Positions 1 to 64,000 of a stretch of 64,000 nt of DNA are shown one piece after another. The stretch is taken from positions 15,150 through 79,149 of the forward strand of contig DATCFI010000133.1 of NCBI GenBank assembly GCA_036509585.1, in the 5' to 3' direction. This DNA is from Hanamia sp. Lineage in GTDB: Bacteria; Bacteroidota; Bacteroidia; Chitinophagales; Chitinophagaceae. Below the pieces are notes generated by a model that was given only the letters and a program-made list of their open reading frames with translations, made no database searches and was not told the origin of the DNA. The number at the start of each line of letters is the position of its first letter. Position 1 is the stretch's first letter. The position numbers were made by a program, and so were the translations under genes.

Positions 1-630
1 CATGGCGCTTCTAAAGATACTTTTGAATTTGTACTGCAAACTTTTTTGCAGGAGATCAATTCTGTAACTGATAATCCAAATATTTTTCCTGGTGAAGATA
101 AAATAGTAAGTGGTGGTAATTTTCATGGGCAGCCGTTGGCGCTGGGGCTGGATTATCTTGCAATTGCCATGAGTGAAATTGCAAATATTTCTGAAAGAAG
201 AACCTATCAATTATTGAGCGGACAAAGGAATCTGCCTTTATTTTTAGTAAAAAATTCAGGATTAAATTCGGGATTAATGATTCCTCAATATACTGCTGCC
301 GGAATAGTAAGCGAAAACAAACAACTGTGTACGCCAGCATCTGTGGATTCTATTTCATCATCCAACAACCAGGAAGATCATGTGAGTATGGGCGCTAACG
401 CCGCTACCAAATGTTACCGCGTGGTAGCAAACGTAGAGAAAGTTTTGGCAATAGAATTATTGACTGCCATCCAGGCGCTGGAATTCCGGAGACCATTGAA
501 ATCATCTCCTGAAATTGAAAAGGTGGTGAAAGAATTCAGAAAGAAAATTTCGTTTAATGAAACCGATAGGTTTTTACATGAGGATATGGAAAATGCAATT
601 GAGTTTATGAGGGAATATGAATTTGAATAA
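1..630 (+). CDS. hutH: Histidine ammonia-lyase, 3' part (gene starts before the window)
   Basis: Frame is open from base 1 (HGASKD...); contains HutH motifs SVTDNP, SGGNFHGQPLA, LNSGLMIPQYTAA and QEDHVSMG; hutU lies downstream. Confidence 0.95.
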   Translation, partial: HGASKDTFEFVLQTFLQEINSVTDNPNIFPGEDKIVSGGNFHGQPLALGLDYLAIAMSEIANISERRTYQLLSGQRNLPLFLVKNSGLNSGLMIPQYTAAGIVSENKQLCTPASVDSISSSNNQEDHVSMGANAATKCYRVVANVEKVLAIELLTAIQALEFRRPLKSSPEIEKVVKEFRKKISFNETDRFLHEDMENAIEFMREYEFE

Positions 631-677
631 TGCTTTCATGCATTAAGTAAAATTGTAAATTTGTTAAAACATTTTTT

Positions 678-938
678 ATGAAATCTGCAAAAAAAATAAA
701 AAAAGAAATTCATGAATATATTGACCTCATTAAAGATGATGAAACCTTATGGATGGTACGTGAAGATGTAGTGGAATATTTAAAAAAAGAAAAGACTAAA
801 ATGAAAGACGAAGTGGAAGAAGCTTTGTCTGAAGAAGAAATTTCGGAAATAAATACCGGATTGAAGGAAATTGAAAATGGCGAAACAGTAGGTTGGGATG
901 AGTATTTAAAAGCCACATCAAGATGGCATACAAAATAG
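678..938 (+). CDS. Putative type II antitoxin (addiction-module component)
   Basis: 86 aa acidic protein ending ...GLKEIENGETVGWDEYLK, a pattern typical of RelE/ParE partners; overlaps the toxin start by 16 nt. Confidence 0.6.
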   Translation: MKSAKKIKKEIHEYIDLIKDDETLWMVREDVVEYLKKEKTKMKDEVEEALSEEEISEINTGLKEIENGETVGWDEYLKATSRWHTK

Positions 939-1219
939 AACAATCATCACTTTTTGTAAAAAAAATTGCTAAACTTTTAGAATACCTGGAAAGTAATTGG
1001 GGTAAAAAGGTTGCTGTTGAATTTAAAACTAAGTTGGATAAAAGGATGTTACAATTATTGACGAAGCCCGATAATGGCAAAGTTTGTAATGTTCCCCACG
1101 TCAGGATGATTTTAATTACCCCGCACAATAAATTATTTTACAGGATAAAAGGCAAAACTATTTACATCATTACTCTGTTTGATACCAGGCAAGATCCAAA
1201 AAAGAATAAATATGAGTGA
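923..1219 (+). CDS. RelE/ParE family toxin
   Basis: 98 aa basic protein with a RelE/ParE-like pattern (YLESNWG...[15 protein letters not shown]...[13 protein letters not shown]). Confidence 0.85.
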
Positions 1220-2924
1220 AACATCGAAATCAGCCCGTCACTACGACCCCATAAAATACAAGACCCCCACCGGCACACAAATGAGTTGCAAAGGATGGAT
1301 ACAGGAAGCGGCATTGCGCATGTTACTTAATAATCTGAATCCAGAAGTAGCAGAAAAGCCCGATGAATTAATTGTATATGGCGGCAGGGGAAAAGCAGCG
1401 AGGAATTTTGAAAGCCTTGATCTTATCATCAAAGCATTAAAAGACCTGGAAAATGATGAATCGCTTTTGATACAAAGTGGGAAACCTGTAGCCATGCTGA
1501 AAACGCATACAAATGCGCCACGTATTTTAATTTCTAATTCTCAATTGGTTCCTAAATGGGCAACCTGGGAAGTTTTTGATGAGTTGGAAAAAAAAGGGTT
1601 GATGATGTTTGGCCAGATGACTGCCGGCTCATGGATATACATCGGCAGCCAGGGAATAGTACAGGGAACTTATGAAACTTTTGGTGCCGTTGCCAAAAAA
1701 CATTTTAATAATTCACTTAAAAATACTTTGAGTGTAACAGCGGGTCTTGGCGGTATGGGCGGCGCCCAGCCTTTATCAATTACTATGAATAATGGTGTGT
1801 GCCTTGCAGCAGAAGTAGAAAAATGGCGAATTGAAAAGCGGCTTGGAACGAAATATTTAGATGAGATGATTGAAAATATAGATGAGGCAATTGATAAAGC
1901 AGTAAAAGTAAAAAAGGAAGGTAAAGCATGGAGCATAGGCGTGCATTGCAATGCAGTAGATCTGTTGCAAAGATTATTAGATAGAAATATTTCAATAGAC
2001 ATTTTAACTGACCAAACTTCTGCGCACGATCCTTTGATTGGTTATGTGCCTCATGGTATTTCTTTGGAAGAAGCGAACAGATTGCGGAAAAATAATCCTG
2101 AAAAATATATTGAGCTTTCTTATAAAAGTATGAAGAAGCATGTGGATCTTATGCTTGAATTACAAAAGAGGGGCGCCATCACTTTTGATTACGGCAACAA
2201 TTTACGGGCGCGCGCATACGAACAAGCAATAAAAGATGGCGCCCCGGAAAGCGAAGCGAGGCGGGCGTTTGATTTTTCGGGTTTTGTTCCTGCTTATATC
2301 CGGCCTCTTTTTTGCGAAGGCAAAGGACCTTTTCGCTGGGCTGCTTTGAGCGGCGATCCGGAAGATATTCGTGTAACCGATACTGTTATGATGGATTTAT
2401 TTCCTGAAAATGAAGGGATGATAAGATGGATAAAAATGGCACAGGAAAGAATTGCTTTCCAGGGTTTGCCTGCGCGTATTTGCTGGATAGGACAGGGTGA
2501 AAGGGAAAAAGCAGGTCTTGCTTTTAATGAATTGGTAAGAACCGGAAAAGTAAAAGCGCCGATTGTAATTGGCCGTGATCATTTGGATACCGGTTCTGTC
2601 GCCAGCCCCAACCGTGAAACAGAATCCATGCTCGACGGAAGTGATGCTGTAGCAGACTGGCCGGTTTTAAATGCACTTGTAAATACAGCCGGAGGGGCAA
2701 GTTGGGTAAGCCTGCATCATGGTGGTGGGGTAGGAATGGGATACAGTATTCATGCAGGAATGGTAATCGTTGCTGACGGCACAGAAGATGCTGCATCTAA
2801 GCTTAGCCGTGTGTTGCGTAACGATCCGGGTCTTGGCGTAATTCGCCATGCTGATGCGGGATATGATGTGGCTACAGATTATGCAAGGAAGTTTCAATTG
2901 GATATAAAAGAAAGATTGAAATAA
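1212..2924 (+). CDS. hutU: Urocanate hydratase
   Basis: Motifs [37 protein letters not shown] and [18 protein letters not shown]. Start placed at ATG 1212 (MSETSK), which overlaps the toxin stop. Confidence 0.97.
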
Positions 2925-2995
2925 TTAGTTTGAATATGACATTGTTTCTTAATTTTAGGTTGTCTTATTATTGAGAATACAACACTTTCGGTTTT

Positions 2996-3406
2996 ATGAA
3001 AACAAATTGCAAATTATTTCCCATTTTATATTTTTCTTTTATTTTTTTTGCAAATGCTGCAAAAGCACAGACCTCAAATCTCGACAGCATTTATGATAAG
3101 GTAGAAGTTGAGGCATCATTCCCCGGTGGAGCAGATGCATGGTCAAAATACATTTCAGATAAAATTTCAGATAAAGTAAGTGATTTTGGGAAAAAAGATT
3201 ATGGTACCTGTATTGTAAGGTTTATCGTTGATAAGACCGGTAAGATCAGTAACGTGGAAGCCATGACAATGAAAGATACGAAGCTGGCAAAATATGTAAT
3301 AAAAGCCATAGAGAAGGGCCCTTATTGGGTACCTGCCGAGGAAGATGGTAAAAAGGTAAATGCTTATCGCCTGCAACCGGTAACGGTTACACAATCTGAC
3401 CAATAA
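2996..3406 (+). CDS. Secreted TonB C-terminal domain protein
   Basis: Signal peptide followed by VEVEASFPGG...VRFIVDKTGKIS...WVPAEEDGKKVNAYRLQPVT. Confidence 0.75.
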   Translation: MKTNCKLFPILYFSFIFFANAAKAQTSNLDSIYDKVEVEASFPGGADAWSKYISDKISDKVSDFGKKDYGTCIVRFIVDKTGKISNVEAMTMKDTKLAKYVIKAIEKGPYWVPAEEDGKKVNAYRLQPVTVTQSDQ

Positions 3407-3589
3407 TTATTTTTTGAAAATGGAATGGAAAAATAATCGCACAGTAAAGCAACAAATATCCCTGTTTTGAATATTTTTCAAATTCTTTTTTAAGTAATGA
3501 TGATTTTATAAATTATTTTTTTAGTAACCTTTTTTTTATTTAATTTATATTTTTAAATAAAATCAGGAAAACCAAAAAATGAGCACTTT

Positions 3590-3910
3590 ATGATCATCAA
3601 TGAAAATGGATTTATACATCACGTTTTTTTCTGGATAAAAAATCCCCAAAATATTTCTGAAGTTGAACAACTTGTTGAGGGTTTGAAAAAGTTGTCGCAT
3701 GTAAAAACGATACAATCATTTCATATAGGCAAACCTGCATCTACACGCCGCGATGTAGTGGATTCAGGTTATTCTGTTTCCTGGCTGGTATTGTTTAAAG
3801 ACAGGGAAAGCCACGACAGCTATCAGACGGATCCTATCCATCTCAAATTTGTGGTTGAATGCAGCCACTTATGGGGCAAACTGGTAATATATGATACTGT
3901 GAATATTTAA
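3590..3910 (+). CDS. Dabb family (stress-responsive A/B barrel) protein
   Basis: FIHHVFFW...SHDSYQTDPIHLKFV...LVIYD pattern. Confidence 0.85.
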   Translation: MIINENGFIHHVFFWIKNPQNISEVEQLVEGLKKLSHVKTIQSFHIGKPASTRRDVVDSGYSVSWLVLFKDRESHDSYQTDPIHLKFVVECSHLWGKLVIYDTVNI

Positions 3911-3975
3911 TTTGAATTGTTCTCTTTGACTTTTTCTTTCTTAATAAGTAATTAAGCCTTCATATTTTTAAACTA

Positions 3976-4000
3976 ATTTCGTTTACACATCACTGTTATA
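3976..4000 (+). repeat. Isolated copy of the CGTTTA-N9-GTTAT site
   Basis: atttCGTTTA cacatcact GTTATa; intergenic, with the same 9-nt spacing as the other copies. Confidence 0.55.
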
Positions 4001-4242
4001 TTTATCTTTTATAATTAAATTCAGCAAAGAAATAATTATTGGATATTTCTATTTTTCTTTTTGGATAGAGTAACTTGAAATACAGGTGTAGATTCATTGT
4101 AACTACCCATAACTGCTCCAAAGGATTTTATTTTTCCCTTTTAATGATTGCAGTATTACATTAACATTTCATTTTTAAACATCAGCAAAATTTTTTAATC
4201 TTATTTATGAAACAATTTTTTTAAACAATTAAATTTAAACAC

Positions 4243-4620
4243 ATGAAAAAGATTTTTACACTTGCACTTTTTAGCGGCATTTTTGCAACTTCATTTGCTC
4301 AATATGGTGCACATCAAAACAATGGCCAGCAAGACGATGCACAATATGCATATTCTTCTGGAAGTCAGTTTAATAAAGTAAATAGCGGAAAGTATTATAA
4401 CAATGATATTTTATTTTCTGCAAAGGAAAGGGACTTCCGGATTGATAAGATCAGCCACAATTATCAGGACCAGGTAAGGTCAATTAAAATGAATCGTTTT
4501 ATGACATTTTATCAAAAGAAAGCTGCCATCAAAAAAGCTGAAAATGAAAAGGCGCAAAAAATTGCAATGATTAATAAAAAGTATGATAGCCAGTTCCACA
4601 ATGGTTATGGCAGAAGGTAA
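4243..4620 (+). CDS. Hypothetical secreted protein
   Basis: Clear Sec signal (MKKIFTLALFSGIFATSFAQ), A-rich start context, followed by a terminator. Confidence 0.75.
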   Translation: MKKIFTLALFSGIFATSFAQYGAHQNNGQQDDAQYAYSSGSQFNKVNSGKYYNNDILFSAKERDFRIDKISHNYQDQVRSIKMNRFMTFYQKKAAIKKAENEKAQKIAMINKKYDSQFHNGYGRR

Positions 4621-4652
4621 CTTTAATTCCCATGGATTCCCTGTAATTACTG

Positions 4653-4676
4653 CCCCGCATTAGCGGGGTTTTTTTT
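4653..4676 (+). terminator. Rho-independent terminator
   Basis: ccccgc-atta-gcgggg followed by T8, 32 nt after the stop at 4620. Confidence 0.85.
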
Positions 4677-4960
4677 AACCAAAAGGTTCTTTAATAGAAA
4701 GAGGATAATTTTAAAAAAAATTAGTAATTATAATAGGTTGACAGTAAAAAAATTAAATGATCCATCCAAATGCTTCTCAATACATTTATTCTTATGTGCT
4801 GCAATTTTGGTAGATTAATAGTTTTTTACCATTTGATAATATATTTTTTACTTTTTAGCCACGGTAGCAAAAAAAATAATATTTTGTAAATAAACAATTA
4901 TTTTTATCACATTGTACCAATTTTAATTTTATAAAACTTTCAAATCAAATAAATATTCTC

Positions 4961-7366
4961 ATGACCATAGCTAAAACAGTTCGTAATTATTTCGCAGTTC
5001 TTGGGGTGTTACTATTTTCAATTAATAATGCCGGCATTGCACAGGTAAAATCTTTTCAGAAAACAAATTTTGGAGTAAGTTTTATTTTGAATACCGGTAA
5101 GATGAATATTTACCTGATAAAAGATGGGCTTGTAGAAGTTAGATATACCAGCCTGGAAGATCTCTCCGAAAAAAAATCATTGGTGGTATTACCTGTAAAA
5201 TCCTATTTAAATAATTTTGCTGTCGCAGAAGATAAAGTTGACATCATTATTACTACACCTAAATTAAAAATTAAAGTAAACCGGGAAAACCAATCTATTA
5301 CTTATACCGATTTACATAATAAAACTATTCTTGCAGAAACAGATGAGAACAATAAGGTAATGCGCGATACTTCTGTTGCTGGAATAAATACTTATAGTTG
5401 CGCTACCTCTTTTCAATCGCCCGCTGATGAAGCATTATATGGATTGGGTTGTCATCCTTTGGATTCTCTTTCTATTAATTACAAAGGCCGGAATCAGGAT
5501 ATGGCCATTAAATATCTTACGGGAGCCATTCCTGTTTTGCTATCTACAAAAGGGTATGGCCTCTTGTGGGATAATTATGCAGCATCCCAATTTTTTGGTG
5601 ATGAAGCTGATAATACACAATATACTTATGTTTCCGAAAGCGGTAAAATGGTTGATTACTATTTTTTTTATGGACCATCATTCGATGATATAATGGATAT
5701 GTACAGGAATCTTACCGGCGTTGCACCTATGTATCCAAAATGGGCTTTTGGTTTATTTCAGTCGCAGGACAGGTATAAAAGTCAAAAGGAAATATTGACG
5801 GTAGCAGATAATTATCGTAAAAATAATATACCGGTGGATGCCATTGTTCAGGATTGGTTTTATTGGTCACCGCTTCCGATAGGTTCACATGTGATGTACC
5901 CCGAACGTTATCCTGACCCGAAAGCGATGATTGACCAATTACATAACGAGCATTTTCATGCAATGATCTCTATATGGCCATGTTTTGGAGAAGGTACGCA
6001 GGATTATAATCAGCTCAAAGATGCAGGATATCTGACTACAGTTACCTGGGATAATTTTTTTGTACATAAAATAGATTATTATTATGATGCACACAATCCG
6101 GGCGCAAGAGAAATGTATTGGGATCAGGCCCGGGACAGCCTTATCAAGCGTTATGGCTGGGACGCATGGTGGGTTGACCAATGTGAACCTGATACCAAAG
6201 ATCCGAATGACAGAAAGAAAGCGGTTTTTTTCACTGGCCAGGGAATTGATTATTTTAATACTTACTCGCTGGAGCATACCAGGGGGATCTATAATAAATG
6301 GCGGAGGGATATTCCCAAAAAAAGAATTTTTTTATTAGCAAGACAAGCATTCGCGGGTCAGCAAAGAAACGCGGCTACTCTTTGGTCTTCTGACATTACT
6401 ACTACTTTCGCTGCTTTTAAAAACCAGGTTCCACAGGCAATTAATACTTGTATATCAGGCATTCCTTATTGGACTTCAGATATTGGTGGGTATATTTCAT
6501 ATACATCTCCGGAAGGAATACCTGATTGGTCTACGCCTGTTCAGCGCGAATTGTTTACCCGCTGGTTCCAGTTTGGCGCATTCAGTCCGATTTTCAGGAT
6601 CCACGGTAAAGGAGAAAGAGCATTATTCTCTGATAACTGGGATGCACAAACGAAAAAAATCCTTTTGAAATATGATGATCTCCGGTACCGTTTGTTGCCA
6701 TACATTTATTCACTGTCAAGCGAAGTAACAAGAAACAATTATACTATCATGCGTTCCCTTGCTTTTGATTTCAGGAACGATCCTAAAGTTTATGATATCC
6801 CTGACCAGTATATGTTTGGCCCTGCTTTTTTAGTAAACCCGGTAACCCAACAGCTTTATTCCGGAGCCAATGCTGATAAATCGGGCACCACCAGGGAGGT
6901 TTATCTTCCAAAAAATACGGACTGGTACGACTTCTGGACTGGTAAGAAACTTCAAGGCGGACAAACTATTCAGGCTTCTTCACCGATTGATATTATGCCA
7001 TTGTATGTAAGGGAAGGTTCTATTATTCCTATGGGGCCGGTAATGGAATATGCTACCCAAAAACCTGCTGAGAATATAGAACTTCGCATATATCCCGGAG
7101 CTAACGGGCATTTTACTTTATATGAAGATGCCAATAACGACTACAACTATGAACATGGAGAGTTTGCTACGTTTACCTTTAACTGGAATGATAAAACCCA
7201 TGAACTAAGCATATCATCAAGAAAGGGTTCTTTTCCCGGCATGTTGAAGAAGCGTAATTTTCATGTAGTAGTAGTGAGAGAAAATAATGGCACAGGTGAA
7301 AGTGAAACTATAAAGGCTAATAAAATAATTGAGTATAATGGAAGCGCTTTAAAAGTGAAATTGTAA
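4961..7366 (+). CDS. Glycoside hydrolase family 31 (alpha-xylosidase-like)
   Basis: Signal peptide; IVQDW, WWVDQCEP nucleophile region, WTSDIGG, RWFQFGAFSP and DQYMFGP motifs. Confidence 0.9.
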   Translation: MTIAKTVRNYFAVLGVLLFSINNAGIAQVKSFQKTNFGVSFILNTGKMNIYLIKDGLVEVRYTSLEDLSEKKSLVVLPVKSYLNNFAVAEDKVDIIITTPKLKIKVNRENQSITYTDLHNKTILAETDENNKVMRDTSVAGINTYSCATSFQSPADEALYGLGCHPLDSLSINYKGRNQDMAIKYLTGAIPVLLSTKGYGLLWDNYAASQFFGDEADNTQYTYVSESGKMVDYYFFYGPSFDDIMDMYRNLTGVAPMYPKWAFGLFQSQDRYKSQKEILTVADNYRKNNIPVDAIVQDWFYWSPLPIGSHVMYPERYPDPKAMIDQLHNEHFHAMISIWPCFGEGTQDYNQLKDAGYLTTVTWDNFFVHKIDYYYDAHNPGAREMYWDQARDSLIKRYGWDAWWVDQCEPDTKDPNDRKKAVFFTGQGIDYFNTYSLEHTRGIYNKWRRDIPKKRIFLLARQAFAGQQRNAATLWSSDITTTFAAFKNQVPQAINTCISGIPYWTSDIGGYISYTSPEGIPDWSTPVQRELFTRWFQFGAFSPIFRIHGKGERALFSDNWDAQTKKILLKYDDLRYRLLPYIYSLSSEVTRNNYTIMRSLAFDFRNDPKVYDIPDQYMFGPAFLVNPVTQQLYSGANADKSGTTREVYLPKNTDWYDFWTGKKLQGGQTIQASSPIDIMPLYVREGSIIPMGPVMEYATQKPAENIELRIYPGANGHFTLYEDANNDYNYEHGEFATFTFNWNDKTHELSISSRKGSFPGMLKKRNFHVVVVRENNGTGESETIKANKIIEYNGSALKVKL

Positions 7367-7484
7367 GTCATGAAGCATTTTCATTTATCATTTTAATAAT
7401 TACATTTAATCATAGACGTTACTTTAAGGTTTTTTTTGCAAATTATTTAATCAATCTTATTCGTAATTTGAAAATAGGAATGAT

Positions 7485-7568
7485 GCTTATTTATTGCTTT
7501 ACTGTAATATCCGGCTTCTGTGGGCAACGCAACAATGGTTTTTCCTTTCATGCTACTTCAATGGGAAA
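7485..7568 (+). repeat. 84-bp repeat, about 92% identical to 11370-11453 (right part of the dispersed element)
   Basis: gcttattt.ttgctttactg.aata.ccggcttctgtgggcaacgcaacaat...cttcaatgggaaa is shared by both copies. Confidence 0.9.
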
Positions 7569-7604
7569 GACAGTTTTTAAAAACAATCCTATTTATAAGA
7601 ATAT

Positions 7605-8759
7605 TTACCTGGGACAGATCAGCAGTTTTTTATTGATGATAGTAGATGGATTGCTGAAGCGAAACACATACAAACCTGGCGGCAACAGGGATACATCAAG
7701 ATTTACCGGCGGGGCATTGGAATTCACGGATAATACGGTTTGTCCGGTGGAATTAATGACGGAGATAGCGCCTTTTCCGAAACTGCCAATTACTGTAACT
7801 ATATGATTAGCCGGGTTAGGATACAGGCTGATAAACACGTGCGCCGGGATACTGATCGTTACTATATTACTGTAACTATTTTTCCCATCCGGGTCTGTCA
7901 TCTTTAAGCGATAAAAACACCTGTCGGAAGCAGGATCATTATTAGGATCAATAAATTGATAGCTTGTTTTACCGGCCGGAAAAGTGGCAATGCTCCCAAA
8001 ATAAGCGGCATCGGTACTTCGTTCCAGTTCAAATTGTTTAAGCTGAATGTCGGGGTTAATTGTCCAGTTTAAATGGATCGTGCCCTGCACTTCGTTTCCT
8101 GTGAATGAGAGCAGGCTAACCGGCAGTATCGCTGCTTTGGTCAATGAAATATCATCAAAATATACATTGATAGCAGGTCGGTTAAAGAACAATTGTGTCT
8201 GCATCCTGATCCTTATTTGGCGGGTTCCCGGCGGTGCAATCCTTGAATTGGTATAAAAAATCCATGAGGTACCTGAACCGCCAAAATAAGATTGCCAACT
8301 GCTGGTATAACTGGCGCCAAGGATGGTATTGGAAGCATTGAGAAAATCAACAATAAAGCGGCCCTGGTCTGTTTGGTCACTTACCGGTGTTTGCATATAA
8401 CCACTAAACGTGTACGTTTGATCCCCCAAGTCAATAGCCACAGCATCTGCAGATACATCAATGGTTTGTTGTAACTCAAATGGTCCCGTAAACCAATCAT
8501 CGCAACCGGAATAAAATACGGTGCCTCCGCTGGCGCCTGTTGTATGATCATAAGGGTAATTGGCAGAGCCATCAGGCTTCATGGTCCAGTTAACAGTATT
8601 GTCCGTAGGTGATAATAAACAGGTGAGTGCTCCCTGGCTTATAATGGTCCAGCCCGTGCCCCTGGGCAGGCTTTCTGCATCGGGGTTGGTAACCAGGTTT
8701 TGAGCAGGTAGCTGGTATAATAACGATGTGGCGAAGATGATGAGTACAGTTCTTTTCAT
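7605..8759 (-). CDS. T9SS-secreted protein (beta-sandwich/lectin-like domain + Ig-like domain + type A CTD)
   Basis: Signal peptide; LPVSLLSFTG Ig-like module; ISLYPNPANH...LPPGLYVFRF...KKLLI T9SS C-terminal sorting domain. Confidence 0.85.
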   Translation of the reverse strand: MKRTVLIIFATSLLYQLPAQNLVTNPDAESLPRGTGWTIISQGALTCLLSPTDNTVNWTMKPDGSANYPYDHTTGASGGTVFYSGCDDWFTGPFELQQTIDVSADAVAIDLGDQTYTFSGYMQTPVSDQTDQGRFIVDFLNASNTILGASYTSSWQSYFGGSGTSWIFYTNSRIAPPGTRQIRIRMQTQLFFNRPAINVYFDDISLTKAAILPVSLLSFTGNEVQGTIHLNWTINPDIQLKQFELERSTDAAYFGSIATFPAGKTSYQFIDPNNDPASDRCFYRLKMTDPDGKNSYSNIVTISIPAHVFISLYPNPANHIVTVIGSFGKGAISVINSTGQTVLSVNSNAPPVNLDVSLLPPGLYVFRFSNPSTIINKKLLICPR

Positions 8760-8857
8760 AGAGTTTGGATCGGTTCATAAACATAAACGTTTTTTTTGAA
8801 ATTATATTTCCGGTGCGGGTCCCTTTTTGGCGCGTGATACAGTTGATGAGAACGGTT

Positions 8858-8892
8858 GGGGATAGTGGTCGGCACTGAAGGTCAGACCGCGG
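8858..8892. repeat. REP-like hairpin, family D
   Basis: gatagtggtcggcactgaaggtcagaccgcgg; near-identical copies at 11202-11233 and 17481-17512. Confidence 0.8.
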
Positions 8893-8944
8893 CGACCTCA
8901 TCCGCTAATTGAAAGTTTGCAAAGAAAGCAAGAAGGGTATTGGT

Positions 8945-9010
8945 TTTAAACATAACACTTACGGATAAACGAAATATATTTGATATGGTTCGTGAGGACA
9001 CTGAGCCTGG
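8945..9010 (-). repeat. Reverse-oriented CGTTTA-N9-GTTAT site followed by a family C REP-like hairpin
   Basis: ATAAC acttacgga TAAACG aaat...atggttcgtgaggacac; homologous to 11558-11615 and 11718-11775. Confidence 0.8.
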
Positions 9011-9132
9011 CGCCGGACCCTATATCCTAAAGCAAATTCATACATTATCCATGCCTTTACCTAAGCTTTTATAACAACACTTTATTTAACGATTTTGCGG
9101 CCAGGCAACCATTTCGTAGTTAATTGCATTTA

Positions 9133-9140
9133 TACATTTG
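9133..9140 (+). promoter_or_regulatory. Bacteroidota sigma-A -7 element (TAnnTTTG)
   Basis: TACATTTG 58 nt upstream of the ATG at 9199. Confidence 0.5.
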
Positions 9141-9198
9141 TAATACTTTGAATTGAAAGACGAATGATAATCCATCATCCTTATATACATAAATACTT

Positions 9199-11148
9199 AT
9201 GAAATTATTAATTTTATTTATTGGCTTTCTTCTTCAGGCGTTTAACGTTTTCTCTCAAATTGCTCAATCTACAGTTGCAAATGGTTATGTTGCCGGTTAT
9301 AAAAGCATTGTATTAAAAGATTCATCAAGAATTTATAAGCCAAATACATCAGTAACAGATGCTCTTCATTTCAGGCCTATTGAAATAGACGTTTGGTATC
9401 CGGCTGTTTCTTATAAGCCTGATGAATCTCCAATTAAGTTTGTGGAATTTGTGAAGCTATTGCAGGAACGGGCAAACAGGTTTCAGGATGATACTGTTTA
9501 TAAGAATTTCACTTCACTATTATTGCAATACATTAGCACAAATCTGCAAATCAGTGACACATCAAAATTATATCACCTGAAAACAAATAGTTATGAAAAT
9601 GCGACTCCGGCAGAAAAACGGTTTCCCTTAATTATTTACCAGTGTGCATACAATGGCATGAGCTATGAAAATATCCCCTTGTTCGAGCAACTCGCAAATA
9701 ATGGATTTATAGTTGCCTGTATAACTTCTGATGGCCGTTATCCGGGAAACATGACTACAAAACCGGAAGACTTGATGGAGCAAGTGTATGATGGATTGTT
9801 TGCGCTGCATAAGTTGACAGCAATTAGTAATATTGACTCAACAAAAATTGGTGTTATAGGATATAGCTGGGGTGGATTAGCTTCGTTATTCATGGCAATG
9901 AAAGATAAAAATATAAAAGCTATTCTGTCGCTTGATGGTTCAGAAATGTTTTATTACAGGGATTCAGATGAAGAAAACAATGACTTTAACCAACTAAGAA
10001 AATCCACAAACTTTCGCCCTGAAAATATATTGGCTCCATATCTTTATTTAGAAAGCGGGCATAAACAGGATGAAGACAAAGCCGATTCTATTTATAATCC
10101 ATTGAAACTACTCAAAAGAGAAAAGAAATATATGCGTTTTGCTAAAGCCACTCATGAAGATTTTTCTGTTATACCGTCATTAGCTTTAGAAGATAAAAAA
10201 GGCACCATTAAATGCTCGGGCTTTTACGACACAGTTATTACATGCACCATCAATTTTTTTAATCAATACCTCATTGGTAAAAATGATATGTTTACAGAAA
10301 CTGTAAATAAATTATATCAAAACAATAGTGTTGATTCTCTCTATCCTGTTCCTTTAGCAGATAGAAAAAATACTTCTTTACTCAAAGGAAGGGTGATTGA
10401 TGCAAAAACAAAACAGCCAATAGCGTATGTAAATCTTGGTATTCCAAACAAAAACATAGGTACAGTTTCCCAGACGGATGGAAGTTTTCAAATTGCTGCA
10501 AGTCTTTATGATACCATCGAAGTTTCAATGATAGGATATGAAAATAGAAGGTATATACCTGTTAGTCATGAAAAGGATAATCCAGTTGCGATTATTGAAA
10601 TGAAACCAAAAATGACTACTTTACAGGAAGTGGTTATAACTGCTAAGGCATTGCCTGTACGAACACTTGGAAATACAACTACTTCACACTTTTTTAGTAT
10701 TGGGTTACCACTTAAGTTTTTGGGTTCAGAAATAGGTGTAGTAATAAAGCCGGGTAAAAGACCCGTGTTACTAAAATCTTTTAGTTTTAATGTTTCAGAG
10801 AATCATCTGGATTCAGCAGTTTTTAGATTTAATATCTACTCGCTAAAAAATGGGAGACCGTTTGAAAACATAATGTCAAATAATATCCTGCTACATATTG
10901 GTAACCAGGCAGGGTCTTATCATATAGACCTGAAGGATTACAAAATCATATTGAAAGAAAAAGCATTAATTTCTCTTGAGTGGATTGATGGAGGAAAATC
11001 AGGAAACGAAAGGGGAGTTTTGTTTTTATCGGCTGGATTGTTTAATACAGGAACATGGCACAGAACAACAAGTCTTGGAAAATGGACTAAAGCTAAAGGA
11101 CTTGGTGTGGGATTTAATGTAGATGTTCAACCTTTGGAGAATAAATAA
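9199..11148 (+). CDS. Secreted alpha/beta hydrolase fused to a carboxypeptidase-regulatory-like domain
   Basis: Signal peptide; GYSWGG nucleophile elbow; HEDF; then LKGRVIDAKTKQPIAYVNLGI...GTVSQTDGSFQI...VSMIGY module. Confidence 0.75.
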   Translation: MKLLILFIGFLLQAFNVFSQIAQSTVANGYVAGYKSIVLKDSSRIYKPNTSVTDALHFRPIEIDVWYPAVSYKPDESPIKFVEFVKLLQERANRFQDDTVYKNFTSLLLQYISTNLQISDTSKLYHLKTNSYENATPAEKRFPLIIYQCAYNGMSYENIPLFEQLANNGFIVACITSDGRYPGNMTTKPEDLMEQVYDGLFALHKLTAISNIDSTKIGVIGYSWGGLASLFMAMKDKNIKAILSLDGSEMFYYRDSDEENNDFNQLRKSTNFRPENILAPYLYLESGHKQDEDKADSIYNPLKLLKREKKYMRFAKATHEDFSVIPSLALEDKKGTIKCSGFYDTVITCTINFFNQYLIGKNDMFTETVNKLYQNNSVDSLYPVPLADRKNTSLLKGRVIDAKTKQPIAYVNLGIPNKNIGTVSQTDGSFQIAASLYDTIEVSMIGYENRRYIPVSHEKDNPVAIIEMKPKMTTLQEVVITAKALPVRTLGNTTTSHFFSIGLPLKFLGSEIGVVIKPGKRPVLLKSFSFNVSENHLDSAVFRFNIYSLKNGRPFENIMSNNILLHIGNQAGSYHIDLKDYKIILKEKALISLEWIDGGKSGNERGVLFLSAGLFNTGTWHRTTSLGKWTKAKGLGVGFNVDVQPLENK

Positions 11149-11501
11149 AATTTCTGCCTCAGTGGGTGTTCGCTGTAAACACAACCTTTCGTTGGGTAGA
11201 AGATAGCGGCCGGAACCGAAGGTCAGACCGCGGGTTAAATTGGGGGCTGCTGTCTGCTCTCCCGTTCAAAGAATACATCGGAACCTTTGTTTTAATTTTA
11301 TAGACTCTTCCATTTTTCGTTTATACTTTATTGTTATTGAAATAAATTTAAATGATAAATACAAATGTTGCTTATTTCTTGCTTTACTGAAATACCCGGC
11401 TTCTGTGGGCAACGCAACAATTGTTTTTTCTTTCATGCTGCTTCAATGGGAAAAATGAACTTTTTATTGGTGGATGCCATTGGTCATGAGACCAGACGAC
11501 G
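11148..11501. mobile_element. REPIN-like mosaic: family D hairpin, degenerate family A REP, AT-rich core with CGTTTA-N9-GTTAT, inverted family A REP
   Basis: 11148-11265 aligns with 17428-17546; core 11313-11377 aligns with 19108-19176; inverted REP gccattggtcatgagaccagacgacg at 11476-11501 matches 22955-22982 in reverse complement. Confidence 0.7.
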
Positions 11502-11557
11502 ATTCCATCTGCTAATTGAAAGTTTAAAAAAAAAGAAGGGCGACATTGGATGGAAAC

Positions 11558-11825
11558 ATGACACTTATGGGTAAACGAAATAAATTGAATGTGGTTCGTG
11601 ACACGAACCATGGCGGACACAAACCATAGCTGGGTTGCAAGTGCCATCGGTACGACCGATTTTGTAACATGGGAATTTATTCCCTTGTCTCAACCTCGCA
11701 GGGTTTTGGCTGAAAACATAACACTTACGGCAAACGAAATAAATTTGATGCGATTCGTGGGACGCAAACCATGGTGGTAAAAAACCATTACTTGAATTAG
11801 AATAACATACAGGCATAAACGAAAT
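11558..11825 (-). repeat. Three reverse-oriented site copies, two followed by family C REP-like hairpins
   Basis: ATGAC-N9-TAAACG at 11558, ATAAC-N8-CAAACG at 11718, ATAAC-N9-TAAACG at 11802; hairpin tggttcgt-gac-acgaacca at 11592-11610. Confidence 0.75.
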
Positions 11826-11871
11826 ATAGCCACGCTAAGGAAGGATAAACATCTGTGTTTTATTTGCCTGA

Positions 11872-14208
11872 CTATTCCATTCCATTTCTCGGATCTCCCT
11901 TATACTTAAACTCATATTCATGCGGTGGTTCTTTTCCTAAAAGATTTTTTACAAAATAATCCCAGCGGAGCCGCACCTGGTAAATAGAATATTTTCCATA
12001 ACCATGATGGCTGTTGGGATAGATGACCAGGTCAAAATTTTTATTAGCATCCTGCAAAGCCTGCACTACAAGCAAGGTATTTTGTGGTGGTACATTGTCG
12101 TCCATCAGGCCTGCCACCAACATTAATTTCCCTTTGAGATTTTTAGCATAAGTCTGATTGGCCCCGGCAGCGTACTCACTATTGTTGATAGGTCCGTCAA
12201 AACGATCGCCCCAGTCAGATTCATAATTGCGATTATCGTGGTTGCCGGATTCAGCGATACCTACCTTAAAGAAATCCGGGTAACGGAACATAGCACCTGC
12301 TGTAGCAAAACCTCCTCCTGAATGCCCCCAGATACCGACGCGCGTGGTATCCATGTAAGAATAACGGCCGGACAATTCCCTGATTCCGGCAATTTGGTCG
12401 GGCAATGTATTAACAGACATATCACCATAACTCATGTCCTGGAAATGCTTTGTTCTTAATGGGTTGCTTGTGCCTTCAATTTGCACAACCACGAATCCTA
12501 ATTCGGCCAGCGCCTGGTTATCACCACGTGCAGGATAAAAAGACCAGCTTCCTACGCTTCCGCCCTGGGGACCCGGATAAATATAATCAATGACCGGATA
12601 TTTTTTCTGCGGATCAGGATGGAAAGGGGTAAATAGTAATCCATAAATTTCATTTTCTCCGTCTGCAGCTTTTACTTTAAAGGGAACCGGTGGTTTCCAT
12701 CCCTTTGCTTCCAACCTGGAAATGTCTGTTTTAGCTAATGTCATAACCATTTTTCCATCCGATTTACGCAATACAGTCACAGGTGGTACATCCGGCTTTG
12801 AATAACTGTCAATAAAATATTTTTGCGATGGGGAATAAGTAATATCATGATTTCCCGACTCAGGTGTGAGTATTTTAAATCCTTTACCGTCAAAATTTAC
12901 CTGGCAAAATTGAATGAAATAAGGATTTTCTGCTTCCAGTCCTGCCGCCATAAAATAAATAATGCGGGCTTTATCATCTACTTTTATTATTTGAGAAACA
13001 TCATAATTTCCATCGGTAATTTTATTTTTCAATTTACCGGTAACCGCATCATATAAATAAAGGTGATCCCAATCATCACGTTGAGAAAACCATATAAATT
13101 CATGGGATGAGGGAAGATAACGCCAGTTTACTCCACCGAATCCTGATTCAAATTGAGTAGGTACATCTTCTTCAAAAATTTCACTCACATCACCTGTCAC
13201 TGCATCTGCAATACGCACTTTTTCTGTTTTATGAAAACGGGAGGTAGAAACAAAAACCAGCTTACTTCCGTCGGGACTCCATTCTACATCCACCATTTTA
13301 CCATCAGCGGCAATATCATCCATATCTGTGGAACGGCGGGGATCAGGAGGAATTTTAAGGAATATAACTTTTGGATTATCTACATTAATAACAACACGAT
13401 ATATTTTCATTTGTGCAGTATCGCCGGGGAATTCATATTTCCATTTATCCAAATGGGGTGCGCCCACATTGGTAGATACCGAATACATATCGGTTACATT
13501 ACGCTGATCTTGCTTAAACGTAGCTATCTTTTTAGAATCAGGCGACCAGAGCAATATGGCCCCCTCACTATGCCGCCAGCTTGCATTGTCTGTGGCGTAT
13601 CCAAAATCTTCCGCGCCATCAGTTGTAAGTTGTGTCTCTTTCCCTGACGCTATATCCCGTACCCATAAATTCCAGTCTTTGATATGGGCCGCCAGCTTGC
13701 CATCAGGAGAAATAACTTCATCACTGAAATTTCTTCTGTAACGGCTCATCACAGGGGAAGATAATTTCTGATCACTTTGCGTACATTGATAACTTTCCAG
13801 GTCACACTGCCATTCTTTATCATCAGCCCGAAAAAGAATCGCCTTATTATCATCTGAATATTTAAAATATTGAAATGGCAACATACCAGATGTATAAGTA
13901 TTGCCAGTTGCTTTTGAAAGGGAAGCAGCCAGTTTTTCCTGGTCGAACGCGGGTTTGCGTGTACCTTTTTCCGGATCAATTAAAACAAAATCACTTCCTG
14001 TGGCGGTCAAATCACGAAACCAAAAATGATCACCAGAGGTCCAGTTGGGCCTTACACTTTCGTGATCTAAATATGGAGCGACGTTATAAGAAAGAAATTG
14101 CTCTGCATGAGCATAATCGCTTGTTGTCAATGAATCGGGTGATGGTTGTGCATAAACTGAAACTGTTATTGACAGCAGGATAACAGGAAAGTAAAGTTTT
14201 CGTATCAT
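11872..14208 (-). CDS. S9 family peptidase (dipeptidyl peptidase IV-like)
   Basis: Signal peptide; beta-propeller with SPDGK/WSPD repeats; GIWGHSGGG catalytic Ser, DDNV Asp and HGY His. Confidence 0.92.
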   Translation of the reverse strand: MIRKLYFPVILLSITVSVYAQPSPDSLTTSDYAHAEQFLSYNVAPYLDHESVRPNWTSGDHFWFRDLTATGSDFVLIDPEKGTRKPAFDQEKLAASLSKATGNTYTSGMLPFQYFKYSDDNKAILFRADDKEWQCDLESYQCTQSDQKLSSPVMSRYRRNFSDEVISPDGKLAAHIKDWNLWVRDIASGKETQLTTDGAEDFGYATDNASWRHSEGAILLWSPDSKKIATFKQDQRNVTDMYSVSTNVGAPHLDKWKYEFPGDTAQMKIYRVVINVDNPKVIFLKIPPDPRRSTDMDDIAADGKMVDVEWSPDGSKLVFVSTSRFHKTEKVRIADAVTGDVSEIFEEDVPTQFESGFGGVNWRYLPSSHEFIWFSQRDDWDHLYLYDAVTGKLKNKITDGNYDVSQIIKVDDKARIIYFMAAGLEAENPYFIQFCQVNFDGKGFKILTPESGNHDITYSPSQKYFIDSYSKPDVPPVTVLRKSDGKMVMTLAKTDISRLEAKGWKPPVPFKVKAADGENEIYGLLFTPFHPDPQKKYPVIDYIYPGPQGGSVGSWSFYPARGDNQALAELGFVVVQIEGTSNPLRTKHFQDMSYGDMSVNTLPDQIAGIRELSGRYSYMDTTRVGIWGHSGGGFATAGAMFRYPDFFKVGIAESGNHDNRNYESDWGDRFDGPINNSEYAAGANQTYAKNLKGKLMLVAGLMDDNVPPQNTLLVVQALQDANKNFDLVIYPNSHHGYGKYSIYQVRLRWDYFVKNLLGKEPPHEYEFKYKGDPRNGME

Positions 14209-14577
14209 GAAAGTAAATATTTTTGGACGGCTCTAAGGTATAAAAAATAAGATACAAACAATTTACCTTTTATCCTTTTCTTAATAATCAAGCGAACCAG
14301 GATAATTGCTATGTTGCCAGCGGAAGAGAGTGGCCAGGTACCAAAACCGAATACTAATGCAGGTTTCATTTTATCCAAATAGAAAAGTAAATGCTATAAA
14401 ACCCCGCTTTCTGTGGAGCCTTTTAATAATTAAAGCGCGCTATCCTTAGTTTGCAAAAGGATATTGTATTGGGCTTGCGGCTTTAAATTGCGCTTCGGCC
14501 AAAGGTAACGAACGCATCTTCAAAAAACGATAAAAAATTGTTTAACCCCTATGGATAATCATAAAATATTTCCGTTA

Positions 14578-14607
14578 TAAAAAAAGGGCCTTCCTTTCAG
14601 AAAGCCC
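14578..14607 (-). terminator. Rho-independent terminator
   Basis: On the minus strand, gggctttc-tgaaag-gaaggccc followed by a T tract, just after the 14630 stop. Confidence 0.7.
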
Positions 14608-14629
14608 ACTTAAAACTCCAGTTAAAATA

Positions 14630-14887
14630 CTATTTTGTTGAAGAACCTTTAGATGAACTTGTATCATCGTGCATATCATCATCGTGCATGGTCCCTGCCT
14701 TTTGAGCATATTTTGATGCGGCTTTTTTGCTTTGTTCGTCAGCCTTTGCCTGATGACCATTTGCAGCCATTGCATGATGCGCCGCCTTTTCATCATTTCC
14801 TTCTTTGGAATGTTTAGCAGCTTCTGTGTGATGTTTAGCGGCAGCTTCATTATGTTTGGCTGCGGCCTCGTGATGTTTTGTTGGCAT
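14630..14887 (-). CDS. Small His/Ala/Lys-rich heptad-repeat protein
   Basis: KHHEAAA KHNEAAA KHHTEAA KHSKEG repeats; A-rich start context; own terminator. Confidence 0.8.
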   Translation of the reverse strand: MPTKHHEAAAKHNEAAAKHHTEAAKHSKEGNDEKAAHHAMAANGHQAKADEQSKKAASKYAQKAGTMHDDDMHDDTSSSKGSSTK

Positions 14888-15444
14888 TTTACAATTTTTT
14901 TTAGTTAACCATGTTCAAAACAAAGCAATTGTGCTGCCACAATTTTCAACGCCGTTAGCTATTTAACAGTTAAGTCTGAAATAAGTACTTTAGCTATTAT
15001 TCGGGTATAAATATGACAAATAAATGTTTCTGTATTCTCTAAACCGGAGATATATAATTTTATTTTGTACTTGTATTCCAAAAATGCACGACGCTTTTGT
15101 AGATATTTATACTCTTGTAGACCCACTTTTGTGCGAGATGGTTGTTATTGAGTTTCCAGCGTCCGCATTTTGGCACAAGAATGATGGTCAGGAAAAGAGT
15201 GAGGGAGTTACTCTAAAAGCTTGAATTAGAGAAGGTCCTTTTAATCAATACTGAAGAGATGTGTATATTTACTTCATGAGCAATTAATCCGGAAGATTGT
15301 TAGTTTTGGATCGCGCAGGAATTTAATAACATGCAAGGATTCTTTGATTTAATTTTTATTTCATAATTATGACAAATTGTAAAAAAAACTTTATAGTAAA
15401 AAAACAAAGAAATAAATACCGCTTAAAAATATAAATGATTCATT

Positions 15445-17421
15445 ATGAAATTAAAATTAACCTTCTTATTCTTTGCCTTGTATTTAGTTCAATGCGCTTA
15501 TGCGCAAAAAGCAAAAAACTTTGATGTGCCATCGCCGGATGGAAATATCAAACTGCATGTTGAAACTTCCGGTAAAATAATATGGTCGGTAAAAGACAGA
15601 GATCAAATCATTATTGAGCCTTCGTCCATTTCATTACAATTGCAAAATGAAACGCTGGGTGATAAGGCGATAATTACTTCCTCCAAAACAGAAAAAGTAA
15701 ACAATACAATTACTGCCATCCATTATATCAAAGCAACTATTCCTGATAATTACAACCAACTCACTTTAAAATGTAAAGGAGATTATGGTTTACTATTCAG
15801 GGTTTATAATGATGCCGTTGCCTATCGCTTTTTTACAAAGAAAAAAGATAGTATCATCGTCAAGAATGAAGAAGCTAATTTCAATTTTACAAACGATGAT
15901 AGTGCGTTCATCCCCATACAATGGGATTATCGTGACGGACAAAATTTCAACTCATCATTCGAAGCGCTATATCATCACATAACGCTATCGGAATTTCCAA
16001 AAGATTCACTGGCATTTCTTCCTTTACTGGTGGATGTAGGCAATGGAAGAAAAGCAGAAATACTCGAAGCAGATCTCGAAGATTATCCCGGCATGTACCT
16101 CGATTTAAATGAAACAAACAAAGGGTTGAAAGGTGTGTATGCGCCGTATCCTGCAAAGGAATATTTGCATGGCATCAATTACATCGTGTCAGACAGGGAA
16201 GCTTATATTGCCAAAACAAGCGGCACCAAAAATTTTCCGTGGCGTATTGTTGCCATCAGTGAACAGGACAAAGATTTATTGAATAATGATATTGTGCAAA
16301 AGCTTGCATCACCACCAAGACTTACCGATTATTCATGGGTAAAACCAGGGCAGGTTTCATGGGATTGGTGGAACAACTGGAACGTTACACATGTTGACTT
16401 TCATGCAGGCATCAACACCGATACTTATAAATATTATATTGATTTTGCGGCTGCCAACAAACTGCCTTACATTATTATGGATGAAGGTTGGAGTGATGAT
16501 CTTGATCTTTTAAAAGTAAAGTCATACGATCTGAATCTGCAGGAGATTATAGATTATGGTAAACAAAAAAATGTGGGTGTTATTCTTTGGGCAACATGGT
16601 ATGCAGCTTCCCATCAGACAGACGCTGCATTTTCTACTTATTCAAAGATGGGTGTGAAAGGTTTTAAAATAGATTTCTTTGATCGCGATGACCAAAAAGT
16701 TGTTGAGTCAACTTATGCTATTGCAAAGAAAGCTGCCGAATATAAACTGATGGTTGATTATCATGGCATGTATAAGCCGACAGGCTTGCAACGAACTTAT
16801 CCAAACGTAATTGGCTTTGAAGGTGTGAAAGGTTTGGAGAATTTTAAATGGGCTGATGAAGATCAGCCGCGATACACCACCAGCATTCCTTTTATACGCA
16901 TGATGGCCGGCCCGATGGATTATACGCCAGGCGCTATGCGTAATGCAACGAAGGATGATTTCAGGCCGATTAATGGTAACCCAATGGCGAAAGGCACCCG
17001 TTGTAACCAGCTTGCTGAGTATGTTGTTTTTTACGCTCCATTGCAAATGTTGTCTGACAATCCGACAATATATATGCGTGAAAAAGAGTGTACCGATTTT
17101 ATAATACAAGTGCCTACAACATGGGATGAAACGGTACCTCTTGACGGCAAGGTCGGTGAATATGTTGCGGTGGCCCGTCGAAAAGGAAGCGATTGGTTTG
17201 TAGGTGCGATGAGCAATTGGAATGCAAGAGATATTACACTTGATTTTTCATTTCTTCCCGCAGGAAAATATACAGCCGAAGTTTTTAAAGATGGTGTAAA
17301 TGCAGATCGCAATGCAACTGATTATAAAAAGGAAATCATTACTATTTCTTCAGGCGATAAAATAAATATTCATTTGGCATCGGGTGGTGGCTGGGCAGCA
17401 AGAATAAGCAAGGCACCATAA
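15445..17421 (+). CDS. Glycoside hydrolase family 97
   Basis: Signal peptide; SPDGNI, KPGQVSWDWW, GFKIDFFDRDDQ, FEGVKGLE and GPMDYTPGA motifs. Confidence 0.93.
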   Translation: MKLKLTFLFFALYLVQCAYAQKAKNFDVPSPDGNIKLHVETSGKIIWSVKDRDQIIIEPSSISLQLQNETLGDKAIITSSKTEKVNNTITAIHYIKATIPDNYNQLTLKCKGDYGLLFRVYNDAVAYRFFTKKKDSIIVKNEEANFNFTNDDSAFIPIQWDYRDGQNFNSSFEALYHHITLSEFPKDSLAFLPLLVDVGNGRKAEILEADLEDYPGMYLDLNETNKGLKGVYAPYPAKEYLHGINYIVSDREAYIAKTSGTKNFPWRIVAISEQDKDLLNNDIVQKLASPPRLTDYSWVKPGQVSWDWWNNWNVTHVDFHAGINTDTYKYYIDFAAANKLPYIIMDEGWSDDLDLLKVKSYDLNLQEIIDYGKQKNVGVILWATWYAASHQTDAAFSTYSKMGVKGFKIDFFDRDDQKVVESTYAIAKKAAEYKLMVDYHGMYKPTGLQRTYPNVIGFEGVKGLENFKWADEDQPRYTTSIPFIRMMAGPMDYTPGAMRNATKDDFRPINGNPMAKGTRCNQLAEYVVFYAPLQMLSDNPTIYMREKECTDFIIQVPTTWDETVPLDGKVGEYVAVARRKGSDWFVGAMSNWNARDITLDFSFLPAGKYTAEVFKDGVNADRNATDYKKEIITISSGDKINIHLASGGGWAARISKAP

Positions 17422-17427
17422 AAAGGG

Positions 17428-17714
17428 AAATTTCAGCCTCTGTGAGTGTGTGCTTGAAGCATGACTTTTCGGCGGATGGGGATAGCGGTCGGCGCCGAAG
17501 GTCAGACCGGGGGTTAAATTGAGGAACGCCGTCTGATCTCACGGGCAACCTATCCAGATAAAACCTCGCGGATGAATAGTAATAATCTTCCGGCTTTTCA
17601 CACAAACCTGCCTTCATCGGATTCTGATTTATTTGGCCAGGAGACCAGACGGCGGCCCCCACTGGCGGATTGAAGGATTTGGAAAATAAAGAAGTAACAC
17701 CCGCATTGGTTAAA
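17428..17714 (-). mobile_element. REPIN-like remnant containing the 3' fragment of a RAYT (REP-associated tyrosine transposase)
   Basis: Minus strand 17548-17634 reads INQNPMKAGLCEKPEDYYYSSARFYL, a RAYT/IS200-like C-terminus. It lies between a degenerate REP (17528-17550) and an inverted REP (17635-17656). Confidence 0.75.
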
Positions 17715-17982
17715 AAATCGGTCATGCCTACGGCATTGGGAGATAATCTTTATTATTTCTGATTGCTGTGATTGACTCCAAAATAATTGGTGAGACGGAA
17801 GCAGTTTGACCGCTGCCCGGGTGTCCACCAACCGGCGACATTTTGAAATGTACCCTATTTGGTTTACTATAATCCACAGGTTAATAATTTTGATCAGATT
17901 AAAAAAGTAATCTCTTTATTCTGGCAGCATAATTGTAAATACTTTAGTAAATTGTTATTAAAATTATTAAAAAATTAAAATC

Positions 17983-18123
17983 ATGCTATTTACAAGTATT
18001 TCTCTTGCTTTTGTAGCAGCCGTTATTGCTATTTTCATATTCAGAAGTTTAAGAAAGAAAAAGAATGAAAAAATTAATATTAATGAAAAAGAATATGAAG
18101 AAAAAAAAGGCATCATAGATTAA
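17983..18123 (+). CDS. 46-aa single-pass membrane microprotein (not in the ORF track)
   Basis: MLFTSISLAFVAAVIAIFIFRSLRKKKNEKININEKEYEEKKGIID; start context aaaaattaaaatcATG; transmembrane segment followed by a basic stretch. Confidence 0.6.
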   Translation: MLFTSISLAFVAAVIAIFIFRSLRKKKNEKININEKEYEEKKGIID

Positions 18124-18177
18124 TTAATTTATTTAGAATATTTTCCTAAATACACAAAAGTTTCAAATACTTCTGCT

Positions 18178-18200
18178 GCTGTTGGCGGGACGCCAACAGC
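18178..18200. repeat. REP-like hairpin, family B
   Basis: gctgttggcg-gga-cgccaacagc, a perfect 10-bp stem; related to 48339-48362 and 17811-17835. Confidence 0.65.
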
Positions 18201-18349
18201 GTTTTCAAACCTGATTACTTCTGTACCTGAAAATTATAACCAATGTCGGTGTTCCTTTCAGACTGGCGCATGCCTCCCGGCATATGACTGTTTGTTACTA
18301 ACCAATGTCGGTGTTCCTTTTTCTTCAGATTGCCAACTCCTGAAAGTAC

Positions 18350-18609
18350 GCCGCCGTCTGGTCTCCCGACCAACGGCATTAAGCAAATGCCCCTCTCAAT
18401 TACCTTTAATGTGTTTGCATTTTAAAACTATCCAACCTATCCAGAAAAAAATTCGCAGATGAATAGTAATAATCTTCCGGCTTTCACACAAACCTGTCTT
18501 CATCGGATTTTGATTAATTTGGGGCCGTTGGTCAGGAGACCAGACAGCGGCACCCACTGTCGGATCGAAGGCTTTGGAAAATAAAGAAGAAATACCCGCA
18601 TCGGTTAAA
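18350..18609 (-). mobile_element. REPIN-like element: inverted family A REP pair enclosing a RAYT 3' end
   Basis: gccgccgtctggtctcccgaccaacggc (18350-18377) and its inverse (18524-18551) differ at 2 positions. Minus strand 18406-18520 encodes INQNPMKTGLCE[frameshift]PEDYYYSSANFFLDRLDSFKMQTH*. About 170 bp is shared with 17546-17714. Confidence 0.8.
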
Positions 18610-18610
18610 T

Positions 18611-18908
18611 TTTCAACTTGCTGTTTATGATAGTTTGAATTACATGAGCATTCCTACAACTTTGAACCTTGGCATTGAGTCTTTATATAGAGTAGGTTAC
18701 CAAGGCACATTAAATAACGATTGTAGTAGTATTGGTAATGATAGTACTCTTGCAAATAGTGATAATATCAACGGTGATGGACAACTAACAATAACCAAAC
18801 TGGATAAAAACTGCCGGTATTATTTCTGGAACGTTTAACGCTATCTTATTTAAACTTGGCTGCGATACCATTAAAATTACTGAAGGTCGTTTCGATATGA
18901 AATTCTAA
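18611..18908 (+). pseudogene. 5'-truncated, frameshifted fragment of a DUF6252-like lipoprotein gene
   Basis: Removing one A from the A5 run at 18806-18810 gives GQLTITKLDKTAGIISGTFNAILFKLGCDTIKITEGRFDMKF*, a C-terminus I recognise from Bacteroidota lipoproteins. There is no N-terminus. Confidence 0.6.
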
Positions 18909-18940
18909 ATCTTTTTTCTTTAACCATAAATTTTTCTTTT

Positions 18941-19063
18941 ATGAAAAAGCTACAATTCATATTCTGTTTGTTAGGGCTATTATTTTTCTCCCAAAATCTT
19001 GTAACTGCACAAACTCAGTCAATGACGGTGTTCCCTAACCTTGCAATCCGAAACTATGACTGA
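18941..19063 (+). pseudogene. Truncated secreted-protein gene (signal peptide plus about 16 aa)
   Basis: MKKLQFIFCLLGLLFFSQNLVTAQTQSMTVFPNLAIRNYD*, ending 4 nt before the REP at 19068. Confidence 0.55.
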
Positions 19064-19067
19064 GAGG

Positions 19068-19176
19068 GCCGCCGTCTGGTCTCCCGACCAACAAAATTGA
19101 TTTCCACATTTTCGTTTATGCTTCTCAGTTATTGAATAATAAATTTAAATTATAAAATACAAATGTTGCTTATTTG
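19068..19176 (+). repeat. Family A REP plus 69-bp AT-rich core, identical to 23064-23132
   Basis: attttcgtttatgcttctcagttattgaataataaatttaaattataaaatacaaatgttgcttatttg occurs at 19108-19176 and 23064-23132. Confidence 0.95.
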
Positions 19177-19202
19177 GCGATTCGCATTTACCGTTTTGTC
19201 AG

Positions 19203-20123
19203 CTAATTAAACGAATGCCTAAACTCCAAAGGTGAAAATTTGGTTTTGCTTTTAAACAATTTACTAAATGACTGCGAATGTTCAAAGCCTAATTCGTAGG
19301 CAATCTCGCTCACCGATAGTTCGGTAGTAGAGAGTTTTTCCTTTGCTTTTTCAATCAACTTATTATGAATATGCTGCTGGGTGCTTTGTCCGGTTAATAC
19401 TTTGAGCAATGAACTTAAATAGTTTGGAGATACATTTAATGTTTCTGAAACAAAATGTACGGATGGCAGGCCTTTTGAGATCAATTCATCGTTATTGAAA
19501 TAGTCACTAAGGATTTTTTCCAGGCGCTCCAGTATTTGATGATTGCTTATTTTTCGGGTAATGAATTGACGTTCATAAAATCTTTCTGAGTAAGTGAGCA
19601 ATAATTCTAATTGTGCAATAATAACGCTCTGACTGAATTTGTCAATATTGGAATGGTACTCCTTTTCTATATTTTGAATAATGTTGTTCATTACAGCCTC
19701 TTCTTTTTCTGAAAGGAATAAGGCCTCGTGTACCGAATAATCAAAATATTCGTATTGCTTTATGTTTTTTGCCAGGCTTGTATTCCACAAAAAATCCGGA
19801 TGAAAAAGCAGCATCCATCCAGACTTTTTTTCGGAATCATTTTTACCATGCTCAATTCCGAAGACCTGGTTGGGAGCCACAAAAAACATAGTGCTCTCAT
19901 CAAAATCGTAATCCTGCTGCCCGTATTTGAATTTGGCATCGCAATTTCTTTTCAACGCAATGAAATAAAATTCATAGATGAAATTAGTGGGTTCCTCGTC
20001 GCGAAAGCCTTTAATGTCCTCAACATTTATCACGCTGATTAATGGATGTTCGGGCATTGGTAATCCCCTAAGCCGGTGAAATTCACTTACTGATTTGATT
20101 CTGTATGGTTGTTTGTTTACCAT
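19203..20123 (-). CDS. AraC family transcriptional regulator
   Basis: C-terminal double HTH (LNVSPNYLSSLLKVLTGQSTQQHIH...SVSEIAYELGFEHSQSFSKLFK). Confidence 0.95.
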   Translation of the reverse strand: MVNKQPYRIKSVSEFHRLRGLPMPEHPLISVINVEDIKGFRDEEPTNFIYEFYFIALKRNCDAKFKYGQQDYDFDESTMFFVAPNQVFGIEHGKNDSEKKSGWMLLFHPDFLWNTSLAKNIKQYEYFDYSVHEALFLSEKEEAVMNNIIQNIEKEYHSNIDKFSQSVIIAQLELLLTYSERFYERQFITRKISNHQILERLEKILSDYFNNDELISKGLPSVHFVSETLNVSPNYLSSLLKVLTGQSTQQHIHNKLIEKAKEKLSTTELSVSEIAYELGFEHSQSFSKLFKSKTKFSPLEFRHSFN

Positions 20124-20138
20124 ATTGTGTTTTATTTT

Positions 20139-21020
20139 TTATTCAAGAAATTTCATGTCCTCTTTGCTCAATTTTATTTCAGTTGCTTTTAAATTTTCTT
20201 CAAAATGTTTTAGAGAAGAAGTTCCGGGGATTGGTAATATCCATGAAGAACGATGCAGCAGCCATGCTAAATTTATTTGCGCATCTGTGGCGTTGTATTT
20301 CTTTGCAATGGTTGAAATCCTTTCATCCTTTTTGGGCATTGACTGAAACAAAGAGAAGTAAGGAATTAAAGGTATTTTATTTTCCTCACAGATTGCCAAC
20401 ACTTCTTCACCGCCCCTGGTTTCTCCTCCATATGCAAGTTGCTTTGAGATGCGTTGAGCATGGCCATACATATTTTCTACTGTAGCGATGTTGCCCATTG
20501 CCATAGCAGCTTTCAATTCGTCCGGGCTAACATTACTTACACCTACATGCAATATTTTCCCTTCTTTCTGCATCTCAAACATGGTCTGCATGGATTCTTT
20601 AAAAGGTACATCGCCGCCATTTATTATCCTGAAATGAACCAATGTTATCTGTTCTCTTTTCAGAGTACGTAAATTATTATCTATACTGGTGCGTAAATTC
20701 TCAGGACGATTAAATGATATCCAGCTTTTGTCGGGTTTTCTTGCGCCGCCCACTTTTGTACATATCACTAAATCGTCAGGATAGGGATATAATGCTTCTG
20801 CTATTAAACGGTTGGTTACATCCTCGCCGTAATAATCGGCGGTGTCTATAAAATTAATACCGCTTTTAATGCATTGCTTTAATATTTGCAACGCTTCAGT
20901 ACGGTTGGCAGGCTCTCCCCAAATGCCTTCACCGGTGAGTCGCATCGTTCCATATCCAAAACGTTTTACTTTCAATGGATGATTGCTTTTTTCTGCAATC
21001 GTGATTTCTTTTGTTATCAT
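20139..21020 (-). CDS. Aldo/keto reductase
   Basis: GYGTMRL, FIDTADYYG, ICTKVG, HVGVSN and LPIPGTSS motifs. Confidence 0.93.
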   Translation of the reverse strand: MITKEITIAEKSNHPLKVKRFGYGTMRLTGEGIWGEPANRTEALQILKQCIKSGINFIDTADYYGEDVTNRLIAEALYPYPDDLVICTKVGGARKPDKSWISFNRPENLRTSIDNNLRTLKREQITLVHFRIINGGDVPFKESMQTMFEMQKEGKILHVGVSNVSPDELKAAMAMGNIATVENMYGHAQRISKQLAYGGETRGGEEVLAICEENKIPLIPYFSLFQSMPKKDERISTIAKKYNATDAQINLAWLLHRSSWILPIPGTSSLKHFEENLKATEIKLSKEDMKFLE

Positions 21021-21125
21021 AAAATTATTTTGTGTTTCATTATTTTAAAAAACTGCTGATATTATTTCGGCTTACTACAAAGGATAAAATTACTATGATT
21101 TAAAAATTGCATCAGCAAATTCCTT

Positions 21126-21845
21126 TTACCAATCTACTTCGCCATCTTCTTTTAAAAATTTTCCTGTGGGGCCATCATTATCCACCGTAGCATATTTTAC
21201 GATTACTTTCGCGGCTTGTTCTACCTTTTGTGTTCCCTGGTGATTGTTGAGGTCGGTTGCTGTGTAACCCGGCGTAACACTGTTTATTTTGAAATTGGTG
21301 TTTCTAAATTCTTTCGCCAATAATACTGTAAAGGCATTCAGCGCAGTCTTTGAACAACTGTAGGCATCATAAATCGCATAGTTAGGATTTTGTGTGTTGC
21401 TATGAATCGCTAAGGAACCTAACCCGCTTGAAACGTTTACGATTCTTGGCTCGTTCGATTTTTTTAAAAGTTCAATAAATTGTTGGGTGGTTTGAACGGC
21501 ACCAAAAAAATTAGTGTCAAATACTTTCCGTAAATTCTCTATTTCACCAGTTGATAAATTTTGAGCCTGCCCGCCTCCAATACCGGCGTTATTAATTAAG
21601 ACATCTAATTGTTTGACTTTACCTTCCAATTCTTTTCTTGCAGATTTTATTGAATTGATATTTGTTACATCTATTTCAATACAGTCCACATTATTTATTC
21701 CTAATGCTTTCAACTTTTCTAATGCTTCAAGTCCTTTGATTTTATCTCTGCTACCCAAATAAACAAAGTAACCTGATTGTGCCAATTGTTTGGCTGTTTC
21801 AAAACCAATTCCTTTGTTGGCTCCTGTTATTAATACTGTTTTCAT
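21126..21845 (-). CDS. Short-chain dehydrogenase/reductase
   Basis: TGANKGIG, NNAGI and YSCSK (YxxxK) motifs. Confidence 0.93.
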   Translation of the reverse strand: MKTVLITGANKGIGFETAKQLAQSGYFVYLGSRDKIKGLEALEKLKALGINNVDCIEIDVTNINSIKSARKELEGKVKQLDVLINNAGIGGGQAQNLSTGEIENLRKVFDTNFFGAVQTTQQFIELLKKSNEPRIVNVSSGLGSLAIHSNTQNPNYAIYDAYSCSKTALNAFTVLLAKEFRNTNFKINSVTPGYTATDLNNHQGTQKVEQAAKVIVKYATVDNDGPTGKFLKEDGEVDW

Positions 21846-22765
21846 TGTTCGATTTTTTGTTTGTTATTTACATTAAATACAACTGCAAATTCTTTTGCAA
21901 AATCTTTCAGTTTCACTTTGCCTAAAGTGGGTTTGTGCTGTTTGTAATCTTCATACAATACACCGCTGCGTCTGCCAGCATTCATTTCCACCAAACCTTT
22001 TGCAATCTCCGGATTCATTCCTGCCGCTTTCATTCCATTCAGCATTTGTTCGTCAGAGATTTCCAGCCATTTCAAATCCGGCTTGTCGATAGCTTCGCCC
22101 AAAATTTTTGCTACTTCATTTGGTGAAACTTCATCGCTTGCTATGTAACGAATGGTTCTACCTTCAAAAGGTTTTTCCATTTCTTCAGCTATAACGGCAG
22201 CAATATCCAAAGGCGAAGCCCAGGGTTCTTTTTCATCGCCTCCATAATTTTGTACGATGGCATTTTGTGATTTTATGGTTGGGATAAAGGCAAACATATT
22301 AATGTAAAAACCTACCGGACGCATAAATTTAATGGAAACATCATCCGGCAATTCTTTCAAAATGTTTTCTACTTTGTAATGAAATGCTAACATGCCATTT
22401 CCTTTATCCGTATGTGCGCCAATGCTGCTGAGATGCACCAAACGCTTTACACCCGAGCTCTGAATGGCTTGTTTATAATTATTAGCAATCTTATTAATAG
22501 CCTCCATATAATCAAGATTGTGATCGGAGAAACTGCTGGCGTCAAGCGTTTCCATGAGATAGACTATGTCTGCGCCTTTGAAAGTTTTTGTGAGAAAATC
22601 CACATCTTCCATTGTGCCTATGGCAGCTTTTGCGCCTAAGGCTTCAATCTCTTTTTGCCTTTCAGCTAGGCTGCTGATAACCGTAACGGAATGTCCTTTT
22701 TGAACTAAAATTTCTGTGAGTGGTTTGCTGATGTGCCCTAACGAGCCTGTGAGTACTATTTTCAT
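21842..22765 (-). CDS. NmrA-like NAD(P)H-binding protein
   Basis: MKIVLTGSLGHIS Rossmann start (ATG at 22765); stop overlaps the SDR start. Confidence 0.88.
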   Translation of the reverse strand: MKIVLTGSLGHISKPLTEILVQKGHSVTVISSLAERQKEIEALGAKAAIGTMEDVDFLTKTFKGADIVYLMETLDASSFSDHNLDYMEAINKIANNYKQAIQSSGVKRLVHLSSIGAHTDKGNGMLAFHYKVENILKELPDDVSIKFMRPVGFYINMFAFIPTIKSQNAIVQNYGGDEKEPWASPLDIAAVIAEEMEKPFEGRTIRYIASDEVSPNEVAKILGEAIDKPDLKWLEISDEQMLNGMKAAGMNPEIAKGLVEMNAGRRSGVLYEDYKQHKPTLGKVKLKDFAKEFAVVFNVNNKQKIEQ

Positions 22766-22954
22766 GTTTTTACTGTTTTTAAATGGATACAAAATTCTGT
22801 AACCTTTAAACAACAGTTGTAACCAAATCTACTTTTCTTGTAGTCAAAAAGAGGATTGCTCTATTTTTTACCTACACCACCAACGATCTATGAACGATCT
22901 ATGTTTCTGCCACCTTGGGTGTTCACTCTTTTAGTAAGGGCGCCGATCGTTAAA

Positions 22955-23165
22955 GCCGCCGTCAGGTCTCATGACCAATGGCTGACAAGGGCAAAGTTTT
23001 TCACCTTTTATTTTATAAAGAATTTTACTGAAGTAGGTTGGTATGTTTCAAATTCTTTCTCCAATTTTCGTTTATGCTTCTCAGTTATTGAATAATAAAT
23101 TTAAATTATAAAATACAAATGTTGCTTATTTGTGTAAACCTGTTTTAAGGCAAGACAAGAAGGGA
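22955..23165 (+). repeat. Family A REP, linker and AT-rich core
   Basis: gccgccgtcaggtctcatgaccaatggc at 22955; linker and core are homologous to 32340-32490, 52015-52110 and 54720-54855. Confidence 0.9.
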
Positions 23166-23304
23166 AAACCAACATAGATCAAATATTGAAATGAAGCTAT
23201 TCATTTTTTTAATTAAATCAGAGAGGAATTTGAATTTAAGCAATATAAAAGAATAATTTATTTATGCAACTCATTTGGTACGCCCAGCAAATAAATTTTC
23301 TGAT

Positions 23305-23574
23305 CTATCTGGCCATAGAAATAATTTTTTCAAGGTTAGGAATTGCCATTATGCCATTAGCATCGCGATAATCAATAATTAAAATATCTCCCGTTTTTTG
23401 GAAACGGTAGTGTTTGCCGGTAATGCTCCCTACAGCAGTGAGCGAAGTTTTACCTTGATATCTAAAACTTACATCCTCCCACATTTTTGGTGGTACATAT
23501 CGAGTGGCTTTTTGAGGCAAATTGTTTTTTGCAAGTTGAACATACCCTGCTCTTTTGGAGCCGCAGTTGCACAT
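23305..23574 (-). CDS. Small hypothetical protein with N-terminal CxCG
   Basis: MCNCGSKR...VSFRYQGKTSLTAVGSITGKHYRF...IDYRDA...IPNL; last gene of a co-directional cluster. Confidence 0.75.
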   Translation of the reverse strand: MCNCGSKRAGYVQLAKNNLPQKATRYVPPKMWEDVSFRYQGKTSLTAVGSITGKHYRFQKTGDILIIDYRDANGIMAIPNLEKIISMAR

Positions 23575-23666
23575 AAATTAAAATTTTATTTTTTTTAAAA
23601 AGGCACTATCAATAAACTAAATAAAAAAATAGTAAGAAGTGGAATAAAATTACAAAATGAATAACA

Positions 23667-23990
23667 TCAATTTTCTTCCTCTTCAAGATAAATGGGTTCA
23701 TCAGATTTATTATTTTTCCTGTCGGTTGCTTTTTCCAATAAACAAGCTGCACCTGATAAGGCAATCCATAATAACAATTTTTCACGCCAACTATTCCCTT
23801 CCCATAACCCAAAGGGCAATGCCACCCAAACGCTTGTGCAGTAAAAGCAATCGAGCAGGCTCCCGAAGAAGTCCGCTCCTATTGCTTTTCTTAAACGATA
23901 GATGATATCAAAGGGGCCGTCTTCTTTTGAGAACAGATGCGTGATACGCCAGATGGCTAAAGAAAGAACAATAAAATAAAACACATTCAT
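23667..23990 (-). CDS. DUF1360-like membrane protein
   Basis: LAIWRITHLFSKEDGPFD...LLDCFYCTSVWVA (CxxC) with hydrophobic segments. Confidence 0.75.
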   Translation of the reverse strand: MNVFYFIVLSLAIWRITHLFSKEDGPFDIIYRLRKAIGADFFGSLLDCFYCTSVWVALPFGLWEGNSWREKLLLWIALSGAACLLEKATDRKNNKSDEPIYLEEEEN

Positions 23991-24060
23991 ACTAATTACC
24001 GTAATTTAAAAAGAAGACTACGGCAGTCTTTAAAAACTACCATAGTCTTTTGTTGATTTA

Positions 24061-26373
24061 TCATGGCTCCAATGCAAATGCCGTTACCTGGTATGGGGCA
24101 TCATTTGCTGTAACACGATAAGTGCCATCAGTTGCTATGGCAATTACAGATAAAGTTTCTGCAAATGCAGCTTTACCAGTTCCATCATGATAACAGGCGC
24201 CCAATAATTGTGCAGGTGTAAAATGCTTATCATATAAACCACTGGCCAACTTGTATGAGTAAACCAGAGGGAGTAATGACAAGTACGTGCTGTCAATAAC
24301 CATCCCGCTGGTATCTGCTATAGAAACGCCTCCACAGGTTCCTTCGTTGACATTAAAACTAAATACGGCAAAATTGTTGGACTGTATTGCCAGGAAGGAT
24401 AAATCAAGATCTGCATCCACTCCCCCAAGTTTGTATTTCACAAATCCACAACAGTTTAATGATGCCGGCGTCCCATTTACATTCACAGTAAAAATACCTG
24501 CAGCACACTTAGAGTTATCAATCCGCATCAGAATATTAAATGCATTCGCAGTAGTGGGCGTTGGGTTTTCCAGTAACCCATCCGGTGCATTTACACTAAA
24601 GTCTGCATCGTTATAATCCGGTATTTTGAAAGTAGCTTTTGGAATATTTGTCAAAAGATTTCCTGCTTTATCAAATAATTGCAACTCGAATTCATAAAGC
24701 CCGTCACCACCGGCCATAGTACCATTCTTCAATTGTGTTGAATCAAAATTCATTGTATTCATATAATATGTCTGCTCCTGCCATAGAGGGCTTGTTTCAG
24801 GCACACTAAAGGGCGCCATGTTAGGTTGCACCGGAGGTATAATATACAAATTATCATTGGTGCCTATGGTAAAAGGGCCAAGTTTTACACTGTTAGCTCC
24901 AAATTGTGTATCGCCGTGAGAATCTATATAGGTGTATTCATACCCTTTATTTACCGCACCTCCTATTGGTAGCAGCGCTTTATAACTATCAGTTACAGGA
25001 AGTAACTGTGCGTTTGCAATTTGTTTGTACCTCCAGCGATAATAATAAATCCCTGTATTGGGAAGATCGCTTCCAAAACCCATATACAAATAAGAAGAAC
25101 TTCCCCCAAACGGGCGCTTATAATCACCAACAGAAGTTAGGAAAAAATCATCATAGATAGCTGAAGCATCTGTGAGGCCTATCCTGTCGTAGCCAACCAA
25201 TTGCCCGGGAGGAGGTTGTAAATAACTTGTCTGGTTAATATGCGCAACACTGGTTGAGCCCACTGTTCTTATCCAAACTAATTCACCGGGTATCGGACAA
25301 TCACAACAACAATTTCCCGGCACACGTGAATCTGTTATCTGAATATTAATATTAGTGCCACAGGCATAATCCCAAAAAGTATTGCATGGAATCGGGGGAT
25401 TATAAACAGTTGTCCATGCGCCATTAATCATATATTCCACCCATATATAAATATCCGGCTTGTCGCCAAAACACCAATACGAAACATTAGAATCAAAGCG
25501 TCCGTTAGCATCTGTATAAACAACAGCTAACTCTTTGCAACGATAAAAATAAGGCCACCACCAGGGCCATAAACAAAACCAGGGATGGAGGATTGCGTAA
25601 TTCTTTGCAATTGTATCTCTGATTAAATTCAAATTATCTGATGCTAAATTTTGTCTGATGTCTATTCCTAATTCAGGCAATGAAGCAGCAGTGGCCATTT
25701 GTATTTCTTCTGCAGATTGAGTGTTAAATATATTTTGAGAACGAAGTGACGCTGCAGAACTTAATTCATTACTAACAAAAGGCGATGGATCAGGAACGGG
25801 AATAGGAAATTTGATAATTTCATTTGGGTTCAAAATGGCTTCCGGAATTTTTGCAATAATATAATCCGGTATCCGGTAGATCCACCACAAAATTGAATCT
25901 ACCTCGCAGATGTGCACTCTCGCCCTGCATACAGAACGATCAACCCACCTGTTGCCAACCTGAAACCATTTGGAAACTTTGCCCGTTACCCGGCAATTGC
26001 AAAATGGCCAGAATTGTGAAATAGCCGATGGGATGGGGAGGATAGAAAGCTTATTGTCTTTTTCAACATTTAAAATTGGCTCATAAGGTTTATAATTTTC
26101 CAGTTCTTCAATGCTTGTAACGTTTTGAACATTCTGATCTGTTGCAGGAGCAATAAACACCCGTAATTCACCTGGGGTGATATTTTTTTGTTGTGCCTGA
26201 AGATTTTTGTTTTTTTCTTTGCTCAGATCAAATTCCAATAAATTGTTTTTTATTAATTGTGATTGAAGCAAAATACCTCTGCAAGTAAAAAGAAAACCAA
26301 TAATTGAAATTTCCTTTTCGAGAGGTGTTTCAAAACTTATGGGGATTGAAATTTTTTTTATTTCTTGTGCCAT
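24061..26373 (-). CDS. 770-aa Cys/Trp-rich hypothetical protein
   Basis: Long ORF with about 19 Cys (FCNC, NCCCDC, NCCG); TDANGRF...KPDIYIWVE prealbumin-like segment; no signal peptide. Confidence 0.85.
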   Translation of the reverse strand: MAQEIKKISIPISFETPLEKEISIIGFLFTCRGILLQSQLIKNNLLEFDLSKEKNKNLQAQQKNITPGELRVFIAPATDQNVQNVTSIEELENYKPYEPILNVEKDNKLSILPIPSAISQFWPFCNCRVTGKVSKWFQVGNRWVDRSVCRARVHICEVDSILWWIYRIPDYIIAKIPEAILNPNEIIKFPIPVPDPSPFVSNELSSAASLRSQNIFNTQSAEEIQMATAASLPELGIDIRQNLASDNLNLIRDTIAKNYAILHPWFCLWPWWWPYFYRCKELAVVYTDANGRFDSNVSYWCFGDKPDIYIWVEYMINGAWTTVYNPPIPCNTFWDYACGTNINIQITDSRVPGNCCCDCPIPGELVWIRTVGSTSVAHINQTSYLQPPPGQLVGYDRIGLTDASAIYDDFFLTSVGDYKRPFGGSSSYLYMGFGSDLPNTGIYYYRWRYKQIANAQLLPVTDSYKALLPIGGAVNKGYEYTYIDSHGDTQFGANSVKLGPFTIGTNDNLYIIPPVQPNMAPFSVPETSPLWQEQTYYMNTMNFDSTQLKNGTMAGGDGLYEFELQLFDKAGNLLTNIPKATFKIPDYNDADFSVNAPDGLLENPTPTTANAFNILMRIDNSKCAAGIFTVNVNGTPASLNCCGFVKYKLGGVDADLDLSFLAIQSNNFAVFSFNVNEGTCGGVSIADTSGMVIDSTYLSLLPLVYSYKLASGLYDKHFTPAQLLGACYHDGTGKAAFAETLSVIAIATDGTYRVTANDAPYQVTAFALEP

Positions 26374-26446
26374 GTTATTTTATTTAATAATAGTTAATAA
26401 TAAAGTACTTTGGTTTAAATAGAGTTTGGATTAAAGAACGATCTAT

Positions 26447-27769
26447 TTAATCAGCTATCACCTGCGCAGGCGGGCAACATCTGTATTCCTGTGATTTTTC
26501 CAGCAACTGAATTTGTTTGCGCAGTAAATCGTTTTGCAACTGTAGATTTTCTTTTACTTCCGGTTCGCATACACAGCAATCATCTAAGCAGCCTTTCACT
26601 ATAATACCGGATGTGGGTAAAGAAAACTCCTGCTCAAAACTTATTTTGCTCTTAATTGAGTTAGAAGCCTTGCCACTTGAGTCTAACAAACCTTCAGTTA
26701 ATAATTGTTGATCCACCTGGGCAAGAGCAGCATTGCGAATGGCAGCAGAAATTGGCGCGGCAGCCTGAAATTGCGCTGCAGCCTGGCTGAAGCCAAATGT
26801 ATTTCCTGCTATGTCAGTCCCCGCAGTCAACAATTCGGCATTGGTAAAAACTTTGCTGGTTGCGGGCATTTCTTGTGGAACTACTGCTACTGCTGATTTT
26901 AATGTGGGTAAATACAATGGCCTGCGAACAGGTGCTACCGGATCCAGCACCCTTCTTTCAATTTCTACCAGTTCATAAGTTATTTTTTGTTTTTTATTAA
27001 GGCGATAAAAAATAAAAGTAATCGCATGGCAATGATTGGGATTAGAAAATTGTCTTGAAGAAGCCTCATACTGATCTTCAGATTCGGTAGCAACATGAGT
27101 TCTTGAAGATACTTCACCGATTGAAATTGAATGGGCCTTTTGCGTTTCTCCCACAGACTGCGTAGCCGAACCCTGCGCTTGTGATCTTTGCTCGTTCAGA
27201 TAATCCGAAACCGATTTACTGTTGTGGCTGCCGTTGGCATTTGTGCTGGCATCTGCAGAACCTCCAAATAAACTGATGCCGACACTGCCGTGTGCATCAC
27301 CATTAAAATCCCAGTTGCCCGAATCGCTGCTGGTAGCACTTCCGGATTGGGAGTTAGCTCCATCAGTAACATAGTTTTGCAAGGCAGTCATATAATATTG
27401 TTCTTCAGAAATTTGCTCGCTTCTTGTACTGATCTGAGTTTCACTATCTAAAGTAAAACGGCTCTTGCGATCTGTTGATTGGAGGTTTACCTTTTCTCCC
27501 GGCAACAATGTAGTACTGTATGCCGGATCTCCAAGTGTAAGTCCCAGCGTACATCTTGTGAATTTAAAATGTAGCACCACTTCCACCGTAAGCTGCTGTG
27601 AAGGTGTGTTGGCTGCAGCCGGCAAAGTGACGGGATAATTGAGAATTCGCTTATACTGAAAGATATCGCAATGATTGTCTTTGATAAGATCAGGGCAACA
27701 GGGAATTGTTACACCGTCGCCACTTGTGGCATTACCCGATGGTTGGGTTTTTGAATTTTCTTTAGGCAT
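26447..27769 (-). CDS. 440-aa hypothetical protein with Ser/Thr/Gly-rich core and Cys clusters
   Basis: TTLLPGEKV and FSNPNHCHAITF motifs; CC pairs at both termini; C-terminal coiled coil; no signal peptide. Confidence 0.85.
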   Translation of the reverse strand: MPKENSKTQPSGNATSGDGVTIPCCPDLIKDNHCDIFQYKRILNYPVTLPAAANTPSQQLTVEVVLHFKFTRCTLGLTLGDPAYSTTLLPGEKVNLQSTDRKSRFTLDSETQISTRSEQISEEQYYMTALQNYVTDGANSQSGSATSSDSGNWDFNGDAHGSVGISLFGGSADASTNANGSHNSKSVSDYLNEQRSQAQGSATQSVGETQKAHSISIGEVSSRTHVATESEDQYEASSRQFSNPNHCHAITFIFYRLNKKQKITYELVEIERRVLDPVAPVRRPLYLPTLKSAVAVVPQEMPATSKVFTNAELLTAGTDIAGNTFGFSQAAAQFQAAAPISAAIRNAALAQVDQQLLTEGLLDSSGKASNSIKSKISFEQEFSLPTSGIIVKGCLDDCCVCEPEVKENLQLQNDLLRKQIQLLEKSQEYRCCPPAQVIAD

Positions 27770-27933
27770 AAAAAATGATTTTTAATGTGAAAAGTGATTT
27801 TTTTATTTCCTCAGGCTGCTTCGTTGTTTTAGAAGCGGAGGATAAAAAGGTGAAAGATTTTATGCTTTAATTTTACTTTCAATAATTTTTCTGAAATCAT
27901 CAGATCCTTTCAGATGTATTATTTTATGACTAT

Positions 27934-29067
27934 TTATGCTGGCCAATTGGATCTACCCCATGCACAGAGATTCACAAATCCGTTGCCACTTGCAAATACA
28001 TTATCGTTTCGCGACGAGAAGGGGAATTTATATTCAGTTTCCTGTCCGCTTACTACGCCCACGATCCTTGGGTCAGTTCCACTATTCCACCAGGCAAACA
28101 TGGGGCCTCCTGAATTACCGTGATTGAGGTCACAATTTTCAGTTTCTAATTCTTCTCCTCCATCACTATCTCCATCCGTATCATTTATTGTAAAGCCTTG
28201 CTGAAATGCAGGTTCTTCAGCATTATCTATGTCGCCGGGATAACCAATATTACTCCAGTACGGCTGATTATTCCAATCATCCGAATAACTATTATAACCC
28301 ATATAGCCGAGTGAGGAACCTAATGGTTCATACAAACGCAAAACTGCCCAATCGTATCCTGTAACATTTCCATCTGTATTATACCCACGTGCATCGGAAA
28401 CATAAGATTCTACACCAGCACCATATAGCGAGCTTCCATTAAAGTAAGCGGGAACAAATTTAACCCACCAGCTTCCTGCTGATACGCTTGCCCATGGTAC
28501 CATGTGGCCTGCCGTTACAACAAGCCTGGGGCCAATAAGAGTACCTGTTCCGCTATATCCATCACTGTTAAAAATGCGGCCGACTAATCCCCATGGCCAT
28601 GCACTATCTTCAAATGCGAAACGCGCACTGTCATAAACCCAAAGAGGCTCAGAACGGTTTCCCTTAAATCTGCGCATGGGTTGAATAGTGTTCCCTGCTT
28701 TAATACGCGGGACAGGCGATACATCTATCCATTCGGGTCTGTGCGACTTGAAAGAAACGTCTTTTTTAATTTCCTTAAGATATTTGGAGGCAGGATGTCT
28801 TTCCAATGTAAGCCCCGGCCGTGCTCCTCTTAAATTATCATCAACCGGAACATTGATTCTCCATATATCGTGTCCTGCTTTATGCATTGATTCAATATCT
28901 ACCACAGGTTTTTTACCAGCTTTCGACTCTATATAGATAGAACGTTGCATTGCCATTCTTTTTAAGGCTTCGGGAATTTTTCCATTTCCTGATATAGCAC
29001 GCTGTCTCCTTACTTTGGTTAATGGAGTTGGTGAGGCATGGTCCCCAATAAAATGATTTGTTGCCAT
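27934..29067 (-). CDS. Trypsin-like (S1, glutamyl-endopeptidase-like) serine protease with N-terminal prodomain
   Basis: Catalytic triad VTAGH, YDWAVL, GNSGGP; no signal peptide. Confidence 0.9.
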   Translation of the reverse strand: MATNHFIGDHASPTPLTKVRRQRAISGNGKIPEALKRMAMQRSIYIESKAGKKPVVDIESMHKAGHDIWRINVPVDDNLRGARPGLTLERHPASKYLKEIKKDVSFKSHRPEWIDVSPVPRIKAGNTIQPMRRFKGNRSEPLWVYDSARFAFEDSAWPWGLVGRIFNSDGYSGTGTLIGPRLVVTAGHMVPWASVSAGSWWVKFVPAYFNGSSLYGAGVESYVSDARGYNTDGNVTGYDWAVLRLYEPLGSSLGYMGYNSYSDDWNNQPYWSNIGYPGDIDNAEEPAFQQGFTINDTDGDSDGGEELETENCDLNHGNSGGPMFAWWNSGTDPRIVGVVSGQETEYKFPFSSRNDNVFASGNGFVNLCAWGRSNWPA

Positions 29068-29097
29068 TACTTTATTTTTTTCGCCTACTCTTTGATC

Positions 29098-29367
29098 GGA
29101 TTTTCGGCTTATTCCTTTTATTTATTAATAATACTTCAATGATTTATTATTAGTGATTTATAGGATTGGAGCGTAACCTTTTTTTGTAGTCAAAAACATG
29201 CCCAACACAAAAAATAATTATCCGAAACCGTTAACAAGCGCATTTCATGTATAGGTGCTTTTTAGTAAATGGCTTAAAAACGGAGATACCCGGTGAGGAA
29301 TGTCTATGGAAAAATCATTAATAAAATAGAGAAGTTTTTGACTTTCATTAATGCGAGAAAAATAATC
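29098..29367 (-). repeat. Duplicate of 31237-31522 (LytTR gene 3' end plus downstream regulatory region)
   Basis: Conserved blocks ggattttcggctta, ataatacttcaatgattt, tataggattg, ccgttaacaagcgc and tggaaaaatcattaataaaatagagaagtttt. Confidence 0.9.
29245..29367 (-). pseudogene. LytTR C-terminal remnant
   Basis: DYFSRINESQKLLYFINDFSIDIPHRVSPFLSHLLKSTYT* is 31/40 identical to the end of the 31400-31849 protein; no ATG start. Confidence 0.8.
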
Positions 29368-29417
29368 CGCCAAAGCCACAATTCTTTGACGGATTACCTT
29401 TGTTACTATTGCATAAT

Positions 29418-31142
29418 TTACACTCCTTTTCCTGATAATTCAAGAGACTTACGTTTTGCTTTTTTTCCTTTATTATCATCACCTTTTGTAGCATCATCCA
29501 CAGCCGGAGAAACTAATTCACTTTGTTTTATCCTTTGCTCATGAATTTCTGATCCAAGTTTTTGTAACTCGCGTATGCCATTCAAAACCATCGTGCGGGC
29601 TTCATTTGCCTGCCTAGCATACTTTGGGCCCCAGGGGTCCACAGGAATCGGGCCATTAGGTCCTAATACCCACAACGGGCCATCAGCAAGGCTTCCAATC
29701 AATTGATTCCATATCTCATATTGCTCAAAAACCTTAATATATGGTGGCCACCAGAATATATCCCAAATATAAATGTAATGGCTGTAGGAGCTTATTCCGT
29801 TTGCAATTAATGTGATCTCATAAGAACCCAAAGGAACCCCGGAAGGAACATAAAAATTAGTAGAATGAATAGTTGTACCTGTATTAACTCCCATAGTACT
29901 ATGATCAAATGTTTTGCAGAAATAGACTTTACCTGTAGAGATATTTGTCAACTTTACAATTGGATAATTGGTAGCCGAGGAAACGTCATCTCCATAGGCC
30001 ACTGCCTGTGATAATCCATTTATTTGACGCCCCTGAAGTGTATAAGATTGGCCATGTCTTACAAAGTAAGGTATGTTGGTAATTGCCGGCCTCCATGATT
30101 CATCAGGATAGCCATCGGGGACATAGCAATAAATTGAATTTGAACCATTGGCAAATAATACCTGGCCCGAAGGTGTGAGCATCATTCTGCCGGCAAACGG
30201 AACACTACCCGAGTTGGCAGGGTCTGGTACTCTGTATATTGATCTACCGTCAAACTCATAGAAATAGGTAGGTGAAAGATAGTCCCCGGAAACCCCATCA
30301 ACAGGGCCGCCCACAAATAATACTTTGCCATTTGGCATTAAACATCCGGGAGCATCTTTTGCACCGATAGTTACACCTCCTACTTTGGGAATATCAGGGC
30401 CGGTTGTCCACGTTCCTGCAGCGCTGGAAACAACAGGAGGTGTGTAAATAGCAGTTTTGCCTGTTGCTCCAACGCAAAAAACTCTTCCATCGGGCATCAG
30501 GCATGCAGGGCCAATTTCAATAGATGAAGCTTCTACTAGATCAACCGGTATGGTGCCTGCAGTAACCCAATTATTTGCTGCGATAACATATTTTTCCGAA
30601 TTAGGATGGTTAACGCATTGTGCGGCTAATACGGTTTCATCCGGTAACAAAGTCCAGGTTTCTTCAGAAGCTGAATCGCCCTTATTGGGTCCTGCATTCC
30701 ATGTATTAGTCGCAGGGTCAAAGATGGCAGTTTTATTACCGTTATAATAACCCATCAGAAAACGCCCGTCAGGCAAAACACAACAGGCAGCATCTCCAAC
30801 ATTAGTCCAACCGGCCGGCGCAGCTATTGCAGTCCATGTGTCCGTAAGAGGATTATAAATTTCACACTTATTAGTATCGCCTCCTGCATTACTATATTCC
30901 CCACCACAAACAATCACACGGCCATCACGTAAAACTGCGGATGCAAAATAAAGCCTTGTGTTAATCATTGGAGCAAGAGCGCTCCATGTCCCATTTATGT
31001 AATTTCCACCTGAATCAGGCGTAAGGCGATGCCAGTTCAGACCGCCGGATTCCTGGCACATAATGGTACCATCGGTTAAAAGTAACATAGTGCTTGCATT
31101 AAAAGTGGGTTGATGCGTCAGCCCTTTCCAAATTCCGCTCAT
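29418..31142 (-). CDS. Kelch/galactose-oxidase-type beta-propeller protein with Ig-like domain and Pro/Gly-rich tail
   Basis: Repeats LRDGRVIVCGG...EIYNPLTDTWT, LPDGRFL...IFDPATNTWNAGP and MPDGRVFCVG; no signal peptide. Confidence 0.85.
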   Translation of the reverse strand: MSGIWKGLTHQPTFNASTMLLLTDGTIMCQESGGLNWHRLTPDSGGNYINGTWSALAPMINTRLYFASAVLRDGRVIVCGGEYSNAGGDTNKCEIYNPLTDTWTAIAAPAGWTNVGDAACCVLPDGRFLMGYYNGNKTAIFDPATNTWNAGPNKGDSASEETWTLLPDETVLAAQCVNHPNSEKYVIAANNWVTAGTIPVDLVEASSIEIGPACLMPDGRVFCVGATGKTAIYTPPVVSSAAGTWTTGPDIPKVGGVTIGAKDAPGCLMPNGKVLFVGGPVDGVSGDYLSPTYFYEFDGRSIYRVPDPANSGSVPFAGRMMLTPSGQVLFANGSNSIYCYVPDGYPDESWRPAITNIPYFVRHGQSYTLQGRQINGLSQAVAYGDDVSSATNYPIVKLTNISTGKVYFCKTFDHSTMGVNTGTTIHSTNFYVPSGVPLGSYEITLIANGISSYSHYIYIWDIFWWPPYIKVFEQYEIWNQLIGSLADGPLWVLGPNGPIPVDPWGPKYARQANEARTMVLNGIRELQKLGSEIHEQRIKQSELVSPAVDDATKGDDNKGKKAKRKSLELSGKGV

Positions 31143-31399
31143 AATAAATGAAATTTATTTTGCCTACTCTAATTTCCCTTTTCGGCTTTCCGGGCGCTTA
31201 CTCTCTTTAATTGCTTTCTATAGTCAATTGCAAAATGGATTTTCGGCTTACTCCTTTTTATTTATAAATAATACTTCAATGATTTGCTATTGGTATTTTA
31301 TAGGATTGCAAGGAAATTTTTATTGTAGTAAAAAACATCCTTAACCCGAAAGTATAATTACAGGAAGCCGTTAACAAGCGCTTTTTCGTAAAGCGCATT

Positions 31400-31849
31400 T
31401 CACGTATGGGTACTTTTTAGTAAATGGCGTACAAAGGGAGATATCCGGTGAGGAATGGCAATGGAAAAATCATTAATAAAATAGAGAAGTTTTTTATTTT
31501 CATTGATGTGGGAAAAATAATTCAGATTAAGGAGGTAGAATTTATTGAGACGTATAAAATTTTCTACAGGTAAAATGTAAAGCAATTCTTTAAGAGTGCT
31601 ATGCCTTGTCATCCATTTTAGTTTATTACCGCAATTAATCAGTGTTTTCACATAATGATCAGCGCTTATTACAAAGTATATTTCATCAGGATGGGCCCAG
31701 GTGTACTTTTCTTTTTTTTCTTCAAAACGTAAGAATTCTATACTCTTTTCCCGGGTGCCGGTCGTGTTGGGCAATGTTATCAGATTTCTTTGGGGAGAAT
31801 TCAGTTTGTTTACTAATTCATCATTAAAAAGGTAAGTGTTGATGCGCAT
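31400..31849 (-). CDS. Stand-alone LytTR DNA-binding domain regulator
   Basis: DEIYFVISADHYVKT...TLKELLYILPVENFIRLNKFYLLNLNYF; no receiver domain. Confidence 0.8.
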   Translation of the reverse strand: MRINTYLFNDELVNKLNSPQRNLITLPNTTGTREKSIEFLRFEEKKEKYTWAHPDEIYFVISADHYVKTLINCGNKLKWMTRHSTLKELLYILPVENFIRLNKFYLLNLNYFSHINENKKLLYFINDFSIAIPHRISPFVRHLLKSTHT

Positions 31850-32339
31850 TGGATCAGTTTTTTATAGTTACAAATATTTAAGTGATCATTGCAATTTTTT
31901 AAACCAACATTATTTTGGTGGAACAATTCGTGATCAATCCTCTCATCACAGAAACTACAAGTACCGGTAAGAATGAAATCTTTTAAATAGTTACAGGAAG
32001 GTTTTCACTTGAAATTCTTTGGGACTCAATAAGAATGAAGATTAGCCATTATAACTATTCTTAGTTGCTTCTAAAAACATATTGATGTTATAAAATTCAA
32101 TTGACAAATAAAATTATCTTTTTTTGAATAATAAAAACAAGACAATTATTTAGGTGGCCGTAGTTATTTATTATTTGGTTTAAATTGTTGATTAATCGAC
32201 ATAAACCAGTTTGATTAGGTACAAGGAAATAAATTGTACAACCAAACAAGATAGCTGTGGATAACAAATAGTTTTATTGTTGGTGTAACATATTTAAAAC
32301 AAGGCATTTCACGAAGATCGTCTTCTGGTCAGCCTCATA

Positions 32340-32490
32340 GCTAACAAGTGTTTTTACTTTTATTTTATAAGTAATTTTACTATGGTGCTTCGTGTATTTT
32401 CGTTTATGCTTTCCTGTTATTGAAAAATAAATTTGAATTATAAAATACAAATGTTGCTTATTTGTGTAAACTTATTTTAGAATAAGACAA
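32340..32490 (+). repeat. Linker and AT-rich core, homologous to 22981-23160
   Basis: attttCGTTTA tgctttcct GTTATtgaaaaataaatttgaattataaaatacaaatgttgcttatttgtgtaaac...aagacaa. Confidence 0.9.
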
Positions 32491-32685
32491 TGGGAAATTG
32501 CACAAATTAAAAATCAAAAAATTAAACCACAGGGAATATATTTTTTGTATCAATCTTTTAAGACATATCATTCTCATTGTATTTTTAAAAAAAAGCAATT
32601 GCTAAAAAAGTAATTTCTATTGTGCCAAAAAAAACCCTCTTATATAGAAGGTTGTTGGTACTCCTTTCTTATTCTACTTACAAGT

Positions 32686-33457
32686 TCACCCTTCCGGCCC
32701 CGGGCTCACCGCAGTCCATCCGCCATCTATGACAAGCGATTGGCCGGTTATATGTTTTGCTTTATCGGAAATGAGAAAAAGAGCCGCATTGGCAATATCC
32801 AAAGTCGTAGCGGGATGCCCCATTGGCGTCAGGGTCGACCATACTTTTTCATAGTTTACATCATCCATCGTTCTTTCTGTAAGAGTTGCTCCAGGGGGCT
32901 ACCGTGTTTACGTTGATCTTATAAGGCGAGAGTTCTAACACCAGGTTTTTGGCAAGCATTTCGAGAGCAGCCTTCGTCATGCCATAGGCTGCAAGGTTTT
33001 TATGAGCCTGGTGCCCGGTAACGGAGGAGGTAAATAACAACGATCCACCGGAACCTTGTTGAATCATTTGATTCGCTGCCGCCTGTGCGAGAAAAAAAGT
33101 TCCTGCCAGGTTTACCTTTACTACCTCAAAAAAAGAAGAAGCGGGATAAGTAAGGAAGTCTCCAAACAGGGTAATGCCCGCATTTGCTACCACTACATCT
33201 AATTTGGAAAATTTATCCACTGCCGTAGCTACCATTTTTTTTATGATATCAGGGTTAGAAGCATCTCCGGCAACGCCAAGACAAGTACCTCCTTCCAACG
33301 ATATTTTCGTGACCGCTTTCATGGAGAGATTGGAATCAATATCATTCAAAACTACTTGTGCACCTTTTGTAGCAAGTTGTTTTGCTATTTCAAATCCAAT
33401 TCCCTGGCCGGCTCCGGTTACGATGGCCACTTTTTGGTAAAATTCTTTTATCTCCAT
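32686..33457 (-). pseudogene. SDR oxidoreductase split by a +1 frameshift
   Basis: TGAGQGIG, ANAG and YGMTK motifs; removing one G from the G5 run at 32894-32898 restores VAPGATLTERTMDD...TGQSLVIDGGW. Confidence 0.85.
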
Positions 33458-33467
33458 ACCTTATTTA

Positions 33468-35183
33468 TTAATGCGAATCACGGGACACTTTGCTTCCGGA
33501 TCCGCCTTTTAAAAAATCAAGATCAACACCTAAATGAGCTTGCTCCACATGGTCAATAAATAAACTCACATACCCTCTTTTATATTCATTGATAAATGGC
33601 TGAAGATTTTCTTTTCTTTTTTGCAGTTCTTCATTATCCTCTAAAGGTTGTAAACTTCTGCCTGCAACATCAAGTTGTATAAGATCTCCATCCTGAACAA
33701 TCGCCAGTGTACCGCCATTTGCCGCTTCCGGTGACACATGCAGCACCACTGTGCCAAATCCGGTACCGCTCATTCTGCCATCTGAAATCCGGATCAGATC
33801 AGTGATTCCTTTATCAAGTAATTTTTTTGGCAAGCCCATATTGCCAACTTCCGGCATGCCGGGATAGCTTTTAGGACCTACATTTTTTAAAACCAGGATA
33901 CTATTTTCGTCTACATGCATGTCAGGCGCATCAATCCTGCTTTTATAATCCTCAATATTTTCAAACACCACCACGGCTTTGCCGGTATGCTGCATCAATT
34001 GCACACTTGTCGCAGAAGGTTTCATAATCGCGCCATCTTCGCAAAGATTACCTTTTAATACTACAATACCCGATTGAGGATTAAAAGGCTCATCAAAAGT
34101 TGCAATAACTTCCCGGTTCCATATTTCGGCGTTGGATATATTTTCAATAACCGTTTTCCCGTTTACAGTCATGCAGGATGGATGAAGATATTTGGCCAGT
34201 TCTTTCATAACGGCGGGTAAACCACCAACATAATAAAAATCTTCCATAAAATATTTACCCGAAGGTTGCAGGTTGGCTATTAGCGGAATAGATGCGGATA
34301 ACCGGTCAAAATCATCGAGATCAAGTCTAATGCCGATCCTGTCTGCAATTGCCAGCAGGTGAATTACAAAATTGGTTGACCCTCCTATAGCGGCATTCAC
34401 TTTTATCGCATTTTCAAATGCCTCCCTCGTAAGAACATCAGATAATTTCAGATCTTCATTTACCATTTCAATTATTCTCCTGCCGGAAAGTTGTGCCAAT
34501 ACTTTTCGTCTTGAATCCGCAGCAGGAATGGCAGCATTTCCCGAAAGAGAAATACCGACTGCTTCCACCATACAGGCCATAGAAGAGGCCGTACCCATCA
34601 CCGCACAATGGCCACGGCTACGACACATGCATGGTTCCGCCAGGTTAAGTGCTTCTTCCGTCATAGTTCCGGAATGCAATTCATCAGCAAACCGCCATAT
34701 ATCGCTGGTACCGATATCCTTCCATTTATATTTGCCGGTAAGCATAGCACCTCCCGAAACGGCAATTGAAGGAATGTCAACGCTGCATGCTCCCATTACT
34801 AAAGATGGAGTAGTTTTATCACAACCACAAAGTAATACCACACCATCAATAGGGTTTGCGCGAATAGATTCTTCTACATCCATACTTACCAGGTTGCGGT
34901 ACAACATAGCGGTAGGCTTGATAAGTCCTTCCCCCAAAGACATTACGGGAAACTCAACGGGGAATCCGCCAGCTTCTAAAATCCCCCATTTTACAGATTC
35001 TGCCAACTCCCTAAAGTGCGCATTGCAGGGGGTAAGTTCCGACCAGGTATTACAAATTCCAATGACCGGTTTTCCCCCGAATTCATCATCAGGCAATCCC
35101 TGGTTTTTCATCCATGCCCTGTGAATAAATCCGTCCTTTCCGGTGAGGCCAAACCATTGCTGGCTTCTTAATTCTTTTTTCAT
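33468..35183 (-). CDS. IlvD/Edd family dehydratase (sugar-acid dehydratase clade)
   Basis: NTWSELTPCNAH, LCGCDKTTP, CAVMGTAS and SDGRMSGTG motifs; start placed at MKKELRSQQWFG. Confidence 0.92.
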   Translation of the reverse strand: MKKELRSQQWFGLTGKDGFIHRAWMKNQGLPDDEFGGKPVIGICNTWSELTPCNAHFRELAESVKWGILEAGGFPVEFPVMSLGEGLIKPTAMLYRNLVSMDVEESIRANPIDGVVLLCGCDKTTPSLVMGACSVDIPSIAVSGGAMLTGKYKWKDIGTSDIWRFADELHSGTMTEEALNLAEPCMCRSRGHCAVMGTASSMACMVEAVGISLSGNAAIPAADSRRKVLAQLSGRRIIEMVNEDLKLSDVLTREAFENAIKVNAAIGGSTNFVIHLLAIADRIGIRLDLDDFDRLSASIPLIANLQPSGKYFMEDFYYVGGLPAVMKELAKYLHPSCMTVNGKTVIENISNAEIWNREVIATFDEPFNPQSGIVVLKGNLCEDGAIMKPSATSVQLMQHTGKAVVVFENIEDYKSRIDAPDMHVDENSILVLKNVGPKSYPGMPEVGNMGLPKKLLDKGITDLIRISDGRMSGTGFGTVVLHVSPEAANGGTLAIVQDGDLIQLDVAGRSLQPLEDNEELQKRKENLQPFINEYKRGYVSLFIDHVEQAHLGVDLDFLKGGSGSKVSRDSH

Positions 35184-35510
35184 TTTCAAGTACTTTTTAG
35201 TTTCGGACATTAACTGGTACAATATTACAGCTATACTACGAAATAACAGGTATAGAATTGTAAGTCATAATAGCGCCAATGTTACATGCCGGCTGCTTTT
35301 AATTTTACTTTTCTTAATTAAATAGTAGAGCGAAAGATTGAATTGAATGTGGGAGGGAAATTGGGAGTGAATGTTTCACTGTTGGACAGTAAACAAAGAA
35401 ATAATTAGGATTTGTATTATGGAATAAAGAAAATGAAGTACTTTTTACCCGACTTTTGGGATATCCATTCGGTTACAGCTATATTCATTAAACAATCAAA
35501 CACAATCATT

Positions 35511-37406
35511 ATGAAATCATGCGTCATTCTGTTGGTTTTGACAGCCTTTCTTTCCCTGCATGCGCAGGCTCAATCTCTATACATGACGCGCAATGTAAAA
35601 ACGGCTTTCGAAAATGGAACGCGTTCCATTGACGGAAACCCCGGTGCTCATTATTGGCAAAATCGTAGCCGCTATCATATTGATATTACCGTAACTCCAC
35701 CTGATCGGAATATTAAGGGCTCTGAAGAAATCGCTTATTTTAATGACAGTCCCGATACATTGAGCACGATTGTTTTTAGCCTCATCATGAATTATCACAA
35801 ACCTGAAGCCGAACGTTTGGTAAACATGGATTCTACCCAATTGACCTCCGGTGTTCATATTGATCATTTTGAAGTAAATGGAGAAGAAACAATATGGCCC
35901 GAGCCTGCGGGTGATTATACACGTCAAAACATAGATTTACTCAAACCTTTATTGCCGGGAGATTCCATTCATTTTTCGGTTCAATGGCATTATGAAATTG
36001 CGCCTGCATTCGTAAAAAACGGACGATCAGAAAGAGAAGGTATAATTGATCCTACAACGTATTGCGTGGCTTACTTCTATCCTTGTGTGGCTGTATATGA
36101 CGATTATAATGGTTGGGACAGGTTACAATTTACCGGAGCACAGGAATTTTATAACGATTTCAGCAATTATACTTTGAATGTAAATGTACCTAAGAACTTT
36201 ATTGTATGGGCTACCGGTACTTTACAAAATCCAGACGAGGTTTTACAACCGCATTATGCACAACTTCTAAAAGAATCTATGACCTCGGATACGGTGATCC
36301 ATATTGCCACACGCGGCGACCTGCAAGCAAAAGTTATTACCAATCAAAATGCTACAAACACATGGCAATGGAAAGCAAACGATGTAACAGAAGTAGCGTT
36401 ATTTATCAGCGATCATGATAATTGGGATGCAGCAAGTGCATTAGTAGATAGCGCAAACGGCCGCCGTGCCTCTGTGCAGTCTGCTTATTATGACACTTCA
36501 GCCGATTTTCACGATGCGGTAGCCATCGGGCAAAAAGCATTGAGTTGGTATTCACGTAATTTGCCGGGGATTCCTTATCCTTATGCTAAAATGACGGTGG
36601 TAGAAGGTTTTGCGGGAATGGAATATCCAATGATGGCCAATGATGGCGCTTATAGAACCAATAATCCGATTGCAACAAAGTTTGAAGAGAATCATGAAAT
36701 TGCACACACGTATTTTCCTTTTTACATGGGAACTAACGAAAGCCGCTATGCATTTATGGATGAAGGATGGGCTCAAACTTTTAATGGATTAATAGGCGCG
36801 GTGGAATATGGCTCTGCTATAGTTAACAAACGATATGCAAAAATTGTAATAAAAGATCCCTCGCAGGAAGAGCAGGTACCTGTTATCGAATCCGATTTTC
36901 AAACCGGATTGGCGTATGGTAATAATGCCTATTTCAAGCCTATGCTGGGTTATATGGCTGTGAAGGATATTCTCGGAGAATCATTATTTAAAAAATGCCT
37001 GCAGGGATATATTAACCGATGGCATGGTAAGCATCCTATGCCATGGGATTTCTTTAATGCTTTCAATAATGTTTCAGGAAAAGATCTGAACTGGTTTTGG
37101 AATAGTTGGTTCTTTTCACACGGGTATACCGACGTCGGTATTGAAAAGGTTATCCGGAACAAAAACGATTATGATATAAAAGTAAATAACGTTGGTGGCT
37201 TTGATATACCCTTCGATGTAAAAATAAATTATAAGGACGGCACCAGTGAAGATATTCATGAAACTCCCATCGTTTGGGAAAAAGATCAAAAGCAAACTAT
37301 TGTAAATATCCAAACCAAAAAATCAATTCGCTCGCTAACTATTGACACGGGACTATGGGCAGATGCGAATGAAAAAGATAATGTATGGAAAGGTGATAGC
37401 TATTAA
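35511..37406 (+). CDS. M1 family metallopeptidase, secreted
   Basis: Signal peptide from ATG 35511; AGMEYPM, HEIAH and downstream MDEG zinc ligands. Confidence 0.92.
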   Translation: MKSCVILLVLTAFLSLHAQAQSLYMTRNVKTAFENGTRSIDGNPGAHYWQNRSRYHIDITVTPPDRNIKGSEEIAYFNDSPDTLSTIVFSLIMNYHKPEAERLVNMDSTQLTSGVHIDHFEVNGEETIWPEPAGDYTRQNIDLLKPLLPGDSIHFSVQWHYEIAPAFVKNGRSEREGIIDPTTYCVAYFYPCVAVYDDYNGWDRLQFTGAQEFYNDFSNYTLNVNVPKNFIVWATGTLQNPDEVLQPHYAQLLKESMTSDTVIHIATRGDLQAKVITNQNATNTWQWKANDVTEVALFISDHDNWDAASALVDSANGRRASVQSAYYDTSADFHDAVAIGQKALSWYSRNLPGIPYPYAKMTVVEGFAGMEYPMMANDGAYRTNNPIATKFEENHEIAHTYFPFYMGTNESRYAFMDEGWAQTFNGLIGAVEYGSAIVNKRYAKIVIKDPSQEEQVPVIESDFQTGLAYGNNAYFKPMLGYMAVKDILGESLFKKCLQGYINRWHGKHPMPWDFFNAFNNVSGKDLNWFWNSWFFSHGYTDVGIEKVIRNKNDYDIKVNNVGGFDIPFDVKINYKDGTSEDIHETPIVWEKDQKQTIVNIQTKKSIRSLTIDTGLWADANEKDNVWKGDSY

Positions 37407-37461
37407 TTGGTTCTTGTATAATAAATTGCACATGTGAACCTGGCACAGTTTATTGTACAGT

Positions 37462-40400
37462 CTACGGCTCTGCAAAATACATATCCATTTCTCCTTTGTT
37501 CTTTGCTTTTATTTTGCCACGATAAACAAGATGGAATTTGTCTTTCACGAGGTTGTGAGTTACTTCGGAAATATTAACCCTTGATGGTTCTGAATTTTGC
37601 TCCATTCTTGCGGCAATATTGACGGTATCACCCCATATATCATATTGAAGTTTTTTGGAACCAACCACACCGGCGATTACCACACCGGTATGAATGCCGA
37701 TGCGTAATTCAATTTGTTCAGTGGCGCCTTCGATTAAGCGCTTTTTGGCAAACTCCTGCATCTCCAAAGCAGCCTGCACCATTTTCTCTGCGCCGTTATA
37801 TAGCGTTTTCCCAATTCCGCCGATGGCCATGTAGGCATCACCGATGGTTTTAATTTTTTCCAAACCATATTTCCCTATTATCTCATCGAATGCCCTGAAA
37901 TAATTATCAATCATTGTTATTAATTCCTCTGGGTTCAGTCTTTCGGAAATATTGGTAAATCCTTTGATATCGGCCATCATTACCGTTACGTTTTTAAGTT
38001 CTTGTGGAGTGACTTTTCCTGTAGCCTTCAGTTCTTCAATGGCTTCTTTGGGAAATATATTTTCCAATAACACTGAAATCTGGTTCTTTTCCGCTTCCAA
38101 TGCAAACGTTCTTTCCCTTACCCGGGTTTCCATATTTTTATTAAGATAGGCATTATCAAGAAGCATCGCAATCTGGGAAGAAATGAGGTTCAGCATTCCA
38201 ATTCTCTTGTTATCAAATATTCCTTCGGTCAGATAATTCTCCAGGTAAAGTATGCCAAAAAGTTCACCTTGTTTTAAGATAGGGTAAACCAAAACTGACA
38301 ATGGCCGATGGGTTACAAAATACGGTAGCTCACTATACTCAGAATTTTTGACTGGATTATTTATCACTAATAATTCCTTTACCCTTCCCACATAGCGGAC
38401 CACGTTTAATGGCAGGCTATTGATATCAGGGTATTCAGTAATTGATTTTGCGCCTTCACGTATGTTGAAGGATGCTTTTATAAGCAGGTCTGCACGGCTA
38501 CTTATCAAAATGTAACCATTATCTGCCCCGGAATTTTGAATAACTATTTGCATCAGTTTTTCAATCACCCTATCAATATCTTTTGCATTGTTTATTGCAT
38601 TGGATGTTTCTAACACAAGATTCATGTCTGCGTTTTGCAAAGATGCAATTGCAGTATTTTCCCTGGTTTCTTCGAGAATACTTTTACCCAGGACACTTTC
38701 AAATTCCTTTTCTATATATTTTACTTTCAGAATTGCGCCCCATTGAAGATAAGCACGCCTGGCATTATCGAGATAGGTTTTTGCGATGATAGCATTACCG
38801 GACTGAAAGTGAAACCGGCCTGCCAATTCATTTGCCAGCGCTTTTATATTAATGAATAAATATTTGTCCGCGCTTTGTATTGCTTTTTCGTAAAGGGTTG
38901 CTGTGTTACCTGGGCTACCTGAAATTCGTGCCTGCTCAGCCTGTAAAAGAAGATATAAAGGTTCAAAATTTTCCGGGCAATTACCCGCCCAGATTTTTAA
39001 TTTTTTCAAATGCCCCTTTAGCTTTTTTAGATAAGGCATCGCAGGAGATAACTTTTTTTCAAAAGCCACCACACAAATAAGGCCGCCATAAAAATTATAT
39101 TCTGCAAATTCATAGCGATGATAAATAAAATCCACATATTTGGCAGCCTCCAGATATCTTTGCCATGCTTCCTGGTAGTACTGAAACTGGTAAAGAATAT
39201 TCATATAGGCAATGTAGGTATCAGCGGCAACCGAAAAAGAAGAAGAAGCTACAATCTGTGCCAATCTTTCAGGTACATTAAAAGATTTTCCAAGCAACAA
39301 AATGTTATCGTCTACTCCACGAAGACATCTGACTGCATGATAATATCCTTCCAGAAAATGCCGTGTTTCTTTATCTCCCCGCTGATCCACGAGCCGTAAA
39401 TAATTTTCGATTGACTGCTCTACTTCCTGCAAGGGGAAACCTAAAGCAAATTTTTTTTGATGGTAATGGAAAATTCCATACCCGGCATAAAGCGGGTCGC
39501 CGTTTGCAATACAGCCATTAATGATCTCCTGAATATTATCAAATTCCGGCCGCACAGGCATCGTCCAATGCTGTATAAAATTATGGTACACCATGCCCAC
39601 TTTCCATTTAAGAAGGGTATATCCTAATTGTCTATTGATCTGTATGCCAATATCAGCTAGTTTTTTGCCGGTTTTATAATCTCCGAATAGCTGAGAGAGT
39701 ATCATACCATATCCCATATAGCCAAATGATGCTATACCATTGGTCCCATATTTTAAAGAATAATGAACTATTTTCATAACTGACCAGGCAAAAAGATTTT
39801 GATCGTATTGATACGTAGGTGAGCAGGCAATAAGTGTAAACATAAGGAAATGCATCTGCTCAGCATCTTTCATTACAGGCTTTTCGGTCAACTGGTCAAT
39901 TCTTTTGCCCCGTAAAATCCATTTAGCTTTAAGAATATCTTTTAATAAAGCCATCATGATAATAGGCTTGGTTCGCGGCATATACAATCCATACAAACGA
40001 AATCCTGTTCTGGCGTATTCTACTCCCTGGGCCATTTGGTCTTTAGAAAGGCACATAAACATTCGCTGGAGCAACACCTGCAATTTATCCAGCCTTGCTT
40101 GTGATTGTAGATATAATTCATCAAGGTCATGCTCGGCTTCATCATATTGACCTGTTTGATATTTGCAGGCGGCTTCCAGCAAACAAAAGTCATAAAGCTG
40201 CCTGTAATGATCCTTAAAATTCAGGAACTGCTTTCCTTTAATAAAATACGCTATAGCTGAATCATAAGCAGTAGAGTCCATCGCTTTTTTACCTGCACGA
40301 AGGTTGATCTCTACCAAGCTTTCGATATCTTCCTTTTCCTTAATGAACTGGCTGCCCATATTGAGATGGTTAGCAATAAAAAAAATCTCTTCTTCTATTT

Positions 40401-42564
40401 CTGAAGGCGTATAATTTTTTAATTTGAACTGTCCTGCTTTGAAATTGATCAAAGCAAGCTCCTCCTCATTTACCATTGAAAGGCATGCCTGCCTTATGCG
40501 ATCGTGTGAAAACTGAAAACGTACATTCCCTACGCGGTTCAGATCCACATCGCTTATATTTTGAGAAGAACGGCTGTAATGATCGAGATTTTCATCGTGG
40601 GTTAAAAGGTATCCCATATTTATTACCGCAGACAATTCGTTTGCTATGGTGTATAGCCGCTCGCCGGTAAGACTGGCGGTAGTAAGCAGGTCAAAACTGT
40701 CCCCAACACAAGCGCCAGTCCTTAGGATTTTTTTCTGGAGATCATCAAGATTATTAATTTTTTGAACGAGTAGTTCAATTACATTCTCCGCGAAATTATA
40801 TTCCTGCAAAGCTTTTTTGTCCCATTTCCATGATCCCTGGTCATCTTTGTATAAAAGGCCCGCATCGTTGAGAGAAGTGATCAGTTGAATGGTATAAAAA
40901 ATGTTTCCCTGTGTTTTATGAAAAATCTTTTCTACCAGCTCCTCCGGGCTTTCTACCTGGTGTTGCAATGTTTCCATTATAAAGTTGCCGGTAGTTTCTT
41001 TTTCAAGCGGGTATAATTTTATTTCTTTAATATCCGCTTTTTTCTCCTGCCTCTGTAATGAGATGGCGAGGGGATGTGTGGGATCAACTTCGTTGTCACG
41101 ATAGGATCCCATGAAAAGGAAATTAGAGATGGTATTATCGTACACCATCAATTCGATCAGTTTGATAGAAGCAAGATCTGCCCATTGAAGATCATCCAGG
41201 AATAGAATAAGAGAATATTCGCCGGAACAAAATGCTGAAATAAAATTTAGAAAAGTCTGTTGAAAACGATTCTGAGATTCATCAGGCGAAAGGTCATCCA
41301 AAGGTGGTTGTTTGCCGATTACTATTTCAAGTTCGGGAACAACATTAATTATTATTTGACCATTATTATGTAAAAATCCCAGCAGGCGATCTTTCCAGTA
41401 ATTAAGTTTTGCTTCGTCTTCTCTTAATAAATTTCTGATCAACGCGCGGATGGCATCAATTAAAGCAGAATAAGGTGAATTGCGCTGTAAGGTGTCAAAT
41501 TTGGCTTTTGAAATAAACGAGGAGGCTTCCACCTTTTTAAGAATAATTTCCTCCACCAACCTCGACTTGCCTACCCCCGAATATCCTCCAATATACAAAG
41601 CCTGTTTTATTCCTTTTAGTGCGAGTTGGTATGCATCATTTATCATGGCCAGTTCCCGGTCCCGTCCCATTAATGTGCCGGAGATCGTGATATGGCCTAC
41701 AAAATCCTTTTGACCTATTTTGAAAGATTCAAGGTAAAAATCGTCCTGGAAATAAGCCGCGCTCTTTTCCAGGTCATACAACAATCCACTTAACGTTTGA
41801 TAACGGTCTTCGGGGTTTTTGTTCAATAATTTCATTACGATATCATTCAATACCTGTGGAAGGTACGGGTCAAGAGTTCGTAATGGCTCAGGCTGTCGTG
41901 CAATATGTGCGTACAACAACTCTGAGGAACTATTGCTTACAAAAGGCAATTTGCCTGCAAGCATTTCATAAAAAATAATTCCGAGTGAATAATAGTCAGA
42001 CCTGTAATCAATAACCTGGTTAGTTCGTCCTGTTTGTTCGGGGCTGATATAATCCAGGTCACCAGGGCCGGAGAAATTATAAGATCCTTCCGTTTCCTTT
42101 TTAAAAACCCTGGAGGCTTTTTCAAGGTCTGCAATTTTACATATTTCTTTTTCAGAATCAATCAGGATATACTCAGGTCTTAAGTTCCCGATTATCCAAC
42201 CATTTGAATGAAAAGAGGAAAGCATCCTACATAAACTGATGGCTACCTGGACAAACCGGGATGGAAGTATTTTGCCATATTCAATAATGAAATGTCGTAA
42301 AGTACAACCCGCTGCATTTTTAAAAATAATAGCAACTGAGTCTTTTTGGAGTAAATAATTGATGGGCTGCAATACGTCATCCCATTTCTCTTCTTTTACA
42401 AGGTCAACAATATTTTTTACCGACTGTACCTGTTTTTCGCTGGGGCTTTGATAAACTTTGGCTATAAATTTTTCATGATGCAAATTATCTTCTACCCTTA
42501 GTAAGCTAAAGCGGGTTGTTTCAACCATTGTTTCAAAAGATTCATATCCATTAAGAGTGATCAT
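37462..42564 (-). CDS. Kinase-like / AAA-STAND ATPase / GAF / class III adenylate cyclase multidomain protein
   Basis: YISPEQTGR, Walker A GYSGVGKS, Walker B FLDDLQWAD, GAF LYLEN; cyclase motifs ADIKGFT, KTIGDAYM and DIWGDTVNIAARM. Confidence 0.92.
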   Translation of the reverse strand: MITLNGYESFETMVETTRFSLLRVEDNLHHEKFIAKVYQSPSEKQVQSVKNIVDLVKEEKWDDVLQPINYLLQKDSVAIIFKNAAGCTLRHFIIEYGKILPSRFVQVAISLCRMLSSFHSNGWIIGNLRPEYILIDSEKEICKIADLEKASRVFKKETEGSYNFSGPGDLDYISPEQTGRTNQVIDYRSDYYSLGIIFYEMLAGKLPFVSNSSSELLYAHIARQPEPLRTLDPYLPQVLNDIVMKLLNKNPEDRYQTLSGLLYDLEKSAAYFQDDFYLESFKIGQKDFVGHITISGTLMGRDRELAMINDAYQLALKGIKQALYIGGYSGVGKSRLVEEIILKKVEASSFISKAKFDTLQRNSPYSALIDAIRALIRNLLREDEAKLNYWKDRLLGFLHNNGQIIINVVPELEIVIGKQPPLDDLSPDESQNRFQQTFLNFISAFCSGEYSLILFLDDLQWADLASIKLIELMVYDNTISNFLFMGSYRDNEVDPTHPLAISLQRQEKKADIKEIKLYPLEKETTGNFIMETLQHQVESPEELVEKIFHKTQGNIFYTIQLITSLNDAGLLYKDDQGSWKWDKKALQEYNFAENVIELLVQKINNLDDLQKKILRTGACVGDSFDLLTTASLTGERLYTIANELSAVINMGYLLTHDENLDHYSRSSQNISDVDLNRVGNVRFQFSHDRIRQACLSMVNEEELALINFKAGQFKLKNYTPSEIEEEIFFIANHLNMGSQFIKEKEDIESLVEINLRAGKKAMDSTAYDSAIAYFIKGKQFLNFKDHYRQLYDFCLLEAACKYQTGQYDEAEHDLDELYLQSQARLDKLQVLLQRMFMCLSKDQMAQGVEYARTGFRLYGLYMPRTKPIIMMALLKDILKAKWILRGKRIDQLTEKPVMKDAEQMHFLMFTLIACSPTYQYDQNLFAWSVMKIVHYSLKYGTNGIASFGYMGYGMILSQLFGDYKTGKKLADIGIQINRQLGYTLLKWKVGMVYHNFIQHWTMPVRPEFDNIQEIINGCIANGDPLYAGYGIFHYHQKKFALGFPLQEVEQSIENYLRLVDQRGDKETRHFLEGYYHAVRCLRGVDDNILLLGKSFNVPERLAQIVASSSFSVAADTYIAYMNILYQFQYYQEAWQRYLEAAKYVDFIYHRYEFAEYNFYGGLICVVAFEKKLSPAMPYLKKLKGHLKKLKIWAGNCPENFEPLYLLLQAEQARISGSPGNTATLYEKAIQSADKYLFINIKALANELAGRFHFQSGNAIIAKTYLDNARRAYLQWGAILKVKYIEKEFESVLGKSILEETRENTAIASLQNADMNLVLETSNAINNAKDIDRVIEKLMQIVIQNSGADNGYILISSRADLLIKASFNIREGAKSITEYPDINSLPLNVVRYVGRVKELLVINNPVKNSEYSELPYFVTHRPLSVLVYPILKQGELFGILYLENYLTEGIFDNKRIGMLNLISSQIAMLLDNAYLNKNMETRVRERTFALEAEKNQISVLLENIFPKEAIEELKATGKVTPQELKNVTVMMADIKGFTNISERLNPEELITMIDNYFRAFDEIIGKYGLEKIKTIGDAYMAIGGIGKTLYNGAEKMVQAALEMQEFAKKRLIEGATEQIELRIGIHTGVVIAGVVGSKKLQYDIWGDTVNIAARMEQNSEPSRVNISEVTHNLVKDKFHLVYRGKIKAKNKGEMDMYFAEP

Positions 42565-42573
42565 CTATCGTTT

Positions 42574-44697
42574 TTATAAGTCCTTTTCACCGATTATTTC
42601 TATATTTTCTCCGGATATTGCACTGGCTGTTTGTAGCCCTGACATAACCGTCGCTTCAATGCAACCGGCATTAAAACCATTATCGATCCAGTCGCCTGTT
42701 ATATATAGGTTGCCAAATGCCTGGGTCTGATCAGCTTTGAGCCGAAATGCTGAACTACCTGTAAATGACATAACATATAATTCTGTGGGATCAATATTTG
42801 CCCTGAAAAACTGGTCATTAAACCGGGCGATTCCTACACCATTATTAATATCAATCAACTTGCTAAAATCAAAACTATTTTGTCCCTGCCATATTCCCGG
42901 CCATATATGAGCAGATAAGTTATTTAGATAATCCAATGCAAATTGCATTGCCATTGTTGTTTGCGTATCCGGAAACGAAGCATCTCCAAAATTAGATTGT
43001 TCAGCATTTTGCAAGATTTCATCAGCATTGGGTGCAGGTGTGGGCCCACAGAAATAAGCAATATTTTGCGGTGTATCTCCCTGTGGCCAGTTTTCGCGCC
43101 CAATCAGATCACTCATATCTGCCCACGTATCATAAGGTTCCTGGTAAGATCCTAAAAGCGCAAGTCCGTCATTCGTGTAGGGCCATTGCATTTCCTGTAT
43201 AGAACTATTAAGCCAAAGCTGGAAAGCGATAGTACTTATAGGTATTACATTTTTGACCATGTTTTGCCAGGCTGTGTTTTTTGCTATCAACTCTTTTGCT
43301 ATAGTTGGTAAAGCGCCAATTGAAATGCCTAAAATAACCAAATCAAAATCCTGCCCTTTTTGTAGTGTTTGCTGTCCCACCGGTTTCCAGGTGGAATAGT
43401 AGGATTCCAGATTTACATTTCCAGCCAGTATTTCATTTCCCTGCTCCAGGTATTGGGTGTTTGGAAAATTAGGCCAGCAAGGCAATTCATTAACTGTAAC
43501 AAGCGGATCATAAGAAGGTACTCCACTTGCCAGTGTGGCTTGAATGTCAATGGAAATAGTATTGATAGAACCGTCCGTGCCAAGGCCGAGATTGGTGATC
43601 TTGCTAAAGAATTGGAAATTCACGCCTCTTTGCTGCAGCACCTGGTAAATGGGTGCAAATATAGCATCGCCCATACCTGCCATCATTCGGTAATACACAT
43701 TTCCCTTGAAAGTTAACCCAAGTCTTAATAATCCTCTCAACGCAGTGCCGGCTTCGAAAGTATATTGTTCTTTTCCGCCAAAAACCAATCCATATACGGC
43801 CTGCACAATTGCAGAATCAATGGTCACCTGGTAAGCCCCATGCTTACTCAACCATTGCCTGTAATCGTAATTATTAATGACGTCAAATCCTTTTTCAATG
43901 ATGTCATCATCAATCATCCCTTTGATCGTAACGAACCCGAGATCAGCTAATATAAAATACCTGCGCAAACTGGTTTCTGCATTTTGAATATCCCCGGCAA
44001 TTTTTGCGAGCCAGGTAATCAAGTCGCCCAAAATACTTTTAAGTAAAGAATAATTTTTATTATTTGCCGCAATAGAAGCGGATGAAGTGAGCAAATTTCC
44101 TGCGTCGGAATAAGAGGCACTCGAATCCAAAACGAGTGCGCCGTATTTTTGTCTTAAAAGAGAATAGTCAGAACTATTTACATCCGCTTCAATTCTTGCC
44201 TTTACTTCGGGTGTTGTCTTTGAATAAAATTGATCCTGCTGCTGACAAAGCCAGTCCACTATCCTTATAATATATCCTTCCAAAGTGGGTGGAGGAGTGG
44301 AATCGCCCGGTATCAAGCCATTTGGTGAAATGGAGAACGGCCAATCCAACCATTGTCCGTTAACCTGCTCCTCAAGGCAAATAAAATCGTATCCTGTGAA
44401 TGCTTCCTGCCAGGTCGCCAGTGGAGAACCCGGTTGCCGGTTATTTGCCTCGTACACTTGTTGGATCATATTGAAAGCATTATCATAAAATCCAAACCAT
44501 AAATGCAGTCCGTGTTCCTCGATCCTGTCCCCAACTGATGCATTTCTTCCACTTGCTCCTTTGCCTCCCAACCGCCAGCCTAATTGGTAAACAGTAATAT
44601 CGTATTTCGTTTTCCACTCAGGATCAGAGGTGAGCTGGAAAACGGAAGTCAGGGATCCCATGCCACCTCCCAGAACTGCAATCTTCTGTATTGCCAT
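42574..44697 (-). CDS. FAD/NAD(P)-binding oxidoreductase (amine oxidase/carotenoid desaturase superfamily)
   Basis: VLGGGMGS, GGKGASGR...EEHGLHLWFGFYDNAF, and C-terminal GDWIDNGFNAGCIEATVMSG. Confidence 0.85.
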   Translation of the reverse strand: MAIQKIAVLGGGMGSLTSVFQLTSDPEWKTKYDITVYQLGWRLGGKGASGRNASVGDRIEEHGLHLWFGFYDNAFNMIQQVYEANNRQPGSPLATWQEAFTGYDFICLEEQVNGQWLDWPFSISPNGLIPGDSTPPPTLEGYIIRIVDWLCQQQDQFYSKTTPEVKARIEADVNSSDYSLLRQKYGALVLDSSASYSDAGNLLTSSASIAANNKNYSLLKSILGDLITWLAKIAGDIQNAETSLRRYFILADLGFVTIKGMIDDDIIEKGFDVINNYDYRQWLSKHGAYQVTIDSAIVQAVYGLVFGGKEQYTFEAGTALRGLLRLGLTFKGNVYYRMMAGMGDAIFAPIYQVLQQRGVNFQFFSKITNLGLGTDGSINTISIDIQATLASGVPSYDPLVTVNELPCWPNFPNTQYLEQGNEILAGNVNLESYYSTWKPVGQQTLQKGQDFDLVILGISIGALPTIAKELIAKNTAWQNMVKNVIPISTIAFQLWLNSSIQEMQWPYTNDGLALLGSYQEPYDTWADMSDLIGRENWPQGDTPQNIAYFCGPTPAPNADEILQNAEQSNFGDASFPDTQTTMAMQFALDYLNNLSAHIWPGIWQGQNSFDFSKLIDINNGVGIARFNDQFFRANIDPTELYVMSFTGSSAFRLKADQTQAFGNLYITGDWIDNGFNAGCIEATVMSGLQTASAISGENIEIIGEKDL

Positions 44698-44706
44698 ATT
44701 ATTTTA

Positions 44707-45498
44707 TTAAAATTTTATAAATTCGATATAAGAAAGTTTCCAATCGTAATCCATGTGAAATGCACCCAAAGGATTTTGAGTAATAGCCGGCGAACTGATG
44801 ATGCCGGCAGGCATGAACTGGCAGGATAAATTATTGTAATCCAGTCCCGCTGCCGCAATGTCTATATTTTCATAAGCTATTTTATAAATAGAACTTACAT
44901 ATCCATAAGGCCCATGTTCAATCACGGGCAATTGTAAAATGTTCGTAATCTTTTGAAAATTAGGAACAGACTTATCCGGTTGTAAAAACCCCATCATCAG
45001 CGTTACCCCGGAAAGTAATGTGTTGGATGTAGATTCCTCCAACACAAAAAAATCTGATGGAGTCACAGCAAAACCGGCCATCTCTTTATTAAACTCCCAG
45101 AAAATTCTTCCACCCAATACGGCTAAAATACTATCAAGGTATAAAATGGGTAAATAACAATAAGGTCCTTTACTTTTATATTGTGGATCTTTAAATTGAA
45201 CATAAGGTAACATTACAATGAATTCATAATATTTCAGCGTTAATCCAACATTCTCCACCATTGCAATCCTTTCAAGATTCGGATTGGTCCTCAGCAAAGT
45301 ATTATTGAACATGAGCAAAAGCGGGTGCTTTCCGGCAGGGGTATATTGCTGCGGAGCTAAAACAAGGTCATCAGGTAAAAGCGATTGTAGAAAATCCGAA
45401 TCAACACTGCTAAAAGCAAATCTTCCTTCGCAGTGACCTTCTAATGGATATTTTTTAAGCAGTGCTAATCTATGTTGATCTCCAATATTGACTGGCAT
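44707..45498 (-). CDS. Acetoacetate decarboxylase-like family protein
   Basis: LLPDDLVLAPQ...HPLLLMF...YYEFIVMLPYV...LYLDSILAVLGGRIFWEFNK pattern. Confidence 0.65.
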   Translation of the reverse strand: MPVNIGDQHRLALLKKYPLEGHCEGRFAFSSVDSDFLQSLLPDDLVLAPQQYTPAGKHPLLLMFNNTLLRTNPNLERIAMVENVGLTLKYYEFIVMLPYVQFKDPQYKSKGPYCYLPILYLDSILAVLGGRIFWEFNKEMAGFAVTPSDFFVLEESTSNTLLSGVTLMMGFLQPDKSVPNFQKITNILQLPVIEHGPYGYVSSIYKIAYENIDIAAAGLDYNNLSCQFMPAGIISSPAITQNPLGAFHMDYDWKLSYIEFIKF

Positions 45499-45588
45499 TC
45501 AGAATTAATTTAATGAACGTTCAAAATTATTTCAGGCTTACAATTCACAGGATGAGAAGTCAAGGGATAATGGATTGTTAATCACTTT

Positions 45589-45596
45589 CAAAAGTA
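45589..45596 (-). promoter_or_regulatory. -7 element for the three-gene operon
   Basis: TACTTTTG on the minus strand about 90 nt upstream of the ATG at 45498. Confidence 0.45.
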
Positions 45597-45780
45597 CAAA
45601 TAATTTAATACGGTAATAAAATATAATTGGTGTTCAAACTTTCATTGATTAGCGGATCCCGAAAAAGAAACCTGGAACAGCAGCAAAACCGCAGCAGTAA
45701 ACTTTTTTGAGTTGAAATAAAAAACAACAGAGCGGGAGTTATTAAATTATCTCTACTTTAATTATTGTTTATGTAAAATC

Positions 45781-45812
45781 AGGGTTGCCAACCTTCCAAG
45801 GTTGGCAACCCT
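45781..45812. repeat. Perfect 15-bp inverted repeat (REP-like, family E)
   Basis: agggttgccaacctt-cc-aaggttggcaaccct. Confidence 0.85.
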
Positions 45813-45862
45813 CAAAAACTGTAATATCGGCTACTGGCGGTGTACACGCCAGGCGGAAGTTG

Positions 45863-46456
45863 TTAATCAGCCATAAACGTGTCGTTGTTTTTGTCTTCAG
45901 TCCAGTTAAATTCAATTTCAAACGCGACTTTTCTTGCAAATGTAATTCCGTGACGGTCGCTTAAAAATCCTAAAGCCATATCCATTCCCGCACTTACACC
46001 GGACGAAGTGTAAAATTTTCCATCAACTGTCCAACGTGCTTTTTTATTCCATAATACATTTGCCCCGTTTGTAGTTACCCATTTAAATGCTCTTTTGTTT
46101 GATGTCGCATTTTTGTTATCTAATAAACCGGTCCTTGCAAGCAATGCACTTCCTGTGCATACTGTCAACACATACTTGCTGAAATTTGATATTTCTTTGA
46201 TTTTGTCAATGAGTAATTTGTTGTCAACTTCTTTTCGTGTGCCCGGACCGCCGAGGATTAAAAATATTTCCAGGTCAAGGTTAATGTTTTCCAGCGTTTC
46301 GGTCAATATGGATACTCCATGCCGGTTTTTTATTTGTCCTCCGTTTAGTGAATAAAATTTGATTGTGTACAATTCAATAAGTCGCCCAAAAATTTCAACG
46401 GGGCCAAAAACATCTAAGGTTTCAAAGTCGTCAAAAAGTAATACTGCTATTTCCAT
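45863..46456 (-). CDS. DJ-1/PfpI family protein
   Basis: FETLDVFGPVE, TVCTGS nucleophilic Cys, and SSGVSAGMDM motifs. Confidence 0.92.
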   Translation of the reverse strand: MEIAVLLFDDFETLDVFGPVEIFGRLIELYTIKFYSLNGGQIKNRHGVSILTETLENINLDLEIFLILGGPGTRKEVDNKLLIDKIKEISNFSKYVLTVCTGSALLARTGLLDNKNATSNKRAFKWVTTNGANVLWNKKARWTVDGKFYTSSGVSAGMDMALGFLSDRHGITFARKVAFEIEFNWTEDKNNDTFMAD

Positions 46457-46467
46457 ACTGCTGTTTT

Positions 46468-47255
46468 TTATTCGGTATTTATTTCTCCAATCAAATATAA
46501 TTTCGCTTGCCCACTAATTTGTACTCTGTCTCCTGACAAGCTACATTTTAAAAAACCTTTCCTTTCAGAAAGTTGCGTAGCTGTCAATTCCAATTTGCTT
46601 AATTGTTTAGCCCAATAAGGTGTCAATGTGGTATGAGCAGATCCTGTAACCGGGTCTTCAGTTACGCCAGTTTGTGGTGCAAAAAATCTTGAAACAAAAT
46701 CAGTATTGTCGCCTTTCGCAGTTACAATGATTCCCCTCGCTTCAAGTTGAGCGATTTTATCAAAGGATGGTTTCAGATTTTGTATTTGCTTTTCATTTTC
46801 GAAGACCACCATAAAATCAGTTTTACCCTTAAAAGCAAGTTTTGGTTTTTGATCAAAACAATCAAAAATTTCACTTGTCAATTCAATTGGCATTAGATGA
46901 TCTGCCGGAAAATCCAGGGTTAAAAAATTACCTTGTTTGCTGGCAGTTAATTCACCACTTCGGTGTGAATAAAAATGGATAATATTTCCCTGGTAATTTT
47001 CATAGTTGAATAATACAAAAGCAGTTGCAAGTGTGGCATGTCCACCAGGTCAACTTCTACTTTAGGGGTAAACCAACGAATTTGATAACTGTCCTCATTT
47101 TTCAAATAGAAAGCAGTTTCGGCAAGATTATTTTCGGCCGCAATTTTTAGCATCAATTCATCACTCAACCATTGGTCAAGAGGACAAACAGCTGCCGGAT
47201 TTCCTGAAAAAAGCTGGCTGGCAAAAGCATCTATTTGATATATTTTCTGTTTCAT
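46468..47255 (-). pseudogene. PhzF family isomerase split by a -1 frameshift
   Basis: QIDAF...GNPAAV, NLAETAF; one missing T near 47046 destroys DLCGHATLA; downstream EDPVTGSAH. Confidence 0.87.
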
Positions 47256-47270
47256 TTTTTAGATAATTAG

Positions 47271-47807
47271 TTACTGCGAAATTCGATAAAGTCCCTTCTT
47301 AAGATTTTTCATGATTTGTTCTGTAATTGAACGTGGCCCGCTTGTGTCGTCATAAATAGTGTATTGCTTCGCTTCATCGAAAGACATATATAGTTCATGG
47401 TAAGGAGTGTAATCAGTAATTTTCCCTTCAACCCGGGCAGCAGCTCTTTCAGCGCATATCTTTTCACTCGCACTTACAACAATATATTCTAAAGGTATTT
47501 CCCTTTTATTGATTATTTTAAAAGCAGTAGGAACAAACCATGGCGGAATCGAAAAGTCAAGAATCACTTCATAACCTGCATGAGCATAGGGTATTGCAGC
47601 CACAGTCATTGATGCCATAATAGTTTTGAAATTCTTAAAACGTCCTATGCTTTCGAATCCTTTTACAATATAAAACCAGAATTTATCACCTTCAATATAT
47701 ACAACGGGGGATGAAAATGCCTTAATAATTTCTTGTGCAACTGTACTTTTACCCGCACCCACTGGTCCGGAAAGTATAATTATACGCTTTGTTGTTTCTT
47801 TTGCCAT
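47271..47807 (-). CDS. P-loop kinase/AAA family protein
   Basis: Walker A SGPVGAGKST; IEGD and ILD motifs of small nucleoside/antibiotic-kinase-like folds. Confidence 0.8.
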   Translation of the reverse strand: MAKETTKRIIILSGPVGAGKSTVAQEIIKAFSSPVVYIEGDKFWFYIVKGFESIGRFKNFKTIMASMTVAAIPYAHAGYEVILDFSIPPWFVPTAFKIINKREIPLEYIVVSASEKICAERAAARVEGKITDYTPYHELYMSFDEAKQYTIYDDTSGPRSITEQIMKNLKKGLYRISQ

Positions 47808-48024
47808 GTATGAATTGTCTTACAGGTTTCTGCTTAGGGCCTTGTATTGCCTGCAGGCGGCGTAATAGCGCCGTATCAGCCGATGCCAAAGCTAAATTAA
47901 TATTTTATTGCTGATGCTTACTTTCTTTTGCTCCCCTATATTCAGTCCCCGTAATATTATTAGGTGCATCAAAATTAAAAGTTACAATGTATAGAGTTTA
48001 CAAAATATTATTATCCGGTAAAAG

Positions 48025-48135
48025 CATTTTATTTTATACTCCTCTTTCCCACATTTTCGTTTATGCTTTTCTGTTATTGTTGAATGAATTCAAATTATTA
48101 AATACAAATGGCACTTAATTGTTGGTTTACTGTAA
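48025..48135 (+). repeat. AT-rich core repeat copy
   Basis: ttttattttata...cacattttCGTTTA tgcttttct GTTATt...aaatacaaatg...tttactgtaatg. Confidence 0.8.
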
Positions 48136-48338
48136 TGCCAACTGCCACGTTCTCCGTACCTGGGATTGTTCGTTGCTAATTTTTGGGTGAAAAATAAATT
48201 CTCAAATTTCAATATGATTTAATGGACATAGTAACATGAGATTGAGAATTATTTATTTCCATCTGATTTTTAGTTTTCAAAAATTAATGCAGGGAATGAA
48301 TTTCCGCGTGCATTCCAAATTTGCATGAGCGCGCTGCC

Positions 48339-48362
48339 CCGGTTGGTGTCTCCACCAACCGG
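48339..48362. repeat. REP-like hairpin, family B
   Basis: ccggttggtg-tctc-caccaaccgg; degenerate copy at 17811-17835. Confidence 0.75.
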
Positions 48363-48428
48363 TTACAATTTGGATTGCACCCGAATTTCCCTATATAGAT
48401 TTAAAAAAAAACTATTTTCGCTAATCAA

Positions 48429-50366
48429 ATGTCACAAACACGCCAACTTGCCGCTATTATGTTTACCGATATTGTCGGCTACACTGCATTGATGGGTAGT
48501 GATGAAAAAAAAGCTTTTGACATTCTTAAAAAAAACAGGGAGTTGCAAAAACCAATCATTGAACGATACAATGGTCTTTGGATAAAGGAATTGGGCGATG
48601 GCGTATTGGCAAGTTTCCTAACGGTTTCTGATGCTGCGATGTGTGCCGGTGCTATTCACAAAGGTTGCAATGCTGTAGAAGGGCTACAGTTACGCATTGG
48701 CATTCACCTGGGTGAAGTAGTTTTTGAAAATAATGATGTGTTTGGTGATGGGGTAAATATATCGTCCAGGTTACAGGCTCTTGCTCCCGTTGGAGGAACA
48801 TGGGTGTCTGAATCAGTTCATCTTAATCTCGTTAATAAAAATAATATTCATACAAAATATGTAAGGGAAGAAGAACTCAAAAATGTGAAAGAGCCCGTAA
48901 AAGTTTATGAAATGATTGTTACTTCACTTCCTGATTATCCGGGGTCTGTAACAAATGGAAATGAGAAAAAAGTTTTGGAAAAAAGTATAGCAGTTCTTCC
49001 TTTTGTAAACATGAGCAATGACCCTGAGCAGGAATTTTTCAGTGATGGGATGTCAGAAGAAATTCTCAATTCGCTGGCACATTTAAAAGAATTGAAAGTT
49101 GCCGGCCGTACCTCTTCATTTCAGTTCAAGGGTAAAAATGTAGACCTGCGTGAAGTAGGCAATAAACTCGGTGTAAATAATGTGTTGGAGGGAAGTGTCC
49201 GCAAACAAGGAAACAGGCTCCGGATAACGGCGCAGCTAATTAATGTTGAAGATGGTTTTCATTTGTGGAGTGAACGATATGACCGTAATAGTGATGATAT
49301 TTTCGCCATCCAGGATGAAATTGCATTAGCTATCACAGAAAAATTAAAGTTAACCTTATTGGATAATGACAGGGAACTGATCACTAAATCGCATACACAA
49401 AACGCAACGGCTCATAGCCTTTACCTGAAAGGAAGATACGAGTGGAACAAGAGATCAAAAGATGGATTCCTTAAAAGTATTGAATATTTTAACCAGGCTA
49501 TAGATGAAGATCCACTGTATGGTTTGGCTTATGCTGGAATGGCCGATAGTTATACTCTCCTATGGGGTTATCATATTCTTTCACCTGAAGATAGTATTTC
49601 GAAGGCAACAAAGGCTGCACAAATAGCGATAGAATTAAATTCTAAACTTGCTGAAGCGTATGAAGCTACAGGTCATATTGAATTGCTTTCGGGTTTCTAT
49701 TGGGAAAAAGCAGAAGCCAATTATAAAAAAGCAATTGAACTGAATCGTGGATTTGCCACCGCGCGGCAACGTTTTGGTTTGATCCTGACTACCCGTGGAA
49801 GATTTGATGAAGCATTTGAAGAAATAATGACAGCGCAGGAACTTGATCCTCTTTCCATGATTATTAAAACAGATGTTGGTTTAGTTCATTTGCTTATGGG
49901 CAACGTAGATAAATCTATCGATAAATGCAGGGAAGTCCTGGAGATAGAACGTGCCTTTTCGGTTGCCCTTTTTGTACTGGGTCTTGCTTATGAAGTGAGT
50001 GGAAATACAGAGGAAGCTGTCAATATCTTTAAACGTGCAATAAAAGTTTTAAATAATAATCCAATTGCTGTATCTGCGCTGGGCCATGCATTTGCGGTAA
50101 ATGGAAATAAAACGGAAGCGTTAAGAATTTTGAAGGAGTTAGAATCCTTGCCTAACCAGCAATTCGTTTCTCCTTATTGTATTGCGGCAATATATGCAGG
50201 GCTTGGTAATGCCGATAAAGTATTTGAACTACTCAATAAAGCCATTGATATAAAGTCTGTGTGGATGATTCATTTGCATTTTAGCACTGATCCCCGGTTT
50301 AAAGAATTTAAAAAAGATATAAGGTTTACGGAGCTATTAAAAAGAATTCAATTGGTAAATGAATAA
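48429..50366 (+). CDS. Class III adenylate/guanylate cyclase with TolB-like and TPR domains
   Basis: MFTDIVGYT, KELGDG and DVFGDGVNISSRLQ; SIAVLPFVNMSNDPEQEFFSDG; TPR repeats. Confidence 0.92.
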   Translation: MSQTRQLAAIMFTDIVGYTALMGSDEKKAFDILKKNRELQKPIIERYNGLWIKELGDGVLASFLTVSDAAMCAGAIHKGCNAVEGLQLRIGIHLGEVVFENNDVFGDGVNISSRLQALAPVGGTWVSESVHLNLVNKNNIHTKYVREEELKNVKEPVKVYEMIVTSLPDYPGSVTNGNEKKVLEKSIAVLPFVNMSNDPEQEFFSDGMSEEILNSLAHLKELKVAGRTSSFQFKGKNVDLREVGNKLGVNNVLEGSVRKQGNRLRITAQLINVEDGFHLWSERYDRNSDDIFAIQDEIALAITEKLKLTLLDNDRELITKSHTQNATAHSLYLKGRYEWNKRSKDGFLKSIEYFNQAIDEDPLYGLAYAGMADSYTLLWGYHILSPEDSISKATKAAQIAIELNSKLAEAYEATGHIELLSGFYWEKAEANYKKAIELNRGFATARQRFGLILTTRGRFDEAFEEIMTAQELDPLSMIIKTDVGLVHLLMGNVDKSIDKCREVLEIERAFSVALFVLGLAYEVSGNTEEAVNIFKRAIKVLNNNPIAVSALGHAFAVNGNKTEALRILKELESLPNQQFVSPYCIAAIYAGLGNADKVFELLNKAIDIKSVWMIHLHFSTDPRFKEFKKDIRFTELLKRIQLVNE

Positions 50367-50852
50367 AGACAATTGCCATGATATTTTGTTAAAGAAACTT
50401 TTGAAAAGTTTATATCAATTCAGGATCTCTGCAGGCATCGGGGTTTCTGGTGAAGTTATTTTTAATTCGATGTTTTTAAACTGGAAAACCCCACTGAGAC
50501 ACTAACATTTGCTGCTCAAATATATACTATATAGATGCTGATAAATTAAATGAAAAACCAGGTGGTGATATGGCCCGGTTTCTCACGTTTTTAAAAAAGG
50601 ATTTGAGCATCAAACGCACCATCATAGCAGCATTTCAAAATTGCATGGAGATGATTGACAATACTTATCCGGATTTATATTAATTTTACAGGCTTCGTGA
50701 ATTCCTTTGTTTTAATTGATCCTGTTGATAACATCATTAGAAGTTGTGCAGAAAGGTCGGCTGTATAAGGTCAAAAAATTCCGTAAGGATTGAATTGGTA
50801 GAAACACAAAATTTTGCTTTCAAATAACCATATAAATTAAAATTTAGTAAAA

Positions 50853-51950
50853 ATGAAAAAATCGATTTTCCTTTTATCCATTATTATTCTTGCATTCTTT
50901 TCCTGCAATCATGCGCCTAAAGATAGTTTCACCGTTAATGGGAATATCCAGGGATTAAAAGATCCCTATGTTTTTTTCCAATGGCGGGGAATAGATTCCG
51001 TGCATAGGGATTCGTCTGCAGTAGCGGATGGCAAGTTTACTTTTAAAGGAAAAGTTGCTAACCCGGAAATGGCTGTTATTTTTCTAAAAAATGATAAGGG
51101 ATATGTCCAGTTCTTTTTGGAAAATGCAGATATTAATATAAATGGTGTGGCCGATTCTATGAATAAGTCTTCAGTAAAAGGTTCTCAATCACAAAATGAA
51201 TATGAAAATTACCAGGCATCCATTAAAAATATTACAGACGAGGAAGAGGGGCTATATAAGCAGTATGCCATTGCACAAAAAAATAATGATACAGCCACAT
51301 TAGCTAAGCTGGAAGTTCAGATAGATACCTTAGATAAACAGGATAATGAGAAAACGAAAGTATTTATTGCAAATCATCCTAAAAGTTTCGTAAGCCTGAA
51401 TGAATTGCAGGGTATGACTTACAGCACCCCCTATTCTGATTTGGAAAATATGTTTACCGGACTTGATACTTTGGTGCAAAATTCGGCCTCAGGAAAGAAA
51501 CTAGCTGATCATCTTGCTATCATGAAAAAAACTTCTGTCGGGCAACCTGCTCCTGCATTTACCCAGGATGATGTAAATGGGAAGCCGGTAAGCTTATCAG
51601 ATTTCAAAGGTAAGTATGTGCTGGTGGACTTCTGGGCAAGCTGGTGCGGCCCCTGCCGTGCAGAAAATCCAAATGTTGTGAAAGCCTATAATGAATATAA
51701 GGATAAGAACTTTACTATGCTTGGTGTATCCCTGGATGAAGACACTTTGGCCTGGAAGAAAGCTATTGATCATGATCATCTTACCTGGACAGAAGTATCC
51801 GATGTGAAAGGCTGGAAAAATGCAGCAGCTGGTGAATATGGAGTCAATGCCATACCGGCTAACTTTCTTATGGATCCTAACGGCACTATTATAGCGCATA
51901 ACCTGCGGGGTGATGCACTGGAGAATAAACTTTCAGAAGTATTAAAGTAA
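50853..51950 (+). CDS. TlpA-family disulfide reductase lipoprotein
   Basis: Lipobox LAFFSC; DFWASWCGPCRAENP. Confidence 0.93.
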   Translation: MKKSIFLLSIIILAFFSCNHAPKDSFTVNGNIQGLKDPYVFFQWRGIDSVHRDSSAVADGKFTFKGKVANPEMAVIFLKNDKGYVQFFLENADININGVADSMNKSSVKGSQSQNEYENYQASIKNITDEEEGLYKQYAIAQKNNDTATLAKLEVQIDTLDKQDNEKTKVFIANHPKSFVSLNELQGMTYSTPYSDLENMFTGLDTLVQNSASGKKLADHLAIMKKTSVGQPAPAFTQDDVNGKPVSLSDFKGKYVLVDFWASWCGPCRAENPNVVKAYNEYKDKNFTMLGVSLDEDTLAWKKAIDHDHLTWTEVSDVKGWKNAAAGEYGVNAIPANFLMDPNGTIIAHNLRGDALENKLSEVLK

Positions 51951-52014
51951 TATTTTTTTTCTGAAATTCTTTTTGATATGATTTGAATTTCTAAACCTTT
52001 GGGTGCATAAAGTT

Positions 52015-52110
52015 TCCAATTTGGAAATTAAATTTTACTGAAGAAGTGTGGTTTCTTTTAAAATCTTATTTCCGTTTATGCTTTACTGTTATCAAAAATA
52101 GATTTATTAA
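52015..52110 (+). repeat. Linker and truncated core repeat copy
   Basis: aattttactgaag...tggtttcttttaaaatctt...cCGTTTA tgctttact GTTATc; tggtttcttttaaaatctt is shared exactly with the 54.77 kb copy. Confidence 0.75.
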
Positions 52111-52145
52111 AAAATAAAAAGTTTTAAAATTTTTAAAAAGATATT

Positions 52146-52412
52146 ATGAAAACAGTAGTAATCGGCGAATCATCCAGAGCCACAATGGAAAAAATAATGG
52201 CTGTTTATCCAAGACATAAGGTTGTTGCAGATAAGTATATTGAAAGAGGGGAGGTTATTGGTATCGGACCTTTTATGGATAGAGGAAATATGGCAATATT
52301 CAAAAGCCGTTCAGCAGCGGAACAATTTGTATTGGAAGATCCATTCATACTCGAAGGACTTGTAAAATCATTTGTCATTAAAGATTGGAATGACAACCTG
52401 CTTCCCGGGTGA
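52146..52412 (+). CDS. YciI family protein
   Basis: RH...IGPF...GNMAIF...AEQFVLEDPFILEGLVKSFVIKDW. Confidence 0.8.
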   Translation: MKTVVIGESSRATMEKIMAVYPRHKVVADKYIERGEVIGIGPFMDRGNMAIFKSRSAAEQFVLEDPFILEGLVKSFVIKDWNDNLLPG

Positions 52413-52474
52413 CAAAACTGAAATCTTTTTCCTGGGAGTGCTTAGGTTCTGTTTTTCATCATTATTCTATTATT

Positions 52475-52510
52475 AAAAAAGGTTGTCCCGCAAGACAACC
52501 TTCATTTTTT
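52475..52510. terminator. Bidirectional rho-independent terminator
   Basis: A6, aaggttgtc-ccgcaa-gacaacctt, T tract; lies between convergent genes. Confidence 0.85.
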
Positions 52511-52556
52511 ATTTTATGAAAATGCTAAAATTACTTACCCATTAAGGATTGTTTTT

Positions 52557-52886
52557 TTAATGTCCGTGGTGCATATTCTGCCTGTGAATTTGCCTGTCGG
52601 CGCGCTTCAGCGGATGCTTTACTCCATCCTGCTTTAAGTCTTTCACATCACCTTTGATGTCCTTTTTATCACCTTTGATATCTTTTGTTTCTGCTTTAGC
52701 TTCACTTTTATCTCCATGTTTTAATTCGTAAGCTTTTAATCTTTTATCATGGCGTACGTCTCTTACATCCTTTCTTAAATCTTTCGAGTCCTGGTGTTTG
52801 TCTGTGGTGGCTGCGGTTGATGTTGTTTGTGCAAACGCTCCTGCAGTAAGCAGGCCAACAAATAGAGTTAAAATTACTTTTTTCAT
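52557..52886 (-). CDS. Small secreted charged heptad-repeat protein
   Basis: Signal peptide; KDIKGDK KDIKGDV KDLKQDG repeats. Confidence 0.8.
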   Translation of the reverse strand: MKKVILTLFVGLLTAGAFAQTTSTAATTDKHQDSKDLRKDVRDVRHDKRLKAYELKHGDKSEAKAETKDIKGDKKDIKGDVKDLKQDGVKHPLKRADRQIHRQNMHHGH

Positions 52887-53077
52887 GTTTTTTTGTTTTT
52901 TAATTTATGAATGATTATCGGTATATAAGATTGACATTTATAAACTTTGTTTAATCTAAATTTAAAAAATGACAGAAATATGGCAAAGCAAGAAAATCGA
53001 AAAGTGGGTAAACAAAACAACTATGCATATTCGTTATGCATAGCTGTTAAAATATATTTTTTTGAAATAATTTTTAA

Positions 53078-53977
53078 TTAGAAGCTATATGTTATCGAGA
53101 CAGACCAGTAGAAGATGCTGCTTAATTTTTCCGTCCTGGTTTTGGTTGTGGAAATGCCTGAAGGAGGGGTAGTAGTAGTCACTACTATATTAGGATTCAC
53201 AGGATCTGCAAGCGTGGGATTTAGATCAAAAATAAATTTCCCTGCAGAATAATCAAGTGGTAAACTGAATTCGTAATCCATTATTTTAAATTCAGAAGCA
53301 TTAGGAAGGTATGCCTTTATGATAGTGCCGGGACCTCTTCGGTTTGTATTTTTTGCTGAGTACTTTCTTTTGGTATAATACAAGTTGTAATAATTTTGTG
53401 TGCTTGCATTTATGAAAAAAGTAGGTGTAATTTCAAAATTGTCATCCGCCAAAAAAAAAGAATGTTCCAGGCCAACTTCTGCGTAATAATCATTTGTTTT
53501 TTCAATAACGATTCCTTCTTTCAACACAGGTTCGATAAAACCAAAGTCGTAGGATAACGATCCATTCAAACTGCCTTCAGTTTCTGATTTCACATTTATG
53601 CTTTGGCTATTGTAAAAATCTTTTGCAGCATAAACCTCTCCAGAAAACTTATGCGCCGTAAAAATATATCCTGCATCAAATTCAACATGATCAATACGGC
53701 TAATTCCTTTGCTATTTAAGTAAGAAACGTAACCGCTTGCATAGAAACCGGATTTATTGTAATAGCTAAAAGACGGCGTCAGGTAAGGAATCCTCGACGA
53801 ATCGTGCCTGCCAAGGTAAACGCTATTGCTAAGATAACTTAAACCGGCTTCAAAATAAGATTCCTGAGGAAAGAGGTCGCTTAGTGTAGAATCCTGTGCT
53901 TTTACATTGGGAAACAAACAAAAAAAAGCTGCGCAAACAAAAAGACAGCGGTAAATTTCTTTCATAAATCTTTTCAA
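53078..53977 (-). CDS. Putative outer-membrane beta-barrel protein
   Basis: Signal peptide; alternating aromatic beta-strands; terminal WSVSITYSF. Confidence 0.7.
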   Translation of the reverse strand: MKRFMKEIYRCLFVCAAFFCLFPNVKAQDSTLSDLFPQESYFEAGLSYLSNSVYLGRHDSSRIPYLTPSFSYYNKSGFYASGYVSYLNSKGISRIDHVEFDAGYIFTAHKFSGEVYAAKDFYNSQSINVKSETEGSLNGSLSYDFGFIEPVLKEGIVIEKTNDYYAEVGLEHSFFLADDNFEITPTFFINASTQNYYNLYYTKRKYSAKNTNRRGPGTIIKAYLPNASEFKIMDYEFSLPLDYSAGKFIFDLNPTLADPVNPNIVVTTTTPPSGISTTKTRTEKLSSIFYWSVSITYSF

Positions 53978-54358
53978 TTATATTTTATATTAGTAAGCAT
54001 TTAGTAATAAGAAAGATTAGAAACGGGTTATACTCCATTTCAAGTATTTTTCTGTAATAATTGACAATACCATGAATAAAGGTTTAATGCCTGGAAAAAA
54101 TATGACCAAATTATTACATTCAATAACTTTTAAGAGGCAGTATAATAATCAGACGAAATAAATCATTATGTAAATAGAAATCCGGAAGAATTGTTGGTTT
54201 GCTGACACTTTCTTTGATATCAATCTACCTTGGCGGGAGTTTTCTCCTTCCTGGCGGTGACCTTAACCGACGTTTTTGAATTAATATTATCTAAGAATAT
54301 CAGAATAGTTAAACCAAATTATTTTGATGTTCTGTTTAATTTTATTTCTCCTTGAAAA

Positions 54359-54508
54359 ACCACCGCCTTGGGCGGTGGTAATGTTCTGTGGGCTTTGTCT
54401 GAATTTTTTAAGTAACGTTAATCAATAAACGCAAATAATGTCCTTCTTCTCGTTCTTAAGAGGGCTACGCCCGATTCTTCCAACCCACCTTCTTCGAAGG
54501 TGGTGGTT
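54359..54508. repeat. Pair of GC-rich hairpins with a reverse-oriented site between them
   Basis: accaccgcc-ttg-ggcggtggt (54359-54379); GTAAC-N9-TAAACG (54412-54431); ccaccttc-ttc-gaaggtgg (54485-54503). Confidence 0.65.
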
Positions 54509-54719
54509 CAGTAAATAAAATTAACTGATTTATGTTAAAACCACCCGATGGTATTTAAATTTAAGCATGACTTGATAATTATAGTGAGTTCTTTAGACGA
54601 GCCTTTTAAAAATGAAGATATTGAATTCAACCTTCGCGGATGCCCTTTCGTTTTCAAAAATTTCACATATCACTTATGAAGGTCGTTGCAAGGCTTCCTC
54701 ATCAATGACCTGCCTGCGT

Positions 54720-54943
54720 AAAGTTTTTCACTTTTATTTTGTAAAAAGTTTACTAACTGAATTTGGTTTCTTTTAAAATCTTCTCCCATTTTCGTTTATT
54801 ATTTACTGTTATTAAAAAATATATACATTATAAAATACAAATGCCGCTTATTTGTTATTTTACTGTAATGCCTGTAATACCGGCGGAAAAACAATGAGCT
54901 TTTAATTATAAATTTGGCCCCGAAAGCGGCCGGTATTCCAGGC
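54720..54943 (+). repeat. Linker, core repeat and 15-bp inverted repeat
   Basis: attttCGTTTA ttatttact GTTATt...taaaatacaaatgccgcttatttg; gcctgtaataccggc (54870-54884) and gccggtattccaggc (54929-54943). Confidence 0.8.
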
Positions 54944-55017
54944 AAAACAAATGCTATTTCCAGGAATGTATAAAAGATCACCGGTAGCCCCACTGCAAAA
55001 AACTACGCCATTAAACA

Positions 55018-55788
55018 ATGAACCATTTTAATCAAAAGACAGCAGCAGAAAGATATTCAAAAGGACGGCCCCATTTCCACAGCAATACTATAAAGCACAT
55101 CAGGAATTATATTAAACCTGGCAATAAACTAGATAATGCATTAGACATTGCTTGTGGTACAGGACTATCCACCGAGGCACTTTTAGAAATTGCACAGCAT
55201 GTTTACGGCACAGATATGTCACAAGAGATGTTGAATTTTGCATTACAACCTGATAAGATAAATTATTCAATTGCACCGGCAGAGCATCAGCCTTTTCCTG
55301 ATAATTACTTTGATATGATTACAGTTAGTTCAGGCGTTCATTGGTTTGATATAGACAAGTTTTTAACAGAAGCCAGCAGGCTTTTAAAAAGTAAATCATG
55401 GCTAGTACTTTATGAGAATTACTTCATTTCTGAAATGGTAGGTAACGATAACTTTACCAATTGGTTCCCGAATGTTTATTTAAAAAAATTTCCTTCACCA
55501 CCCCGTAACAACAGTTACTCCTGGACAAATGAAAATTTAAATCCAAAGAATTTTAATTTATTAAAAGAAGAAAAATTTAAAAACTCTGTTGCATTTAACA
55601 AAAAGCAATTGGCTTTATATTTTACTACACAGAGTAACATTATATCAGCCGTTGAAAGAAATGAAACTACATATGAAGAAGTTGAAAATTGGTTGAATAA
55701 AGAACTTACTTCATTTTTTGAGAATGACGAAGCAATAAAAACAATTAACTATGGAAACTGGATTAAATTTATTCAGCGAATTAATTGA
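55018..55788 (+). CDS. Class I SAM-dependent methyltransferase
   Basis: LDIACGTG, GTDMSQEML and FDMITVSSGVHWF motifs. Confidence 0.9.
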   Translation: MNHFNQKTAAERYSKGRPHFHSNTIKHIRNYIKPGNKLDNALDIACGTGLSTEALLEIAQHVYGTDMSQEMLNFALQPDKINYSIAPAEHQPFPDNYFDMITVSSGVHWFDIDKFLTEASRLLKSKSWLVLYENYFISEMVGNDNFTNWFPNVYLKKFPSPPRNNSYSWTNENLNPKNFNLLKEEKFKNSVAFNKKQLALYFTTQSNIISAVERNETTYEEVENWLNKELTSFFENDEAIKTINYGNWIKFIQRIN

Positions 55789-56051
55789 TAAGGCTTACGG
55801 AGCCCTTTATCCTTTAGATGTTTAAAATTAAAAAAATGTGCTGTCAGTATGTTTTTAATTGCAGAGAGGCAAATAGATTTAATTTTCGTATATACATTTG
55901 AGTTATAATTAATAAAAATAAGAATCTGGGTTATTTGTTTGTTTACTAAGTAAATCCTGGTTGCTGTTATGGAGGAATAAGATTTGGGGAAATAATACAT
56001 CAATTGAATAAACGTCTTTAATGCCTTTGGTTCAGGAAACCGAATGACTCG

Positions 56052-56059
56052 TACATTTG
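56052..56059 (+). promoter_or_regulatory. -7 element (TAnnTTTG)
   Basis: TACATTTG with TTTG at 56026-56029 upstream; 46 nt before the ATG at 56106. Confidence 0.55.
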
Positions 56060-56105
56060 CGAATGAATAGTTTATTACTGTCTGAAATTTAAAAAATCCA
56101 ATTAA

Positions 56106-57359
56106 ATGAGTAAAAAAGTATTGTTGATATTATTCCAGGTATGCTTCATTACAAGTATTTTAAAGAGCCAAAGCATCAACCATAAAAGCAATAATACAAA
56201 ATTAGATACTGAAATTGACAGTATTTTAAATAACCAGGTGGCGAATGATAAGATACCCGGGGCTGTGATACAAATAAAAAAAGACGGAAAAATTATTTAC
56301 AAACACGCCTATGGTTATTCAAAGAAATATGATATCAATCACAAGCTGCTCAATCCACCCATGCCAATGAATACTGCTACACTTTTTGATATGGCTTCCC
56401 TTACCAAAGTCATCGGCACGACTACTTCTATCATGTTGCTGGTTGACAGAGGACTTATTAAAATAGATGACCCTGTTGGAAAGTATATTCAAAGTTTTGA
56501 TACCCTGCCTAAAAAAGCGATAACCATCAGGAACCTGCTTACTCATACAGCCGGGCTTATTGAATGGTACCCTCTTTTTTATTCTTCTTCTGATAAAGAA
56601 ACTACTTATAAAGTGATTGGGGCATTACCACTCAAATATCCGGTAGGTGTAAAGAGAAGTTATAGCGATCTGGGTTTTATATTGCTGGGTGAAATCATTG
56701 AGAAAGTTTCCGGTATACCATTAGAACAATTTGAAAAACAAAACATTTTTGTGCCATTAGGCATGCAACATACTACCTACAATCCTTTACAGCATGGAAG
56801 AACCACTAACATCGCAGCCACATCTCTTGGTAATCCTTATGAGCACCGGATGGTGTATGACTCATCTCTCGGTTATTCCGTAAAGGGCCTTGATCCTGCG
56901 AGTTGGAACGGATGGAGGAACTACGTGTTAAAAGGTGAAGTAAATGATGGGAATGCATGGTATGCGAATGGCGGCATTGCCGGTTCGGCAGGATTATTTT
57001 CTACAGTTGACGACATGCAGAAATTAGTGGACATGCTGATGCATAAAGGGAAAGTAGGAAACAAACAATTTATTTCAAGTCACGTAATTGATTCTTTTTT
57101 TGTTAAGGATAAATTCAATAATGGATTGGGCTGGATGATGGACACTACAGATTCTTTCATCAAAGATGGTCCCGGTGGTACTTTTGGCCATACGGGTTTT
57201 ACGGGTACCAGTATAATGGTAGTTCCTGAATATAATCTGTCAATCATTCTTTTGATCAACCGGCAGAATATGGGATTATTGAAAAGTGGTTACTATTATA
57301 ATGTAAATCCTGTGCGCAAACAAATTTTTGAAACTGTATTAAAGTATTGTCAAAAATAA
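56106..57359 (+). CDS. Serine hydrolase (beta-lactamase/penicillin-binding fold)
   Basis: FDMASLTK (SxxK), YSDLG and GHTGFTG motifs; signal peptide. Confidence 0.9.
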   Translation: MSKKVLLILFQVCFITSILKSQSINHKSNNTKLDTEIDSILNNQVANDKIPGAVIQIKKDGKIIYKHAYGYSKKYDINHKLLNPPMPMNTATLFDMASLTKVIGTTTSIMLLVDRGLIKIDDPVGKYIQSFDTLPKKAITIRNLLTHTAGLIEWYPLFYSSSDKETTYKVIGALPLKYPVGVKRSYSDLGFILLGEIIEKVSGIPLEQFEKQNIFVPLGMQHTTYNPLQHGRTTNIAATSLGNPYEHRMVYDSSLGYSVKGLDPASWNGWRNYVLKGEVNDGNAWYANGGIAGSAGLFSTVDDMQKLVDMLMHKGKVGNKQFISSHVIDSFFVKDKFNNGLGWMMDTTDSFIKDGPGGTFGHTGFTGTSIMVVPEYNLSIILLINRQNMGLLKSGYYYNVNPVRKQIFETVLKYCQK

Positions 57360-57385
57360 ACCGGTTCAAAATAAAATAACCTATT

Positions 57386-58260
57386 ATGATAAAAATAACC
57401 TTTAGTAAAATAGCGCTTTTGCTCATCATTTTATCAACAGTTGCTATGAATACTGATGCACAAGATAGTTCCCTTGTCATTCCATTATGGAAAGATGGCG
57501 CTCCCGGTTTCGAGAATCTAAAGAACCAACCCGAGCTGGCAAAAGATTGGTGGATAAGGAATATTAATAATCCATCTATAACTGTTTTCCTTCCCCCAAA
57601 AGATAAAGCGACGGGAACTGCAGTCGTGGTGTGCCCCGGAGGTGGGTTTACTAATTTGGTGTTCAATGCCGAAGGGAAAGATGCCGCTAAATTTCTCAAC
57701 AGCTTAGGTGTGACTGCCTTTGTTTTAAAATATCGTTTGTTCCGGATGGAAAACTCTCCCTATAAAGAGGAAAATGCCTTGCAGGATATTTTCCGCGCCA
57801 TGCGGCTGTAAAAAGTCGGGCAAAAGAATTTAATATAGACACGTCAAGGCTGGGCGTAATGGGCTTTTCAGCAGGAGGCGAACTGATAGGATGGGTTTCT
57901 TATCAATTCTCTCAGAATCATTTCGCAGGTAAAAATCCAGATGCAATTGATCAACTAAGTGCTCGCCCGTCTTTCGAAATATTAATTTATCCAGGCCCGT
58001 TGGCGGTTCCTGATTCGGTGCCAACCAACGCTCCGCCTGCTTTTATGCTCGCTTCCAATGGTGACGATTTTTGCTCAGAACCGATTATTAAACTGATGGA
58101 GATGCATCGCAAAGCTAAAGTGCCGGTAGAAATGCATCTATATGAAAAAGGGGCACACGCGTTTAATATGGGTTATCGTTCCGAATTTGTAACATTACAA
58201 CATTGGCCTCAATGGCTGGCAGACTGGTTAAAAGATAATGGCTTGTTGAATACTTTATAA
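57386..58260 (+). pseudogene. Secreted alpha/beta hydrolase (esterase-like) split by a -1 frameshift
   Basis: VCPGGG; adding one G near 57808 restores MRLVKSRAKEFNIDTSRLGVMGFSAGG; HAF His motif. Confidence 0.85.
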
Positions 58261-58316
58261 AATTACTTCCTTTCTGAAATGGTGGATAACGATGATTTTA
58301 CCAATTGGTTTCTGAA
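58251..58316 (+). repeat. 66-bp copy of an internal piece of the methyltransferase gene (55406-55472)
   Basis: tactttat..aattacttc.tttctgaaatggt....aacgat...tttaccaattggtt...gaa; roughly 85% identity. Confidence 0.75.
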
Positions 58317-58418
58317 AAGAGTTTTGAGTAAATAAAATATTTTTCAGTAAACAAAGAAATAACCAGGGTTTCTATTTTTATTTCTGGCCTCATCATTTAA
58401 ATTTTCAATACACAAGTA

Positions 58419-58607
58419 CTAACACTGAAGTAATCTGCCGGGCAGCATGATGATGCTTTTTAGTAAACCAAAAACTCCATCCACCGCTATACCAAGTAAT
58501 CTGAAGGGAAGAGTAAGTAACCAAAAAACAGGATACAATACCAAAGCCAAAATAGCCAACGGCCAACAAAGTATAAAAAGGATGATCCAGGCAATGAAAG
58601 TTAACAT
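58419..58607 (-). CDS. 62-aa hydrophobic membrane protein
   Basis: MLTFIAWIILFILCWPLAILALVLYPVFWLLTLPFRLLGIAVDGVF..., a small-protein pattern I recall from other bacteria; promoter element directly upstream. Confidence 0.75.
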   Translation of the reverse strand: MLTFIAWIILFILCWPLAILALVLYPVFWLLTLPFRLLGIAVDGVFGLLKSIIMLPGRLLQC

Positions 58608-58920
58608 GTACCAAAGATAATTATTGTAAAAAAAGATACCGGTAAAATTACATGAATGGCATTGAGGATTCGTGGATGTTGTTCTAAAGCTCAGTAAGAA
58701 ATTATATTTCTTAAACCTGGCCTTCGTGCCTGATCCTTTTTTAATAAATAAAGGCTACAGTAAAACGACAAATAATTAAGATTCTCATTTAAATAATAAT
58801 CTAATAAACCAGAAACGCTGGCGGGATCATTTAACCGAAGGTTGATCAGTCCTAAGGACTACAATTAATGAGAACAATAATTCCAAACTATTTTTAGAAC
58901 GAGTCAGAGGCAAATTGCTT

Positions 58921-59841
58921 TTATTTCACGCTCATAAAAAAATCAAATATTTTTTGTGAAGCGCTGAAGTCTTTGCACAATCTTCCTATCAAAAATTTTG
59001 GCAGGTATTGTGTGCCGCCGGCCCACGTGTGGCCGCCATTCTCTATTTTTATAAAATCAACCTTCACATTGTCGCCATCATAAATATATTCCGTTTCAGT
59101 GCATCCATCATAAGGATCTGTGTTGGGTAGGGAAAGCGTTTGCGGCACTGCATTGCAATGATCTAGCGAAACAATTTTTTTCACCAGGTCTCCTGTGGGC
59201 AACATATCGGCATCTTCATTTCCCTTGTTGCGTTTGTTTAATGTTCCATAGCCTCCATCATACTTTACCAATGGATCGCCTGTGCCATTAATTATTAAAA
59301 CAGGCAGTGGGGTTTTCAGAAAATATGTCTGTGCCTGGGTGTTAGAAATACCACCGCAAACTGCCGCAATCGCTGTAATTCTTGAATTCATGGCATCTGC
59401 GAGATAATAAGAAAACATGGCGCCGCGTGAAATACCCGTGCAAAAAACCTTTGTGGGGTCAGCTTTATAATTCGCAATCATGGTGTCGAGCAACGTATTC
59501 ATAAAGTGAAGATCATTCACGGTTGTGTCGAGCCCCTTTACGCGACTTGCCATTCCAGGAATGCTCCATGCCTTCTTCACCGCATCAGGGTAAACTATGA
59601 TGAAATTATTTTTATCGGCAAGAGATTCTAAATCATAAAAACGAACCGCACTTTCTGCAGTACCACCGCCACCATGCAAGGCAAATATGAGTGGTAGTTG
59701 CTTTAAAGCATTAAACGAAGGAGGAAGATGGATGATGTAGTCCCGCTGAAGGCCATCAACAGTAATTGTCCTGCTGGTGTTTTGAGTCTGCGCAGAAATA
59801 AAAATTAAATAGTAAAAAATAAAAATGAATATCTTTTTCAT
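58921..59841 (-). CDS. PHB depolymerase/LpqC-like esterase, secreted
   Basis: LHGGGG, IVYPDA, GISRG nucleophile elbow, GGHTWAG. Confidence 0.88.
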   Translation of the reverse strand: MKKIFIFIFYYLIFISAQTQNTSRTITVDGLQRDYIIHLPPSFNALKQLPLIFALHGGGGTAESAVRFYDLESLADKNNFIIVYPDAVKKAWSIPGMASRVKGLDTTVNDLHFMNTLLDTMIANYKADPTKVFCTGISRGAMFSYYLADAMNSRITAIAAVCGGISNTQAQTYFLKTPLPVLIINGTGDPLVKYDGGYGTLNKRNKGNEDADMLPTGDLVKKIVSLDHCNAVPQTLSLPNTDPYDGCTETEYIYDGDNVKVDFIKIENGGHTWAGGTQYLPKFLIGRLCKDFSASQKIFDFFMSVK

Positions 59842-60138
59842 TGTAAACAGAAAGCAAACTTATACATGTTTTTTAAAATAAAACTTATACAGTGAAAGCG
59901 TGATAAAATTATTTATCACAAGAGGAGGCCTTTTCAAAAAAATTAAAGCCTTTTGTTAGACGTAAAGCGAAGGATAAATGTGGCTGCGCCATCAACGAAA
60001 CGAATTGAACGAATCAACCTTTAAATTTGAATAGAAAATACAGGATTGGGAAAAAGGTTTTATTCTAACTTCGCCTTCAATTCAGAAAGAAAATATTTTA
60101 GCTCATAGATGGGCATAAAGAGATCTTTAATAAACAAT

Positions 60139-60699
60139 ATGAAACTATTTATGCTATTGCTGGGCTGTAAGCCCCGGGGAAGAAATACAGAACAGCATGA
60201 TATATTTTTTGGAATAGCAAACAGCCTCAAAGAACTGATTCCCGACATTATAGAAGCGTGGCCGGAAGCAAATAAAAAGATCCATATAGATGCATGGAGA
60301 GAGGTGAGTTTTGTGGATGGTTATGCAGTGAAAGTTTATGAAAGGAACCAAACAATTACTCATTTGACTGAACAAAAAGCGAAGTTATTCTTCATCAATC
60401 TTGGTGGCTACAAGGAAAATGAATTTGAAGAATTCCATTATAAAATGCTCGCGATCTGCGAAAATAAATCAATTGCTATTCAGCGTGCAAAAGAATCGGC
60501 ATTTTACAAACACACCGGCTTCAAAGGCGCCAATTCTCATATTGATGATAAGTATGGAGTTGATGTGGATGATATTTTTGAAATTGAAGATATCCTGGCA
60601 CCTTTATTAAAAGAAAAATATGGGTTGCTTCTTTCTCCTTCTGCCAATGTTGTTGAAGACAGTTTAAATATGGGTTATTTCAAACTTGAAAAATTATAG
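60139..60699 (+). CDS. DUF1543 domain protein
   Basis: MKLFMLLLGCKPRGRNTEQHDIFFGI...IHIDAW; second repeat FFINLGGY...EEFH...HIDDKYGVDVDD. Confidence 0.8.
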   Translation: MKLFMLLLGCKPRGRNTEQHDIFFGIANSLKELIPDIIEAWPEANKKIHIDAWREVSFVDGYAVKVYERNQTITHLTEQKAKLFFINLGGYKENEFEEFHYKMLAICENKSIAIQRAKESAFYKHTGFKGANSHIDDKYGVDVDDIFEIEDILAPLLKEKYGLLLSPSANVVEDSLNMGYFKLEKL

Positions 60700-60918
60700 A
60701 TTGTTGAAACTCTTTCGCGTAGCTGGTTTCCTCATCAACGACGAATTCTTACATTGTTGGTTTTTCAAAAAAGGTTTCGTCTATTGTTAGGTGTTTTATA
60801 AAATAGTTAAGAATGAATAGGATTTTTTAATCCACTACAAATAATAAAAAGAGGTAACAGAGATGCGAAAAAAAATATTCAAACATGAAACAACAGTTGT
60901 CAATCAAACAATAACAGG

Positions 60919-62040
60919 ATGAAGCAAGTTACAAGGGTTATAGCACTCGAAGAAGCTTTTCTGCATCCGAAACTAAGAGCATTATATTCTCCGGAATATA
61001 CACGGTTACTCGATATGATTAAAGATAATCTCTCTGATCTCGGACCTGGTAGAATTAAGCGAATGGATGCAGCCGGAATAGACATGCAAGTGCTTTCGCA
61101 CGTTCAGCCAGGTGTTCAAACTCTTGATCGTGATACCGCCATCCGGTTATCAAAAGAGGTTAATGATTGGTTAGGCGAAATTATCAAAACATATCCCACG
61201 CGTTTTGCCGGCTTTGCAATGCTTCCAACGCAATCGCCAAAAGATGCTGCTGATGAACTTGAACGCGCAGTAACACAATTGGGTTTCAAAGGAGCACTTA
61301 TCAATGGTCATACTCAGGGACTTTATCTCGATGATACTTCTTTTTCAGTGCTTCTCGAACGGGCGCAAACGTTGGATGTTCCTATATATATTCATCCTAC
61401 CGATCCGCCACAGGCAGTCGTTGACATTTATTATAAAGACTATCCTGCTATGATGCAAAGCTGGGGCTGGCAGGTGGAGACAGGAACGCATCTTCTAAGG
61501 TTGATGTCCGGCGGTGTTTTCGACCGGTATCCCCGTTTGAAAATAATTGTGGGGCACATGGGCGAATTAATTCCTTATAATTTGCAGCGCATCAATAAAG
61601 CCCTCACCCTCGGCAACTGGCTTCTTGCAAGCGAGTCGAAGAACCAGGAATCAAAACAGAAGACTGAAATGCAAAAGAGTGTTTATTATTATATGCGTCA
61701 AAATGTGTTCATTACCACAAGTGGTGTAACTGATCATGCTGCTTTCGATTGTGCATTAAAAGAATTAGGTATTGATAACATTTTGTTTTCAGTAGATGAT
61801 CCTTTTGGTGATAATTTTGAAGCAATGGAATTTTTAAATACTCTTCAGCTATCGAAAGAAGACAAAGAGAAATTATCGCATGGAAATGCGGAGCGCCTTC
61901 TCAAACTTACAAATGAAAATAATCATTCGAGGAATTCCAATCAGTCGTTTTTGACACAATTCCAATCTTCTGTTTTTTCTTTTAACGCAAAAGTGAAATC
62001 GAAAATGGGGCGGGCACTTTTGTCATTTTTGGTAAAATAA
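60919..62040 (+). CDS. Amidohydrolase family protein (ACMSD/aromatic acid decarboxylase-like)
   Basis: IALEEAF, IYIHP, IIVGHMGELIP and ILFSVDDP motifs. Confidence 0.88.
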   Translation: MKQVTRVIALEEAFLHPKLRALYSPEYTRLLDMIKDNLSDLGPGRIKRMDAAGIDMQVLSHVQPGVQTLDRDTAIRLSKEVNDWLGEIIKTYPTRFAGFAMLPTQSPKDAADELERAVTQLGFKGALINGHTQGLYLDDTSFSVLLERAQTLDVPIYIHPTDPPQAVVDIYYKDYPAMMQSWGWQVETGTHLLRLMSGGVFDRYPRLKIIVGHMGELIPYNLQRINKALTLGNWLLASESKNQESKQKTEMQKSVYYYMRQNVFITTSGVTDHAAFDCALKELGIDNILFSVDDPFGDNFEAMEFLNTLQLSKEDKEKLSHGNAERLLKLTNENNHSRNSNQSFLTQFQSSVFSFNAKVKSKMGRALLSFLVK

Positions 62041-62096
62041 ATATTTGACGAATACTGTCACGACTATTTTTGGCGTCCTCTAACATTTCTTTCACT

Positions 62097-62187
62097 ATTT
62101 TCGTTTATGCTTTACAGTTATTGATGAATAAATACAATTTATAAAACACCAATACCGCTTAAAAGTTGCTTTACTGAAAAACACGGC
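62097..62187 (+). repeat. Degenerate core repeat copy
   Basis: attttCGTTTA tgctttaca GTTATtg...ataaaacacc...ccgctt...gctttactgaaa. Confidence 0.75.
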
Positions 62188-62576
62188 CCTTTTTTTTTAC
62201 GCGGATCCTCAGAATATTTTTCTAAAACAGTTAGCATGATTAACGCTCAATTGATTTTTTTCTTTCCGTAGGGTTATGATTTAAGAATTGCAAAAGCACT
62301 TGCAAAACAGAGAGATTTTGTCATGGTTTTATCAGCAAATACTCTGATTAGGACACGGTGAATCCGTTCATCATATTTTTAAAGTTAAATTAAAAAAAAA
62401 TCTACGGGCTTGAATTAAAAATCGCATTGATAATCTAATTTTGAATTGAAATGAGTTTTGAATTCCACTCGAAGCACCTCCTTTAAAGTTTTTGCAGTTT
62501 CTGCTATTTGTAAAGGAAGTGCTTTTAAATTATATTTTTACAAAAATCCGGGACCTTAACATTAAAAAGCAGGAGA

Positions 62577-63962
62577 ATGATTCGAAAAGAGAATAATTTA
62601 TTTAATAGGATATGGTTAGTGCGACCCTTGATTTTTTCAGTAATTTTTCTTCTTATTTTTTCAAATTGTTTTGCACAGCAAACTGCCGCGCAGGAAGATT
62701 CCGCGCAATACTTAACACTGAAACAATGTATTCAATATGCTTTAATCCACGAGCCGGAATTAAACAAATCACTCATTAACATTGACATTACAAAAACTAC
62801 TAACGATATTAGTTTGGCAGGATGGTTTCCGCAGGTAGCCCTGAGCGGAAATTTCACACATTATTTAGAACAGCCTACCACCTTTATAAATAATATTACG
62901 GACCCTTCAGCACCTCCTACCAAACAAAAGCAGGGTGTAATTAATAATTTCACTCCTGAAGTTTATGTGTCACAGGCAATATTTAATCCTGCCCTTTTAT
63001 ACGCGAATAAAAGCGCTCCTCTTTATGTAAAACAGGCGCAGCAAATTACTGACAGTACTAAAATAAATGTGGTGGCTTCAGTTACAAAGTCATTTTACAA
63101 CTTGCTGCTAACGCTGGAACAAATTAATGTGTTGAAAGAAGATACAGTGACTTTGGGACAAACAATAACTGATACCTACCACCAATATGTCGGTGGCATT
63201 GTGGACGAAACAGATAATGACCAGGCTATAATCGCCATGAACAATACCAAAGCGCAATTGAAGCAGGCTAATGAAAATGTGGTTTCGCAATATGCATCGT
63301 TGAAGCAGTTGATGGGATTGCCGCCGGCGCAACAATTCAATGTAAGCTTTGATACCCTTGAAATGATGAACGACATTTACTTTGATACTACGCAGGAACT
63401 GCAATATAATAAACGTATTGAATTGCAATTGCTGCAGACCAATCGTGATCTGCAACATCAGCAAACTCTTTATTATCAAAATTCGTTTCTACCCACTGTC
63501 TCAGTTTTTTACGAACAAAACCTTGTGTTTGAAAATAATACTTTTGCCAATCTGTTTTCGGGCCTCTATCCTAATTCCCTCTTTGGTATAACGCTGGATA
63601 TGCCCATATTTACAGGGTTTGCGCGCATTAAAAGTGTCCACAGATCACAACTGCAGGAGCATCTGATAGACTGGAATGAAACAGAAGAAAAATCGCAGAT
63701 ATATACTGAATATGCGTCTGCGCTGTCCAGCTACAAAGGCAATTTATACAATCTGAAAATATTACAGGATAATGTAACCCTGGCAAACAAAGTTTATTTT
63801 ATTGTAAACCTTCAATACAAGCAGGGGCTCATTGCCTATCTTAATCTCGTGACAGCAGAAAGCAATTTATTAACAGCACAAATAAACTATACTAACGCTT
63901 TGTTCCAGGTATTATCGAGCAAAGTGGACCTTCAAAAGGCTATGGGTATTATATCCTATTGA
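62577..63962 (+). CDS. TolC family outer-membrane efflux protein
   Basis: LTLKQCIQYAL...; YKQGLIAYLNLVTAESNLLTAQINY...DLQKAMG; the next ORF starts at 63984 and runs off the window. Confidence 0.9.
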   Translation: MIRKENNLFNRIWLVRPLIFSVIFLLIFSNCFAQQTAAQEDSAQYLTLKQCIQYALIHEPELNKSLINIDITKTTNDISLAGWFPQVALSGNFTHYLEQPTTFINNITDPSAPPTKQKQGVINNFTPEVYVSQAIFNPALLYANKSAPLYVKQAQQITDSTKINVVASVTKSFYNLLLTLEQINVLKEDTVTLGQTITDTYHQYVGGIVDETDNDQAIIAMNNTKAQLKQANENVVSQYASLKQLMGLPPAQQFNVSFDTLEMMNDIYFDTTQELQYNKRIELQLLQTNRDLQHQQTLYYQNSFLPTVSVFYEQNLVFENNTFANLFSGLYPNSLFGITLDMPIFTGFARIKSVHRSQLQEHLIDWNETEEKSQIYTEYASALSSYKGNLYNLKILQDNVTLANKVYFIVNLQYKQGLIAYLNLVTAESNLLTAQINYTNALFQVLSSKVDLQKAMGIISY

Positions 63963-64000
63963 TGGTTAATTAAAACAACATTTATGAACAGATATTATGC

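What the first reader, a model, noticed from the sequence alone, without database searches (positions are those of the whole stretch)
17428..18609. Two REPIN-like elements whose spacer is the 3' end of a RAYT transposase gene
Seen: inverted family A REPs (18350-18377 and 18524-18551) enclose the last ~37 codons of a RAYT-like gene. A second copy at 17528-17714 is shorter, with the REP end (caacc) joined directly to caacctatccag of the RAYT piece, consistent with microhomology deletion. Established: RAYTs are HUH (Y1) enzymes flanked by REPs, and REPINs are inverted REP pairs mobilised by RAYT. Inference: these are non-autonomous elements born from internal deletion of a RAYT locus and then copied, a snapshot of REPIN origin.
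Basis: partly seen in the sequence, partly recalled or inferred. Interest (0 to 1): 0.62.

Follow-up and report, generated by a model that had tools for sequence, protein, structure and literature searches.

The report
Decayed mini-copies of a RAYT transposon
Two short, broken copies of a REP-associated transposase element, each keeping the element's ends and only the last quarter of the gene, sit next to each other in a peat Chitinophagaceae genome; they are real relics of one internal deletion that was later duplicated, but there is no sign they are an active or proliferating REPIN family.

Summary
On the minus strand, 18296-18609 is a complete mini-element. It has a left end (58-nt distal module plus a 28-nt REP hairpin), about 14-18 nt of 5' leader, RAYT codons 137-174 with the original stop, the 3' flank, and an inverted REP plus distal module. 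Full-length 174-aa RAYT loci from related Chitinophagaceae carry the same REP at the same distances. An alignment shows one ~435-nt deletion, covering the rest of the leader and codons 1-136, at an AATC microhomology. The piece therefore lacks both the HUH motif and the catalytic Tyr.

Copy 1 (17525-17714) shares this junction, so both copies descend from a single deletion. Copy 1 then lost 9 nt of its left REP and 64 nt at its right end, and both of its hairpins are gone. The copies differ by 6-11%, about as much as copy 1 differs from its orthologue in a relative.

A third same-junction copy, with a different left-end flank, exists in related peat metagenomes. Contig depth suggests the organism has no intact cognate RAYT.

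"Born by internal deletion, then copied" is supported. "Snapshot of REPIN origin" is not: this is a low-copy, decaying, MITE-like relic.

The parts
17428..17524 (.). 'D-hairpin' composite directly after the GH97 stop codon (17419-17421). It is context for the right side of copy 1.
   Evidence: The D9 and D12 repeat families recur at 8853, 11194/11202 and 17473/17481 at 80-88%. The composite is absent downstream of GH97 in five relatives whose GH97 is 89-92% identical.
17525..17549 (+). Degenerate REP (REP') on the right side of copy 1. It lacks the 5' foot and no longer forms a hairpin.
   Evidence: 76% identical to the reference REP (D3). It folds at -2.8 kcal/mol with z = -0.2. It is part of the D12 composite that also occurs at 11202-11269.
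17546..17623 (-). Copy 1, RAYT-derived codons N137-L162 (NPMKAGLCEKPEDYYYSSARFYLDRL), in frame.
   Evidence: tblastn with P0006 gives 86% identity, E = 1e-11. It is 93.5% identical to copy 2, 94.9% to L004 and 85-88% to the full genes.
17624..17632 (-). Copy 1, remnant of the 5' leader (ATAAATCAG) between the left REP and the deletion junction.
   Evidence: The joint 1874->2382 on L044 has ATAAATCAG between its two sides. A relative's variant restores CCAATGGCAACAAATAAATCAGAATC, which matches the L005 leader at 16 of 18 positions.
17633..17656 (-). Copy 1, left-end REP that has lost 9 nt including the 3' foot. The hairpin is lost.
   Evidence: It folds at -2.3 kcal/mol with z = +0.7. L004 and contigs in X1-X4 keep the 9 nt.
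17657..17714 (-). Copy 1, left-end distal module. The element terminus is TTTAACC.
   Evidence: D1 repeat at 89% and alignment A1. Homology to L004 stops at 17716.
18234..18295 (+). Extra solo distal module (its 22 nt at 18237-18258 are identical to 18299-18320) followed by a small ATGCC/GGCAT hairpin.
   Evidence: D4.
18299..18349 (-). Copy 2, right-end distal module.
   Evidence: 74-76% identical to the right-end distal modules of L003 and L005. Metagenome contig depth here is about 10 times baseline, with many different flanks starting at 18299.
18350..18377 (-). Copy 2, right-end REP with an intact hairpin.
   Evidence: Zero mismatches over the 25-nt search pattern and one mismatch to the 28-nt consensus taken from L005. 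Folds at -9.7 kcal/mol with z = -3.6.
18378..18396 (-). Copy 2, 3' flank between the original stop codon and the right REP.
   Evidence: Alignment A1. The tail, flank and REP together are 88-89% identical to L003 and L005.
18397..18509 (-). Copy 2, RAYT codons N137-N174 including the original stop (GGTAATTGA; TGA at 18397-18399). It has a 1-nt deletion in GAAAAGCC causing a frameshift, and a premature TAA at 18407-18409.
18510..18523 (-). Copy 2, remnant of the 5' leader (CCCAAATTAATCAA) before the AATC microhomology junction.
   Evidence: compared with the L005 leader.
18524..18551 (-). Copy 2, left-end REP with an intact hairpin.
   Evidence: Two mismatches over the 25-nt pattern. Folds at -10.9 kcal/mol with z = -4.4.
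18552..18609 (-). Copy 2, left-end distal module, terminus TTTAACC. The adjoining lipoprotein gene fragment starts at 18611.
   Evidence: D1. As single-stranded DNA the whole 314-nt element folds as a left-end/right-end stem at -55.5 kcal/mol, z = -5.05.
19016..19095 (+). Solo unit consisting of a distal-like module plus a REP without its 3' foot. It forms a direct repeat with REP' across the 1.5-kb variable segment.
   Evidence: Joints 17524->19109 and 17548->19142 appear in metagenome contigs.

Best explanation
The two elements are decaying, non-autonomous internal-deletion derivatives (MITE-like mini-elements) of a Chitinophagaceae REP-RAYT element.

The parent unit is about 740 nt long. 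It consists of a left end (58-nt distal module plus a 28-nt REP hairpin), a 45-nt leader, a 174-aa HUH/Y1 RAYT gene, an 18-nt 3' flank, and an inverted REP plus distal module.

One ~435-nt deletion, between AATC microhomologies in the leader and at codon N137, removed the HUH motif and the catalytic Tyr133. It left a ~310-nt element with both ends (shown). That element was then duplicated, which is inferred from the shared junction and the shared derived substitutions. Copies end exactly at the TTA(A/G)CC left terminus.

Copy 1 then lost 9 nt of its left REP. It also lost 64 nt (the last 12 codons, the stop, the 3' flank and the REP foot) through a GTTGG microhomology, and it now abuts a REP that belongs to a D-hairpin composite at the GH97 3' end.

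The duplication is old, and the genome probably no longer has the cognate RAYT, so both copies are most likely immobile relics (inferred). How the copy was made is not resolved. It could be RAYT acting in trans, or the local end-anchored duplication or REP-REP recombination typical of this family. I favour a local event.
For: Homology:
- The piece is 83-93% identical to RAYT C-termini.
- Copy 2 matches the full loci L003/L005 at 81-82% over about 215 nt, running through the stop codon, the 3' flank, the REP and the distal module (E = 1e-50).
- Alignment A1 shows a single internal gap.

Parent family:
- The full-length proteins pass NF047646, and their only PDB match is E. coli TnpArep, 4ER8.
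- The identical REP lies about 45-60 nt before the ATG and 18 nt after the stop in L003, L005, L016 and L069.
- REP sequence covaries with RAYT clade.

Single origin:
- The same junction occurs in copy 1, copy 2, L004 and a 660/369-nt contig in runs X3/X4.
- All copies share derived states that the full genes lack: ATG for GTG, TATTAC, GATAGG.

Age and decay:
- Copy 1 and copy 2 are 93.5% (piece) and 89% (left end) identical, against 94.9% between copy 1 and its L004 orthologue.
- Copy 2 has a frameshift and a premature stop.
- The hairpins of copy 1 are lost.

Precise terminus: homology between copies, and between the window and L004, stops at the left terminus, with four different flanks beyond it.

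Family habit: local same-orientation partial duplications are seen in L003, L009, L056, L069 and L070, and tandem REP arrays in L044.

Cognate RAYT: in run X2 the organism is at depth 20-22, but the RAYT 5' and middle region reaches only 4.8-10.9.
Against:
- Logan contigs show presence, not absence.
- The third copy in X3/X4 was seen only through read laying, and only its left-end flank could be read. It could be a diverged orthologue of copy 2.
- Assigning 'CCAAATAAATCAGAATC' to the leader rests on 14-16 of 18 matches, against 13 of 18-20 for the coding alternative.
- Copy 2 still has both hairpins and could in principle be mobilised.
Confidence: 0.65

Rival explanations
1. The mini-element is, or recently was, a RAYT-mobilised REPIN-like replicator whose spacer is the RAYT 3' end, caught at the moment a REPIN family is born.
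For: Copy 2 keeps both REP hairpins and folds into a long left-end/right-end stem. Copies end exactly at the element terminus, with different flanks in at least three or four contexts. A cognate full-length RAYT (P0004, L006) is present in the same peat metagenome series. The literature proposes that REPINs arose from fused flanks of an IS200-like element (bioRxiv 10.1101/2021.07.10.451892; PMC3337134).
Against: Only two or three copies are known. They are 6-11% diverged and carry disabling lesions. No RAYT is seen at the organism's depth. The element is 314 nt with a 146-nt spacer, whereas a REPIN is usually about 100 bp according to that preprint. In relatives the REPs multiply as same-orientation arrays, not as inverted doublets.
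Confidence: 0.2
2. The two copies are remains of two tandem full-length RAYT elements, like the pair in L069. They either suffered the same hot-spot deletion independently or were homogenised by gene conversion. On this view nothing was copied after the deletion.
For: Tandem full elements 861 nt apart exist in L069, against 887-895 nt here. An independent derivative in L070, whose RAYT is only about 60% identical, has its breakpoint at the same codon (N136/137) with a different microhomology, TAAT. L087 also breaks at about H135/Y136. This suggests a deletion hot spot.
Against: The copies share the identical leader remnant and junction and several derived substitutions. The same junction also occurs in L004 and in the X3/X4 contig. 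A single origin is more parsimonious.
Confidence: 0.1
3. The similarity to RAYT is a chance or compositional match, and the repeats are ordinary intergenic palindromes.
For: Pfam gives no hit for the short peptide. The NCBIfam hit of the peptide alone is weak (E = 0.0035).
Against: Protein E-values reach 2e-12. DNA homology at E = 1e-50 runs through the gene end, stop codon, flank and REP. Synteny with full loci is colinear.
Confidence: 0.01

Closest known systems
REPIN-RAYT systems (Pseudomonas fluorescens SBW25 REPINs; E. coli TnpA_REP with REP/BIME)
   Same: The parent gene is an HUH/Y1 transposase flanked by inverted copies of a GC-rich hairpin that also occurs elsewhere in the genome. REP sequence covaries with RAYT clade. 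Copy 2 is an inverted REP pair that can fold into a long hairpin.
   Different: The element is 314 nt and its spacer is a gene fragment. The ends are composite, with an extra 58-nt distal module about 35 nt from the hairpin. Copy number is two or three, not dozens to hundreds. Relatives show same-orientation REP arrays. The RAYT is of the Bacteroidota type (NHIH, WQ, YIHYNP, 174 aa), closest to Quentin subclass 2.6 / Bertels Group 5, not the REPIN-associated Groups 2 and 3.
MITEs formed by internal deletion of an insertion sequence, including the palindrome-associated elements (PATEs) derived from IS200/IS605; the IS200/IS605 examples are from my own knowledge
   Same: Both ends are retained and the transposase is deleted. 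The element is non-autonomous, low-copy and decaying, which is the standard fate of such derivatives as described in bioRxiv 10.1101/2021.07.10.451892.
   Different: The parent here is a RAYT-type gene, which is usually single-copy and regarded as domesticated, not a classical IS200/IS605 element. The ends are inverted copies of each other.
TnpA_REP subclass 2.6 of Quentin et al. 2018 (PMC6006769), which corresponds to RAYT Group 5 of Bertels et al. 2017 (PMC5581495)
   Same: Mostly found in Bacteroidetes, about 179 aa, with HuH motif NH[LIV]H, a WQ motif and a C-terminal extension containing a conserved serine. [quoted passage not shown]
   Different: The Y motif here is YIHYNP, not YIH[QN]NP. 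I inferred the subclass from motifs only and did not place the protein on a tree. Deletion derivatives were not found by term searches in the text of these papers.
REP insertions inside tnpA_REP genes (subclass 2.4, PMC6006769)
   Same: REP sequence lies directly against RAYT coding sequence. L013 shows a REP hairpin in frame within the gene.
   Different: In the window the REP-gene contact is a deletion junction that removes the catalytic core. It is not an in-frame insertion that preserves the protein.

Membership tests
RAYT / TnpA_REP (HUH Y1 transposase) | HUH motif and catalytic Tyr present in the encoded protein | tested here: not met
   The window pieces start at N137, after Tyr133, and lack the HUH motif. 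The parent-type proteins have NHIH and YIHYNP, so the window holds only a gene fragment.
RAYT / TnpA_REP (HUH Y1 transposase) | Sequence homology of the fragment to the RAYT family | tested here: met
   83-93% identity to 174-aa proteins that score 94 and 89.5 bits against the NF047646 cut-off of 80. The peptide aligns to model positions 127-146 of 146. The only PDB match is 4ER8.
RAYT / TnpA_REP (HUH Y1 transposase) | Gene flanked by inverted cognate REPs that also occur elsewhere in the genome | tested here: met
   Seen in L003, L005/L006, L016, L044 and L069. Dispersed REPs occur in the window and arrays in L044.
RAYT / TnpA_REP (HUH Y1 transposase) | Low or single copy per genome | tested here: inconclusive
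   Most species-representative genomes gave one locus and seven assemblies gave two, but tandem duplicates occur. The window's own genome could not be searched.
REPIN | Two REPs in inverted orientation that form a hairpin | tested here: met
   Met for copy 2 (I3). Copy 1 fails because both of its REPs are damaged.
REPIN | Short, variable spacer and total length of about 100 bp | tested here: not met
   The spacer is 146 nt and is made of RAYT coding sequence plus flank. The element is 314 nt including the distal modules.
REPIN | Replicates as a unit to many copies within the genome | tested here: inconclusive
   There are two copies in 64 kb, one orthologue (L004) and one further copy in related metagenome contigs. 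The protein searches found no other junction-spanning ORF. The metagenome scan returned chance hits only and missed the window's own contig.
REPIN | Cognate RAYT present in the same genome | tested here: inconclusive
   In run X2 the RAYT 5' and middle region reaches depth 4.8-10.9 against an organism depth of 20-22. Contigs cannot prove absence.
MITE-like internal-deletion derivative of a transposon | Both element ends retained, transposase gene internally deleted, colinear with the parent | tested here: met
   Alignment A1 shows a single ~435-nt gap, with 74-89% identity across the ends, tail and flank.
MITE-like internal-deletion derivative of a transposon | More than one copy, each with the same termini | tested here: met
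   Copies 1 and 2 share the junction and the left terminus. L004 and the X3/X4 contig also share them. The copy number is minimal.

The most novel reading that the evidence does not exclude
Bacteroidota (Group 5 / subclass 2.6-like) RAYTs, so far treated as domesticated and not REPIN-associated, may still behave as mobile units with ~85-nt composite ends. They may also have a breakpoint hot spot at the Tyr-motif codons (H135-N137), seen independently in the window lineage, L070 and L087. Such a hot spot would repeatedly produce mini-elements and end-anchored partial copies. These would be natural intermediates between an IS200-like transposon and a REP/REPIN population.
Probability: 0.2. Interest if true: 0.6.

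Novelty: new member of a known kind. Interest (0 to 1): 0.36.

Why it matters
The idea that REPINs and MITE-like repeats arise from the fused flanks of an IS200-like or RAYT element is a published hypothesis that so far rests mainly on inference. This locus gives a fully traceable example: the parent architecture, the exact deletion junction with its microhomology, the later duplication and the subsequent decay. It comes from a phylum and a RAYT type for which dispersed REPs have hardly been described.

In practice, it explains a spurious 127-aa ORF called in public assemblies. It also marks the GH97-AraC interval as a REP-rich rearrangement hot spot.

It does not show an active new replicator, so its value is as a documented example, not as a new mechanism.

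Tried and rejected
I could not make a census of REPs, junction copies or RAYT genes in the window's own genome.

2. The genome-contig scan with GARGAYTAYTAYTAYTCNTCNGC gave 83 loci, mostly Ferruginibacter, Hanamia and other Chitinophagaceae MAGs. The window's genome was not among them.

3. The metagenome-contig scan with the junction pattern (REP, N{5,35}, AAYCCNRTGAAR) returned 14 unrelated chance hits. It did not return the window's own JGI contig, so this negative result is uninformative.

I used L044 instead.

5. The Rfam scan of 16800-19400 gave only a sub-threshold preQ1-II hit (28.7 bits against a gathering score of 47) in the neighbouring 95-nt repeat. I treated it as chance.

6. Pfam on the short peptide gave nothing.

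7. I looked for a clean empty site. Five GH97 orthologues at 89-92% nt identity (L104-L108) lack the D hairpin, the REP and the RAYT piece. However, each has different downstream DNA, and homology ends within the last GH97 codons, so no precise empty site can be defined.

8. I considered an inversion linking L004's lipoprotein and signal-peptide genes to window 18611-19063. I rejected it because those genes show no DNA similarity and resemble each other only at the protein level, as paralogues would.

9. I considered that the REP was inserted into an intact RAYT gene. I rejected this because nothing upstream of the left end encodes RAYT in any frame.
Full report
**What is there**

The window is a contig of a peat-metagenome Chitinophagaceae MAG. 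The same DNA is found in JGI 3300025679 and ENA ERZ27294331. The closest GH97 homologues are labelled Ginsengibacter sp.. The closest RAYT-related DNA is in Hanamia, Ferruginibacter and other Chitinophagaceae MAGs.

Between the GH97 gene (15445-17421, + strand) and an AraC-family gene (19203-20123, - strand) lies a repeat-rich 1.7 kb. A 25-28-nt GC-rich palindrome, GCCGCCGTCTGGTCTCC(C/T)GACCAACGGC, occurs 4 times with up to 3 mismatches, against 0 in 100 shuffles. Looser criteria give about 6-8 copies in the 64 kb. It folds as a 10-bp bulged hairpin at about -10 kcal/mol, z = -3.6 to -4.4.

Arms 18350-18377 and 18524-18551 are inverted, 93% complementary and 146 nt apart. The minus strand between them reads QINQNPMKTGLCE, then a -1 frameshift, then KPEDYYYSSANFFLDRLDSFKMQTH*. 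The second copy reads, in frame, QINQNPMKAGLCEKPEDYYYSSARFYLDRL.

A search of 5.8 billion proteins found 174-aa proteins that are 83-93% identical over this stretch (E = 2e-12 to 1e-6). Two of the three tested pass the NCBIfam equivalog 'REP-associated tyrosine transposase' (94.1 and 89.5 bits; the third, P0019, scores 79.7, just under the cut-off of 80). P0006 and P0004 hit Pfam Y1_Tnp just below its threshold. The only PDB match for P0006 is E. coli TnpArep (4ER8), aligned at the HUH and Tyr motifs. These proteins carry SNHIHLIWQ and EYIHYNP.

**The parent architecture**

Full-length loci were fetched from public assemblies (L003, L005, L006) and from species-representative genomes (L016, L044, L069). 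They show the same REP about 45-60 nt before the ATG. An inverted copy lies 18 nt after the stop.

Each REP is accompanied, about 35 nt further out, by a conserved distal module (TTA[A/G]CC..ATG.CGGTGTTCC). The element therefore has ~85-nt inverted composite ends and is about 740 nt long.

Across 40 full-length homologues with enough flanking DNA, the inverted flanking hairpin changes with the RAYT clade, as expected for cognate REP-RAYT pairs. Motifs and length (NHIH, WQ, YIHYNP, 174 aa, a C-terminal SS) place the protein nearest to Quentin subclass 2.6 / Bertels Group 5. That is the Bacteroidetes class described as flanked by 'atypical secondary structures' (PMC6006769). The assignment is by motif only.

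**Copy 2 is an internal-deletion derivative**

Copy 2 (18296-18609, minus strand) was aligned with L003 and L005 (alignment A1). It has, in order:
- the left distal module and REP;
- 14-18 nt that continue the 5' leader;
- one gap of about 435 nt;
- codons 137-174, including the original GGTAATTGA stop;
- the 3' flank, the inverted REP and the right distal module.

Identities to the full loci are 82-86% for the piece, 88-89% for the tail, flank and REP, and 74-85% for the distal modules and left end. BLASTN gives 81.8% over 214 nt, E = 1e-50.

The residues 'QINQ' are best read as leader, not RAYT. A variant in related contigs reads CCAATGGCAACAAATAAATCAGAATC. After the REP's GGC foot, its 18 nt match the L005 leader AACAAATATTTCAGAATC at 16 of 18 positions, against about 13 of 18 for the coding alternative.

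The junction therefore sits at an AATC microhomology (leader CAGAATC, coding TACAATC). The deletion removed the rest of the leader and codons 1-136, so the HUH motif and Tyr133 are both gone.

**Copy 1 shares the junction**

Copy 1 (17525-17714) has the same junction and the same left terminus. It then suffered two further lesions.
- A 9-nt loss inside the left REP. L004 and metagenome variants retain these 9 nt.
- A 64-nt loss between GTTGG repeats, which took the last 12 codons, the stop, the 3' flank and the REP foot.

Neither of its REPs still folds. Its right REP belongs to a D-hairpin-plus-REP composite that also occurs at 11202-11269.

**Was it copied?**

All same-junction copies share derived states that the full genes lack: ATG instead of GTG at codon 139, TATTAC, and GATAGG. 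A single deletion followed by duplication is therefore the parsimonious reading.

Besides the two window copies, I found two more.
- L004 is a 1.1-kb contig from a relative whose GH97 3' end is 91% identical. It carries copy 1 at the same GH97 site, but different DNA lies beyond the left terminus.
- A 660-nt contig in run X3 (369 nt in X4) holds a complete element. It is about 88% identical to copy 2. The one flank that could be read, beyond the left end, is different again.

Homology stops exactly at the TTA(A/G)CC terminus in all four contexts. This marks a real element end.

The copies are old. Copy 1 and copy 2 are 93.5% (piece) and 89% (left end) identical, about the same as copy 1 against its L004 orthologue at 94.9% and 89.7%.

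No other junction-spanning ORF was found in the protein collection. One further derivative with a different junction was seen: P0012, where REP-encoded AVVWSP is fused to TNHIHL.

**Is a cognate RAYT still present?**

Runs X1 and X2 hold the organism at 100% identity, at depths of about 14-15 and 20-22. When the L044 RAYT locus is laid on them, the 5' and middle part of the gene in X2 reaches only 4.8-10.9. The 3' end and the REPs are several-fold above baseline.

A full-length cognate RAYT (P0004, L006) is present in X4 at a depth that does not fit this organism. Remnants at organism-like depth do exist.

The organism therefore probably lacks an intact cognate RAYT. This is an inference from contigs, which show presence but cannot prove absence.

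**Family context**

In relatives, these elements show local, same-orientation, end-anchored duplications:
- two full elements 861 nt apart at 88.9% identity (L069);
- 601-nt and 647-nt tandem repeats at 98.5-98.8% (L056, L009);
- three copies of the left end plus 5' gene part, 164-200 nt at 95-96% (L003);
- a 182-nt 3' fragment ending at the right terminus, repeated 1.8 kb away at 100% identity (L003).

L044 has 15 REPs within 6.4 kb, two before the gene and 13 after it in same-orientation arrays. 3' fragments attached to a right REP are common, but their 5' junctions differ.

The window pair, 887-895 nt apart in the same orientation, fits this habit. For that reason I favour a local duplication over dispersal by transposition, without being able to exclude the latter.

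One point remains unexplained. An independent derivative in L070, from a RAYT only about 60% identical, breaks at the same codon (N136/137) with a different microhomology, TAAT. L087 breaks at about H135/Y136.

**Empty sites**

Five GH97 orthologues at 89-92% nt identity have no D hairpin, REP or RAYT piece. Homology ends in the last GH97 codons, and the downstream genes all differ.

A contig 92% identical across GH97 in X3/X4 runs from GH97 through the D hairpin and REP' to 17548. It then joins the 95-nt repeat that follows the REP at 19068, with an unknown amount of sequence between. The 1.5 kb bracketed by the direct REPs at 17525 and 19068 is therefore variable between relatives. Its direction, insertion or REP-REP deletion, is unknown.

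**Verdict**

The origin by internal deletion and a later duplication are well supported.

The claim of a 'snapshot of REPIN origin' overreaches, for four reasons: copy number is minimal, the copies are old and damaged, the cognate enzyme is probably gone, and inverted doublets are not how these REPs multiply in this clade.

The literature already proposes that REPINs and MITEs come from transposon flanks (bioRxiv 10.1101/2021.07.10.451892; PMC3337134). This locus is a clear, well-documented example in a little-studied RAYT class, not a new kind of element.

**Limits**

The metagenome scan was uninformative.

Noticed in passing
L003:2718-4068 and L003:4441-4622 / 6239-6420: There are three copies of the RAYT left end plus the first ~22-27 codons (164-200 nt, 95-96% identical; two of them adjacent). 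A 182-nt 3' fragment (codon ~148 to the right terminus) is repeated 1.8 kb away at 100% identity. Each partial copy is anchored exactly at an element end, which resembles one-ended or abortive copying.
   Followed up: partly
L044:1851-6412: Fifteen copies of the cognate REP lie within 6.4 kb around a full-length RAYT. Two precede the gene and 13 follow it in same-orientation arrays with 60-190-nt spacing. So REPs in this clade multiply as direct arrays, not as inverted doublets.
   Followed up: partly
L070:4687-5014 (also L087:3634-3755): An independent deletion derivative of a RAYT only ~60% identical to P0006 joins an upstream module, via TAAT microhomology, to codon N136/137. This is the same codon as in the window. 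L087 breaks at about H135/Y136. This may be a breakpoint hot spot at the Tyr motif, and it is unexplained.
   Followed up: partly
L069:510-2084; L056:3885-5176; L009:2164-3457: Tandem duplications of whole or partial RAYT elements at 88.9%, 98.5% and 98.8% identity. The L009 repeat is head to tail.
   Followed up: partly
L013:1014-1148: A REP hairpin (GCCTTGGTTCGTGTCTCACGAACCAAGGC) sits in frame inside a RAYT remnant, between the Tyr motif and EDYYYSS. This resembles the REP insertions inside tnpA_REP genes reported for subclass 2.4.
   Followed up: no
P0012 (metagenome protein, 137 aa): This is another deletion derivative with a different junction. REP-encoded AVVWSP is fused directly to TNHIHL at the HUH motif.
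   Followed up: no
window 17342-17725 (minus strand): The 127-aa ORF called in public assemblies (P0001, on five contigs) is spurious. It reads through the left distal module, the REP, the RAYT piece and the D hairpin, then runs antisense into the GH97 3' end.
   Followed up: yes
window 17405-17421 versus L104-L108: The GH97 3' end is a synteny breakpoint. Five orthologues at 89-92% nt identity diverge within the last 2-6 codons and have five different downstream neighbourhoods. In the window and in L004, the repeat composite starts within a few bases of the stop.
   Followed up: partly
window 17525-19095: The 1.5-kb segment holding both RAYT pieces, the 46-aa ORF and the lipoprotein and signal-peptide gene fragments is bracketed by direct REPs (17525-17549 and 19068-19092). 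Contigs in relatives join the D-hairpin/REP' side to the 95-nt repeat beyond 19109/19142 without it.
   Followed up: partly
window 19108-19202 and seven other sites; L107:6070-6150: A 61-95-nt AT-rich repeat (ATTTTCGTTTATGC...AAATACAAATG..GCTTATTTG) follows several REPs in the window. A similar sequence lies downstream of GH97 in a relative. A sub-threshold preQ1-II Rfam hit (28.7 bits, E = 0.04) falls inside it and is probably chance.
   Followed up: no
window 18237-18258 and 18299-18320: A 22-nt stretch of the distal module is duplicated exactly, 62 nt apart. The first copy is followed by a different small hairpin (ATGCC-TCCC-GGCAT), which suggests modular swapping of hairpins on the same distal module.
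   Followed up: no

Follow-up and report, generated by a model that had tools for sequence, protein, structure and literature searches.

In gasdermin-protease operons, a cytosolic protease gene adjoins the gene for a signal-less protein built of an N-domain, a linker, and a C-domain. In the hsd "immigration control" region of type I restriction systems, a fixed locus carries alternative, unrelated specificity alleles. Iet systems pair the ATPase IetA with the protease IetS, which is subtilisin-like, while HdrR and BrsR are stand-alone LytTR regulators, and spore-coat and exosporium proteins can be leaderless and Cys rich. We compare these systems here with a seven-gene block in a 64-kb stretch of Hanamia sp. 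DNA (the window, meaning the whole stretch analyzed). The block very probably consists of a conserved four-gene core, named A-B-C-D, and three strain-level additions (LytTR, kelch, and S1), and its flanking repeats are not block specific.

The locus resembles each of these systems in part. As in gasdermin-protease operons, a cytosolic protease gene (S1) adjoins a signal-less N-domain/linker/C-domain protein (A), but A and B have no sequence or significant fold likeness to gasdermins and no PADLOC match, and the protease is not conserved next to A (0 of 84 other loci, within 10 kb). As in hsd-type loci, conserved partners remain at one site and one component (B) is swapped among families unconnected by BLAST; the cassette, however, lacks nuclease, methylase, and ATPase domains, and the likeness is one of population logic only. 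The resemblance to Iet lies in the serine protease accompanying the window's cassette and in a distant A-like domain in a giant protein on a Nostoc plasmid, followed by an AAA ATPase matching PADLOC IetA at 2.4e-19. The window, in contrast, has no ATPase, its protease is trypsin-fold, and the link is a single locus with a distant A relative. The gene sets here and in locus L087 both begin with a stand-alone LytTR protein, as in HdrR/BrsR-type systems, but no adjacent membrane inhibitor protein was identified, and most cassettes lack the regulator. Like Cys-rich spore-coat and exosporium proteins, the core proteins are leaderless, Cys rich, and encoded beside a DUF1360-type membrane protein (C); DUF1360 covers a Bacillus sporulation membrane protein, which is a lead only. 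Unlike them, A, B, and D share no sequence similarity with coat proteins, and the hosts are not known spore formers.

The seven open reading frames lie on the minus strand at 23305 to 31849 in the order LytTR, kelch, S1, A, B, C, and D. The coordinates and domains given by the first-pass annotation were borne out by ORF checking and Pfam (E values of 1.5e-7 for LytTR, 1.3e-11 for Kelch_6, 7.5e-8 for Trypsin, and 7.5e-6 for DUF1360), and the 440-aa A, 770-aa B, and 89-aa D gave no Pfam match. Its Cys counts (11 in A and 19 in B), the MCNCG start of D, and the CxxC of C, which reads CFYC, also agree with the sequence. The soluble proteins had been described as lacking signal peptides and type IX secretion (T9SS) C-terminal domains. 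In a hydropathy scan, none of the six soluble proteins showed a signal-type hydrophobic N terminus, C alone had a transmembrane-like segment, and no T9SS C-terminal domain family was among the Pfam matches; by these two methods, the block proteins carry neither Sec nor T9SS secretion signals. Intergenic spacers measure 70 to 92 nt inside A-B-C-D versus 164 to 350 nt for LytTR, kelch, and S1. A 16-bp hairpin with a T-run, terminator- or attenuator-like, lies between B and C (24014 to 24049, minus strand). Soil metatranscriptome contigs, 85 to 95% alike, cover D, C, B, A, and S1.

The block was compared with 84 other loci (A is present in 81), and homologs of LytTR, kelch, and S1 were sought within 10 kb. 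The A-B-C-D cassette is found again in dozens of bacteria from soil and freshwater. C is found downstream of A or B in 48 of the 84 loci, and D directly follows it in 47. LytTR, kelch, and S1 homologs are missing from all 84, and the earlier proposal of one seven-gene system acquired as a unit is not supported. A conserved functional unit does exist, of four genes rather than seven; the gene-neighborhood check suggested at first pass thus recovered a recurring core that the three other genes do not accompany. Co-occurrence of these genes with the core is limited to the near-identical relatives L085, L086, L090, and L091, which hold all seven genes and the same flanks, except that L090 lacks kelch; S1 and LytTR are found near the cassette only in close relatives. 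In many Chitinophagaceae, the cassette occupies one fixed chromosomal site, between ispG/gcpE and the gene for an FAD-binding_2 flavoprotein, taken to be L-aspartate-oxidase-like. The flavoprotein and ispG genes, assigned by Pfam, flank 27 loci. In the peat-metagenome lineage of the window, the cassette lies away from this site.

The stand-alone LytTR DNA-binding protein (31400 to 31849, minus strand; 149 aa) scores 32 bits against a cutoff of 22.6 for PF04397 over residues 53 to 136. An AgrA/ComE-type response regulator was rejected because the 149-aa protein has no Response_reg match. In L087, LytTR comes first, followed by an unrelated 1016-aa protein and then B-C-D. The kelch beta-propeller protein (29418 to 31142, minus strand; 574 aa) scores 44.5 bits against 25.3 for Kelch_6 and 40.7 against 20.1 for Kelch_1 and has both designed and natural kelch propellers among its PDB matches. 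Its C-terminal domain is faintly GlxA-like; a radical copper oxidase (GlxA/galactose oxidase) was rejected, since the NCBIfam score of 25.9 bits, against a cutoff of 800, covers that domain only. A direct repeat missed at first pass (29098 to 29366 versus 31237 to 31521, 81 to 89% identical) brackets the kelch gene only. Copy 1 (29098 to 29366, minus strand) comprises an intergenic leader and what remains of the 3′ part of a LytTR gene (77.5% identity with LytTR residues 110 to 149); copy 2 (31237 to 31521, minus strand) takes in the kelch leader and the 3′ end of LytTR, which is intact there. Sister locus L090 reads LytTR-S1-A-B-C-D, without kelch, and a contig from run X10 joins 29119 to 31332, likewise without it. 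Judged from these alignments, the kelch gene is a recent insertion between two LytTR-3′/leader copies of about 280 nt. Being so recent, and missing from sister loci, it cannot have the role of system sensor once assigned to it.

The flanking repeats that had been taken to delimit the block (right-hand copy, 22994 to 23158; left-hand copy, 32346 to 32490; both plus strand) do exist and are 83 to 88% alike, but they do not delimit it. They belong to a dispersed intergenic family with a core of about 70 to 140 nt and at least eight copies in the window, all on the plus strand (at about 11309, 19094, 23064, 32396, 48043, 52031, 54720, and 62087). At about one copy per 8 kb, a pair 9.3 kb apart is the chance expectation. 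The repeats therefore provide no evidence for acquisition as a unit, and they are not specific to the block in the way that terminal repeats of an island or mobile element would be. Four metagenomes yielded neither a block-less haplotype nor an empty-site contig; one apparent 9351-nt joint was rejected as an empty site because it derived from short contigs within the repeat. No integrase or transposase is among the called genes of syntenic locus L085.

Protein A (26447 to 27769, minus strand; 440 aa) was characterized by alignment, homolog search, and an AF2 model. Its beta-rich N-domain is followed by a variable, low-complexity linker (about residues 280 to 340) and a C-terminal domain with the CX3CX2C motif GCLDxCxxCEP; the protein also has a coiled coil and, at both ends, CC pairs. 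The family numbers more than 1946 homologs in 626 clusters at 50% identity and spans at least four phyla. Homologs are 57 to 63% identical across Chitinophagaceae and Methylomonas and 47 to 60% identical across phyla, with invariant residues and Cys in the alignment. A occurs without the rest of the cassette in Proteobacteria and Acidobacteria, can be kept in genomes without C, and is intact in Methylomonas defluvii, where B is decayed. One A-family protein (P0331) is fused to the N-terminal domain of a second B family, and an A-like domain lies inside 1206- and 1338-aa plasmid proteins (hhalign probability of 96%, E value of 1e-9). A has no Pfam, NCBIfam, PADLOC, PHROGs, or PDB sequence match.

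Protein B (24061 to 26373, minus strand; 770 aa) was studied by homolog search, AF2 (pLDDT of 79), and Foldseek. It has 313 homologs and consists of successive beta-sandwich domains, with one helical insert; the Pro-rich segment PIPVPDPSPF occupies residues 192 to 201. Foldseek gave generic Ig-like multidomain matches (TM score of about 0.1) and no specific one, and no Pfam, PADLOC, or PDB sequence match was found. The slot of about 760 aa that B occupies is filled by alternative families, unconnected by BLAST, at the same chromosomal site; two of them are found at the flavoprotein-ispG site, 14 and 12 times. A is 71% identical between B types; within types, the values are 75% and 66%. Homology between the two B families is local and limited to the surroundings of the Pro motif (hhalign E value of 0.0027), which is present in 24 of 25 members of one family, in variant form in all of the other, and in 1 of 682 other proteins. 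B Cys residues 31, 355, 356, and 359 are lost together, a pattern that would suit a metal site as much as disulfides.

C (23667 to 23990, minus strand; 107 aa) is a small DUF1360-type membrane protein with WRxTHL and DCFYC motifs and an acidic tail. It scores 26.3 bits against a cutoff of 21 for PF07098 over residues 40 to 86 and matches phrog_781 at 3e-8. D (23305 to 23574, minus strand; 89 aa), the small soluble protein that directly follows C, has a conserved N terminus, MCNCG or MxCCG followed by KR, and a YRF...GD...DYRDA core.

The earlier statement that no function is published for this gene set agrees with our searches, in which no described family or system was matched by the cassette. 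A, B, and D have no match in Pfam, NCBIfam, PADLOC, or the PDB. In PADLOC-DB v2, neither the four core proteins nor the alternative B-slot proteins have a match, and S1 gives only a weak protease-domain match there (RT-Protease_XI, E value of 0.0014). PHROGs matches of the block proteins are limited to generic domains, and neither A nor B has a match in 50,697 phage records (tblastn) or in IMG/VR; a prophage or viral gene set was rejected for lack of A and B homologs in these collections. The case for novelty of the cassette is one of exclusion, and LytTR, kelch, and S1 are ordinary representatives of known families.

The cassette is real and apparently undescribed, and we offer a mechanism for it with low confidence. 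A would be the invariant core of a multi-subunit, membrane-associated assembly, an oligomer built on a long-stranded beta sheet, with a coiled coil at the C terminus, and secured by coupled Cys pairs. The B-slot protein would serve as an exchangeable recognition or specificity subunit presenting an Ig-like domain array and would dock via its conserved N-terminal module and Pro-rich PxPxPDPPPF segment. C may anchor the assembly in the cytoplasmic membrane, and the N-terminal Cys pair of D, beside Lys-Arg, may bridge to the CFYC motif of C. Independently of this mechanism, the peat lineage has very probably gained the cytosolic trypsin-fold protease and the stand-alone LytTR upstream of the cassette, and last the kelch gene, which entered by recombination and lies between the two LytTR-3′/leader segments of about 280 nt; LytTR, kelch, and S1 have leaders of their own, which carry a DUF805b-type motif. 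In this lineage, the protease may process A or B, and LytTR may control expression. The A-B and C-D contacts are suggested, with low confidence, by co-occurrence, one fusion, and motifs, and an oligomeric beta-sheet core for A is weakly indicated by a model of poor quality (AF2 pLDDT of 58). Since the protease is missing from most loci, proteolysis cannot be generally required.

A role in conflict (defense or antagonism) may fit better than one in metabolism or housekeeping, though confidence in this is low. It is suggested by the exchange of unrelated B alleles at a fixed locus, the spread of A across phyla, the facultative attachment of a cytosolic protease and a LytTR regulator, and the A-like domain adjoining an IetA-like ATPase on the Nostoc plasmid. 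The constant content and site of the cassette across many genera are unusual for defense islands and are more suggestive of a structural or physiological function shared by the lineage. The composite block and the proposed assembly, taken together, are put forward as a tentative explanation with the chances somewhat against it, and the mechanism itself (assembly, swappable B, and conflict role) is doubtful to a slightly greater degree. The fullest version, in which A-B-C-D is an undescribed machine with A as a new-fold membrane-associated oligomer and B interchangeable, a conflict system fixed in Chitinophagaceae whose core spread to Proteobacteria, Acidobacteria, and Ignavibacteria, is unlikely.

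A Cys-stabilized self-assembling body or coat, one of two hypotheses raised at first pass, would have the leaderless A and B form a lattice, sheath, or inclusion near the membrane, with C (through its membrane CFYC) and D as assembly or redox factors. It would act intracellularly or once the cell has lysed, like spore-coat or exosporium proteins or R-bodies. The extreme conservation of A, with its coiled coil, is consistent with this, as is the pairwise loss of Cys positions in the A family that disulfides would predict: Cys 34 and 73 are both present in 145 members, both absent in 7, and discordant in none, and Cys 25 and 394 are both present in 136, both absent in 10, and discordant in 3. 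The Ig-like beta-sandwich array of B is of a kind typical for structural and surface proteins, the cassette position is fixed throughout a family, and relatives are transcribed in soil. However, the proteins have no export signal and no evident oxidizing compartment, joint loss of the B Cys quartet fits a metal site better than disulfides, replacement of B by unrelated families would be odd in a lattice component, and no such body is reported for these taxa. We consider a structural body improbable.

The other first-pass hypothesis, a gasdermin-like pore or toxin activated when S1 cuts the A linker or the B Pro-rich loop to free a membrane-active N-domain, with kelch as sensor, draws on the protease itself. 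S1 (27934 to 29067, minus strand; 377 aa) is a trypsin-fold serine protease with an N-terminal extension of about 150 aa and no signal peptide. It scores 32.9 bits against 20.6 for Trypsin and 30.8 against 27.6 for Trypsin_2, retains the triad motifs TAGH188, D239WAV, and GNS319GGP, and has glutamyl endopeptidase 1P3C as its closest solved relative. An intact-triad cytosolic protease thus lies directly upstream of A and, in L088, upstream of B, adjoining B-C-D; A has the required N-domain, variable disordered linker, and C-domain, and very long beta hairpins are predicted for it by AF2. Pore-state toxins are its best Foldseek matches, which are nonsignificant (E values of at least 0.44). The structure check proposed earlier therefore yielded no significant fold match for A (best E value of 0.44, from a low-confidence model), and A and B show no sequence likeness to gasdermins or pore formers and no PADLOC match. 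The protease is a facultative add-on, absent from all 84 other loci (81 with A) and from L089; A is frequently alone, kelch is recent and missing in sister loci, and S1 homologs, 62 to 70% identical, occur on unrelated high-GC contigs, in other phyla and unrelated contexts. A protease-activated pore is accordingly a poor prospect.

Much the same low probability applies to a leaderless bacteriocin or anti-eukaryote toxin freed by lysis, in which A kills, B binds a receptor, C provides immunity or acts like a holin, and LytTR regulates. The variation among B-slot proteins is reminiscent of the diversity of receptor-binding subunits, C is like small immunity and holin proteins in size and topology, A has moved between phyla, and LytTR regulators classically control bacteriocins, as in Gram-positive loci. 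The cassette is nonetheless near-universal at one site across genera rather than strain variable, contains no lysis enzyme or export gene, and leaves A without immunity in C-less genomes, and no toxin domain was detected by Pfam, PADLOC, or NCBIfam. A metal or redox module, whose vicinal Cys (CC, CCCDC, CFYC, and CNCG) bind soft metals or Fe-S to store, sense, or detoxify metal or reactive sulfur, is the least probable, despite conserved Cys clusters in all four core proteins, CX3CX2C in A, a B Cys quartet that acts as one site, and nearby genes for a heavy-metal P-type ATPase (Niabella), an ArsR-type regulator and a lactamase_B-rhodanese protein (a few kilobases upstream in some genera), and an LMW-PTP/ArsC-like protein (Methylomonas), because distant A-family members lost most Cys and kept the remainder of the protein, the neighbors reflect genus-specific synteny rather than conserved partners, and a swappable 760-aa Ig-like protein would have no obvious role.

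The proposed membrane-associated assembly with an exchangeable B can be approached through the four-gene core, the fixed locus at which the large subunit is swapped, the fusion of A to a B-slot N-domain, and several cultivable carriers, among them Ferruginibacter paludis, Niabella pedocola, and Terrimonas pollutisoli. The well-conserved families of A, B, and D are "dark," having no domain annotation, solved relative, or literature record. A new defense or antagonism system, or an intracellular or envelope structure, would be a new type of module for bacterial cell biology; otherwise, the seven-gene "system" and its "flanking repeats" are struck from the list of supposed islands.

A DUF805b-type RNA motif (Rfam RF02914; 29082 to 29117, minus strand) lies 15 nt upstream of the S1 start codon, with a score of 39.4 bits (gathering score, 35.6; E value, 1e-7). 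In L085 and L090, the motif likewise precedes S1, in L087 it follows D, and weak copies lie upstream of kelch at 31161 to 31189 and 31237 to 31254.

The conserved unit in the block at 23305-31849 is a four-gene cassette, A-B-C-D, and not the whole set of seven minus-strand genes. These encode a LytTR protein (31400-31849, 149 aa), a kelch protein (29418-31142, 574 aa), an S1 protease (27934-29067, 377 aa), and proteins A (26447-27769, 440 aa), B (24061-26373, 770 aa), C (23667-23990, 107 aa), and D (23305-23574, 89 aa). The window is peat-metagenome DNA, with protein matches that indicate Chitinophagaceae. Pfam agrees with the LytTR, kelch, trypsin, and DUF1360 (C) domains named in the first-pass annotation and gives no match to A, B, or D; searches of all seven proteins against Pfam, NCBIfam, PADLOC, and PHROGs returned nothing beyond these four known domains. 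A and B are Cys-rich as described (11 and 19 Cys, respectively), and a hydropathy scan found no signal-type N terminus among the soluble proteins, in line with the reported lack of Sec signals, and placed a TM-like segment only in C among the seven. The spacers within A-B-C-D are short (73, 70, and 92 nt), those upstream of A are longer (164, 350, and 257 nt), and the B-C spacer holds a strong hairpin and a T-run. A sigma-70 promoter scan gave no excess over shuffled sequences, with a model that is uninformative for Bacteroidota.

A word-indexed search returned more than 1,946 homologs of A, mostly 57 to 63% identical, and the family forms 626 representative clusters at 50% identity; B has 313 homologs. 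All homologs of both are annotated as hypothetical proteins. The seven window proteins were used to scan 84 loci, made up of 80 species-representative genome loci holding A and loci reached via individual homologs. C is present in 48 and D in 47 of these, always just downstream and always in Bacteroidota, and LytTR, kelch, and S1 protease matches were found in none. The proposal of one seven-gene system acquired as a unit is thus not supported. Three loci carry A-C-D without B, and A occurs without C or D in Methylomonas, Methylotenera, Acidobacteria, and Ignavibacteria. In M. defluvii (L031, 11348-12126), A is intact, and all that is left of the decaying window-type B behind it is two fragments of 150 and 108 aa. 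In M. albis (L001), A is present and B is completely gone; A is kept on its own after transfer into Gammaproteobacteria. Homologs of A and B are absent from phage records and IMG/VR, and the only plasmid matches were two giant proteins with distant A-like domains. The regions upstream of A at 73 loci display no recognizable shared operator or regulator box, only an AT-rich leader (TTAAC.ATTAAA) and local hairpins. Literature searches on DUF1360 and DUF805b turned up nothing useful. A word-indexed search with D gave 10 close matches, one of which is an orphan copy beside transposases: on the 5.17-Mb contig L097 (10001-10261), a 70% identical homolog adjoins DDE transposase genes without A, B, or C and is probably the remnant of an IS-disrupted cassette.

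In almost all Chitinophagaceae loci, open reading frame maps and clustering show A and C separated by one ORF of about 755 to 790 aa. It belongs to one of two families that are unconnected by BLAST, the window-type B family (fam4) and a second one (fam6), with about 25 occurrences each; a third family of about 715 aa (fam12) adjoins A in Methylophilaceae, Kapaibacterium, and two Chitinophagaceae-related loci. At 27 loci the cassette lies between a gene for a 532-aa FAD_binding_2 flavoprotein and ispG/gcpE, and this site hosts the two B families 14 and 12 times. Since A is about as similar across B types (71% identity) as within them (75% and 66%), the occupant of the B slot has been exchanged while the surrounding A, C, and D were conserved. 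The two B families are alike in one local region only, at about residues 150 to 200, ending in a Pro-rich motif (PIPxPDPPPF in the window type and NPxPPDPxPxF in the second family) that coincides exactly with a low-confidence loop in the AF2 model of B. In one A-family protein, P0331, the N terminus is extended by a fused N-terminal domain of the second B family, a sequence arrangement that points to a physical link between A and B-slot proteins. The alternative B-slot proteins and long A relatives, scanned against Pfam, NCBIfam, PADLOC, and PHROGs, likewise yielded no further family.

LytTR, S1, and kelch are lineage-level additions, kelch being the latest, and all three are ordinary members of known families. 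Three metagenome contigs (L085, L086, and L091) that match the window at about 94% identity contain all seven genes between the same flanks, with an ilvD-like dehydratase and an SDR gene on one side and NmrA, SDR, aldo-keto reductase, and AraC genes on the other, and carry an extra BlaI/BlaR pair beside D. The sister contig L090 reads LytTR-S1-A-B-C-D. Elsewhere, B-C-D is preceded by LytTR and an unrelated 1,016-aa protein (L087), by S1 (L088), or, in the same context as L088, by no upstream partner (L089). The 1,016-aa protein of L087 (6844-9894) sits in the A position, has a Cys-rich C terminus, and matches no family; profile comparison ruled it out as a hidden A homolog. The S1 protease contains the motif residues His188, Asp239, and Ser319, and its nearest solved relative is a glutamyl endopeptidase. 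Homologs 62 to 74% identical, including the 150-aa N-terminal extension, are found in high-GC contigs of other phyla (L092 to L096, GC 0.54-0.64) in unrelated contexts; the S1 gene travels between phyla alone. On L093, the neighbors of the homolog encode one protein with hemopexin repeats and one beta-propeller protein.

A cis-regulatory RNA motif of the Rfam DUF805b type ends 15 nt before the start codon of S1 (29082-29117, minus strand) and recurs upstream of S1 in L085 (7257-7292) and L090 (2503-2538); in L087 (12940-12975), it precedes a 100-aa ORF located after D. Degenerate copies lie before kelch (31161-31189 and 31237-31254, minus strand). The leaders bear the DNA pattern AAGCCGAAAA...AGAGTAGGC, and three exact AAGCCGAAAA boxes are confined to the S1 and kelch leaders. 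The motif is linked here with genes other than DUF805.

The direct repeats said to bracket the block both exist (23064-23158 and 32396-32490) but are not specific to it. BLAST of the repeat against the window gave six further copies, at 11309-11377, 19094-19176, 48043-48122, 52031-52120, 54720-54855, and 62087-62161, so that the window holds at least eight, each 70 to 140 nt long. All eight are intergenic and on the plus strand regardless of the orientation of neighboring genes, with the core ATTTTCGTTTATGCTTTACTGTTATTGAA.AATAAATTTAAATTATAAAATACAAATGTTGCTTATTTGT. Because this is a dispersed family with about one copy per 8 kb, the flanking copies are uninformative on how the block was acquired. 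No Rfam family matched; a MITE-like element, a small RNA, or another kind of element are candidates. A second direct repeat, missed in the first-pass annotation, pairs 29098-29366 with 31237-31521 (81 to 89% alike) and encloses the kelch gene alone; its downstream copy holds a remnant of the LytTR 3′ end. L090 has a single copy of this 285-nt repeat and no kelch gene, and a contig from another run fuses 29119 to 31332, so kelch either was inserted recently by recombination or has since been lost. Kelch presence is polymorphic in nature. An apparent block-less haplotype (a 9,351-nt joint in sequencing runs X3 and X4) disappeared on closer inspection and is an artifact of short contigs within the repeat. 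We are highly confident in the overall architecture, an A-B-C-D core with add-on genes and non-specific flanking repeats.

The AF2 model of A is weak (pLDDT 58). It combines helices with four or five long beta strands and also shows a small C-domain and, at the terminus, a coiled coil; a Ser/Gly/Asp/His-rich segment is conserved yet unmodeled, and a variable linker spans about residues 280 to 340. Foldseek returned nothing significant for this model, the best matches being non-significant pore-state toxins. In the close family, ten Cys positions show no variation or almost none. Among 152 full-length members, C34 and C73 are both kept in 145 and both lost in 7 with none discordant, and C25 and C394 are both kept in 136 and both lost in 10 with 3 discordant. 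Searches with 47 A-family members against Pfam, NCBIfam, PADLOC, and PHROGs at E values up to 10 found no family. The A N-domain, with the motifs LGxxLGxxxYSxxLxPGExVxL and RxFxNxNxxH, recurs (hhalign probability, 96%) within a 1,338-aa and a 1,206-aa protein, 35% identical to each other, of a Nostoc carneum conjugative plasmid (plasmid2; L098, 7281-11297) and the Streptomyces nigrescens megaplasmid SNP1 (L099, 7344-10964, an ORF that the plasmid table leaves unannotated). Next after the Nostoc gene comes one for an AAA ATPase matching PADLOC IetA models, and the giant Nostoc protein itself contains no B relative; YpsA-SLOG and HNH genes lie nearby. In the AF2 model of B (pLDDT 79), beta sandwiches are strung together and a helical insert is present; Foldseek against PDB and BFVD matched this model only to generic Ig-like arrays. 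Cys 31, 355, 356, and 359 of B are jointly lost in 9 of 115 homologs, and the quartet behaves as one metal site would. Sequences and profiles of A and B gave nothing against PDB. C contains the motifs WRxTHL and DCFYC and an acidic tail, and D begins M-C-N-C-G or M-x-C-C-G, then K-R, with a conserved beta-type core.

The A-B-C-D core matches none of the families, systems, or folds compared and would, by exclusion, be a new kind of cassette. In our reading, A would form the core, B would be an exchangeable partner docking via the shared N-terminal module, and C and D would be a membrane-proximal pair. The evolutionary regime leans towards a conflict-type function, given that alleles are swapped at one fixed site, that A has spread between phyla, and that the protease and regulator genes are facultative; a swappable-subunit assembly with a conflict role is our tentative proposal. 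A structural body or coat is rather unlikely, although it is kept in play by the coupled Cys, the Ig-like arrays, and the way the cassette holds steady from genus to genus. Every other reading is improbable; the protease-gasdermin analogy fails in its testable features, and neither the protease-activated pore or toxin nor the Cys-crosslinked coat, as first framed, is what the data show. The cassette is real and widespread, lacks annotation, and is open to experiment, with cultivable carriers that include Ferruginibacter paludis CECT 8366, Niabella pedocola JCM 31011, Terrimonas pollutisoli, Thermoflavifilum thermophilum DSM 14807, and Methylomonas albis.

Within gene A, similarity to the sister contigs changes abruptly at about 26790. 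On the left, which takes in S1, kelch, LytTR, and flank, the DNA is about 95 to 99% identical to L090 and L085; on the right, from the 3′ part of A through B, C, and D to the NmrA-side flank, it is only about 85 to 88% identical. Protein identities to the sister contigs are 99% for S1, 89% for B, 73% for C, and 65% for D, and coverage by run X4 at 90% likeness also ends at about 26790. This position is a recombination breakpoint within a species-level population. In L085 (13370-15924), a Zn-ribbon gene and the BlaI/BlaR pair (Penicillinase_R/Peptidase_M56) are inserted between D and the NmrA-like gene, adjoining a dispersed-repeat copy; the window is without this insertion. The SDR gene adjoining the block (32686-33457, minus strand) is broken into 198-aa and 60-aa ORFs, a frameshift, pseudogene, or assembly error, whereas the syntenic gene in L085 is whole (256 aa).
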